From Octopus sinensis (lineage: Eukaryota): a stretch of DNA of 64,000 nucleotides. The position numbers were made by a program, and so were the translations under genes. Under the pieces are notes generated by a model. That model was not told where the DNA came from. It was given only the letters and a program-made list of their open reading frames with translations, and searched no databases. Numbering within the stretch: the first letter of the stretch is position 1; the number at the start of each line of letters is the position of its first letter. Of the stretch, positions 1 through 64,000 are shown piece by piece. The DNA is taken from the NCBI RefSeq assembly GCF_006345805.1, contig NC_042997.1, positions 100,812,001 to 100,876,000 on the forward strand, given 5' to 3'.

Positions 1-336
1 CAGCAGTATCGCCCGGCATTGCTCGGGTTTGTTTCGACCCTTTAGAATTGGAATTTTTGCATTATGTAGCTTGTTATTCTCTTTAAGTGAACATTTTTCT
101 AGTTGAAATACATCGAAAAATGGCGACACAGCAGTCAAAAAATCGTAAAAGAATAGGGATTTTCATAGAAAGAAAGCACCTTTTTGATGTAAATAATTTT
201 TGGTGTTAACATGGTCCGATTTGAATTTTTTCTCAATTTTGGTCAACTTGCGCCGCAGGGTCTCGGAGGAGACAGTGTTAGTTGAAAGATATCAAACCTG
301 CCATACACAGACAACTTCATCTTTATATATATAGAG
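1..336 (-). mobile_element. Non-autonomous Helitron-like element, 3' end at window edge
   Basis: Minus strand starts TCTCTATATATATAAAGATGAAGTTGTCTGT and ends in the GC hairpin CCCGAGCAATGCCGGG. The same architecture is seen at 18197-19656. Confidence 0.55.
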
Positions 337-1183
337 ATTTTAGGGGAGGTTTGTCATTAGAAAACGTTCTTAGCCCGCTCCCACTTAATTTTAAGAGTGT
401 TAGGGTTTGTCCGCGATACTTATATAGCTTCTGCAATCTGTTTTAAGTTTGTGTCTTTTATGCGTCTCAAAATAATTTTTACTTCACCATTTTTTACTGA
501 GACATAGTGTTTCTGTAAGGCATATTGATAGAGTACGGATCTTTGTTTCCTTTTATCGTACTATCCAGTATTCAGCAATCCTTACACAAAGGTTGCGTTA
601 TGCCTCCCCTATGAAGGTTCATTTATCTCATATGGTACGCAACGTCTCTAGTTTTGTAGCTATTGTTTACCAAACTACAATCTGTCGATGCAACTCTAAG
701 TCAGTAAAATGGCAGAGGTAACAACACACGAGTGTGAAATGACAGAACATTTTAATGTGCACATGGGTAAGCAATACAACATCCCCTTTCCAAGACGATG
801 CACTGCTAACCTCCAGGTCACAAACGGTGATAAATCTGCTTTGTATGGAGACTTAGGAAAGACTACAAACCTGCACTGGAACCAGTTATGAGACTGCCCA
901 TCAGATCAGTTTGCAGAGCGAACATCTTCAACTAAAGTCTATCATATTTTCTTTCAGTTATCGTATGCCCAGTAGTAGAAGTATCTATGACAACATTGAA
1001 GGCTTCCTCAACAAAATCACTGAGTATAACCATTACTATGACCTTACAAATGGCATCATAGGTAGTATGGATGTAATATCAAATATCCATTAATTGATAT
1101 AGATTAGGTAGTAGAAAATTGTGTGGAGGTAATATTTGAGAGCAATGTTGTCATTCGCAATGCCAATGCCAGTGAACTAAAGC

Positions 1184-4073
1184 CAATGCCGGAGTTAGGA
1201 AGTTCGGGGCCCAATTAGAGAATTGTCAGTGGCGCCCTCTACTCTACAAAAGCTGAGGAATGATGTTTTATGCTTCGTGTAGTATGCCAGTCCCATCCAA
1301 AAAAGCGTTGCGGGCTTGAGGCTCCACATTAGTCATAATGATATACTAAAAATTGAAAGCTCATATGAAAATTTTAATGTTTTATTACAAGTCAAGGTAA
1401 TTACTGACAAACTGCTTGTGAATAGGCCTTCTAAAAACAGACTTTTCTAGCTTTTTATTATTTTTTTTATTTGAGGAGACTTTCAAAATCATTTCAAAGT
1501 CAATGGTTTTGTAACGTCATTTTCTATAAATAGCATTACTAAATTATTTAGTCTCTCTTGGGAAATTGTTTTAATCAGTTTTAGTTTTGAAAAACTTCTT
1601 TCACCTGATGCGACTGTTACGGTCATTGTTAAGTAAACCCTCAAAGCAATGAAAACATTAAGAAAAGCAGTGAATCTATTGTGTGTTGCCATGTATTCAA
1701 GCAGAGATGGAGGCTTAACAGCATTGAAAGGAAAAAAAGTTTTTAGAGCTTCAAATATTTCACATCTAAATTCAATTCCTTCAGTGAGTTTAATAATGTT
1801 TTATAGAAATCGCCTGTGTTACAATCAACTTTCATAAATTTTATGAAATGTTCATAAACACCCAAAGGAGCCAAGTGACCATCAGACACATACCTGACCG
1901 TTAGAGACATTCGTTCTCGGTGACTCATATCAGGTGTGCAGTCTGAAATTATGGCGTAGTATTTAGCTGCTTTTATGCGTTTGAATATCTCATTCAAAAT
2001 AGTTGTAGCCATAATTCCCTGCAGTTCATTCGTTTCTTGAAAACTTGCTACCAGTGATTTGCATGTTCATTGATGATTTTTTTCATGTTCTTTGTCAATG
2101 GTTTGTCAACTACAAAGTATTTGATACAACTCCCAGTCTCCACGTGACTTCCAAATAGCTCTTAGAAATTTCATGCTCACATAAACTTGTATGATTAGAC
2201 CAGTTGTTGAATACATTTGTTGACAATGCATCGAGTGTATTGTTGCTAATAAGCTTAAAATAAAAGCAATAGACTGGGAGTATATAATCCAAAGTCTTTC
2301 GACCATTTCACCATATGGAGGTTTCGTCTTACATTGAAATTTTGAAAAATACAATCCCTTTCACTGTGTGGAAAAAGGGCCTTTCATTGTTAAATAATTT
2401 TGGCTTACATCTGCTGGCCAGCTGCTCGCCCGGGTCATCAGAAATGCTAACTATGACTGTACTCGTCGATGAGCCATGACTGTGTGATGTTTGGTCATAG
2501 TCTTCATCAGTTATAACTGGACTTCCAGTTTTGGTACTGTCTTCTGGTGCGTTGACATTGTCTTCAACTTGATTCACCGCGGCGTCATCTCTTTCTAAGT
2601 TGTTACCAATTTCGTCATTATATTTATCAACTATAATAGGATTAATGGCTGTGTTGTCATTTTCTGAATCGTTCTTGTTTTCTTCACCTTCAATACGCTG
2701 TTGCTTTTAAAGCTGGAGTAACAAGCAGTTTCGTTATAGCACCTCTTAGTTTTTCATTTTCTGCTGCTTTAGCCTTGGCAAGTGCTTGTTTCTGATAGCC
2801 GCTCAAAAACAGTTTCGCCCTTTGGCTATGTCTGCTTATACTTGCCGTGATGTAAAGGCTTTTCCTATTACTTTTTTTTTTTTTTTAGAAAAGCTAAACG
2901 ATGACAATAAACTGAAATTACAAAACAAAATCATTTACAGTAAAGACACCCTGCCACTGAAAAATAATAGATATGTGCATATACGCATCTTACAAAGCAA
3001 AATATTTTAATTTTAATTTTAAAAACCTTGGAGTAAGAAGAAAAGTATAGGGAGCAAAAGAACAAGTCCTTGTAAATAGAAATGTAAACACTCTCTATGA
3101 TGATGAAGTAAAAACTATTTAAATTAATATGTAGATCTTGAATCTACTTATAACGCAGTTTCTCTATTATATGCAAGTTAAAGACTTCAAGTTGCAGTTT
3201 GACATGCAAGATAAATGGCAATGTTAAACTGAAATTGGGAAACAAATAAACAAACGACGAGCAAGAAAACATTGTAATATAGATATGCAAGAACAGATTG
3301 AATAGTTTCACAGTAATCACAGTATCAAGAAACTTCATGCACACTGGACACTCATTAAACATCTGACTGCTTCAATTTAAAATTAGTGCTTTTCCTAAAA
3401 AATGCTATTTGGGATACTAAAAAATGAAATTTCTTTTTATCTCTTATATTTACTTATCTTTATTTAATCACATCTTATTTTCTTAGAAGACTCTTTTACA
3501 AACATAATTTTCTTTATTTTAACCAAAAGTGAGCTGCAGTTTTCCAAAAATCATCGTACACAAAGAAAGTTGGGTGATCTTGATTATTTCACGTTATTAT
3601 GCGAGGTATAGGTATTTCTATCTTTATAAAAATCTATCTATATACATATTGATTATCAAAATTTTTTAATAGATATGTGTAAAAACCAATAAATACTTAC
3701 CTTTAAACAAAATAACTTGACAGATACGCTATAGAAAAATGCCTCAGGGTAACCAACGGCGTAACTTACTCTTCGGTGTTTGTTGAGTTAGGTGAGCTGA
3801 GCTCATTATGATGCACTGCCTTATCAGATGTTGTCATGCACTCACTTCGCAGAAAATAAATATCACAGTTAAATAAGACGTTTTTCTAATGTCATGGGGT
3901 GAATACGCTTGTCGCACGAAAAGATAAAAAGAATCGTGTGATTATTTTTGCTTGACGCAATCAAAGGGTTTAATTTAATCATAGCGTCCTCAATCGAGCG
4001 TGTGCGAGGGGTCCTCTCTTGGTGCGGGGCTCAGTTTGAATAAATCTATATAATTGGCTTGAAACTGGCTCTG
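1184..4073 (-). mobile_element. Decayed hAT DNA transposon (ZMYM1-like transposase remnant)
   Basis: Minus-strand fragments AKYYAIISDCTPDMSHRERMS and VTVASGERSFSKLKLIK (hAT dimerization motif). Degenerate CA..GCC.G termini. 8-bp TSD ACTAAAGC (1176-1183) / ACTAAAAC (4074-4081). Confidence 0.8.
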
Positions 4074-5339
4074 ACTAAAACTCCTAATAAAACTTACACA
4101 TGTGGATGTCTATCTAAAACATCTCACTTCTCCAGAACAGAATAATTTGAACCACCCGTAATTGTTTCAGCAGTAAAGAAGACCCCCCCCACTAAACGTT
4201 GAAAGATGTGGACTAAATCCGTCTAAACTCCAAGAGATCACGAGCAAATAAGAAGGTGATAGCACATTCTGTTGGTGCTAGTATAAAAAAAACATGCAAA
4301 AAGGGCACAATTTAAATTTGATAATAAATTACATAATCCTTTCTACTATAGGCATCAGGCCTGAAATTTTCGTTCCTAATTGAGAAGTACAGTAATGTAC
4401 TCTCGTTGTGTAGATAATTAAAACTACTCTATAAGATGACAACCAGGAAACAGAAAATAACATGCCATGGAAAAGAACCTGTAGCTAGTAAACTCCATCT
4501 ACGAAAGCATAATATGAGTAGTTACTATCGGTTACTCGTTCAAGCATCCCAACAAAAAGTTACGAGTTCTAGGTACGAAACTGTGGCTAGAAAATATAAA
4601 TAGCAAAAGACAAATCCACCACTTATATGCTTTGAACCTTGTTGTTTCCAATAAGCACCTGACTCGCCAGAGCTTTCTTATGTCAATCGATGCAAAAATA
4701 AACATCTTGATAGCAGATCCAATATAAAGATCATGACGCTCATTTCATGTGTATTCACCCAACGAACAGAGAAAGCAGATAGAGTTCACTCACCATGTGG
4801 AATTTTCTGGATAGAACCAACGAAATCGGACCAGAGTATATAAAAGAGACAGCAAGAGTTTGAAATGATGCTAAACGGTGTGTTGTTTCGTACTGGAACA
4901 AATTCTGGAACACACTTGAAAGAAAAAGAAAAAGCATGACTTGAAAGACACCCGATGTAACTAAAACAAATTACAAAATATGATGTTCATCAATGCTACA
5001 CTCAGAGGTGAACCAGCCTGCAAATTTAGAAAAGCACTTGCCCATCTAAATGATCAATGAAACTTAAATTAACATAAAACTACTTTTCAAAATCTCTAAC
5101 AAAATAGATAGTGATTCATTTGGAATAATCAGCAGGTGCTCCTTGTATTTCAGTTCTCTTCTTCCGATCTTACGTTTTATTGAATTTTTAAAGTTTTTAC
5201 AGAAAAATGAAAATACATATCCTTAGAACCTAGCCGATCCAAAGATTCTAGTCGTACAGGTTATTTTGCTCCATTATTCATTTTTGATATTTGCATTTCA
5301 ATTTCTTTCCACTTTATTCTTCTAATTTAACCCTCAAAC

Positions 5340-5570
5340 CTGTGAGTGAACGCGTGATTTTGTGTATGCATGTCCCTGTGTTTGTGTTTGCCACCCAGCT
5401 ATCTTTTGACGACTGCTGTTGCTTTGTTTACACCCCCATAACTTAGCAGTTTTGCAAAAAAGACCGACAGGATATATACCAGACTTAATAAGTAATGGAA
5501 GTCGATTTGTTCAACTAAAACCCTTCAAGGCGGTGCCCCAGTTCAGCGACTGAAGCAAGTAAAAGAAAAG
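5340..5570 (+). mobile_element. SINE 3' part (family B, LINE-derived tail)
   Basis: AACTTAGC..TTTGCAAAA body and GGCGGTGCCCCAG...CTGAAGCAAGTAAAAGA tail shared with 49037-49447. Confidence 0.6.
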
Positions 5571-5909
5571 GCTAAACTATAGAATCAGCTTTAATTTATA
5601 CATCAACTCGTGGGGACAAAACAAATTAATTCAGAAGTTAATTGCATCTAATTTTTGTTGTTGTATTTAAATACTTCTATCTTCACTTAATGTTTTAATA
5701 TAATAAAAATTATTAATGTCATTAATATTTCCCTCCAAAATATAAATTTTAGTTCAAATTCTAGATATATTTTCACTTTTAATTGCTTAGTCAGCGATCA
5801 CGTATAAAGCGCTATTACTGATTGATGATAAATCAAAATAACATATATATTTAGGGTTAAGAAGTGTTTGACAGAATTGGGACTAAAATTTCGTAGAGAT
5901 AATTAAATT

Positions 5910-6308
5910 CTTTTCTACCCTAGGCACAAGGCCCGAAATTTTGGGGGAGGGAACCAGTCGATTAGATCGACCCCAGTCCGCAACTGGTACTTAATTTATC
6001 GACCCCTAAATAATGGAAGGCAAAGTCGACCTCGGCGGAATTTGAACTCAGAACGTAAAGACAGACGAAATACCTATTTCCTTACTACTCACAAGGGGCT
6101 AAACACAGAGGGAACAAACAAGGACAGATAAACGGATTAAGTCGATTACATCGGCCCCAGTGCGTAACTGGTACTTAATTTATCGACCCCGAAAGGATGA
6201 GAGGCGAAGTTAACCTCAGCGGAATTTGAACTCAGAACGTAACAGCAGACGAAATACGGCTACGCATTTTGCCCGGCGTGCTTTACGGTTCTGCCAGCTC
6301 GCCATCTT
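5910..6308 (-). mobile_element. Dimeric tRNA-derived SINE (family A)
   Basis: Reverse complement of GGCGAGCTGGCAGAA...GAGTTCAAATTCCGCCGAGGTCGACTTTGCC. Perfect 17-bp TSD GTAGAGATAATTAAATT (5893-5909 / 6309-6325). Confidence 0.85.
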
Positions 6309-6406
6309 GTAGAGATAATTAAATTGTGTGACAAATAATACTACTTGAAATATGTGATTGTATTGTGTCGTAAAAATTAAAAAGATGAACTAAATTTGAT
6401 TTTCAG

Positions 6407-6504
6407 TTTCGAATGCTTGGGAAGTTAACAACAAAGAAAGTGAAACTAAAAGTGAAGCCAAAAGTGAAACCAAAAATGTTGGCAAGGTGTCGTTTTTTAA
6501 GTTG
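6407..6504 (+). CDS. ABCB1: ABCB1-like exon, N-terminal cytoplasmic segment
   Basis: tttcag|...|gtaagt. Encodes SNAWEVNNKESETKSEAKSETKNVGKVSFFKL and joins the next exon to give VSFFKLFRYA. The upstream ATG exon was not found. Confidence 0.8.
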
Positions 6505-6646
6505 GTAAGTAGAGAATACATTAATAAACTTGTGTTCAAACAATATATTTCCTCTGCCATTCCATTTGTAATTTTTTTTAACATTATGAGACATAAAAGA
6601 GGACATAAGAAAGCCAATGTAACAACTTAAATAAATAATGTATTTA

Positions 6647-7149
6647 CCGTAAATCCTCGAGTATAATCCGCAGGGGATTTTTAGGGGGCTGTACCTCTGA
6701 AAAACCTAAACCTTGTGTATAATACGCACCCCTTCTCTAATTTGAGTCGTGCGTAATGAAGCCAGCAGCACCTAGTCGAACAAACACTTCTGCGCATCCG
6801 TAATACAATAATGGTGATATTCTTAACTGTTATGTGGGAATGTAAATATGTTCACAAATTGTTTTTGTTACATGTTATTCTGTGTTCTGAATACTTTTAT
6901 TTTAATAAATGTTGCTTACTGCAAGATATGGATGATTCTTTTATGACTTCATTGCTTTCAGGCTTAGCTTAAGGTATTTTCGCGCCCAACATCACAAAAT
7001 GCGTCTGAATAAACATTGCCAGACAACAAATAGAGACTCGAACATTGCTTAGTAATATTTTTCATTTTTAACCTCGTATATAGTACGCACTAGGGATTTT
7101 GACCTTTAAATTTTGGGGAAAAATGCGGATTATACTCTAGGATTTACGG
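6647..7149. mobile_element. Tc1/mariner-pogo type MITE
   Basis: TIRs CCGTAAATCCTCGAGTATAATCCGCA / TGCGGATTATACTCTAGGATTTACGG flanked by TA on both sides. Confidence 0.85.
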
Positions 7150-7290
7150 TATATATTTATTTTGATATCGGAGATAATATGCTACACACTAAAAGAGAAA
7201 AAAAACAAACAAAATAAAACACCCCAACCAAAAAAGGAAAAAAGAAAAGAAGCAAAATCTTTCCAATGTCTAATCTCCGAAATATATAAA

Positions 7291-7460
7291 TATGAGGGGG
7301 CGCCGGAAAGTTCCTGGCTTTGGGAAAAAGAAAATATAGAAGGATCAGATTCACACACTTATTGCAGCGGTCTTCCAGTTTTTCTAAACCCTGTAAAAGG
7401 TCTCTAACCAGGCTTTTCGCGACTCCCTAAAAGCCAGGAACTTTTCAGTACTCTCTCGTA
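7291..7460. mobile_element. Short mariner-type MITE
   Basis: Imperfect TIRs TATGAGGGGGCGCCGGAAAGTTCCTGGCTTT / AAAGCCAGGAACTTTTCAGTACTCTCTCGTA. Confidence 0.7.
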
Positions 7461-8409
7461 TTTATTCTTGCACGTCGAATAACCACGGGGAAGTTTCCTT
7501 GCTAGTTGGCAACGCCATGCAAGTTGTTTTACAGTGTCTCCTTTTATTGTTAACGTCATTAAATATAGAAGCAGGAAACATGGACTCTGGCTGACTTTAT
7601 ACCACTATGTATTTTCTTAATACCATCTCATCTTTTTCATATATATCAAATAACATTGCTGAGTCTGTTTTTAACTAACTTTATAAAAATGATCGAAATT
7701 ATAAATGAATAAAGTATGAAAAGGAGACAAAAATGTGAAATAAGAAAAATTAAAATGGGGAATAATTTAAAAAGAATATTAATGATTTATAAGAAAAATC
7801 GAACATTGTAACACATGTGAAAATACATTAGTTGTAATGAGACAATTTAGTATTGCTTTACATAACATATCTCAGTGGCAGTTGTAAAGAAACAGCACAA
7901 TGGTGGCCTCAATGATATCTCAGCAGTTATTGTTATTGTGACATAAACAGTAGTAGCTGTAATGATGCACCTGTGATGTGGTTTTAATGGTACAGATAAT
8001 AGTTGCAATGACGAAGCTCAGCTCAGTATTGAAACACCTAAGACGTTGTGGTAATGATGCAACTCCGTAAGTAGTGTTATTAATGTTACGTTCAACTATG
8101 GTAAAAACAAAATGGTACAAATCAGTGTTGATTGTAACGAGATAGTGCAGATAGTTGAAATGAAATTTTAGCGATGTCTGTAAAAACGCAAATCAAATCA
8201 GGTCGATCGCAATGAAATAACTCGGTGAGGAGTGTAATGACACAGCTGAGTGATGTTTGTAAAGAAACACCTCAGTAGTGATTGTAATGAGATATTAGTT
8301 GTTTTCGTAATGGCATGATAATTTGAATGAGTATAGATTTCAAAGACGGCGAATGAAGTAGATGTGAGAATTCGTTTTGTAATTTGGTTAAAAAAAAACG
8401 AAAAGAATC

Positions 8410-8590
8410 AGAACAAGAAAAAAAAAAAACAACAACGCGAGGACGTGGTGCGTGAAAACTATTAAACGACGCACAGGGAAGGAAAGAAAGGGTGTTTTAC
8501 GTTTCGATCAAAGCTCTCCTTCAGAAACAGATGAGAGGAAAGTTCAAGAAAAAAGGAAGACGGAGGAAAAAAATCGCCAACAGTCCACAT
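8410..8590 (-). mobile_element. Short PLE-type element with decayed hammerhead, related to 62990-63190
   Basis: Minus strand TGTTT-CTGAAGG-A-GAGC-TTT-GATC-GAAA-CG-TA-AAACA. Flanks resemble the reverse complement of 62990-63190 and, more distantly, 52010-52200. Confidence 0.6.
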
Positions 8591-8595
8591 ATAGC

Positions 8596-8743
<148 letters not shown>

Positions 8744-8957
8744 GTTAGAAGTATTGGGGGTGAAGTACAGATTTAATACATATGAAGGAAAAAGGTGTTC
8801 AGAATGCTGGATGGTTGTAAAAATATATATTTATTTACATATCACATATTATTTCTTCATATTAGCGCTTTCAACTACTGTATTTTCTGATGAAATATAT
8901 ATTTTTACAAACATCCAGCATTTTGAACACCTTTTCTTTCATATATATATATATATA

Positions 8958-9029
<72 letters not shown>

Positions 9030-9245
9030 GTTCACACAAACACATACACATACATAATGAAATCTTATGTTCTTGAATCCTATAACAAATTCAACTTGAA
9101 GGTCAACACTTTATGTGATTAAAAATGATTTTAGCTGAACAAAATTTTCCCTCTGTAAAATATAGCAGTGACCCAGGAACTTTTGTCGTTTTCTTTCAAA
9201 TAACTACTGCAGATATTTTTAGATATTTGTGGTAATTGTTTATAA

Positions 9246-9602
9246 TTCTCTATTTATGAGATGAAGAATTATGTACATTATTTACATTATTTATATTTGA
9301 CGGATATTTGTCCTCATTTGGTTTGTTGTTAACACAACGTTTCGGTTGATATACCCTCCAGCCTTTATCAGGTGTCTTGCGGGATGTTTCGAACCGGGAT
9401 TCTTATTCCTAAGGTATTTTTCGATGTTATTATTATTATTATTATTCACTTCCTGGAATCGAACTCGGAATCTTGGGGCTAGTAGCCAGCGCTCTTCTCC
9501 ACTACGGTATATACCCGTAGTGGTTAAGAGCGCGGGCTACTAACCCCAAGATTTCGAGTTCGATTCCAGACAGTGACCTGAATAATAATAATAATAATAA
9601 TG

Positions 9603-9635
<33 letters not shown>

Positions 9636-11651
9636 GTAATAATAATAATAATGATAATAATAATAATAATAATTATTGAATAATTGGCAAATAAATGAAT
9701 AAATGAATAAATGAATAAATGGCAAACAGTCCTACACCTCCAAACAAAAGAGGGACTCATGAAAACCAAAGACATCCCCATTAGAAGAGGAATATTCCAG
9801 GGAGACACGTTCTCTCCACTCCTTTTCTGCTTGGCACTGTCACCTCTATCTGATATGCTAAATAGAACTGGATGCGGATATAAATGTTACGGCAAAACGA
9901 TCAGCCACCTTTTATATATGGATGACCTAAAACTATACGCTGCAAATGACAAACAGCTGGAAACACTATTAAAGACAGTTCATGGATTTACCAAAGAAAT
10001 AGATATGAAATTTGGATTAGAAAAATGCGCCAAAGTAACCATGAAAAGAGGAAAACTAGTTAAGAGTAACAACATCACACTAGATAAAACCAATGAAATA
10101 AAAGAATTAGACCAAAGCCAAACTTACAAATACTTAGGAATCCATGAACTAGATAAGACACAACACACACAAATGAAAGAGAAAATAAAAAAAGAATATT
10201 ATAGACGAGTTAGATCAATACTAAACACAGAGCTCAATGCTAAAAACAAGATAATAGGTATCAACACTTTAGCTGTCCCAGTTATAAGTTACAGCTACAA
10301 TATCCTTAACTGGACACGAAATGAACTGACCAAAATAGATAGGAAAACAAGAAAAATAATGACAGGATCTAGGATGCATCACCCAAAATCTGACATAGAA
10401 AGACTATATATACAACGTATAGAAGGTGGTAGAGGCCTTATACAGCTGGAAAACTACTATAATATAACCACCATAGGACTGCAAAAATATCTACTTCAGA
10501 AGGAAGGAAAACTGATCCAGATAGCGGCAAAACACGAGCAAAACAAAAAACTGTTCTCAGTATTTAAGGAAGCTGACAAATACAAACAAGAAATCATAGC
10601 ACCTAATAAACATGAAGAAGAAGAAGAAGATGGAGAAACAACAAAAGCTATAAAACAAATGAAATCCAAACTAAAAATAGAACAGCAACGAACCATGATA
10701 AAACGATGGCAAGAAAAGCCCCTTCATGGTAAATACTGGACTAAACTAAACGCAAAAGAAATAGACAAAGAAAAATCCCAGCAATGGTTGAGAAGCTCAG
10801 GACTCAAAGCAGAAACAGAGGGATTTTTAATTGCAGCACAAGACCAAAGCCTCCCCACCAGAAATTACCAAAAACATGTAATGAAAAGAAATATAACAAG
10901 TAACTGCAGAATATGTGGAGATGGACAAGAAACAATAAATCATATTATCTCTAGCTGCCCAGTCCTGGCTAAGAAGGATATATTCACAGACATGACAGAG
11001 TTGGAACCTACATACATTGGAAGCTATGCCAACATTATGGAATAACAACAGAAAAAAGATGGTATAGGCGCACACCAGAAAAGGTCACAGAAAACGAGAA
11101 AGCAACCATACTCTGGGATATGCCGATACACACAGACAGAGAAATTAAGGCCAACAGACCAGATATAGTTGTCAGAGACCATGAAGAAAAAAATGCTTTC
11201 TAATTGATGTATCAATACCGGCTGATGAAATTAAGGCCAACAGACCAGATATAGTTGTCAGAGACCATGAAGAAAAAAATGCTTTCTAATTGATGTATCA
11301 ATACCGGCTGATGACAACGTGTCTCTAAAAGAAATGGAGAAACTCTCAAAATACAAAGACCTGGAAATAGAGGTAACTAGAATGTGGAATCTGAAAACAG
11401 AAACAATTCCTATCATAGTAGGTGCACTAGGCATGATAAAAAAATATTCAGACAAATACATAACAAAAACACCAGGACTTACAAACACATATAACATACA
11501 GAAAATTGCACTACTAGGCACTGCACACATCCTACGCAGAACACTTTCCATACAATAACCATCAGAGCATCACAACAAACCACAGCACATACCCAAGGCA
11601 CACAGAGCTGCGCTCGGTAGGGAAGTGAAAGCACGCTATAAAATAAAACTA

Positions 11652-11716
<65 letters not shown>

Positions 11717-11871
11717 TAATAATAATAATAATAACAACAACAACAACATCGAAAAATACCTTAGGAATGAGAACCTCGGTTCGAAATTTCCCCAAGACAC
11801 CTGATGAAGGGCAGTTGAAACGTTGTTAACAACAAGATGAGGACAAATATCCGTCAAATGTAAATAATGTA
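9246..11871. mobile_element. Palindromic tRNA-headed hammerhead SINE (family C), interrupted by an R4/Dong LINE
   Basis: Left arm 9246-9506. The right arm is split into a head at 9517-9580 and a body at about 11650-11871. Both arms match the uninterrupted copy at 46610-47111. Confidence 0.8.
9690..11655 (+). mobile_element. 5'-truncated R4/Dong-like non-LTR retrotransposon (RT + CCHC + restriction-like endonuclease)
   Basis: ORF 9711-11045 has GIFQGDTFSPLLF, YMDD, YKYLG and CRICG..ETINHIISSC. Frameshifted RHD, NRPDIVV, IDVSIP, KLSKYKDL follow. AATAAA at the 3' end and (TAA)n on both sides. Confidence 0.85.
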
Positions 11872-11989
11872 AATGTTTATATACTTTAAATCATAATATT
11901 CCAAAACTCGATTCGCGTAAATGGCGCAAATCTGCAACGAATAGCTGTGTCTGACTCTTGTTGTTGGTGGTGGTGGGGCTCTCAGTGAA

Positions 11990-14420
11990 CATTCATCTAT
12001 AGTAAATATCTCATCCACAATGCCTCATAGTTCGCAGGTAAATGAATCCAGGCAGTATTTAATTGTTTCAATTTTGTGATATTGTGGAAGCAAATATAGA
12101 CATTTCAATTCACTGTATTTGCTTATTAAGATCATCTCTAAGATCATCTCTTATAAACTTCTTTGAGAAATAGTTCTATGTCGACTATGTTGTAAAGAAG
12201 CTCAGTTTTAGAGCAATATATATCAATACAGCTAGTACTCGCCCTCTCGCATACTTCCATAATGAATTTACATATGTATAATCCATAGAAGTTGCTATTA
12301 AAAAAAGTATGATAATCTAGTTCCTTATCTGTCACGCATTCTCAGTGAAAATAGAAAGTAGAAGGTTGCCTCATAACTTTAGTGTGTGTAGTTTCTAGTT
12401 TCTTTATCATATGTTTTGTTCCGTATGTAACCTCGTTTGTGCAAAGCTCTTGTGGCATTTTATATCCCCAATAAAAACAGAACTTCCTTTATCAGTTTCT
12501 TTTATGCCCTTTGATAATTTTAAATCAGTTACATGCATCTATTGGTGTCTGGAAAAGTTGAATTTTGTTTGTCTTCATTTTGTTCTTCTAATAAGAAATT
12601 TCAATTTGTGTGGACAAAATTCATCAGCGACTACATTTCTACTGTTATAGTCCGATATTAAATTGCCGTTGCTTTTTCTCCACAAACTTTTCTAGAGGTT
12701 TAAATCTTTCACAGAATTCTGAGATATCATCTTTAATATCCGGTTTATTGAATTTTTGAGGGATTGTTGTAAATCTCTTGATTTTTGAACCCGGTTATTA
12801 AAAAGTTTGGATTTATACTTGTTGATCTGTCCCTATATCTAGATGATGTTTGTCGTTGTAGATTTCTTATTCCCCTCTTCTTGAAGCTTCTGTTTAACTT
12901 TAGTATACTTTGATTTTGTCTTTGGTAATTTTGATCAAAGAGTCATGTTTATTGAACGATTTCAGTATAGACTGTCACATGTTTTCCTTAAAAATGGGGT
13001 TTCTAAAGTGTTAATTTTTCACTTTTTTCAACTGTTCTTCATCTATGCATTTGCTCTCACATTCGTACTTCAATGCATTTGCTCTCACATTCGTACTTCA
13101 ATGCATTTGCTCTCACATTCGTACTCCAATGCATTTGCTCTCACATTCGTACTTCAATGCATTTGCTCTCACATTCGTACTCCAATGCATTTGCTCTCAC
13201 ATTCGTACTTCAATGCATTTGCTCTCACATTCGTACTTCAATGCATTTGCTCTCACATTCGTACTCCAATGCATTTGCTCTCACATTTGTACTCCAATGC
13301 ATTTGCTCTCACATTCGTACTCCAATGCATTTGCTCTCACATTCGTACTTCAATAATTCACTTTAGAATACAATAATGACAACTCCCTTTCATGGATATA
13401 TTGGTGATAAAAATGAAATATCAAAACCCGATGTATATTATTTAAATCTCCTGGCTGAAGACAAAACTCCCTTTTTTATATCATGCCTCCTGAAACAATT
13501 CAAGTTAACATTCCATATAACTTAACGAAAGAAATTTGAGCAATAGTCTCGAATACTTCAGTTAGAGATCGTCGACTGGAAGAAATGAAGGAAATAAATT
13601 TTGAAAGACAATAACTTTTGAGTTTAATCAATATGAAATTCTAAGTAAAAATAATTGGCATTCAGGAATTTCAAAAATCAAACGTGAAAAGTAACACGTA
13701 ACTCAAAGAACATCAAAATCTTTATAAACATTAATCAAGACTCAATTTGTAATACATAATTTAGCTTACTATGAGGTATATCCAAAGATTTTAGCCGTCT
13801 CAGCATCCGTAAATCAATTAGATAAATTAAAGTTTTTACTGTTAATATTACTTGGAAACTAAAAGAGGAAAAAGGTCATAGAAAACCATTCAATTATTAA
13901 AAGTAAATATCAAGCAAAATCGTTACAAAATAGTGACGAAAGCAAAATGGCATACAAAATTATGGATGTAAAAGTCTGTAAATGTAATGGACCAAGCTCC
14001 ATCGTATTGTTAAATGTTTCCTAATCAATATTAAAAACAATATTTCTTATTACTTCGAAAATTTAATATAAATTTCAATATGCTAAGAGTACTGAGAATA
14101 CTAATGTTAGTCAAGCTGGCCTGACGCTTCGTGGAAGAGTGACACGACATTGTGAGCAAATTAGGCAACCATACACAAAAAGTTCCTCTGAGTCAATATA
14201 TAGAAAACTGTGATAACCAACCTTGCTGAATATTATTGTTTTTCATCTCTACCACAGTCCCGATTCAACAACGAGCAAAAATGTAATATACAAAGAAGTG
14301 AAATTTATAAAGTAAAATCGGCTGATATTTATAGGCATTGTATTTTAACTGGCACAACTTTATTACGCTTCTTCAGTGACTTATTATATCCCTTGAAATA
14401 ACTTTATTATGTCCGTTCTT
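11990..14420. mobile_element. Decayed Penelope-like element with inverted 5' half
   Basis: Minus strand: IKETDKGSSVFIG (~12490) and WMRY..DE (~12010). Plus strand: FTLEY, LPFMDILVIK, NIPYNL, RDRRLEEMK (13355-13590) and GIY-YIG-like SQAGLTLRGRVTRHCEQIRQP (~14110-14170). Confidence 0.7.
13045..13352. repeat. Minisatellite, 28-bp unit x11
   Basis: ATGCATTTGCTCTCACATTCGTACT(T/C)CA repeated head-to-tail with no spacers. Confidence 0.95.
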
Positions 14421-15209
14421 ACAAACGTGTTTCAAAACTCAACAATGATTCCATCAACTCTACTATTCTGTACTTATTTTATTATGTTTTATTTTATATT
14501 GTTTTGAAATTAAGTAAAAGCATTTAATGAAATATTTTGAAATTAGGTCAGCATTTTTAGTGATTCTAAAGATGCTCTATTATAGGTAAAACCAGTAGGA
14601 AAAGTTCTATTACTCTTTTGATTATACATTGTATTTCGAAGTATGTAAAACAGTTAATGATATATTTTGAAATTACCTAAAAGCTGTGAGAGCATTTAGG
14701 ATTTTATTTTTTTATATGATGTAATTTACGCAGATTTTTAAAAAACTTCCCACCAAATGTATGTATGTATGTATGTATGTATGTATGTATGTATGTATGT
14801 ATGTATGTATGTATGTATGTATGTATGTATGTATGTATGCATGTATGTATGTATTTATATATACAGATACACGATTTGCTTCCGTACTATCCCCGTCAAC
14901 CAGATGTGGTTTGCACAGCATTGATCGACCCGAGGAAAAAGCAGAAGCCATTGGACTGCACCCGAATCCATGTGGTTTCGAAGTAATATTTTTGACCACA
15001 TAGTCATATTTGCGTTATATATTGATTACAATATTAATAAATTTAAGTAAAATGTGACAATCATGATGATGAAGATGATTACTACAACGACTACGATGAC
15101 GGCGACTTCAAAGACAATGATGATTACAATGATCGTGATGCTGATAAATGCATTATCCATTTCACTTTATATTCTTAGATGAGAACATAAAGATGTTTTT
15201 CTTTTTCAG

Positions 15210-15355
15210 TTCCGCTATGCTTCAGGCCTAGAGATCTTCTTCATGATAATTGGCGGGATTGCTGCAGCAGTCCACGGAGTTGCAATACCTCTTTTGATTA
15301 TTGTGTTTAGTGAAATGTTAGATTCAATGTCTGAAACTAGTGCAAATATAACCAG
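15210..15355 (+). CDS. ABCB1: ABCB1-like exon (elbow helix, TM1)
   Basis: tttttcag|...|gtaagt. FRYASGLEIFFMIIGGIAAAVHGVAIPLLIIVFSEMLDSMSETSANIT. Confidence 0.93.
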
Positions 15356-15531
15356 GTAAGTAAATTTTATTCTATATTTCTGTTGATATTGAAATATTGG
15401 GAACATTTAAAAACATCAATTTTATTCAAATTCTAATTGTCAAATAGTTGCAGTAAATGTTCTTGTCTACAGTTCGTCTCTTACAACTCTACGGGCAAAG
15501 CCCTACAAGATAAAGAAGAAAATATTTTAAT

Positions 15532-15748
15532 ATCGTGAAGTATATTTGCCACTTAAATGTGGCTAATCCCAAAGGGTGGATGCTACTGTAGCTTGTAGCC
15601 CCAGGAGGATACCTCCTCCAGCTAGCTATTGACACTTTCTGTGAGTGTCAATAGCCAGCTGGAGGAGGTGTCCTCCTGTGGCTACAAGCTACAGAAGCAT
15701 CCACCCTTAGGGGTTAGCCACAGTTAAGTGGCAAATATACTTCACGAT
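15532..15748. repeat. Foldback hairpin / MITE-like palindrome
   Basis: Arms of about 105 bp, ATCGTGAAGTATATTTGCCACTTAA...GACACT and AGTGTC...TTAAGTGGCAAATATACTTCACGAT, around a 7-nt loop. Confidence 0.9.
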
Positions 15749-16046
15749 GTGTTGCAGCTACTGTTTATACATCGCTTAGAGATTCGTTATTGAATATTTT
15801 AATAGCTAGTTGGAAAATCCTAAAAATTGTTGATGCATTTAAAAGTAAAATCGAGTATTGGATAAGACAAATGTGCTAAAGTTACCGTAAGAAAAAAAAG
15901 CAAATTTATTCAAACTTAAATTTGATGTTGATAACAAAATCAGAAAGTTAGATTATTATTTAATGCAGTACAAATAGATGGTAAAACATCGACTGGATAG
16001 CTAATAAAATATTGATGAAATTTGTTTTTATCTGCTGGTATTTTAT

Positions 16047-16278
16047 AGGCGGCGAGCTGGCAGAAACGTTAGCACGCCGGGCGAAATGCGTAGCCGTATT
16101 TCGTCTGTCGTTACGTTGTGAGTTCAAATTCCGCCGAGGTCGACTTTGCCTTTCATCCTTTCGGGGTCGATAAATTAAGTACCAGTTACGCACTGGGGTC
16201 GATGTAATCGACTTAATACCTATGTCTGTCCTTGTTTGTCCCCTCTGTGTTTAGCCCCTTGTGGGTAATAAAGAAATA
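16047..16278 (+). mobile_element. tRNA-derived SINE (family A)
   Basis: GGCGGCGAGCTGGCAGAAACGTTAGC head, GAGTTCAAATTCC B-box, 10-bp TSD GGTATTTTAT. A related copy follows at about 16393-16610. Confidence 0.85.
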
Positions 16279-17679
16279 GGTATTTTATCTGAATTTGCTA
16301 TTGCTGATAAAGTACCATGCTACTTTTGATGTTAATCTTCAGTATTTGAAACTTGAGATAACACATAAGTATCTGGCGATAAGTAAATAATAAGACGGCG
16401 AGCTACTCAGAATCGTTAGCACACCAGGCAAGGTGCTTAGAGGCATTTCACCCGTCTTTATGTTCTCAGTTCAAATTCCGCCGAGGTCGACCTTGCGTTT
16501 TATTATTTCGGGATCGATAAAATAAGTACGAGTTGAGCACTGTAGTCGATGTAGTCGACTTAGCCTCTCTCATCGAACTTGCTGGCCTTGGGCCAAAACT
16601 GAAACTGATATGTAAATAGTAAGTATTTAAAAAAATTGTTCTTTACAGAGCTTAGCCAAAAGAGTAAGGTAGTACTAATGGAGGAGGATTAGGAAGTTAT
16701 CCTCTGATTAGAAACGTCAGTAATTTGCTCATGCATTAACTTTGATATAACAATTTAGGATCAGCATGTTTGAAAAATTTTGGATTCCTTTCTCTTAAGC
16801 TTTGAGTGTAAGTTTGCCACATATTTATGAATTAAATGTCTTCTGTTTAATCAACATTTAATCATATCTTTTGCATTAAATGTTGTTGCATTTAATTATA
16901 TATTTATAACTCAACTGGAAATAGCTTTATTGTTTATTCATAACTTCAGCGTTTATTCAGATTTTATACATTCGTATTAATAACTACTTGGGCTAAAATA
17001 TTTGACTATATCATTTACTTCAGGTACGAACGACGAATGCAGGTAGAGAAATGATAGTTCTTTTGTAATCAGCATGTCCACTGTATTGTAGTTTTATAGG
17101 AATAGATGCAGAAAAGATGTATGAAGTTTCTAAGTTAGATTCTAATAAATAATTGAATAATTTTAGTAAATGGCCATGCACTCTATTTTAAGTTCACTCT
17201 CCCCAAACACTAGTGTACAAAATATATCAATAATAGTTGTCCTCTTTGCTGAAATCGATAACTGAGCTAAGTAGTTAAATATTGAAATTTTTTGTTTAGA
17301 TACTGAACCAGTCATTGCGAAGTTCAATAAAAGAAGTAGCAATAGAATTGTCACTTTGATTCAATCGATATAACAAGTTATTGTATTGTCACTATGGTGG
17401 TGGTAGTGGTAAACTGTAAAGTTGACCCCAACAAGAAAATAGGTTTGAAACAAAAAGGGAGATAAAATGATACTGTAAAGTCGTTTTATAGTGTTCAATT
17501 CGTTCGCCTATCTCATTACTTTAAATGAATTAATGTTAAAGGATGAGGTTTTCGAAATTACTTAGATTAAACTGCATGTAATTATGGCCAAGATTTGGGA
17601 CGTATTTAAAACAATTTAGGAATTCAAAGAAGAGAATAAATATTACTGATATTTCCATACAATTTTTGGTTTTTGGCAG

Positions 17680-17756
17680 AACATGTGCAGCAGTTGGATC
17701 TATACCAGATAGTATACTCCTCGACAAGATGGCCACGTATTCGTTATATTATGTTG
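17680..17756 (+). CDS. ABCB1: ABCB1-like exon (ECL1 to TM2 start)
   Basis: ttggcag|...|gtaagg. TCAAVGSIPDSILLDKMATYSLYYV. Phases match both neighbouring exons. Confidence 0.85.
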
Positions 17757-18196
17757 GTAAGGTTATTTCCTTTTTATATTACATGCTTGCAACGCATTTA
17801 AGCTTTGTTGGAAATTTTCATATTTTGTCTTAGAAAACTGGAAGAAGCAGAAATTGCGCAAATCATCATTTCTGTTTCAGATGTAACGAAATATTTGGAA
17901 TAATGGGTGCGAACGTTATAAAATTGCATTGGTGAGTTCTTTTGAATATGAAGAAACTTAAAATAAGTTAACTTCTGTATAAATATAATACAATATACTA
18001 GATACGTAGGTTTTCATTTACTCCTGAATGTTTTTTTACCCTGACACCGTTCTAAGAGTGATTTATAAATTAGTGCAATACTATTTTGAAAATGGTTTTA
18101 TATTCTGCTTGGGGGCGTGCAAGGAATTAGGAAAGGAAGATCAATATTCTGTGGAGTGAATCGAAGTTTTTTGTTGTATGGCATCCAGTTGTTTAA

Positions 18197-19203
18197 TCTA
18201 TATATATATATAAAATAAAATTGCTGGCTGTATTTGTGCATCACTAAATATCGAGAAATACCTTACCGATTTCATTCAAATTTTACACATGCCTTACATA
18301 GGGTCCGTGTAGTGTCATGGGGCAAAAACATTTCAACTTCTTGTCCAATACAAATATCTTACACTATTTCAGTATTACGAGTCAAAAGTGAAACAACATA
18401 TCTATTGTAATGTGAGATAATAATTTCAGTTTTAATAGTTTCACTATTAATACTGTAACTATTAAAAAATGAAACTATTATCTCACATATATACATGCAT
18501 ACACACACATATATATTATGTATACATGTGTATATACATCTGCACATATATTTGTATGTATATATATGTATATATAGATGTATATGTATAATGTATATGT
18601 ATACATATATATGTATTGATGTATATATATATATCGATATATATGTATATATATTCATGTATATGTGTAGATTTATATGTATATATGTCTATATAAGTGT
18701 ATACATATATGTATGTATATTATATGTATAAATATATGTACGCATGCATATATGTGTACATATATATGTATGTATATATATATGCATATATATATATATA
18801 TGTATATGTATAGATGTATATGTATATAAATTTATATGTATATATATGTATATGTGTATATATGTATGTATATATGTGTATATATAATATATGTATATAT
18901 ATATATACGTATATATATGTTTATATATATGTATATATATGTATATGTATATTTATGTATATATATTTATGTATATATATATGTATGTATATATGTGCAT
19001 ATATATAGATGTATATGTATAGATGCATATATATAAACTTGTATGTATATACATGCATATATGTATGTATATGTGTATATATGTATGTATACATATGTAT
19101 ATATAATATATGTATATATATATGTATATATATATATGTGTATATACAGATATATATGCACATATATATGTATATATATACCTATATATATATATATATT
19201 GTG

Positions 19204-19238
<35 letters not shown>

Positions 19239-19329
19239 TGTATAAATATATATATGTATATATGCATATAGATAGGTATATATATACATGTGTATATATG
19301 TATATATGTATACAAGTATATAAATAAAC

Positions 19330-19391
<62 letters not shown>

Positions 19392-19656
19392 GTGTGTGTA
19401 TGTGTGTAATTGTGTCTGTGATTGTACCCCCACCATCACTTGACAACCGATGTTGCGGTGGTTACGTTCCCGTAACTTAGCTGTTTGGCAAAACAACCGA
19501 TAGAATAAGTACTAGGATTACAAAGAATATATCCTGGGGTCGATTTCTTCGAATAAAGCCGGTACTCCAGCATGGCCGTTGTCATATGACCGAAAGAAAT
19601 AAAACAATAAAAAACTATGCCATTTTAATCCTAGCAACGCCGGGTATCTCTACTAG
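18197..19656 (+). mobile_element. Non-autonomous Helitron containing a (TA)-rich expansion and a nested SINE fragment
   Basis: A|TCTATATATA 5' end. 3' hairpin CCTAGCAACGCCGGG then CTAG|T. Family B SINE piece at about 19390-19610. Confidence 0.7.
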
Positions 19657-20026
19657 TTTATTTTAAATGCTATCGTTTGTGACAGGAATGTAGTAGTATA
19701 ACTTCTTGCATGTCGAAATTGAATTATTTAGAGAGAAAATGTTTCATGTTTATATAAGACGTGAAGTCAAATGTTAAACACCGCCAAACACTAGTCACAC
19801 AAAAAGATACATATAAATGTACAAGTAAAATAAAAAATTAACCTTTTAATATATATATGCTTATATAGAAAATATTGTTGAATGTAGGTTAAATTTGCAT
19901 ACGAATGTTCAAATAAAGATTAAAAAAGAACTGGAAAATCAAATCGTGGCACATTTTAGCTATAATGTATTCATGAGTACAAGTATCATTCTCGCAATAA
20001 CAAGGTGAATGATAAACAAAGGACAA

Positions 20027-20245
20027 GGCGGCGAGCTGGCAGAGACGTTAGCACACCGGGCGGAGTGCTTCGCGGTATTTCGCCCGTCACTACGTTCTGA
20101 GTTCAAATTCTGCCGAGGTCGACTTTGCATTTCATCCTTTCGAGGTCGATAAATTAAGTACCAGTTACACACTGGGGTCGATGTAATCGACTTAATCCGT
20201 TTGTCTGTCCTTGTTTGTCCCCTCTATGTTTAGCCCCTTGTGATA
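20027..20245 (+). mobile_element. tRNA-derived SINE (family A)
   Basis: Same head and body as 16047. Flanking direct repeat ATAAACAAAGGA. Confidence 0.8.
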
Positions 20246-20445
20246 ATAAACAAAGGAAATAACAAAGTGATGTGTATTTGCAACAGGGAAACATACGAAA
20301 AATACATATTATATTACACAGTAGATATGTTCTAAAAGAATTGAAAACAAAAGAGGAAATAAATGTTGAGTATCTGTGATGAATGAAGTGAGAATGATTA
20401 GATATTTTCGTAGATAATAGATGCTCTTTTAATAGCAATTATTTC

Positions 20446-21512
20446 GGATCTTTGTGGTTATCGTCACTGCATGTCGAAATCTTTAAAAAAATTTTTAAAT
20501 GTAGATGTAATCTAAATACAGATGTAATTTTTGACGCTGAAGTCGAATTTGTTATTAATTTATTCCAGAAAAATTTTGCGAAAATGTTACAGGTGTTCAA
20601 AGTTTGATAATTTTCAGAAATTTCAGCCAATCAGAAAACAGCGCATTTGCTGCCTCTGAAGCGAGAAAGCGGTGGGGAGGCACCGGCATGTCAAAACGTT
20701 AAACTAGCTACAGTGAATAGTGAAAAACACTATAAGATTCGCGAGCAAATGAAATATTTAAAAGCTACGAGTAAAGCAACAGGAGTTGCTAGAAATAACT
20801 GTCAAAACATTAAAATATACACGAGTAAAGTCAACAATGAAAACTGAAAAGCATCAAAACATTCGCGAGCAAATCAACAGGTGTTGCTAGAAATAACAGT
20901 CAAACATTGCTTAAAACAGGCATTTATTAGTTTAAAAAAATTCAAGAACGAAAGTTTGCAATACACTCTAGGATTTTATAAAATAAATTATCTTTCTCAT
21001 TTCTCCTTCTCCACAAAATCCACAAAATCGACCATGGAGCGGTGTGTCCCATACAGGCGTTTGTTTTCACGCCTTAAAGATGCTCAATTTGTTGAGTGTG
21101 AGTCCCATCTTTTCAGTTTATAAATTCAATGCTATGGTTCACCCGCCACCAATTTCTGAGATATGATTATAAGCTCGCCACAGATCAGTGAAGATAGTGG
21201 TTCCTGGAAGAATTGAACGTCGTATGCAGACCTTGTTTACATTCCTTGTGCGCTTGCGCAACATCTTTGGTTACTATGGAAACAGAGTTCTTCGCAATCA
21301 GCTATGGAACTATGCTGACAGAACTTCACGGTGATGTGTAAAATATTCACTTTTGATTGACTAAAATACCCAAATTTTGCAAATTCCAAAGGCTAATGAC
21401 TTTTTAATTATAAATTTCCTTTTTATAATTAGTATTCAAAAATTAATCCATATACCAAATTTGAAAGCAATTGGAACACGATTGTAGACAGTGACGATAA
21501 CCGCAAAGATTC
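20446..21512 (-). mobile_element. Merlin (IS1595/ISXO2-like) transposon remnant
   Basis: TIRs GGATCTTTGTGGTTATCGTCAC / GTGACGATAACCGCAAAGATTC. 8-bp TSD ATTATTTC / ATGATTTC. Minus-strand ILPGTTIFTDLWRAY...VNHSIEF...GTHTQQIE motifs. Confidence 0.8.
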
Positions 21513-22468
21513 ATGATTTCTGCCGAGTTTTTGGTCTACAGGCGTGAGGTGGATGAAGATTAGTTTAATGAATATCGAATACAACTTTTTAAATTTTTGT
21601 ATTTCTGTAGATGATAACTGCACTTCTGCTATCTTTGTCACATGTGTACAGGTGACTCAGTGGTAAGGACAGAGCAGCAGTTAGTACTTTATGTTGCGTT
21701 AATGCTTTAGGGAAATTTAAAGTGGTTGAAATGGAAACTCTGACAATGCTTAATTTGAAATACCTCACTACAGAAGACATTTGATATCTTAACTTCATCT
21801 ATGTCGAATGTGGTATGCATCATATCTATTCAAGTATTTCTATGGTCATTTTAACAGTTGTGGTCTCTCAATCATGTCAGTATTGGAAACATTGATATGA
21901 TTTTATTCATGATAGAACGCAAAAGTAATTAAGTAGCTGTCTTTCTCTCTCTACCTTATAAATAAATCACTTCATTTACCTACAAAGAAGTATACAGAAG
22001 ATTGATTCATTCTGTCGTCAGATATGAGGATACTTCTAGGAGTAGCCGTAATATTAGTATTATTATACAAGTGTGAGTGAAAGTTGATATACATTCTCTA
22101 TCAGTCCCTTTCTCGACCCAGAATTGGCTTCCTCTTGTATTTAGTTCTCTTAACTTATGTTTTCTAATGTCATTACGAATGGTCTGAATGTCTTAACATC
22201 TAATTTTTACTTCAGTCTTTCTAGATATGTAAGAACAACGTTGTTAGCGTGGAAAGATATGGCTTCGTAAAAAGAGATTCTTGACTTGTATATCGGGCCT
22301 TGATTGTTTGTATCTTGTATCATACATTGCACTGTGTTTCTAACAGCACATATATTTTAGGCTGCGAATGTATTGTTGCCAAATTAAGAAAACATTATGG
22401 TTGCTAAATTTCATCAATACGAACATACATGCATTGAAACACAAATATTTCTATATATATATCTTTAG

Positions 22469-22640
22469 GACTGGCAGGTATAGTGTTTATAGCAGCCTAC
22501 ACTCATGTTACATTATGGAAGGTTTCTACAGAGAAACAAATATTTTACATGCGGAAAAAACTGATGATGAATATTTTGCGGCAAAATCTATCGTGGTTTG
22601 ATGAACATACACCTGGAAAGTTAAGCAGTTACCTGTCGGA
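22469..22640 (+). CDS. ABCB1: ABCB1-like exon (TM2, ICL1)
   Basis: ctttag|...|gtaagt. LAGIVFIAAYTHVTLWKVSTEKQIFYMRKKLMMNILRQNLSWFDEHTPGKLSSYLS. Confidence 0.93.
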
Positions 22641-22678
22641 GTAAGTATTTCAGCAATTGATATTAATATTCACATTAA

Positions 22679-22895
22679 GGTGGTGAGCTGGCAGAATCGT
22701 CAGCACGCCGGACGCAATGCTTAGCGGCATTACGTCCATTTTTACGTTCTGAGTTCAAATTCCACCGAGGCCGACTTTGCTTTTCATCCCTTTAGGGGGT
22801 CAATAAAATAAGTACCAGTTGAGTACTGGAATCGATGTAATCGACTCATTCCCTTCCCTGAACTTACTGTCCTTGGGCCAAAATTTGAAATCAAT
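22679..22895 (+). mobile_element. tRNA-derived SINE (family A variant)
   Basis: GGTGGTGAGCTGGCAGAATCG head and conserved central domain. Confidence 0.75.
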
Positions 22896-23014
22896 ATTTA
22901 TATTTCCCATTTTATCATTGAATTATTATTTTGAACAAATAATTATAACTTCAAATGTTTTTCTTCAGTTTCAAATGTGATATTTTTCAATATTTCTTCA
23001 CAAAAAATTCCTAG

Positions 23015-23186
23015 TGCGTTGCTCAAGATTTCTACCGGACTTGGAAATAATATAGGCACGTTGCTTCAAACACTTTCTGGAACTGTTGCTGCTCTCGTGA
23101 TTGCATTCGTATATCAATGGAAGTTGTCACTTGTTATGTTTTCCCTCACTCCTGTACTCGGCTTGTCAACTTACATCATGACCAGA
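23015..23186 (+). CDS. ABCB1: ABCB1-like exon (TM3-TM4)
   Basis: cctag|...|gtaagt. ALLKISTGLGNNIGTLLQTLSGTVAALVIAFVYQWKLSLVMFSLTPVLGLSTYIMTR. 172 nt. Confidence 0.93.
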
Positions 23187-24521
23187 GTAAGTATAAAATT
23201 GTATTTGCGCTCTTGTAACAACAAAAGGGAATATAAACCCAAGTACGTTTGTACGTTCTGAGTTCAAATTCCGTCGAAGTTGACTTTGTCTTTCATCCTT
23301 TTGGGGTTGATAAAATAAGTAACAGTTGAACACTCCTCTCCGATATCGCTGGCCTTGTGCCAAGTATTTTGCCCCGCGTACGAACGATTCTGCTAACTTG
23401 CAGCCTTATTAATAACTTTTATAATAAGATCATCAATGTCGTATTTTTTGTTCATCCTTTAAAAGCGAAAAATATGATTTTAAAACACCAAGAAAAATAA
23501 ACGAAATTTATTTTATTTGATTAAAGGTAAAAGAAAATAAAGATTTCATTTTGGAGAAAGTAAAACTATGCTAAATTATGGATGATTTTGAGGCCCTTAC
23601 AGTTGTAGATTCTTCTGTAGATTCTTCTCAAATTGCATACAAAATGGTTTATGAAACTGAAAGTCTTGTTGTGTCTAGGGAGGGTCATTATGTCAATAAA
23701 GATTAAAACGAACGCACGCGCTGGTTTAAAACCACTTCTTTACTTCACCAACAAACTATTCAGTTGTTTACTTAACGTGTAGGTTGAACAATCAATCGGT
23801 TGTTAGTTTTCTATTTGCGACTTCACTCTTCAAGGTCTACTTTGAATCTAAGGACTAGTTTTATATCTATGTCTATGTATGTATGTATGTATGTATGTAT
23901 GTATGTATGTATGTATGTATGTATGTGTGCGTGCGCGTACGTATGTGTGTAGATGTGCGAGTGTTTATGTGTGTGTCTTCTGGTATCTCAGCGCATATGT
24001 GTGTGCGCGTGGTGCAGACGTTTTTTTAAATAGGTAAGCATCTGGTGTCTATGATTGCATGTGTGCGATCTTGTGTGCGCGTGTGTTCTTGCATGCGTGT
24101 GCGTATGCTTGTGCATGTCTGTGTGTGCATGCATGTGTGTGTGTGTGATGCACGCACACACACACACACACAATGTCTATGCATATTTGTTTTTGCCTTA
24201 ACTCGTCACCCTCCACTACAGCTTCACAACCAATGTTGGTTTGTTTACATTATTCTAACTTGTCAGTTCGGCAAAAGAAACCAAGAAAATGATGGAATGA
24301 GTACCAGGCTTAAAACAACAACAACAACAACAAAAACAAACAAACATAAGCGATGCTCCAGCATGGCCACAATCTAATGACTGAAACAACTAAAAGATAA
24401 AAGATAAAAAAAAAACAACTAAACAAACTACAACGGGTAGTTAAAGGATGACCACATATTGTAAGTAAGTAATAATTCATATTTAAGAAATTATTTTAAC
24501 TGCTACCTATTGTTTTATTAG

Positions 24522-24646
24522 GTTACGAAAGATATGACAGAAAAAGAACTGAATGCATATGCAGAAGCAGGTAACGTAGCTGAAGAGGCTATTAGTTCTA
24601 TCAGAACGGTTGTCGCCTTCGGTGGCGAAGGGAAAGAATGTTCGCG
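24522..24646 (+). CDS. ABCB1: ABCB1-like exon (ICL2)
   Basis: ttattag|...|gtaagt. [41 protein letters not shown]. 125 nt. Confidence 0.96.
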
Positions 24647-24916
24647 GTAAGTTGTTTATTTAGACGTCAAATAGCAAAACTATACTTACACAAGAAATAA
24701 TTATGCTGCAAATGCTACAGCATGTTTATCATGTAGACACAGGCATGGTTTTGCGGTCAAGAAGTTCGCTTTAGAGCCTCATGGTTTCGCGTTTGGTCCC
24801 CATGCACAGTGTCTTTTGCTATAATTCCGGACCGACCAATTCCTTTTTTGTGAATCTGATGGTGGAAAACTGTGGAAACCTGTTGTATATGTTTGTGCAT
24901 GCGTGTGTGTATTATA

Positions 24917-24960
<44 letters not shown>

Positions 24961-24964
24961 ATAT

Positions 24965-25982
24965 ATTGAAAAATTTCGTTATAGGTATAAAGATACAATA
25001 AACAAGATAAAAATGGAGAAAATATGTAAAAATCAAAATTGAATTCAATACATACGCACGTTTCAAAAGACAATACAAATATTTAAGAAATAATAATAAT
25101 AAAAATTACAATTGTAATTTAAGTAATGCATTGTCATTCTCATCAGTGTGAAGAATTTTTAGGAAAAAACATCAAAAAAGTTAATAAAATTCAATAAGGA
25201 AAAACAGATGGGGTAATAAGGAAAAATTAAACCAGATAGCTACAAAAAAGTTGTAAAAGGGAAAAATAAGATAGATGAAAAAGAAAGACATATCAATGTG
25301 TATGCAAGTCTATTAGTGCAAAAAGCTTTAACTTAAAAAGTCAAACGGATATATTTAAAAGATAGCAAAAGATCTAGACGAAAAATAATGTAAACAAAAA
25401 CACGTGTGTCTAGCAGAAAAAAAGCCACAGAGTCAAACGTATTCATATTTATATTGAAAAAGAAAAAATATATTACAAGAAGCTTTTTTCTGTTAGTGAA
25501 CGTGTTTATATCTGCTAGACACACGTGTTTTTGTTTACATTATGTTTCGTCTAGATCTTTTGCTATTTTAAAAATATATCCGTTTAACTTTTTAAGTTAT
25601 AGCTTTTTGCACTAATAGACTTGCATACACATTGATATGTCTTTCTTTTTCGTCTACCTTATTATTTTTCCCTTTTCCAACTTGCTTGTAGATATCTGGT
25701 TTAATTTTTCCCTATTACCCCATCTGTTTTTCCTTATTGTATTTTATTAATAACTTTTTTGATGTGTTTTCCTAAAAATTCTTCACAATGATGAGAATGA
25801 CAATGCATAACTTAATTAAAATCATTATCATTATAATTTTTCTGAAATATTTGTATTGTCTTTTGAAACGTGTGTATGTATTGAATTCAATTTTGCATTA
25901 AATTCAATTTTGATTTTAACATATTTTCTCCATTTTTATACTTGTTTATGGTATCTTTATACCTATAACGAATTTTTTCAAT
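24965..25982. repeat. Long inverted repeat of PLE type with a hammerhead in each arm
   Basis: Arms 24965-25417 and 25511-25982 are reverse complements around a spacer of about 93 nt. Confidence 0.9.
25050..25149 (-). ncRNA. Minimal type I hammerhead ribozyme motif, core intact
   Basis: ACA-CTGATGA-GAATGACAAT...ATTGTCTTTT-GAAA-CGTGCG-TA-TGT. Confidence 0.65.
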
Positions 25983-26115
25983 TGTTATTTTCATATTCTT
26001 GATACTTTCTCTAGCTGATTTGTATGAATATGACGAATTTTTTATTTGAAACTATTTTTCTCTATTTTTGATCCTTCAAAAAGTCTCAATTGTTCTTTTT
26101 GAACTTATTTTTTTC

Positions 26116-26217
<102 letters not shown>

Positions 26218-26599
26218 ACGTATCAGTATTTGTGTTTGTCACCCTACTGCTTGACAATTTGTATTGGTTTGTTTACGCTCCTCTAACTTAGCTTTTCAGC
26301 AAAACAATTAGTATAGAGGTCGATTTTATTCGACTAGACCTTTAAGGTGATGCCTTCCCTACCCCAGAATGGCCGCAGTTCAATGATTGAAAGAAAAGAT
26401 AAGAAATGAAAGATATATCGAAGAAGAGAAAGTTCTTTTGAAAGCCAAAATATTTTGAATAGTGAATGTTCCTAACAACTAAAAAGAACTGTTCGAATAT
26501 TATGATGCATTATTTACTACTCTTCAATTTGACTATTTCTATTTTAAGATCTTTATATTTGGATAGTTACTTAATTTCATTTCGAGAAGGGATTACATC

Positions 26600-27250
26600 T
26601 GTGGAAAGTGATTCTCGATCAGGAGGCATTACTTTCCTTAATGGTCATTGACAAGAACATCTGCTCATTTAGTCTTTATCTTCATATCTGTGAAATATCC
26701 ATGTAAAAGAGCTCAACTGCTTTGTAAGTTTTTTTTTATGGCTGCGTCTGGAAGGAGAGGAAATGCTACTGCTAGCGATGGTTTTTCTCGATCTTTGAGA
26801 TTGATGTTATTAACGGTCCTCTTGAATATTCGCAAGTGAACCTTACTGTAAATATGTGATCAGGGAATGGCGGAAATTCCAGAGGACTGACGTTCTGGCA
26901 AAGAAGGACTGGGTGTATTGATTAGTAAAGTGTCTGGGGTGGATGGGATTGGACACAATAAGGGTGATGAGAAGTGGAAAGATGAGTGAAGGTGACATGA
27001 GTTCATGATGAGCAAAGACCACTATAGTAGCAGTAGAAAAGATCGAGAGAGGAGACAACGTGCTTATGAGCCAGAAACTAGAGATTGTCTATGAGTGACT
27101 TTTTGGCAGTTTGTCAGAGAGCCCTTTCTGAATACGGTGTGGGATATTTAGATGCTTGTAGTTTTCTTGTTGCATGAGGCTTATATTTTCATGCAGTCAT
27201 GGTAAACATAATATCTTATGTTAAAGTTTGAGTGGTGCCATTATTTTTCT
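26600..27250 (-). mobile_element. Degraded 3' fragment of a CR1/L2-group LINE
   Basis: Minus-strand QYTQSFFARTSVLWN, a typical ORF2 C-terminal motif. Confidence 0.55.
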
Positions 27251-27459
27251 TGTGTTGCTGTCTAATCTTGCTAATATAGTTATCGAATTGTTGAAAATAT
27301 TGTAAAAAGTATTACTGGGATAGTTAAATTGGTGATTCCGTTTATCTTACTTTTCCAAATTTGTCTCTTTTTTTTAGGCGTTAGCGTAATATGATTCCTT
27401 CTTAATATTCTTTTCGTGCATGTGTGTGTGTGAGTGTGTGCGCGCGTGTATATGTATAC

Positions 27460-27496
<37 letters not shown>

Positions 27497-28432
27497 TTTG
27501 TACTCGGGTTAATTAATATTTGTGAACTTTGATCTAATTCTGTCATCTCTATTTCTTTAACATAATTTTATCTTTTGAATTTTCTTATCTTCAAGGACTC
27601 TTACCTCTTCATGGTTGCTGTGGTTCAGTTTCTTTTTAGTTGAAATATCATATTACTCTACTGTATATAAAAGTACTTTTTCAGTTGCTAGTCATCTGCA
27701 GTGTACAAGTCGATGTCATCCACATACTAAGTTAGAGATTATTTGTTGTTTTCTAATTCTAAAGTTACTTTATGACACATGGTAAATAGCATAGTGGTTA
27801 TATTCTATTAAATCATATTGCGGATTGAGATGGATTATAAAATTTTTTTTTCCGAAATTTATCACTTTTATGTTATTTATCACTTTTATGTCATCCACAG
27901 TTATATATATATTTTTTTGAAACTATCTCTTATGATTGTCGTGTCTTTTCTGGAAAGTTTAATTTGACAATAGGGACATTGTATAACCAGCTGTAGCACA
28001 TATCTAATTTACGCGTCATAGTTATTTGCAGATTTGTTGAAGCCGCTACATTGTTATCGTGCTTCATGTGGTGATTTCTGCATTTATTTTCCGACAGAGA
28101 GATACAAACATACTTCATGTTTTTTGACATTTAAATACAACCTTAAATGGGACTAAAAGAGAGCAACAAAAAGTCAATCGTTTCAAGTATCAGTGATGTT
28201 ACGTAGAAGGCAAATGCAGATTAAGATGATTCATGTGTCAGTTTCATTGAAATATATGGAAAAATTGGTAACAGAATCAATACATAAAAATTGTTTATAG
28301 TTTAATCAGTAACGGGATGTTGACAATTCACCTAAAGTCAATTTTTACGATGTTTAAAAATTTCTGTTTCTACAATAAGTTGCAGGAAATGAATTTTTAA
28401 CATACTGAATATATTTAATTGAAAATTTCCAG

Positions 28433-28604
28433 ATATGAAAAACTGCTAGGTGTGGCGAAGAAAGCAAGTGTCAAAAAAGGCTTTGCTACAGGTGTAGCAA
28501 CTGGTTTCTTTTGGTTCTCCATCTTTGGTTACTATGCTTTAGGATTTTGGTATGCTGCTAAGATCATTCGTGAAGATAACTACAGAGTTGCGGATGTGCT
28601 CATT
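28433..28604 (+). CDS. ABCB1: ABCB1-like exon (TM5)
   Basis: tttccag|...|gtaagt. YEKLLGVAKKASVKKGFATGVATGFFWFSIFGYYALGFWYAAKIIREDNYRVADVLI. 172 nt. Confidence 0.95.
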
Positions 28605-29013
28605 GTAAGTAATATTTCGTTTTATTAAGGCTTTATCGAAGATTATCTATACTATAATAAAATTATCTTTAAAAGCTATCACTATTTCCAGATCACACAC
28701 ACACACAAAATTTTCAGGATTCAAGAGAATCAGGTACTTAACTGGTAAAATACCAAAATCTGGTCGGCGATAGCATTATCGTGTACAAACAATATTAAAG
28801 GACAAATACGTATTTACTAAGGTAAACACGGATTTGTACTCTGCTTGTGCGTACAGTCACAACCGGCCGAGTAAGCGCACAACGAGTCGTCAAGGTCACA
28901 CATGGGTACACTCATTGCATCTATTGGACCACATTCAATAGGCTCTAGCTCCAAACAAATAGCAGGTTCCGAGTTAGGTGACTGATAAACAAATAGCAAC
29001 AGATGGATTGTGG

Positions 29014-29090
29014 TTCACTACAGCTGTTTCAAACGTGTGTTTTATTGGTGAACAGAAATGTTACATCATGTAACGTTTTCCTCAGGTGAA
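29014..29090 (-). ncRNA. Minimal type I hammerhead ribozyme motif, core intact
   Basis: TTCAC-CTGAGGA-AAACGT...ACGTTT-GAAA-CAGCTG-TA-GTGAA. Stems I and II pair perfectly and stem III is palindromic. Confidence 0.75.
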
Positions 29091-29255
29091 TACATATAAG
29101 AATTAAGCATTTTGAATATCTCAAGAACAAGTACAAAGTGCTATTTGACTCTACTGACCCAAATTCGGTCAGAGAGTGAAGACTCTAACGCTAGCATCAA
29201 GTTTATAAGGAAGAACTCGTAAAGGGACAGGGGAGTGGATGGGAAGTACAGTGGA

Positions 29256-29700
29256 AGGAGAAATGGTGAAGAGAGGGGAGATAAGGGAAAGTGTATGACC
29301 ACGATTGACCTCGTAAAGTGCTATAAGGTTATTACTAGTTAGCTGACAGGGTCTTGAGACTGCTTTTTACTGCGCTTATTCTGAATGCCCAGTCAACTAA
29401 CTAATAATAACTTATTTATAACTCTTTACAAAGTCAAATGTGGATCTTACACTTTTACTTATCTCTCCTCTCTTCACCATTTCTCCTAGGATTACCACCT
29501 ATGTGGACACCCTAATGCTAGAAGTAGATCCGTTATGGTCTTACCACTAAGAATTATTCTCTTGAAAATTTAGCAAACACCAGAATCGTAAGCGAGCAAG
29601 GCAAATGAAAGTAACAAAAATCTATATATAGAACAATTCTTAGTGGTAAGACCATTGCGGATCTACTTCTAGCATTAGGGTGTCCACATAGGTGGTAATC
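29256..29700. repeat. Two abutting inverted repeats
   Basis: Pair 29256-29351 / 29388-29487 and pair 29490-29560 / 29630-29700. Confidence 0.85.
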
Positions 29701-30418
29701 ACTCTTATATGTATGTAATATATATATATATCTATATCTATCTATCTATACATATATGACGTACTAACGTCATACATACATATATACATACACATACATA
29801 CGTACATATGTCATGTTGCCAGTGGATTAAGTCGTTTGCATTTCAGAGTTTTCACCAGCAATAGTATAGCAACTATTCAGCAGTCAACTGCTAACCACAG
29901 TTTGCTTCACAGTTCACGCATCTAGTATGGAATAAGAGACATCGAACAGATGTATTGCTAATACAGTGACTAGCCACAAACACTACTAGCCATCTGACAT
30001 AGTTTACAGTCACAAACCATAGCAATGTATGCAACTGTTACAAGCCATAATCCATTGCTGCTTAAGTATCCTGTAATTATTAGCCATTGCAGTTTACATA
30101 ATTTACAGTAATTTTGTAGCTTTTGTTGCTTAAAGTTAGACGTGCTTCGATCTCCGTAGCATTAGCAGGATTTCTGCTCTGAACGGAGCTCTTTATTCAG
30201 CAAATCTCAATTTGAGTCACATTCTTATCTTAACGAAAATACAATGCAGTAAACCAATCCCAGTAACAATATATTCCAAGAGAATCCACAATACACAAGC
30301 ATACTTTATAACACAGTTTCTATATATGAATTATGTAACGAACATAGACACAAAAACATTTGTATAAGGCGTTTATTTCGACGATCGTATTTGATAAGAC
30401 AGGGGGAAAAGCAGAAAA

Positions 30419-30492
<74 letters not shown>

Positions 30493-30849
30493 TACATACA
30501 TATACACGCATACACACGCACATGCACGCGCGCACACACACATAGATGCACACAGTCACACACACAGACACATGTGGCGAACAGGTTCGAGAAAATTTCA
30601 AGGTATTTCAGAAAAATATATGCAGGAAGCCCACGCTCTACGGAAGTGGCGCGTTCCTGAAAATCTGGTTATAACACGAAATTCTGTAATGCGAAATGAA
30701 TTTTCCCATTGATTTTCATATTATCCAATGAGATTGCGTTTCTATGGATATTTTTGAAAGGAATAAAAGAAGCACAAGAAAACAACGGGGAACGGTCAAA
30801 GCTATCACATTTATACTCGAAAATAACTATTTCTAAATATACACGGCAC

Positions 30850-34470
<3,621 letters not shown>

Positions 34471-37400
34471 ATGGACATGGACATGGAGGTGAAAAAAACC
34501 AAAAAAGGAAGAAAAACTGAAGCTAAAACACAGACAAAGCCAAGGGGCAAGGCAGCCAGGGATAGAGGCAAACCTAACTATCCATATGCCAAAAGGATGG
34601 AAACAAGCAGCGCACACGGGTATGTAGGTTCTACCTGAAGGTGCCTGCCGGCATGGAGAGGAAGGTGCAGGCTGCCGCTTTGCACATCCGGACCCTGCCA
34701 CAGAAACCAACCACCGAAAGGAAATGGGATGGACCACGCATCACCTGCCCCAAAACGGAGGTACGCAGATGTGGTGCGTACCACAAACCACCAACGTGTT
34801 GTTGAAAGGGCAGCTGCTGAGCAGGAATCTTTTTTGTGCATGGCACAAAAGATTGTACAGCAGCTAACCTGGCTCCATCAGGCTCAGGCTCGCAGATGGA
34901 ACTGCCCACAGTTCACAAGACCGCCACAGGACAAAAGTCCCGTTCCTGAGAGACTTTGTCGCATGCAATCAAGCCTTATGCATAGCACTCACAGAAACGC
35001 ATCTGAAACCGGACATAGCAGATGCGGAATTACACATACCACAGTATGTTGTACTACGGACCGACAGGAAAGAAAGGAGTCATGGAGGAGTTGCTATGTA
35101 CATCCGTGGGGACCTCACACCCCAGGTCCTTTTGTCATACTCAAACTCGGTGTGTGCACACTAATTGTACACATAAGGCACTTTGATGTAGTTGTGTGTG
35201 CTACATATCGCCCTCCAGATGCCCCAAGTCATATGGGCAAGTTTGAGGACTGCCTTTTAAAAATAGAAGAAGTTCTAATCACATTAGAACAACACATAAG
35301 TGTACTTCTCATGGGAGACTTCAATCTACCCAATGTCAGATGGCCCGAGGGCCTTTCTCTCCCAGGAATGACAAGATGTGAACGAGGACAGGCGAGGTCC
35401 CTCCTGAACCTCATCAACACCCTGTACATGGAGCAAGTAATACTCCAACCAACCAGAGCAGGTAACACACTGGATCTCTGCTTCACAAATAATATGGATC
35501 TCATCCATAATGTGAAAGTGACACCGACACTACTCTCGGATCACAACATGGTAGAGCTGACCATGTACGGGCCAAAAGAGAGCACGGACATGCAGCCTAC
35601 AAGAAACCCTCAGAATCTTTCCAGCTTGAACTTCAATAAGGCAAACTGGAAACAAATTGAGAAAGAGATCCTCAAACAAAACTGGCCTGAATGTCTCTCC
35701 TCGCCGGACATCGACATGATACTTCAACAATTCATGTCTGTAATGCAAGCCATATGCTACAATGTGTCCCAGAGAGAAAGGCCACTGTACACAAGGACAA
35801 AATCCCCAGAGAGAGGAAAAATTTAATGAGACGGCGTACAAAAATTTCAAATCGCCTAACAAACAAATTGAAAGCAGTGAAAAGTCCCGCCTGAAAATAA
35901 AACTGTTGAAATTGAAAATTGTCTGCAACTCTCCCATGAGAAGGAAGAGCAGACAAAGAAGCCTGGGCTATAGACAACATAAAAACTACCCCAGAGCTTT
36001 CTACAGGTATGCCAAAGAAACAGCTACGGTGCACTGTAGGATAGGCCACTCCTTGAAAAGGATGGCACACTCACAGGAAAACCAATGAGGGTAAGTGAAA
36101 TACTGAATGAACAATTCAAGAGTGTTTTCACCTCACCCTTGGGCATTTCCAAATCAGCAATCCAACTGACTTCTTTACCACTGCAGATATAGAATCAGAG
36201 GCGGCGACGATAAATTACATCGATATAAAGGAAGACGATGTAATAAAGGCTATAGATGAAATGAAAACAGACTCAGCTATTGGCCCGATGGATTCCCGGC
36301 AATCCTCCTAAAAGTATGTAAGAGAGTCCTAGCAAGACCACTGCAGTTCCTCTTTCAGAGCTTCCTTGCAGCTGGCAAACTTCCAAGAAAACTGAAGGAA
36401 GGTAAAATATGCCCTATTCATAAAGGAGGTAGCAGAGCGGAGGCCAAGAACTACAGACCTATCTCTCTGACCTCACACATCAGCAAGGTCATGGAACGAA
36501 TAGTCAGAAGGAAACTAATCACCTTCCTTGAAGAAAATGACTTGCTGCCTGACACCCAACATGGTTTCCGACCAGGAAGAAGCTGCTTAACTCAGCTCCT
36601 GCAGCACTATGACTGGGTGCTGAAACAACTGCTCAACCACTCAAATGTGGAAGTCATATATCTCGACTTCGCAAAGGCCTTCGATAAAGTCGATCATGGA
36701 ATGATATGTCACAAACTGCGTGATCTTGGCATAGTTGGAAAATTGGGAGAATGGCTTCATGACTTTCTGAAGAATAGAAGTCAGGTGGTAGCAGCCAATG
36801 GGGCCACTTCCATTAGCACGCAAATTGTGAGCGGTGTTCCACAGGGCACTGTTTTGGGACCACTACTGTTCATAATGGCCCTCTCAGACATGCCCTCAGC
36901 CACGCGGAGAGCCACGATCACAAGTTATGCAGATGATACAAAAGTTTCACAGGCAATACAGAACCCTGAAGACACTAAGCACCTGCAATGTGAGCTGGAC
37001 GAAATATACAAGTGGGCTGAAAAGAATAGCATGCAGTTCAATGCTGAAAAGTTTCAAGCTTTATACTATCAGCATGCAAAACTGAATGCAATACCCAATG
37101 AATACACTGGACCCGGAGGGATTGCAATCCCAGAGGCACAATCAGTGCGTGACCTGGGTATTCACATGAGTGATGACGCGACCTTTCATGTGCATGTTGC
37201 TAAACTGACAATGAAATGCAGACGGCTGGCTGGATGGATTCTTAGAACCTTTAGAACAAGAGAACAAGAAACCATGATGGTCCTCTGGAAGACACTTGTC
37301 CTAAGCCACTTTGACTATTGCTCTCAGCTATGGTCACCATCCAGTGTCAAGTTTATCACAGAACTTGAGGCGATCCAACGAAGCTACACGAAGAAGATAG

Positions 37401-37920
37401 CCTCTGTGCAGCAATACGAGCTACTGGGAGAGACTCAAGAGATTAAAGCTCTATTCCCTGGAGCGTAGGCGAGAAGATATGCCATAATATATATCTGGAA
37501 GATCCTGGAAGGTCTTGTCCCAGACTTTGGCACCGAGAGTCACACAAACGCCAGAACCGGACGCCACTGCGTAGTACCAAGGACTCCAAATTTGCCATCA
37601 AGATGTAGGACAAGATATTGTGTTAGCCTGGGCTTCAGAGGCCCACGGCTCTTCAATGTCCTCCCGAAGAACCTGAGGGACCTGCATGGTGTAGATGCGG
37701 ATGTCTTAAAGTAGGACTGGATCTCTTCCTGTCAGGTGTCCCGGATGAACCAACTTCACGGCAGGAGGTGCAGATGAGGGCAGCTACATCGAACTCTCTC
37801 ATGCATCAGATGACGTTTGCTAAAAGCATCCGCGAGGTAAACCGTGTAGCAAACCAAATGGCGGTGCCCCAGCATGGCCACAGCTCATTAGCTGAAACTG
37901 GAAAAATCAAATCAAAATCA
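34471..37920 (+). mobile_element. CR1/L2-group LINE, near full length and frameshifted
   Basis: APE motifs YRPP, MGDFNLP, NTLDL, SDH. RT motifs QHGFR, YLDFAKAFDKVDH, GVPQGTVLGPLLF, YADD, RDLG. 3' tail GGCGGTGCCCCAGCATGGCCACAG...(AAATC)n. Confidence 0.9.
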
Positions 37921-38254
37921 TATATATATATATATATATATATACAATATTTATATTATTCATATATATATATATATATAATATATATACATATATATAT
38001 ATATATATAGATATAATATATATATAATATATATTATATATATATATATATATCTATTATGTATATTTATATTTCTTCATATATATATATATATATACAT
38101 ATATTTAATATTATTCATATATATATATATATATATATAATATATATTTATATTATTCATATATATATATATATATATATATCTATATATATATACATAT
38201 ATTTATTTATTCATATATATATATATATATTTATATTATTCATATATATACATA

Positions 38255-38292
<38 letters not shown>

Positions 38293-38304
38293 TTTATATT
38301 ATTC

Positions 38305-38337
<33 letters not shown>

Positions 38338-38347
38338 TTATATTATT

Positions 38348-38426
<79 letters not shown>

Positions 38427-38624
38427 GAATACATATATATATTATTCATATATATACATATATTTATATTATCATATATATATTATATATATATATATCT
38501 ATTTATATTATTCATATATACATATATATATAATATATTATATACATATATTTATATTATTCATATATATATTTATATTATTCATATATATACATATATT
38601 ATATATATACATATATTTATATTA

Positions 38625-38680
<56 letters not shown>

Positions 38681-38825
38681 TTTATATTATTCATACACAC
38701 ATATATATATAATATATATATAGATATATATATATATTATATATATATATATATACATATATTTATATTATTCTATATATACATTATTTATATTATTCAT
38801 ATATATACATATATTTATATTATTT

Positions 38826-39090
38826 CTTATGAAAGAGACAGGATAAGCGGTCTGGTCTTGGTAAAGATAGCAGTTGGAAAGATGGCTTCCTTCTGATCAC
38901 GTGTGAGTGACGAGAGAGTCGAGGAGGAGGAGGAGGAGGAGTAAGAGAGAGGGAACGGTGAAGGGGAGAGGAGAAGACAGTGGAGCCAGTGAAAGATTGG
39001 ATGTGTTTATCCCTATTTTCCTTGTATTGGATTTAATTTTAAATATTACTTGTATATCCCTTCTCTCTCTCTCTCTCTCTCTCATCTATA

Positions 39091-39121
<31 letters not shown>

Positions 39122-39362
39122 GTATATATGTATATATATGTATATATGTGTATATATGTATATATGTATATATATGTATATATATGTATATATATGTATA
39201 TATGTGTATATATGTATATATGTATATATATGTATATATATGTATATATATGTATATATGTATATATATGTATATATATATATGTATATATATATACATG
39301 TATATATATTTCATATATCAAGCTTAAGCATGTTTATTTGCATCCCTGTGTACACATGTATT
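38826..39362 (-). repeat. Inverted partial copy of the 30912-33780 composite repeat
   Basis: Reverse complement of 33520-33780 plus 30912-30960. Confidence 0.85.
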
Positions 39363-39488
39363 ATATGCATATGTATATATATATATATCTACATATTTTT
39401 ATATTATTCATATATATATATATATATAATATAATATATATATATATATTTATATTCTATATATATAATATATGCATATATTTATATT

Positions 39489-39535
<47 letters not shown>

Positions 39536-39652
39536 TATTCATATATATATATATATATATGCATATATTGATATATTCATATATATATATATATACATAT
39601 ATTTATATATATACATATATTTATATATATATATATACATATATTTATATTA

Positions 39653-39695
<43 letters not shown>

Positions 39696-40148
39696 TACAT
39701 ATATTTATATTATTCATATATATATATACATATATTTCTATTATTCATATATATTATATATATATATATATAATATATATATTATATATATCATACATAT
39801 ATATATATATATATAACATATATATATATATATTTATATTATTCATTATATATATATATATATACATATATTATATTATTCATATATATATATAACATAT
39901 TTTATATTATTCATATATGTATATATATACATATATTTATATTATTCATATATATATATATATATATATAATACATATATTTATATTATTCATATATATA
40001 TATCTATATATACATATATTTATATTATTCATATATATATATATATACATATATTTATATTATTCATATAATATATATATATTACATATATTTATATTAT
40101 TCATATATATTATATATAATATATATTATATATATATATATATATATA

Positions 40149-40186
<38 letters not shown>

Positions 40187-40197
40187 TTTATATATTC

Positions 40198-40233
<36 letters not shown>

Positions 40234-41565
40234 CGAGAGTGAGGAGAGAGAGATAAAGAAAAAGAGAAGCAAAAAGTCAGGGGAGTAAAACCGAAACTTT
40301 ATTAATAAAATATTCAGATGAACACTCGCGTATGAGCATACAGATATTTATATGTTTACAAAATAAATAAATTTACAGGGAGTACAAAAAATACCGAAAG
40401 CTAAGGGAAAAAGTCATGATATTTTAAGTCCGATAGCTGTTTCTGGGGCCTCAGAATTACATAATAGTTGTACTGTTCATAACTGGCTGATGCAGCGTGG
40501 AAAAAATTCGAGGATACGCAATCAGTAGAGGTTTCATATAAACATTACCGTAATACCGGCCTCCTTCGTCACGGTAGAAAGATCGGCAAATAGTAAAGAC
40601 TTTGAGCGTAAGTTCAAATCATTTGAGCATTACTACGTGTGTTCTATGTTGAATATCTCTGGATCTCATTTGCAAACTATCTATATGTGCACACACACGC
40701 ATACATACACACGCACACACAAACACACACACACACATATAAAGTATGGAGGTTTAGTTCACAGGTGATTTACTAGGGTTCCAAGATTATAGCCGAGACG
40801 GTAGTTATGGAGCCATTGCAGATTTCCGATACAGTGGATATATAATTATTAAACAGGACAACAAATATTAAGGCAAAGGCAAACATCTCAAGTCGTATAC
40901 AATATTATTCTTTGAAGGGATTCAAAATCTAACAGCTGTTTCTGGGATATCCCCGAGTGTGGGATATTCTGTCATTAGATATATAGGGAAAAAATAGGGA
41001 AAATGAGAATGGTATATATTAATGAGATGACGACAAGGGAAGGGGGTAAAAGAATAAGGAGATGGAAAGAAAGAAGAAAAAGAAGCATAAAAATTCATAG
41101 TTCAACTTTCTGAAGTTATAGTAACAAGAGCATGAGTCCTTTGGTGCAATCCTGCGTAAATCCATGAGTGTAAGTCCTTAGGTGCAATCCTTTGTTGATC
41201 CATGTGGGTTAAAATCCTGATATAGTAGACATCCCGAGAAAAAAGACGCGAACATATCAACGTTCAATAACAGAAAGGTAGCGGAGGTGGCTGTGCGTAT
41301 ATATATATATAAAATTATTGAAGTATCATTTTAAGATAAAATGTATTAAGGTGTCACTAGTTAAGTTCTCAAATTGGAACGTTGCCCAAAGATCTTGGAA
41401 GAGATGTTTAAGGACATAAAGTGAACCAAAAGAGCAGTTATATATTAGAAAATAAGAGAGAATAGAACAAGTATATTTGGAATAGTCACAACAAGGAGTA
41501 TATTAACATATAGAATCGTATGATTAGAATAGGAATGTACAATAGAGAATAAGATGTATAAAAAT

Positions 41566-41652
41566 TCTTATGATCGTTTCACGATTATGTAACTTATCTG
41601 AATGAAATCGAAATGATAATCATATTGAAGCTGCATAACCATTCTTCAGAGA
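41566..41652 (-). ncRNA. Type I hammerhead motif, conserved boxes intact
   Basis: TCT-CTGAAGA-ATGGTTATG...CATAATCGT-GAAA-CGATCA-TA-AGA. One mismatch in the stem III palindrome. Confidence 0.6.
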
Positions 41653-42023
41653 TATAAAAGGAAGAAAACCGTTCTTAAATTTTAGCCGTGTTTATAAGAG
41701 TTAGTTAATTCATAGTGGTATAGTTATGAGTCATACGAATTCTGTATAAATTTCCAAATAGTAATCCGACACAATTAATAAAAATAATTGTTCCCTATTA
41801 ATATTTTTTCAGTCAGAAACAATATATTCAGTAGATACTACCTGCCCGCTAAATAAATGTTTCGGTTTTACTCCCCTGACTTTTGAACTTTCACTCTTCC
41901 AATGAATTTACATTTAGACACTTTCTATAAATTTATTCTCCACTAAGTCATCTATTTAACAATAATTATATTTGCATAAAATAGCATATATTCTCATACT
42001 TTTTATATCTATTGTTAATATTT

Positions 42024-42995
42024 TTGGAATTTTTCTGGAGTTGGACGTGTTTTTTTCCACCGTGAGTTAAATTGTTAATACTGTTGTCTTAACTGTTTTG
42101 CGTTTAGCGACATTTTGTTTTGATGCCTACAGCGGCTTTGTTGACGCTTTCCCCCCCTTGTTTGAAGGTGAATGTTGCCTGGCTGTTACCCGCCATCCTG
42201 TTACAGGCCAAACGTGGAACGTGGAATTGGCAAGGACATGGTCTGGAAATAATAATCCAGGCCGCCCAGGGGACTTGGAGAAGATGGCGGAAACCATCAC
42301 AGTAGGTGAAGAAGTGAAACTGAGAGTCGTGGAGGAGGGCAGGATGCCCCCGATGTTTTAAATGTGGCCAAAAAGGCCACATAAAGCAAAATGCTCTCCG
42401 TCTGGCTTAAAGGTACCAACACAGGAAGTCTTGCGACGCCGTGTGATGCGGTAGTGCGCGAGTAGGAGCCGGATAAGGAGGAAGAGAGGCAGAAGAAAAA
42501 AAAGAATGGAATATACAGGCCAAGAAGAGGAAAAGAGGAAAAAAGAACTGAAGCGAAACCCCGTCCTACTCCATTCTAACAAACGGTTAAGAAAAGAAAA
42601 TTTAAAAAATGAACTTCCCTGTGTCGGTGGACGTGTCGGGGTGTGAGGGATTTCTCGAGCAGTCCGGATGTACCCTTGTGAGTGATGAAGAATGGAATAG
42701 ACTGATAGGAAAGTATGGGACAGAGATTACGGACTTGAATATGGAAATCGATACAAGTAGCCACCAACCCTGGGCTTTTCGTAACCTTTATTTCGGAAAC
42801 GATTAACTGATGATAATGTTATGAATTCATTGTTTTGTAAACGTGTTAAAAAGTTTAAATGAAGTCGCTCGGATTGTGGGGTCGAGCGACCTTCGTTTCA
42901 TCTATCCATTCTTTTTCACAATATCTTGTTTCATTCGATTTTTGCCCCCACTTGTGCTGTCCTTGTATTGCCCCTTATGGGCAATAAAGAATTCG
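42024..42995 (+). mobile_element. Non-autonomous retroelement with a zinc-knuckle ORF1 remnant (L1/Tx1-like)
   Basis: Frameshifted RCFKCGQKGHIK(A)KC (CX2CX4HX4C) at about 42352-42394. AATAAA at 42983. Possible diverged 18-bp TSD at 42006-42023 / 42996-43013. Confidence 0.55.
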
Positions 42996-43429
42996 TATCA
43001 ACTGTTAACATTTACAATTATTATGAAAAAATTATACTGGATTACAACAATGAAAATCTCTCAAAACTGTCGGATTACTATTTGGAAATTTATACAGAAT
43101 TTGTATGACTCATATCTATACCATTATGAATTAACTAACTCTTATAAACACGGCTAACATTTAAGAACGGTTTTCTTCCTTTTATATCTCTGAAAAATGG
43201 TTATGCAGCTTCAATATGATTATCATTTCGATTTCATTCAGATAAAATACATAATTATGAAATGATTGTAAGAATTTTTATACATCTTCTTATACTCTAT
43301 TATACATTCCTATTCTAGTCATTTACGTGGTTATGCAATTCTATATGTTAATATACTTCTGTAACTATTCCAAATATACTTATTCCATTCTCTCTTATAT
43401 TCTAATATATATATATGTATATATATATT

Positions 43430-44500
43430 TAAAATCTTAGGGAATAATAAGTATTCCAGGTTATCAGGACATTTACTATTTTACACTTTACTAATGTAAT
43501 GTAAACAGTATCATTTATAATATTATTACAAATTTGGTATTTTACCAATAGAACTGCAACTCCTATTTCAGGATAACTTTATTGTATGGAATATACATAG
43601 AGAGTTATATCCAATAAAATAAATTAAGCAGTTAAAAAACCTACTATAAAATACAATAAAATTATTTGAAAATATATATAACTCACCTGTTATTAGTCTG
43701 TGGAGAAAGAAGGTATTTCTGATCAATGATACATGTGTTTCTGCGCTGGTGGGATGTTTATCAAGGCTATACTTAATACATAAATCCACAAGTGCTTCCT
43801 AAGGCTATTTATCTTATTGTTATTATTATTAACGGATCAAAGTTAAAATACATAGAAGTCATATTAAATAGAAAAATAAGAATATGAATAAAAATATTTA
43901 AAAAATATATAAATTACAAATGTATTTTTAAAAGTAAAAAAATAAAAAATAGATTAAACACCTAAATTACAATACCGATATATATAGAAAGTGCTAAACC
44001 TAAGGAAATCCTCAACGATCATATTATAAACACATCAAATCCTACAACCTCTCTGTATAAAAATTATGGGAATTGATAATTTAGTGCAAAGTTTACCCCA
44101 TCTATACAAGTATAAATTACCATTTTTTTATGTCAAACGTAAGTTAATTGTATTTAAAAAGTTTATTTAGTTAAAACCACTATTAAATAGAAGTAAATGT
44201 TTGAGTTCGAAATAAGGAATTATTGTGGAAAAAGAAGAGATAGGTAATATTGAGGGAAATAAGAGAATGAACGTAGAAGTAAAATATAAAACATTGTAGT
44301 TGCAGTTCCATTATTCGAATAAAGTGATGTATAGAAGTGGCAAAATAGCTTCATGTACATGGTATGTAAGTTCCAGTAGTAGTTCATGTTTAGTCATTTC
44401 TAAGTATGGAGCCGTAGATTCTGTGTTACTCATTCGAAGGGTTTTTTTTGGTGTGAATGAAAATTTGAGAATGTATTGGTAGTATTTGTGGATAGATGGT
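43430..44500 (-). mobile_element. Probable decayed PLE ORF fragment
   Basis: Weak similarity of minus-strand fragments (KTLRMSNT, YVHE) to PLE RT-endonuclease linker motifs. Adjacent to a PLE-type inverted repeat. Confidence 0.35.
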
Positions 44501-45023
44501 GGGGGTGAGATGTGTATGATTAGAATGAGGAGATAGGTCAAAATGAAGACAGGAAGAGAAAATGAGAGGAAGGAAGAAAAAAGAAAAAGGGCAAACAAAT
44601 AATAAAAAGAGAGAAAAGAAGAGAGAAAAAATGAAAAGAGTGAAAAAAGGGAAGAAAAGTGAAGAAAGAGTGAAAGAAGTGAGAAAAGGAGTGTTAGTTG
44701 GTGGTCAAGATACTGTGAGGGGTAGATAGGAGAGGAGTGGGGGAGGGGTGGATAGGAAGAGATGAGAAGGTAAGGAGTGAATAAGTTTAAGATATGTGAG
44801 TAGGGGTGATATGATAAGGCTGTATCAAGGGATGGCTAGAGGTAAGGTATGGGTAGGGTGATACCAAAGTGAGTAGTGGTTTTAGTAGTGAAATTTAAAG
44901 TAGAACGAAGAATACAAGGATGCCAAATTTCTATAAATAGACGTATGTGATAGGTTAGTGTGATAGGTAAGGATCAGAGAGGAGGAAAGAAGGTGTAATG
45001 ACACACGTACGCGCACACATACG

Positions 45024-45087
<64 letters not shown>

Positions 45088-45381
45088 GTGCGCAATGCGT
45101 ATATACATATATACACACGGATATACATATACATATACATAAACGTGCATGCTCACGCGCATCCATAATGTATGTATGCGCACGCATATACGTGTATGGA
45201 AGTCAACAAGAAGTAGTACGGTTGGACAATCCATACTTCTTGACTACAATTTCTTCAATTTTATATTTATATATATATATATGTGTGTGTGTATACAGAT
45301 ATTATACACACATACATACATATATATGCACACGTGCACACACAGAGAGACACACACACACATATATATATAGAAAGAGAA

Positions 45382-45453
<72 letters not shown>

Positions 45454-45514
45454 TGCGAAAAATTAAAGTAAGTTGGTGAAGTTATTTCTATTGATGTTAT
45501 GATTTACTTTTCAG

Positions 45515-45628
45515 GCTTTCTTCTCCGTTGTTACTGGAGGTCTCAGTCTTGGCCAAGCAGGTCCTGCCATTCAAAGTATTTCAGAAGCTCAATCAGCAGC
45601 TTTCGAGGTTTTCAATGTTTTGGATACG
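45515..45628 (+). CDS. ABCB1: ABCB1-like exon (TM6)
   Basis: ttttcag|...|gtaagc. AFFSVVTGGLSLGQAGPAIQSISEAQSAAFEVFNVLDT. 114 nt. Confidence 0.95.
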
Positions 45629-46609
45629 GTAAGCAGAATGTTTTAAAGCAAAGAATCTCTCACTTTTATAATTTGTATCGTCGTGGTATGCAAGAACATT
45701 GTTGCATTTTTGGCAAACTGAATTTACAACTCGATTTTGATTCGACACACTAGCATCTTTGATTAATAATATCTTTAAATAATGACTTCAGTGAAGGCGC
45801 ATGACCTAGGGATTAATGTTAGTGGTTAAGTGGCTTACAATTATAAGGTCATGAATTCGACACTCGGTGGCGCTTTGTCTTGGAGCAAGACACTTCATTT
45901 CACGGTGCTTCTGTTTACTTACCTGGCAAAAATGAGTAGTACCTGTATTTTAAAGGGCTATCCCTGTCGCGCGGAATCTCCCAGAGAACTACGTTAAGGG
46001 TACGTGTGTGTATCTGTGGATTGCTCAGTTACTTGAACGTTAATTTCATGAGCTGTTCCGTTGATCGGGTCAACTGGAACCCACGTCGCCTGAAGGAAAT
46101 AATAATTTCACAGGCTGTCTCAATATTGTTTCTTATATACGCTTGTTAACTTTCTTAATGTGATATCGCGTTGTAAAGTGATGAAGTAGCGAAGGGGTAA
46201 TAAAAGAAATATACAAAGCTATTTAAATTCAAAACTTACCATTTCATTTAAACAATTGATAAATAGGGTTGATTGGAAATACTACTTTATCTGCTCCATA
46301 TGTCTAAATTTTCAAACATTAATAAGTTGTAATTATCGGTATCGTCTATGATCTGGGTTAGCAGTTTGGGTTACACGTAGAGGAGGGCAGATGAACACGG
46401 AAAGTATGCTTAAGATGGTGTCGAACCAGCATTTTTAAGGAGCAGTTGTCGTTATAATGATGATAGGAAAGATGACAGACAATATCGTGTCGAAGAATGT
46501 TTGTATCCTTCGATACCCTTTAATATATTTATAAACAAGCAGATATCGCCCTTGCTTCTCATGAACCTAGAAATACGTGTGGTTAATGCTCGTGAGTAAA
46601 ATATGTTAC

Positions 46610-47111
46610 GTACATTATTTACATTTGACGGATATTTGTCCTCATCTTGTTTGTTGTTAACACAACGTTTCGGCTGATATATCCTCCAGCCTTCTTCAGG
46701 TGTCTTAGGAAATTTCGAACCTGGGTTCTCATTCCGAAGGTATTTTTCAATGTTATTATTATTATTATCTTTAAGGTCACTGCCTAGAATCGAACTCGGA
46801 ATCTTGGGGTTAGTAGCCCGCGCTCTTAATCACTACGCCCACTGGCATATGGCGTAGTGGTTAAGAGCGCGGGCCACTAACACAAAGATTCCGAGTTCGA
46901 TTCGAGGCACTGACCTGAATAACAACAACAACAACAACAACATTGAAAAATACCTTAGGAATGAGAACACCGGTTCGAAATTTCCCCAAGACACCTGATG
47001 AAGGCTGGAGGGTATATCAGCCGAAATGTTGTGTTAACAACAAACAAGATGAGGACAAATATCCGTCAAATGTAAATAATGTACATAATTCCTCATCTCT
47101 TAAATATAGAA
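46610..47111. mobile_element. Palindromic tRNA-headed hammerhead SINE (family C), uninterrupted copy
   Basis: Arms 46610-46839 and 46851-47084 lie head to head around an 11-nt spacer, plus a 27-nt unpaired tail. Each arm has a tRNA-like head (GGCGTAGTGGTTAAG...GAGTTCGATTC), (AAT/AAC)n and a hammerhead. Confidence 0.85.
46659..46704 (-). ncRNA. Minimal type I hammerhead motif, core intact
   Basis: GACAC-CTGAAGA-A-GGCTG-gaggatatat-CAGCC-GAAA-CG-TT-GTGTT. The mirror copy at 46990-47035 (+) has CG>TG in stem III. Confidence 0.7.
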
Positions 47112-48329
47112 AATATGTTACAATTATAAAGAGGATCCTAATCTTAAAACAAGTTTTAGGTTGATGATATCATTTGAGGTAATCATTATGGTATGTATTT
47201 GTACAGTGAGATTTTAGTTACTCATGATCAAAGTGATGTTATATATTTTCCAATTAATGAGTAGTGTTTGCGTTCAGGGCAGTTAAATGTCAGTAGTTAT
47301 AGAAACTCTATTATTGAAAGTATATGTGTAGACAGGAAAATTCTATTGTTGGTGTTACTTCTGATAATCGGAGGTTTTTTTTTTGTGAGATAATATAGAT
47401 AATTTAATAGCGTCAACTGATTTTGTAGGCACCGCTAGATATGAAATAATGTTTGGTTGTGTTTTGGAAGTATGAAATTCAAAGAACAAAAGGAAAAGAA
47501 ATCAATGCATTTATCTAACAGAATAGATTGATATATTAAATAAATCCTGCTGGTTTTTAATTAGCAATTTACTAGCATTCTACAGATGTCAGATTTAAAT
47601 TGTTGGATCTATTTCATCTCCAAATTGCTTTTCAAAGTCATCTATTGATGCAGGAGCACTAAATCAGTGGTTCTCAACCACTTTTTTTTTTACCTATAGA
47701 CCCCTTTGATTTTTATTTTACTTGGGTGGACTCTCACATTTAATTTTTAATAAAACCCTATTGTATTTTTATAATTAAACATTATTAGGAATTGTATAAA
47801 AATATTAAAATAATGTATTGTAAAAGTGTAACCAGAAAATGTTTGCAACATAATTTTATATGGTCCCAGGTTGAGATTTAGACTCCGGCTCTAAATTAAC
47901 CAATTCTATCATTTAGCCGATTTATTTTACATACAGCAAAGACGAAATTAAGAAGATATATAGTGTTTCAAAACTGTTCTTAATGGAATATAGATATTAG
48001 TTTCATTTAATCTTAGTTTATTCACAATAGGAAGGTAATTCAATCGGAAAAGGCTTAAACTAAATATTCCTTCAGATACCTAAATTTGGCGATTTATCTA
48101 ATTTGTGACAGTATCTAGAAGCGTCTTAGAAGAAAGAAAAAATATTAACACCTACGAGTTATGTTCAATCTTGCGTTATATGAGTATTTTCTAAAGATTT
48201 GAAAAAAGACTTCTCTTTCGTTATAAAATATCTTATCTTATAGAAACACTTGAAAAATATAGCAGAGTACCAACTGTGTAATACGAATAGATATTACATG
48301 GAACTTCTATTTTAAAATGCTCAGTACAG

Positions 48330-48670
48330 GTGCAGGTGTAGCTGTGTGGTAAGAAGCTTGCTTCTCAATCACATGATTCTGGGTTCAGTGCGTGACACTT
48401 AGGGAAAGCGTCTTCTTCTATAGCCTTGGATCGACCAAAGCCTGAGAGGATTTGGTAGACGGAAAATGAAAGCCCATCGTGTATGTATATATATATATGT
48501 AAATGTGTGTGTGTGTATGTGTGTTCCCACAACTTAGCGGTTCGGCAAAAGAACTGATAGAACATGTACTAGGCTTTAAAAAGTACTGGAGTCGATTCAT
48601 TCGACTAAAACTTCTTCAATGCGATGCCCCAGCATGGCCATAGTCTAATGACTGAAACAAAAATAAAAGA
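48330..48670 (+). mobile_element. tRNA-derived CORE-like SINE (family B)
   Basis: Diverged copy of 49037-49447. Confidence 0.75.
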
Positions 48671-48765
48671 TTATAGAAAAAGATAAATGCGTAAAAATTT
48701 CCATCTAAAATAAAGTTAAAATAATCTTTTCTTGCTCTTAAACTAATCCTTTCTCAACTTTTCAG

Positions 48766-48876
48766 GAACCTTCTATTGATAATTTATCAAAACGTGGTTC
48801 ATCAGCGGAAAACATCAACGGTAATATTATCTTCAAAGAGGTTTACTTCAATTATCCTTCACGACCTGATGTTCCC
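48766..48876 (+). CDS. ABCB1: ABCB1-like exon (NBD1 start, A-loop)
   Basis: ttttcag|...|gtaagt. EPSIDNLSKRGSSAENINGNIIFKEVYFNYPSRPDVP. 111 nt. Confidence 0.96.
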
Positions 48877-49036
48877 GTAAGTATGCAATGTAACACCCGT
48901 TACCTATTTCTCTATCTTCGACGCCCGTTACTTATTTTTCTATCTTCGCACCCATTGCTTATTTCACTATCTTCGATCGCATTGTTTACATACGAAACGT
49001 CGTAACTTTCAGTGCTGGTTCTGATTTCTGTAGAAA

Positions 49037-49447
49037 GAGTGGCTGTATGCTAAGTAGCTTGCTTACCAACCACATGGTTCCGGGTTCAGTCCCACTGCGT
49101 GGCACCTTGGGCAAGTGTCTTCTATTATAGCCTCGGGCCGACCAAAGCCTTGTGAGTGGATTTGGTAGACGGAAACTGAAAGAAGCCCGTCGTATATATG
49201 TATATATTTATATGTATGTGTGCGTGTGTATGTTTGTGTGTCTGTGTTTGTCCCCCCCCCCAACATCGCTTGACAACCGATGGTGGTGTGTTTACGTCCC
49301 CGTAACTTAGCGGTTCGGCAAAAGAGACCGATAGAATAAGTACTGGGCTTACAAAGAATAAGTCTTGGGGTCGATTTTCTCGACTAAAAGGCGGTGTGTT
49401 CCAGCATGGCCACAGTCAAATGACTGAAACAAGTAAAAGAGTAAGAG
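49037..49447 (+). mobile_element. tRNA-derived CORE-like SINE (family B), full length
   Basis: tRNA-like head with GGTTCAGTCCC, CCTTGGGCAAGTGTCTT core, internal (TG)n, and tail CCAGCATGGCCACAG...CTGAAACAAGTAAAAGAGTAA. Confidence 0.85.
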
Positions 49448-49755
49448 AGATAACTTTAAAAAGTGATCTAATCGCCCTGTTAACACAGGTAGGATGCAGT
49501 ATTGACTTAAAAACCTCTAAGATATTGGTAGTATATTATAACTGCATAACGAAATACCAGTAATTAATATGTTATGTCTTTATCAACTAAGACTTAAGTT
49601 TCAATGAAATTTTGTGTACAAAGTAAAAGCTAATGTAGCAATTAATATCATGGACTTTCATACTAGTTAGTTTCACTTGAATATTTTGAATACAAACTAA
49701 GTTTTGTTCATTATCTTAAAATATTGTTTAACTTCTTGATCCAATTAAAATGTTC

Positions 49756-50176
49756 GGATCTTTTCGGTTTGAACGGCAGTTTTTCTAGCGGTGTCATATG
49801 AAATTGTCACCCGTAATTATGACCCTAGTATCGATCTATTGCATTTCAATCTGTTTTAGGGTTAGGGTTAGGGTTTGGGGTGGGGGAAGGGTATCTTTTT
49901 TTCTCGACAAATGTAAATAAACCCAATCTGTTTCTTAAACGAGGGACATATTCATACGGCACAGAATGTTTTCACCTCAATAGACGTCATTGATTGGTTG
50001 AAATTGCAGAAATTGAAGAAAAACAACAACAAATATCTTACAAACTATAGAATTTTCTCAATAAAGTCAAGAGAAAAAGATGTTTTATAAATACATTCTA
50101 CCAGTATACGAAGTTTAAAAGTGTTTAGTTACGTGGAAATTATTTTAAAAAACTGTCGTTCAAACCGAAAATATCC
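49756..50176. mobile_element. Merlin-like MITE
   Basis: TIRs GGATCTTTTCGGTTTGAACGGCAGTTTTT / AAAAACTGTCGTTCAAACCGAAAATATCC. Perfect 8-bp TSD AAATGTTC. Internal (TTAGGG)3. Confidence 0.85.
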
Positions 50177-50602
50177 AAATGTTCTTTTGTGCTGATCTTA
50201 TAAAGAGCAAAATCTCAACAAAACTGCATTGTATGTATGTATGTATGTATGTATGTATGTATGTATGTATGTATGTATGTATGTATGTATGTATATGCTT
50301 ATATTTCCAATTTATATATTCTCTCATATAGATGTGCACAAATTTGCGTGTATGCGTGTATGTGAAGATGCCCACAAATTTTCCTTTGTTTATCTATTTG
50401 TTTACGTACTTATCGAACGACATAACTGGCAAACTATTTGAAAAATATGAATTATCCCGGTGATATTATATTTGTTTTTTTTTTAAATTCACTCTAGAAT
50501 AATTCAAGAAAATATAACTTTTCACCAGCTATATAAATCCACAACTTCTCGATTTGTAACTAGTTTGATAAGTGCCAACGCAAAGAACTCTGTAGCTTCT
50601 GC

Positions 50603-50665
<63 letters not shown>

Positions 50666-50831
50666 AGATAGGGGTTGTAAATTCAACCCTCCATGGGATA
50701 ACATATATCCAATATACTGCTAGAGAAGTACCCAACAAAGCTAATACATAAATGTTAAAAATTGCGATGCAATTAATTCATTTACTGTATTAGGTGGGCA
50801 AAGGTAAAATTATTTTTACCGTAAATTAATA

Positions 50832-51992
50832 ATACAAAATGAGAAAATGGAGAAATATATCTAAATCAATCATCAACTATCAGATAATACCGAATCATAT
50901 ACTTTATTAAAACACTACACAATAGCAATGAGATTAGACATTAATACAGTACAATAATTACAATCAATATGGTGAGATATAACTAAATAAATATAACAAG
51001 ATATAAAAATACATATACATTATAACTGACAGCTGTTTCGGCCATGAAGATAGGTATGTCTCATTTAACCTATTAGCCATATATTGCAGGTATAAATGAG
51101 ACATTAACAAGAATATATTACGGCCTCTTCGGAGATTCTAATGCAAGTATGAGTACAAACCCTAAAATAATTTACATATAAATATAAATATGAGTGCATA
51201 CATACTCATATCCTTACATATATATACATATACATATACACAATAATACAATATACATCAACAAACACAATAATGTTCCATATTGAACACCACAGCTCCT
51301 CAACCAACATCAAGAAACCACAACAGACACACTCACACCCAATGCAGGCATATATATTAAACAGTTCAATATATTAAAATGTGTCACTTCACAAAAAGCC
51401 AATAAAGTTAATACCACCACCATAGTACCATTCAAGGCAAATGGATATCTGCATATATATGCAATCAGTTAAATTCCTCTGTTTGCATGGTATTAATTTC
51501 CACAGATGCATTCGATTGACCTATACTTTTAAATTTGAATTACAATAGATATTTTACGGTTAGTTAGCTAGGAAACATACACACGCGCACGCACATCCAC
51601 AAAACGTGCGCACATACAGACATAGTCATATGTTTACACACAGACATACTCACATACACAACCAAATCATAAATAAATAAATAAATAACATAAGAGGTAC
51701 TATCCCATCTATACACTAAGTGTTTACAAACAGATCCACTCACATATGTCCATAAATCCGTAAATGCAATCATACATATAATTATACCTAGATGTCAGTT
51801 ATAATGTATATGTATTTTTATATCTTATTATATTTATTTAGTTATATCTCACCATATTGATTGTAATTATTGTACTGTATTAATGTCTAATCTCATTGCT
51901 ATTGTGTAGTGTTTTAATAAAGTATATGATTCGGTATTATCTGATAGTTGATGATTGATTTAGATATATTTCTCCATTTTCTCATTTTGTAT
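50832..51992. repeat. 200-bp near-perfect inverted repeat of PLE type
   Basis: 50832-51031 versus 51793-51992 with one mismatch seen. A minus-strand hammerhead remnant lies at 51026-51134. Confidence 0.9.
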
Positions 51993-52379
51993 ATATATAT
52001 ATATATATGGAGAGTTTACGAGAAAAACAAAGGACGAAGACAGGTGGTGTACAAAACAAACAGATGTATTAGTATAACGCTCAGGAATAGAAAAGTATTT
52101 TACGTTTTGAGCCTACACTCTTCCACAGAAAAGGACACAGAAAAAACAAGGAGAGAAGAAAAAAATGTGTGTAGTGGCTAACGATCTATCATGGCGACTG
52201 ATATCTATCTATCTATCTATATATATATGGAAGTTATAATTAATTAATTTAAAGAACAATTTGAATTTTTCAAGTAAAACATGAAGTTCTAAGGAATATA
52301 TATGTCATGTTCAAGGTAGAATTTGGTATTTTGGTGATATCTTTATCTTACTCTAACGAAGCCTCAATCATTATTTTAG

Positions 52380-52505
52380 GTTCTCTCCGGTTTGAATTTT
52401 GTTGCCGAACCAGGTAAAACTGTTGCTTTGGTTGGAACCAGTGGCTGTGGGAAAAGTACTGTAATACAATTAATTCAACGTCTTTATGATATACATAGTG
52501 GAGAG
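52380..52505 (+). CDS. ABCB1: ABCB1-like exon (Walker A)
   Basis: ttttag|...|gtaagt. [42 protein letters not shown]. 126 nt. Confidence 0.97.
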
Positions 52506-52930
52506 GTAAGTTAACATTTTGGTGTTGTACATTTTAGTAACTTCCGCCACAAAGGTGTCTTTAGATTCGCTACATATTTGTGTTACTTAGCTTCGTGTAA
52601 ATGATGGACAACACCTTGTGAACAATTAACAGAAGTTCTATTCACTGGACGTAGTATTTTTCATGTTGGTTCTTGAATGCTGAATACAAACAATGAAACA
52701 ATAATTATATACACGGGAATAGATAAACTTTACAGTTATGATCAAATAGTAAGTAGGCTAGTACAATTCTGTAATTACACTGTCACAACTTGAGAAATAT
52801 CATATTAAATTCAAAACAGGAAACCTGTAGCTGCCAACTTCTCGGTTGAATAAGTAGTTGTTAAAACAACTATTGGCATGCCGTTTCTGCTCCGGGTGAA
52901 AAATGAAAATGGAAATAAGAATGTTGTTCA

Positions 52931-53233
52931 TTATTTACATTATTTACATTTGACGGATATATAAGATTTATAAGCACTAAATTTCACTCCATAATTGCTT
53001 ACGGGCATATGGCGTAGTGGTTAAGAGCGCGGGCTACTAACCCCAAGATTCCGAGTTCTATTCCACGCAGTGATCTGAATAATAATAATAACAACAACAA
53101 CAACATCGAAAAATACCTTAGGAATGAGAACCCAGGTTCGAAATTTCCCCAAGACACCCCATGAAGGCTTGAGGGTATATCCGCCGATAAGATGAGGACA
53201 AATATCCGTCCACTCATCTCTTAAATATAGAAC
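52931..53233 (+). mobile_element. Family C element with most of the left arm deleted
   Basis: Stub of the left arm, then tRNA head, (AAT/AAC)n, decayed hammerhead and the CTCATCTCTTAAATATAGAA tail. Confidence 0.75.
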
Positions 53234-53435
53234 TGAAAAATGTTTTCGTAGCAGCGGTCTCCAACATTCTGAAGGATTAGGTTAGCCGTCAGTGTGGGCA
53301 GTGCTCCGGGAGCAAAATTTGCTTAGTGGGTGCAAACCAAGGTCCAAATTTTTTTACGTAAAAAGAGTTTTTCAATGTTAACATTAAAACAAATGCACGT
53401 ATAATAATAATTTTTATTATTATGATGGTCGGCTA

Positions 53436-56400
53436 AAGGGGCTAAACACAGAGGGGACACACAAGGACAGACAAACGGATTAAGTCGATTATATTGACCC
53501 AGTGCGTAACTGGTACTTAATTTATCGACCCCGAGAGGATGAAAGGCAAAGTCGACCTCGGCGGAATTTGAACTCGGAACATAACGGCAGACGAAATACC
53601 GATAAGCATTTCGCCCGGCGTGCTAACGTTTCTGCCAGCTCAGCACATTAAATGGCATATTTTAATAATGACGGGAAAGTAAACAAAGAATACAATATGC
53701 ATAATGTAGTATCTTGAGAGTTTGAAAGATAATCTTTATCCGAAGATGTATAAAAATATTTAACCTATAGGGGGTAGATTTTTAGGTTAATTACTGTAAA
53801 ATGTTTTTAAAAGAATCAAGCTATTCAAAGGTATTTTATGAGTATAAAACGTAAATGTGACTGAAGAGTGAATTGAGTAAGGAATTGCATAAGGTACAGG
53901 AATCAGTGAGTGGAAAATACACTATTTATAAGAAATGTGAAACCATTGGTATCAATTTGTACACAACTATGTGTATTTACGTGCGCACACACAAAGACAT
54001 ACGCAAGCTGGCAGAAACGTTAGCACACCGGGCGAAATGCTTAGCAGTATTTCGTCTGCCGCTACGTTCTGAGTTCAAATTCCGCTGAGGTCGACTTTGC
54101 CTTTCATCCTTTCGGGGTCGATAAATTAAGTACCAGTTACGCACTGGGGTCGATATAATCGACTTAATCCGTTTGTCTGTCCTTGTTTGTCCTCTCTGTG
54201 TTTAGCCCCTTGTGTGTAGTAAAGAAATAGGTATTTCGTCTGTCTTTACGTTCTGAGTTCAAATTCCGCCGAGGTCGATTTTGCCTTTCATCCTTTCGGG
54301 GTCGATTAAATAAGTACCAGTTACGCACTGGGGTCGATATAATCGACTTAATCCGTTTGTCTGTCCTTGTTTGTCCCCTCTGTGCTTAGCCCCTTGTGTG
54401 TAGTAAAGAAATAGTTTTGGGTTAACAGATCAGAAAGTTCAGGATTAGCCATCAGATTAGTCGTCAGCCATGCTCCATCCTCGTTTTTTTTTTTCCTAAC
54501 AAACAAAATAATTTGTAACATGATAACAACAATCGTTTATATCGACTCTAGAACTTCCTTGACACTTTATTTTATTAACTCTGGAATGATTATAAACAAA
54601 GGTAACTTCGGTGGATTTTGGGAGTTGGAGCTGAAGTAATTAGCGCAAGGCATTCTCCTTGTCCGCAATGCTCTGCTGATTCTATTACTTGAATTACATA
54701 CTTCTATTATATACTCTCCAACAACACACAACAACAATAACACTAAATATTGTTTTCAAATTTTAGCACAAAAAGGCAGCAATTTCGGGAGAGGGGATAA
54801 GTCGATTATATCGATTCTAGTGCTCAGCTGGTACTTATTTTATCGACTTCGAAAGGATGAAAGTCAAAATCAACCTCGGCGGCGTTTGAACTCACAACGT
54901 AAAGACGGACGAGATTCCGTTAAACAATTTGCCCGTGCTAACGATTCTTATTTCTTTATTACCCACAAGGAGCTAAACATAGAGTGGACAAACAAAGACA
55001 GACAAAGGAATTAAGTTAATTACATCGACCCCAGTGCGTAACTGGTACTTAATTTATTGACCCTGAAAAGATGAAAGGCAAAGTCGACCTCGGCGGAATT
55101 TGAACTCAGAAATAGACGAAATACCGCTAACCATTTGGCCCAGCGTGCTAATGTTTCCTCCAGCTCGCCGCCTCATTGGGTACTCAGATGTTGAATGAAC
55201 ATGCCTACAGTTCTACAATCGCTTAATGTTAAAGAAAAAAACACAAGAATATAGCGTAGAGAAGCTTACAAATTGAGTTCTGTATGTGTCATATGTTATA
55301 ATAGCGATATTTAAAAGTTGCTGATTTTGTTCCTGTTCACTTCTAGGTTAGCTTTTGTTGACTATAATTACATTTTCAACTGCATACCTGTTTATTTCTA
55401 TTTTTAAACGATAGAGTGTCATTTGAATGGAATTGACTGCTACATTTAGCAGGTCAAGCAATCGCTTATTGGTTCATATTTTTTAGACCGAGACTATAGG
55501 GAACCACATTTTTGTAGTAAAATTTGTTATGCCTCACTAGAGGCCTATATAATGACATTATGTAACATCAACAAATGAAATATGAGAGAAATAAATACTG
55601 ATTTTGATTGAGTCGATTACAACCCCACCATACAAAGGTGGCCTTGTTGTTAATCGCGTGAAAAATAACCCCCAAAAACAAAAACAAACAAATAAATAGA
55701 TGAAAGCCAGTGAAGTGATTCGCCCCAAGTCAGCAGACCGATGATAAATTACATTCCAGCCGTCACCATTCCGTATTACTTTCAGGCATATAATATTTAT
55801 TGTCAGGTACTTTAAGAAAGGCGGCGAGCTGGGAGAATCGTTAATACGCCGGGCGAAATACATAGCAGTATTTCGTCTGCCGCTACGTTCTGAGTTCAAA
55901 TTCCGCCGAGGTCGACTTTGCCTTTCATCCTTTCGGGGTCGATTAAATAAGTACCAGTTACGCAATGGGGTCGATATAATCGACTTAATTTGTTTGTGTG
56001 TCCTTGTTTTTCCTCTCTGTGTTTAGCCCCTTGTGGGTAGTAAAGAAATAGGTTATTCATTTAAGAGAGTAGAATATAGGAGATTTGGTTAATTAACTAT
56101 TTCTATGAAGTAAAAAGACCGAGGGTCGCTCGACTTGCTAAAATTGACAGCCAAAGCTTTCTCATATCGCAGCCCACCATTTTAAAAGATAAATATGGTG
56201 GGATGGTCACAGCATCGCAACAGTGACCAGCCAATAACAAAAATAAAAATTAGGCTAATATCGAATTCACCACTATCTCCACCTTGCTCCTACTCAGACA
56301 ACCACACAGTGTTCTGCTTGGCTATAAATGCACTTAAATTGACCTATTGAAGGCGGCGAGCTGGCAAAAACGTTAGCACACCGGGCGAAATGCGTATCCA

Positions 56401-56580
56401 TATTTCGTCTGTCGTTACGTTCCGAGTTCAAATTCTGCCGAGGTCGACTTTGCCTTTCATCCTTTCAGGGTCGATAAAATAAGTGCCAGTTACGCACTGG
56501 AGTCGATGTAATCGACTTAATCGTTGTTTGTCCTTGTTTGTCCCCTCTGTGTTTGGTCCCTTGTGGGTAGTAAAGAAATA
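53436..56580. mobile_element. Cluster of five family A SINEs in mixed orientation
   Basis: 53436-53640 (-), 54006-54413 (+, dimer), 54748-55172 (-, dimer), 55820-56052 (+), 56352-56580 (+). Confidence 0.85.
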
Positions 56581-58015
56581 TATAAAGATTGACATATTGG
56601 ATTTTTTTTTAACGTTTTGTTAGGCACATTAATTAAAAAAATATTCTTAAGTCTATATGTAGCTAATACTTTTTATATTTATTCAACTCAGGGCAAACAA
56701 TTTCGTAACAACCATTTCGTGCAAAAATAAATAAATAAATAAAATTAAAAAAGGAGGAAAAGAAAATTCTGGTACAGCTGTATGGTTAAGAAGATCATTT
56801 CTCAACCACTTTGTTTCAAGTTCTGTCCCACTGCGCGGCACCTTAAGCAAGTGTCTGCAACTATAATCATAGGCCTACTGATGACTAGTGACTGAATCTA
56901 GTTGACAGATACTGCGTGGTCGCCCGTCGGGGACACACACACATGGGGCGGAGACAATAAGGAATTTTTACTGCATTTTTAAATATGAGAAGAAATATAT
57001 TTTTACGATTGTTCCACAACTTTACAAAAACTATATCAGCTAAGCAAGTGACCTTCTCTAAGTGCATTAAAAGCATAATAATATCTGAACACTATTTCAG
57101 AAAATTATCACCGTTCTCTTTGAGCAAATAAAAGACAAATTTAGCTGGGGCAAAATTAGTAAGTCAAGACAAGGTAAAATTTGTTTCTTCAATTGTCCAG
57201 AATTACATTTGGAAGCAGACTCATACATCAATATCCATCTTTAGAGATCAGAAGGATCAGAAATGCAACAAAAAATTTAAATATCTTGGTCAAATTGAGA
57301 GGATCAGGGAAAAATGGCACATGATATGAAATTAAGGAAATTCGATTAAAAAAAAAATTAAACAAAGTATTGTCTATAGCTTCTTCACGATCTGCTGTAG
57401 TGGCTCTCTTTCCGATGTATTTACACACCATGAAGTTAAAGAAAAGAAATTATTGAAATTAGTCTTGGCTCAGTTTACATACAATTTTTTAAAATTGAAA
57501 ATGGTCAAATTAGATATTAGTGTGGGAAAAAATCAAAACAAAAAACCGACAGAATATGTACTAGATTAAAATAATAAGTACGGGGATAGATTTGTTCAAG
57601 ACGGTACTCCAGCATAGCCGTAGTCCTAGGACTGAAACAAATAAAAATAGACGAAAATAGTATTTGATTACCCCTTACACCTTTTAGATAGTTATTTATT
57701 TTATTCATTTATTCATTTATTTATTTATTTATTTACTGATTAGAAACATAGAATGACAAGTTGTTTGACCCGTAGACCTTCTCTTATCTAAATTTCAGAA
57801 ATATTTTCAGTTAAACTAGACATACACAAATATTGATTTTATGAACTTCTTGTATGTTTGTCCTAATTGTAGAATTAATCTAGGTAAATAGCTAACATGG
57901 TTGTAATAGTTTTAACAAAATCTTATGAATGTTCCTGTATTAATTGTTGTTCGTAATTACAAAATTCGATAATTAAAAAAAACAAACAATAACCGTTTAA
58001 TAATATTTTCTTCAG

Positions 58016-58219
58016 GTCTTGATAGGCGGCAAAAGAATAAGCGAATACAACGTGGGATCCCTGCGTAAGATAATAGGTGTTGTAAACCAGGAACCTGTTT
58101 TGTTTGGAAATTCTATAAAAGAGAATATTCGCGATGGTGATGAGAAAGCAACAGATGCTGATATAATTGCAGCTGCAAAAGAAGCTAACGCACATGACTT
58201 CATTATGCAACTTCCAGGG
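58016..58219 (+). CDS. ABCB1: ABCB1-like exon (Q-loop, helical subdomain)
   Basis: cttcag|...|gtaaac. VLIGGKRISEYNVGSLRKIIGVVNQEPVLFGNSIKENIRDGDEKATDADIIAAAKEANAHDFIMQLPG. 204 nt. Confidence 0.96.
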
Positions 58220-58660
58220 GTAAACAATTCTGATTTGCTGTTATTTTATATCCATGTAAAGGGTCGAGATTGTTCTATTAAACTCCTTCGGATAAAGAAA
58301 GGGAACTCTATCAGATAGAATTTATTTTATGTGAAAAGATATTGATCATTCCGCTCCGTCGCTAATCAGAGTTTTTCCGAATGTGAGCTTGTTCATGCGA
58401 CTTAAAAGTTAATTTTTTTTCGCCGTCTGAATGATGCATCTGCATATACCCGCGTGTACGCATAGCATTATAGCATATGTGTGTGCTTGTGAGTGAATGA
58501 GAAAAGAAACGTTTAGTTTGTGTGTGCGTGGGTGTGTATATACATACATACATACATACATACATACATACATACATACATACATACATACATACATACA
58601 TACACACACACATACATATATATATGTATATGTATATGTATATATATGTATATAGATATG

Positions 58661-58717
<57 letters not shown>

Positions 58718-58763
58718 TATATATATATATTATATATATATATATATATTATATTATATATAT

Positions 58764-58826
<63 letters not shown>

Positions 58827-58862
58827 TACATAAAATTCCTGATATCTCTAGCGGCCGGGTGC

Positions 58863-58912
58863 TCACCACTGACGATGGGCACAAAATAGCCCAAAACCGT
58901 TCGGTCTGGTGA
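58863..58912 (+). ncRNA. Type I hammerhead motif with G12>A lesion
   Basis: TCACCA-CTGACGA-T-GGGC-acaaaata-GCCC-AAAA-CCG-TT-CGG-TC-TGGTGA. All three stems pair, but GAAA reads AAAA. Confidence 0.7.
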
Positions 58913-59228
58913 CCCCGTCATCTGCTAGAAGATGGTAGGGTTTCGCTCCCCTGCTTCCAATATATAACGGATGCAGATTGTATCGATAACCGGCTGGAAG
59001 AGGCTCTTCCTGGCGTTTAAAACAGTAGTAATGTCAAATAGCCATATTGATGTAGCGATAAACATTACTTCTCAGTATTGCTATTACTTTCATCTTTTAT
59101 AGAGAGTATGTATGTATGTATGTATGTATGTATGTATGTATGTATGTAGTATGTATGTATGTATGTATGTATGTGTGTATGTATATGTGTGTGTGCATTT
59201 GTATGCGCGTGTGTGTGTCTGCGTGCGC

Positions 59229-59962
59229 CCGAGGTGGTATCAAAAAGTTTCCGAATTAGTTATGTTTAATAAAAAATAATTTATTTACCTAAGTTTTAAC
59301 ATCATCTCCTTCGAAATAGTCACTTTGCGCAGCATTATACCGATCCCTGCGTTCCTGCCACTTATGCAATCCGGCTTGGAAGTCGTTTTTCTGTAAGTGA
59401 GTCGAGGACCTTCTGCGATTCGCTCTATATCTCGAGAACGGTGTTAAAACGGTAACATTTGAGCCGCCTTTTCATTTTGGGAAAGCGATGAAAGTCCGCA
59501 GGTGCTAAATCTGGTGAATAGAGCGGGCGTGGAAGCGATACCATGTTGTTTTTGGCGAGAAACTCACGAGTGAGGAGAGCTCGATGAGAGGGAGCATTGT
59601 CGCCGTGAAGAATCTAATTCTTCGCACTTCACAGATTTGGTTCCTTTCGCCGAATGTCCTCTCTCAAACGCTTCAAAACATCTATCTAGAGTAGAGCTCT
59701 ATATTGACGGTCTGGTTCTGAGGGACGAATTTTCGATGCACAATACTGCGGGTGTCGAAAAATACGACGAGAATGCTCTTGAGTGAGCTGCGGCCCTGTC
59801 GTGCCTTCTTCGGTCGTAGAGATGAAGGACTATTCAGTTGTGACGACTGCTGCTTCGTCCCACGATCGTACCCGTGGACTTTAACTCTCGTCACCAAAGA
59901 TGATCCTCAACATGAAGGATGGGTCATCAGCAGCACACTGACGGAGATCTTGACAGACTTCG
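59229..59962 (-). mobile_element. mariner transposase remnant with one TIR
   Basis: GDES..VHGYD.GTKQQSSQ and RPKKARQGRSSLKSILVVFFDTRSIVHRKFVPQNQTVN. End CGAGGTGGTATCAAAAAGTTTCCG. Confidence 0.8.
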
Positions 59963-59968
59963 ATATAT

Positions 59969-60057
<89 letters not shown>

Positions 60058-60454
60058 ATGGGAATGGTAAGACAACAAAAGCATTTTCCGATGGCCAGAT
60101 AACTGAAGAGATGTCGGCGTGGATTTCCACCCCGGCATCCGAAACTCGGAGTTTTATCTTGGCTACCGAATAATTGTCACATATTACATTTACATATATA
60201 TGTATATGGAGGTTGTGTAATAAGAACTCTAAGTGTTTTTATCGGTATAGCGTAGAAAATATTTTGAATCTATAGTCAAATATCATTGTTTATATTAATA
60301 AGTAACGATTAAATTAAACTTTACAGCTAAAACGCTCCAATGCATGCAACAGTACACTTGCTTGAACAAAGTAATTGAGTATGGTAACTGAATTATATTA
60401 ATAAACCTGAAACTGAAATAACAAACATAAAAGAACAAATTTTTTAATTTCTAG

Positions 60455-60625
60455 AAATACAATACACTAGTTGGCGAAAGAGGAACTCAACTGAGCGGAG
60501 GCCAGAAACAAAGAATCGCTATTGCACGTGCTTTAGTTAGAAAACCACTGTTTTTGTTGCTTGATGAAGCAACTTCAGCCCTAGACACCGAAAGTGAAAG
60601 GATTGTGCAGAGTGCACTTGACAAG
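60455..60625 (+). CDS. ABCB1: ABCB1-like exon (signature, Walker B, D-loop)
   Basis: ttctag|...|gtacgt. [57 protein letters not shown]. 171 nt. Confidence 0.98.
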
Positions 60626-60774
60626 GTACGTGTTGCTTGTCTTACCTTACAACACTTTCACAATCAGTCATTTGCATTCTGTTAACTATCTATTTAACAT
60701 TCAACTAATTATTTAACATTTACACGTTAAACACTCGGGTGTGCCTATATTCTTTCTCTAAATAAAATTTACAG

Positions 60775-60936
60775 GTCCAGAGTGGTCGCACTACATTAGT
60801 TGTTGCTCACAGATTATCAACAATTCGATCAGCAGATATGATTTTAGCTTTCAAAGGTGGAGTAATTGTTGAGAGAGGAACCCATGAAGAATTAATGAAA
60901 CAAGACGGACTTTATGCTTCACTTGTTATGGCACAG
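60775..60936 (+). CDS. ABCB1: ABCB1-like exon (H-loop, NBD1 end)
   Basis: ttacag|...|gtaaat. [54 protein letters not shown]. 162 nt. Confidence 0.97.
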
Positions 60937-61477
60937 GTAAATTATTAACATATTTCTTATTTAATCAACGGTATTTATCTCTGTGGCACAATAAAGATTG
61001 TCAACAGAACTTTCGGTAATTTCCTATTTGACTTTCGTAATACTGAATTTATTTTAGTTTCAATTTCATATCAACTCGATAAACATATATCGTGGACGTG
61101 CCTGCTACTCATCGTTTTATTGCGAATTCCAACGAAATGCTTACAGATCTGCAGATAATCAATGAAAGGCATACAACTACGACACTGATCCAGTGTGCCC
61201 GCTGTGGATTGTTGAGGAATTGTCACATGTGCCCAGGGCGAATCTCTATTCAAAATAAGTGTGACATTTTTCTTAACTTTTTACTCGCTGTTAGCAGTGT
61301 GTACCAATTATAATTATGAAGTGTTTTATTGAAACAAACTTTTTGGATCACTATGATTTTAGGAACGTCAAATAGGAAATTACCGACGTTTCTTACGCTT
61401 CGTCCTCTTTGGGGGATATTTTGTTTGATGAAAAATCAGCTGTAATGCTTTTCTCAATACTGGTATTTGGCATTTAA

Positions 61478-61710
61478 GGCGGTGAGCTGGCAGAAACGTT
61501 AGCGCGTCGGGCAAAATGCTTAGCGGTATTTCGTCTGTCGTTACGTTCTGAGTTCAAATTCCGCCGAGGTCGACTTTACCTTTCATCCTTTCGGGGTCGA
61601 TTAAATAAGTACCAGTTACGCATTGGGGTCGATGTAATCGACTTAATCCGTTTGTCTGTCCTTGTTTGTCCCCTCTGTGTTTAACCCCTTGTGGGTAGTA
61701 AAGAAATAGG
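61478..61710 (+). mobile_element. tRNA-derived SINE (family A)
   Basis: Same head and body as 16047. Confidence 0.85.
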
Positions 61711-61793
61711 TATTTATAATTAAAACAGTTATAGAGGTTTATAACTGGTAAAACAATATTACCGTTTTACATATTGTTCGTCTGGTATTTTAG

Positions 61794-61844
61794 AAAGGCT
61801 CACAAACAATGCAAAACCTGAAAAAAAATATGGAACAGAAATGA
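61794..61844 (+). CDS. Candidate terminal exon with stop codon
   Basis: tattttag| then in phase 0 KGSQTMQNLKKNMEQK-TGA. AATAAA at 62000 and 62080. No homology support. Confidence 0.35.
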   Translation, partial: KGSQTMQNLKKNMEQK

Positions 61845-63056
61845 CATCATTGGCTATTATTTTTCGAACGAGTCTCCTGTTGGATCTTGCGAATTTGTGT
61901 TAACGCATCTACCTTGTCACGAGCATTTATTTTAAATCTATAATTTAAAAGCTACAAAATATTCAGAATATATAATAGAGGCAACAGGCAATTACTTTCA
62001 ATAAATATTTTAAATATATTTAATATGTGTGGAAAATGATGTACACCTGACACTCTTTGGATATATAGTTGGAGGTTTCAATAAATATTTGGCTATTTTA
62101 ACTAGAAACGTATCCACTATTAAGAGACAATTTTTAATGACTGCACAATATTCCTAATTTTGATGTATTTAATCGTAGTTTTGTTATTTAATGTATCGCA
62201 TATGTAAAGCGTTTCAGGATAGATTTTCCTTGAGGAAATAACTATTCATGTTATTTCTTATATTATTTCTATGGGTTTGTAAATGTTTTCATTATAGTAC
62301 CTAAAATGTATGCATCTGTGTGTAATTGTCAATGGTTGAGTGGTTTAAAATCTGTTATAATGTATCAGTTATGTAATGGAGCTATTTGATCTTTATTCGT
62401 GTGTTGCGAACTTCCTCTTTTGCTGCGTTTCAATATGTGATAGGTGAATAGTGTTGTTATATTGAAGGAGGCCTTCGTGAAACGTAATAATGGATCTCTC
62501 TTTCTTCATGTACCATGAATCTCCATACAAAAGCCTGAAGATTCATGATTTTTCTTGGGAATAATACATCAGTGGTTTCTTGTTGCATTCTGCCGATTTA
62601 TTTACAGTTTACTCATGTTTCTTCTCCCAAGTTTGCCCTTGGGGCACAAGGCTTGTTTAACCTTAAGAAAAGGGATCTGTTCATGGTATGTCCACACACT
62701 GGCGGTCTGTGTGACATACGTCTAGGGATCCGTGTCTGCCTACCATGATCACTTTCTACTACATGACTCATGACTGGAGCCCTTCATAAACACTCTCACT
62801 CTGGGCTAGAACAGATATGGGAGCAGTGGTGATTAACGAGGAGTCCATACTCTTCCAAATTCCCAAACTTCCGTACTGGAGCCTCACCCCCGAAAGCTGT
62901 TTAAAATCTTACCTAGGACACAATCTATGGATAATAACGTGATGCTTGTTTTACTCGCTTTGGTTGTTATATATATGTTTCAATATGTGACCGCGTGTGT
63001 ATCGTTGGCGATTTTCTTTCTCCGTCTTCCCTTCCTTGGACCTTTCCTTTTTCTAT

Positions 63057-63091
63057 GTTTCTGACGAAGAGCTCCGCTCGAAACGTTAAAT
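63057..63091 (+). ncRNA. Minimal type I hammerhead motif, core intact, within a short PLE-type element (62990-63190)
   Basis: GTTT-CTGACGA-A-GAGC-TCC-GCTC-GAAA-CG-TT-AAAT. Confidence 0.6.
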
Positions 63092-63182
63092 CCTCCTTCT
63101 TTCTTTCCTTCACTCAACGTCCAATAACACTATACTTGTTCCACTTGTTGTTGTGTTTTCTCTTTGTTAATGTTTGGATTAA

Positions 63183-63299
<117 letters not shown>

Positions 63300-63510
63300 G
63301 TGTGTGTGTGTGTGGTGTGTGTGTGTGTATGTATGTATGTATGTATGTATGTATGTATAGACAGCGAGAAGAGAAAAGCAGTTAAAAAAACTTTATCTCC
63401 AAGCGTGTTGATTGATCAATGTTTAAATAAAACATCGACAATTCTCATTGATACAAAATGATGTAAGGCAGGCGAAATGAATTAAGTCTATTTTAAAGTT
63501 AGCGTGCTCA

Positions 63511-63962
63511 ATACAGGACTAGTTTCATGTTTAATGTACAAACTAAATAAATCGATTTAAAAGAAATTAATTTAATTTAATACGTTTAAATAAAAACAGA
63601 AGATACAAATATTACAGACATCCCCCCTCCCACATACTAAATAAACATAGACGCACATAGAGATATAAGCATGCGCAAATGAAGACATACAATAGAAATA
63701 CAAAATGGCTGACGGTTAGTAAGGAGAGACACAAATAAGTGAGAAGAAAACAAAGGACCACTGATGCGGTCACAGGAGTGTGACGAAAGAACTCTGGCCG
63801 AAATAAGATTAAGATTAATGTAAAAAATAAATATCACTGAAGCAAAATAACACCAAATATATAGTGCGTGTGTTTTTATTGGCTAAACTGGCAATATGAC
63901 CATTCCGAAATATAACAATAATTTAATTTAAATTTAGTACATACTACATTCTTCAGCTGTAT
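63511..63962 (-). ncRNA. Hammerhead motif with ~415-nt insertion in stem-loop II
   Basis: ATACAG-CTGAAGA-ATGT...(63945-63531)...ACAT-GAAA-CTAG-TC-CTGTAT. Stem II extends imperfectly (ATGTAC, ACTAAAT). Confidence 0.6.
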
Positions 63963-64000
63963 ATTCCATATTTTTTGTGAAAAAATATACATTACTTTAA

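What the first reader, a model, noticed from the sequence alone, without database searches (positions are those of the whole stretch)
46610..47111. Palindromic tRNA-headed SINE carrying a hammerhead ribozyme in each arm: candidate Penelope-mobilised, Pol III-driven retroelement
Seen in the sequence: two copies of one unit are joined head to head across an 11-nt spacer. The unit is a tRNA-like head with A and B boxes, an (AAT/AAC)n tract, and GACAC-CTGA(T/A)GA-A-GGCTG...CAGCC-GAAA-CG-TT-GTGTT. One arm has an extra ~27-nt tail. The same double structure recurs at 9246-11871 (tail on the other side) and partly at 52931-53233, so the palindrome appears to be the unit of insertion. Established: Penelope-like elements carry minimal type I hammerheads, often insert as inverted repeats, and have a short unpaired tail. 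Schistosome Sm-alpha repeats combine tRNA-derived sequence with hammerheads. Inference: this is a non-autonomous SINE/retrozyme hybrid using PLE enzymes rather than a LINE, with divergent Pol III promoters and an ACGT stem III that needs dimer formation to cleave. I cannot tell whether it is already catalogued.
Basis: partly seen in the sequence, partly recalled or inferred. Interest (0 to 1): 0.8.

Follow-up and report, generated by a model that had tools for sequence, protein, structure and literature searches.

The report
Penelope retrotransposon carrying a tRNA promoter
The palindrome is two truncated end-pieces of a very abundant protein-coding Penelope-type jumping gene, inserted back to back; its end repeat begins with a tRNA-derived sequence that likely acts as an RNA polymerase III promoter and would let the element spawn its own SINE-like short copies.

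Summary
It is the terminal repeat (pLTR) of a Penelope/Poseidon-type element. The order is: ORF stop, 29 nt, tRNA-derived head (A/B boxes), (AAT)n, then the first ~50 ORF codons, which hold the hammerhead and the tail. I estimate about 65,000 insertions (19 in 800 kb).

The palindrome fits Penelope-type integration. Arms are truncated independently, exactly one arm carries the ~30-nt tail in 41 of 46 pairs, and target duplications are mostly 12-13 nt. Six of 19 random insertions run into the ORF.

What is unusual is the tRNA head in the pLTR of a coding element. It is kept in a sister family and absent from other PLEs tested. 5' ends pile up 5- to 11-fold at the head start. The sense strand lacks T4 runs (0 in 2.6 kb, 2-5 expected; P 0.004-0.10 depending on the null).

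Pol III drive is inferred, not shown: one RNA-seq run showed only read-through. No intact ORF copy was found and cleavage is untested. I found no report of this arrangement in nine literature searches; Repbase and Dfam could not be checked.

The parts
46598..46609 (+). Left target-site duplication (12 nt)
   Evidence: identical to 47110-47121
46606..46839 (-). Inverted arm: tail-less pLTR copy, 5'-truncated at about +9 of the tRNA head
   Evidence: 89.5% identical to the sense arm; ends mapped
46659..46704 (-). Minimal type I hammerhead of the inverted arm, with core and AACGTT palindrome intact
   Evidence: sequence; stems I and II are the MFE fold, z=-2.9
46787..46797 (-). B box of the inverted arm
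   Evidence: sequence
46841..46917 (+). tRNA-derived head of the sense arm (+1 = 46843; A box 46850-46860, B box 46893-46903); no cloverleaf
   Evidence: alignment to the genome's own tRNAs; tRNA profile; fold no better than shuffles
46918..46943 (+). (AAT/AAC)n tract of variable length, often interrupted by later insertions
46961..47110 (+). First 50 codons of the PLE ORF (putative ATG at 46961), open through hammerhead and tail
   Evidence: translation; continues into the RT ORF in L202, L225 and L235; matches the N-terminus of relative P0003
46990..47035 (+). Minimal type I hammerhead of the sense arm; predicted cut after 47030 (GUU); stem III palindrome damaged by C-to-T at 47027
47047..47098 (+). 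9-bp stem with an A/C-rich loop; the tail-less 3' end lies in the loop, the tailed 3' end past the stem
   Evidence: fold z=-2.5; 3'-end classes; loose ends at 47082-83 and 47111
47083..47111 (+). PLE 'tail' (~29 nt), on one arm only
   Evidence: 41 of 46 arm pairs have exactly one tail
47110..47121 (+). Right target-site duplication
9246..11874 (.). Second insertion of the family, tail on the left, split by a LINE in the AAT tract; 13-nt TSD with one mismatch
52930..53235 (.). Third insertion: 31-nt inverted stub plus a sense arm that begins in the last ORF codons (stop 52971-52973, head +1 at 53003)

Best explanation
The element is a head-to-head pair of 5'-truncated copies of the terminal repeat of a Penelope/Poseidon-type retrotransposon, and that repeat starts with a tRNA-derived sequence that likely serves as an internal RNA polymerase III promoter. 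Shown: the order ORF stop / 29 nt / tRNA head / (AAT)n / ORF start with hammerhead, stem-loop and tail; independent truncation of the arms; one tail per insertion; 12-13-nt target duplications. Inferred steps: (1) Pol III starts a few bases before the head on any pLTR and reads a T4-free sense strand past the tail. (2) The PLE protein binds the ORF-start stem-loop. (3) It nicks both target strands 12-13 nt apart and primes one cDNA at each nick, one from the tailed start site and one from the tail-less start site. (4) The two cDNAs meet at their 3' ends through microhomology, helped by the short palindrome around the head start, and give an inverted pair. Every new copy that keeps the head would again be a promoter, so the family would amplify as a SINE built into its own autonomous parent. 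The hammerhead is inherited from the PLE, would cut only as an intermolecular dimer or with protein help, and is probably not needed for insertion.
For: pLTR identity: 26 of 30 loci fetched with the ORF end have the head just downstream, and 29 of 30 have head or body. RT and C-terminal GIY-YIG-type ORF. The tail runs straight into the ORF in L202, L225 and L235. Relative P0003 has the same N-terminal peptide across the hammerhead. Geometry: one tail in 41 of 46 pairs; TSD of at least 11 nt in 31 of 46 versus 6 of 820 mismatched flank pairs. This matches the PLE signature (PMC8557442, passages) and in vitro nicking and extension of both strands with two internal RT start sites (PMC11167929, parts 1-2 of 4). 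Promoter: 46 of 77 head-bearing arms start at -8..+8 (three ends at -16 counted in this class as fold-back palindromes), 10.7-fold above background; in random blocks 5 of 17, 5.3-fold, P=0.003. About 25 of these have no palindromic centre. A sister family keeps A- and B-box-like motifs at the same place while the sequence between them has diverged. Sense-strand T4 runs: 0 in natural copy L202 (2,625 nt), 0.41/kb over 77 kb of decayed copies, 0 in 2,271 nt of sister-family ORF, against 1.6-3.4/kb in Dong-, CR1- and Neptune-type controls and 31 observed versus 29 expected in six clusters of distant PLE relatives.
Against: No discrete transcript was seen. In the one raw RNA run (another or unknown species, cDNA library, 6% read) 81% of 9,585 laid reads run on into unlike sequence, both orientations are equal, and no start or cut site piles up. 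Coverage along the ORF falls about 100-fold from 3' to 5', like genomic truncation. In the unbiased sample the pile-up is modest: P=0.04 against the adjacent +9..+45 zone. The T4 deficit is post hoc and weak under stricter nulls (P=0.085 order-1 Markov, P=0.10 own codon usage), and one distant relative also has none (L312, 0 versus 1.5 expected). The sister family's head scores only 6.5-7.9 bits, in 4 of 11 loci. No intact ORF copy was found; the longest natural open frame seen is 322 aa, and the protein search of the genome failed.
Confidence: 0.65

Rival explanations
1. Ordinary Pol II-driven PLE. The tRNA-like head is a relic SINE insertion or part of a Pol II promoter, and all short copies are plain 5'-truncated PLE copies whose ends collect at the head because that is the Pol II start, an RT stall site, or a preferred annealing palindrome.
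For: 6 of 19 random insertions include ORF sequence. The head start contains a 12-nt palindrome, and another palindrome in the ORF end also serves as a junction (C15 locus). RNA data show only read-through. An ORF must be translated, which normally needs a capped Pol II RNA (established knowledge). The T4 deficit is not significant under the two strictest nulls.
Against: About 25 arms start at -4..+8 with no palindromic centre. A- and B-box-like motifs persist in two diverged families. T4 runs are scarce in both families but not in controls.
Confidence: 0.26
2. One reading: an independent non-autonomous SINE/retrozyme hybrid whose unit of insertion is the palindrome, borrowing the enzymes of a separate PLE.
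For: Most copies carry no RT or endonuclease sequence, 13 of 19 random insertions are two-armed, and 5' ends cluster at the head as in SINEs.
Against: Head, tract and body all lie in the coding element's own pLTR. The body is ORF sequence. None of 13 random two-armed insertions has both arms starting at the head.
Confidence: 0.07
3. Non-LTR retrozyme: tandem units self-cleave into monomers that circularise and are reverse transcribed by rolling circle.
For: A few loci hold tandem bodies (L012/L013, L167), and retrozymes are proposed to derive from pLTRs (bioRxiv 10.64898/2026.07.22.740005, parts 1-3 of 5).
Against: Copies are dispersed and inverted, not tandem. Ends are fixed at the tail sites and the head, not permuted or at the cleavage site. 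No RNA ends pile up at the GUU site.
Confidence: 0.02

Closest known systems
Penelope/Poseidon-clade PLEs, e.g. Poseidon of Anolis carolinensis (PAc; Frangieh et al. 2024, PMC11167929)
   Same: RT plus C-terminal GIY-YIG ORF; hammerhead at the pLTR-ORF junction overlapping the ORF start; two 3' ends defining a ~30-nt tail near an A/C-rich stem-loop; inverted 5'-truncated partner copy; AT-rich targets.
   Different: No tRNA-derived head is described for PAc in the parts I read. Here the pLTR starts with A/B boxes, the sense strand lacks T4 runs, and pLTR-only copies dominate.
Minimal PLE hammerheads (Cervera & de la Pena 2014, PMC4209133, parts 1-2 of 4 read)
   Same: Extra base between positions 9 and 10.1, G10.1-C11.1 pair, short helix I, palindromic helix III; dual motifs 100-700 bp apart on opposite strands were already noted there.
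   Different: Nothing in the ribozyme itself. Activity here is untested; metazoan ones cleave poorly in vitro.
TRIMp3: Cassandra, Helenus, Ajax (Kojima 2024, PMC10886601, part 1 of 6 read)
   Same: Small-RNA-derived Pol III promoter captured in a terminal repeat; boxes kept, RNA fold lost.
   Different: Those are non-autonomous LTR elements with PBS/PPT and 4-5-bp TSDs. This is the pLTR of a protein-coding PLE.
tRNA-derived SINEs, including octopus OK/OR1/OR2 (Ohshima & Okada 1994, not held; seen only as cited in PMC4824008 and PMC4758252)
   Same: tRNA head with A/B boxes, ~270-nt unit, very high copy number.
   Different: No LINE-type 3' repeat tail; two fixed 3' ends and inverted pairing; the head is part of the autonomous partner. 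OR1/OR2 are cited as CORE-SINEs. I could not compare sequences, so identity with a catalogued repeat is not excluded.
Schistosome SMalpha and animal non-LTR retrozymes (PMC8490949 passages; PMC7229834 passages; 2026 preprint)
   Same: Short non-coding repeat with a type I hammerhead, linked to PLE pLTRs. A tRNA-like part in SMalpha is recalled, not seen in these passages.
   Different: Those are tandem arrays giving circular RNAs. This is dispersed, inverted and traceable base by base to a coding PLE.

Membership tests
EN+ PLE, Penelope/Poseidon clade | Single ORF with RT and C-terminal GIY-YIG endonuclease | tested here: met
   RT motifs and RVT_1 in relatives and weakly in L203. A GIY-YIG-type C-terminus with Cys/His residues was read by eye; Pfam did not score it. 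All copies seen are broken.
EN+ PLE, Penelope/Poseidon clade | No Zn-finger-like linker between RT and EN (present in Neptune/Nematis); DKG motif | tested here: met
   Linker lacks the CxxxxCxxC seen in this genome's Neptune-type ORFs; DKG present in L202
EN+ PLE, Penelope/Poseidon clade | Clade placement by RT phylogeny | not tested
   no named reference proteins were held
EN+ PLE, Penelope/Poseidon clade | pLTR overlapping the ORF start, with hammerhead | tested here: met
EN+ PLE, Penelope/Poseidon clade | Inverted 5'-truncated copy and a 30-40-nt tail at one end | tested here: met
   41 of 46 pairs; tail about 26-31 nt
EN+ PLE, Penelope/Poseidon clade | Spliceosomal intron in the pLTR (some members) | tested here: inconclusive
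   no sense-strand splice joint among the joints listed
Minimal type I hammerhead of PLEs | CUGANGA and GAAA core, helices I and II, extra base after A9, G10.1-C11.1, palindromic helix III | tested here: met
   core intact in 70 of 108 arms, palindrome in 55, everything in 25; in random blocks 9, 7 and 0 of 22; folds
Minimal type I hammerhead of PLEs | Compensatory stem changes | tested here: inconclusive
   None within the family, only decay. Stem II is unchanged and its loop changed in the sister family. One double change is inferred from the P0003 protein only.
Minimal type I hammerhead of PLEs | Self-cleavage as a dimer | not testable with these tools
   needs an in vitro assay; no RNA ends at the site
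tRNA-derived SINE | tRNA-derived head with A and B boxes | tested here: met
   13 of 28 ORF-linked copies score at least 8 bits with a tRNA profile, versus 0 of 8 Neptune and 0 of 58 distant-relative loci
tRNA-derived SINE | Pol III transcription | tested here: inconclusive
   indirect only: 5'-end pile-up and T4 deficit; RNA-seq uninformative
tRNA-derived SINE | Head distinct from the autonomous partner, sharing only a 3' tail with a LINE | tested here: not met
   the whole unit is the partner's own pLTR
tRNA-derived SINE | Poly(A) or short-repeat 3' end | tested here: not met
   two sharp unique 3' ends
Non-LTR retrozyme | Head-to-tail tandem units, each with a hammerhead | tested here: not met
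   0 of 19 random insertions are tandem; tandem bodies in only a few selected loci
Non-LTR retrozyme | Circular RNA | not testable with these tools
   no RNase R data
TRIMp3 (Helenus/Cassandra) | Two direct LTRs with PBS/PPT, 4-5-bp TSD, non-coding | tested here: not met
   inverted arms, 12-13-nt TSD, coding parent

The most novel reading that the evidence does not exclude
An autonomous, protein-coding retrotransposon transcribed end to end by RNA polymerase III. A Poseidon-type clade captured a tRNA promoter in its pLTR, purged Pol III terminators from its 2.5-kb ORF (0 T4 runs; Phe codons 13 TTC to 4 TTT versus 47 to 43 in controls), is translated without a normal cap or from read-through RNA, and throws off SINE-like pLTR copies that regenerate their own upstream flank as palindromes.
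Probability: 0.3. Interest if true: 0.85.

Novelty: new variant of a known kind. Interest (0 to 1): 0.6.

Why it matters
SINEs are defined as Pol III heads grafted onto LINE tails, and PLEs are assumed to use Pol II promoters in their pLTR (recalled). Here the tRNA head sits in the terminal repeat of the coding element itself. That gives a direct route from an autonomous PLE to a SINE-like family of tens of thousands of copies, and a PLE counterpart to the Pol III-promoter LTR elements Cassandra and Helenus. If the ORF-wide lack of T4 runs reflects Pol III transcription, this would be a protein-coding transposon on Pol III and would raise a testable question about how it is translated. The many two-armed copies with one tail each are also a large natural dataset for the still unsettled two-nick model of PLE integration. 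Practically, automated annotation will split this element between 'SINE' and 'Penelope'.

Tried and rejected
- Rfam and ARAGORN found no hammerhead or tRNA; the microRNA hits are simple-repeat or hairpin noise.
- A GIY-YIG Pfam search of the genome (150 of 5,029 candidates scored, 30 loci read) returned mostly Neptune-type PLEs. None shares this 3' end, so they were rejected as partners.
- A DNA search with the tail alone returned nothing; the tool skips very common words.
- The TATA-like motif 30 nt before the head is the ORF's last codon plus stop, so it was not treated as an upstream promoter.
- The LINE inside the 9246 copy is a later insertion, not the mobiliser.
- A protein search of the genome for an intact ORF gave no usable answer.
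- The first metagenome scan was empty. The second gave only distant relatives, and 72 of 80 fell in one cluster.
- A strict A/B-box regex was too insensitive (4 of 29 positives) and was replaced by a profile.
- One search scored one sister-family piece on the wrong strand (3 T4 runs); corrected to 0.
- crashed, so no dimer energy was computed. The hammerhead counts were mis-indexed and replaced.
- The run search listed no indexed holder on record as RNA, which is no evidence either way.
- The 1994 octopus SINE paper is not held.
- Earlier-finding searches by sequence, by place and with the longer word list were empty.

Full report
Observation. The window lies on C1 of a 2.72-Gb animal genome; I take it to be an octopus-like cephalopod from recalled repeat content, not from a call. 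At 46606-47111 two arms face outward from a centre near 46840 and are 89.5% identical. Each has a tRNA-like head, an (AAT/AAC)n tract and hammerhead boxes. Only the right arm has the last ~29 nt, and a 12-nt target duplication flanks the pair. The two other window copies are real. The 'spacer' is the start of the right arm, and the left arm lacks its first ~8 head bases. Rfam and ARAGORN recognise neither motif. The head aligns to the genome's own tRNAs, best to tRNA-Arg(TCT) with 49 of 74 identical and z=7, though few isotypes were sampled. It does not fold as a cloverleaf.

Family survey. I read 60 loci found by similarity to the body and 800 kb of blindly chosen sequence in eight blocks. 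After merging pieces by hand and leaving out one sister-family locus, the blocks hold 19 insertions, or roughly 65,000 genome-wide (Poisson range 39,000-101,000). Of the 19, 13 are two-armed and 6 single. The arms are truncated independently at their 5' ends, anywhere from the ORF to the last 30 nt. None of the 13 has both arms starting at the head, so the symmetric palindrome is one outcome and not the unit. I dropped 8 of the 60 loci as the window itself, overlapping, or a duplicated flank. Over the remaining loci, the blocks and the window, 41 of 46 automatically paired arms have exactly one tail; some of the five exceptions look like mis-pairings of neighbours. 31 of 46 have a duplication of at least 11 nt, mode 12-13, against 6 of 820 mismatched flank pairs. 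3' ends fall in two classes about 30 nt apart, and both appear as loose ends in reads and contigs. There is no poly(A) or repeat tail. Arms in the blocks and the window average about 90% identity to the column majority. Runs from three coded organisms hold the sequence.

The parent. Several random copies extend upstream of the head, and one runs into sequence that reads as a GIY-YIG C-terminus. Searching with it gave 30 loci, of which 26 have the head 29 nt after the ORF stop and 29 have head or body. Longer stretches show an RT ORF with DKG and YVDD-type motifs and no Zn-finger linker, unlike the Neptune-type elements found earlier, which do not share this end. In near-full-length copies (L202, L225, L235) the tail continues directly into the ORF. 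An ATG at window 46961 opens a frame through hammerhead and tail. A 55%-identical 847-aa relative begins with the same peptide across the hammerhead. The unit is therefore the pLTR of a Penelope/Poseidon-type element: head and tract are the 5' UTR, and the body is the first ~50 codons. Clade assignment rests on domain order and motifs, not a tree. All copies seen are broken. 6 of 19 random insertions, and the window's third copy, include ORF sequence.

How the palindrome forms. Inverted 5'-truncated partners and a 30-40-nt tail at one end are the described PLE signature (PMC8557442, passages). Purified anole Poseidon protein nicks and extends both target strands, starts reverse transcription at two internal sites near an A/C-rich stem-loop within the ORF start, and does not need hammerhead cleavage (PMC11167929, parts 1-2 of 4). 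Here a 9-bp stem pairs the tail with the post-hammerhead segment (z=-2.5); one 3' end lies in its loop and the other beyond it. I infer two cDNAs, one per nick and one per start site, joined at their 3' ends. The short palindrome around the head start would make cDNA ends self-complementary and explains the recurring centre sequence. Some loci carry 10-25 nt of inverted head before the sense arm, which suggests fold-back extension. These steps are inference.

The hammerhead. It has all features listed for minimal PLE hammerheads, and dual motifs on opposite strands 100-700 bp apart were already reported (PMC4209133, parts 1-2 of 4). Stems I and II are the MFE fold of the left arm. The core is intact in 70 of 108 arms and fully intact in 25, but in 0 of 22 random arms. 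The changes are plain decay, with no covariation. The two motifs of one insertion are on opposite strands and cannot pair in cis; a read-through RNA would be expected to form a long duplex that masks them. Cleavage is untested.

What is unusual. The pLTR begins with a tRNA-derived head. A tRNA profile scores at least 8 bits in 13 of 28 ORF-linked copies, 6.5-7.9 in 4 of 11 sister-family loci, and below 3 in 8 Neptune loci and 58 loci from four clusters of distant relatives. Two of those relatives have a hammerhead in the same place. The sister family, about 75-80% identical, keeps A- and B-box-like motifs after its own ORF end while the sequence between them differs. 5' ends collect at the head start: 46 of 77 arms at -8..+8, 10.7-fold over background. 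In random blocks it is 5 of 17, 5.3-fold, P=0.003, but only P=0.04 against the adjacent zone. The body-selected loci favour young copies. About 25 such starts have no palindromic centre, which favours a transcription start over an annealing hot spot. The sense strand has no run of four T in 2,654 nt of a majority yardstick or in natural copy L202. Expected counts are 4.9 (shuffle, P=0.004), 3.7 (control codon use, P=0.011), 2.4 (Markov, P=0.085) and 2.2 (own codon use, P=0.10). Other retroelements here have 1.6-3.4 per kb, distant PLEs 31 against 29 expected, and sister-family ORF pieces 0 in 2,271 nt. T4 as the metazoan Pol III terminator is recalled knowledge. The test was post hoc.

RNA. 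In one raw cDNA run from coded organism A, 9,585 of 12.9 million records lie on the element; 81% run on into unlike sequence, orientations are equal and no ends pile up. Coverage along L202 falls about 100-fold toward the 5' end; one end pile lies beside a skipped repeat and one has six molecules. This is what passive read-through of many copies gives. It neither shows nor excludes a short Pol III RNA.

Literature. Nine searches turned up no tRNA-headed pLTR or Pol III-driven PLE in the listings or in the parts of the eleven papers I opened. The nearest are TRIMp3 elements (PMC10886601, part 1 of 6), retrozymes as pLTR derivatives (2026 preprint, parts 1-3 of 5; PMC7229834, passages), SMalpha (PMC8490949, passages) and octopus SINEs known to me only through citations. 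A 2026 octopus repeat annotation lists many unclassified SINE and Penelope families without describing them (PMC13282606, parts 1-2 of 3; supplement listed, not read). Repbase, Dfam and subscription journals could not be searched, so prior cataloguing is possible. Three earlier scan notes describe tRNA-bearing, ribozyme-free, non-coding elements with PLE-type insertions in other genomes. They are unchecked leads that hint tRNA capture by PLE systems may recur.

Verdict. The feature is real and mostly explained by known PLE biology, with one apparently undescribed addition: a tRNA-type promoter in the pLTR of a coding PLE. Identification as a PLE pLTR about 0.95; Pol III drive of short copies about 0.65; Pol III drive of the whole element about 0.3.

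Noticed in passing
window 9711-11650: 5'-truncated RT plus zinc-finger LINE (Dong/R4-like by recalled motifs; RVT_1 and zf-RVT) inserted in the AAT tract of the 9246 copy. AAT tracts of other copies are also interrupted (L018, L026, a C5 locus with about 7 kb of inserts).
   Followed up: partly
L236-L266 (e.g. G000:C10:25448488-25449027): Older sister PLE family with its own tRNA-like head, an A-rich tract in place of (AAT)n, and a hammerhead with a GUA site and a 3-bp helix I.
   Followed up: partly
L037, L038, L047 and many loci: Abundant Neptune-type PLE with open frames of 780-781 aa at several loci. Its 3' UTR has a hammerhead-like motif with a non-canonical first box, read by eye.
   Followed up: no
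window 46610-47109, run X24: RNA reads show 21 A>G and 11 T>C places against 4 and 4 in the large contig set X15. This could be A-to-I editing of the long duplexes these palindromes would form, or simply species and paralogue differences.
   Followed up: no
proteins P0001-P0004, P0007: The closest relatives share the low Phe content (2.2-2.5%) of this family, while most distant ones have 4-6%. Their DNA is unseen; they may belong to the same T-poor clade.
   Followed up: no
L167; L012/L013; L199: Rare tandem copies of the hammerhead-tail body (four in a row in L167), the only places where a cis-dimer could form.
   Followed up: no
L007, L016, L017, L019, L023, L027: The same insertion in one flank occurs at six loci, so it was carried inside another repeat or duplication.
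   Followed up: no
window 34639-37468: Endonuclease plus RT LINE (CR1-like by recalled motifs) with two long open frames; used only as a control.
   Followed up: partly
window 41548-43291 and 50832-51992: Inverted repeat pairs of 224 nt (94%) and 203 nt (99%) around 1.3 and 0.75 kb; possibly DNA transposons.
   Followed up: no
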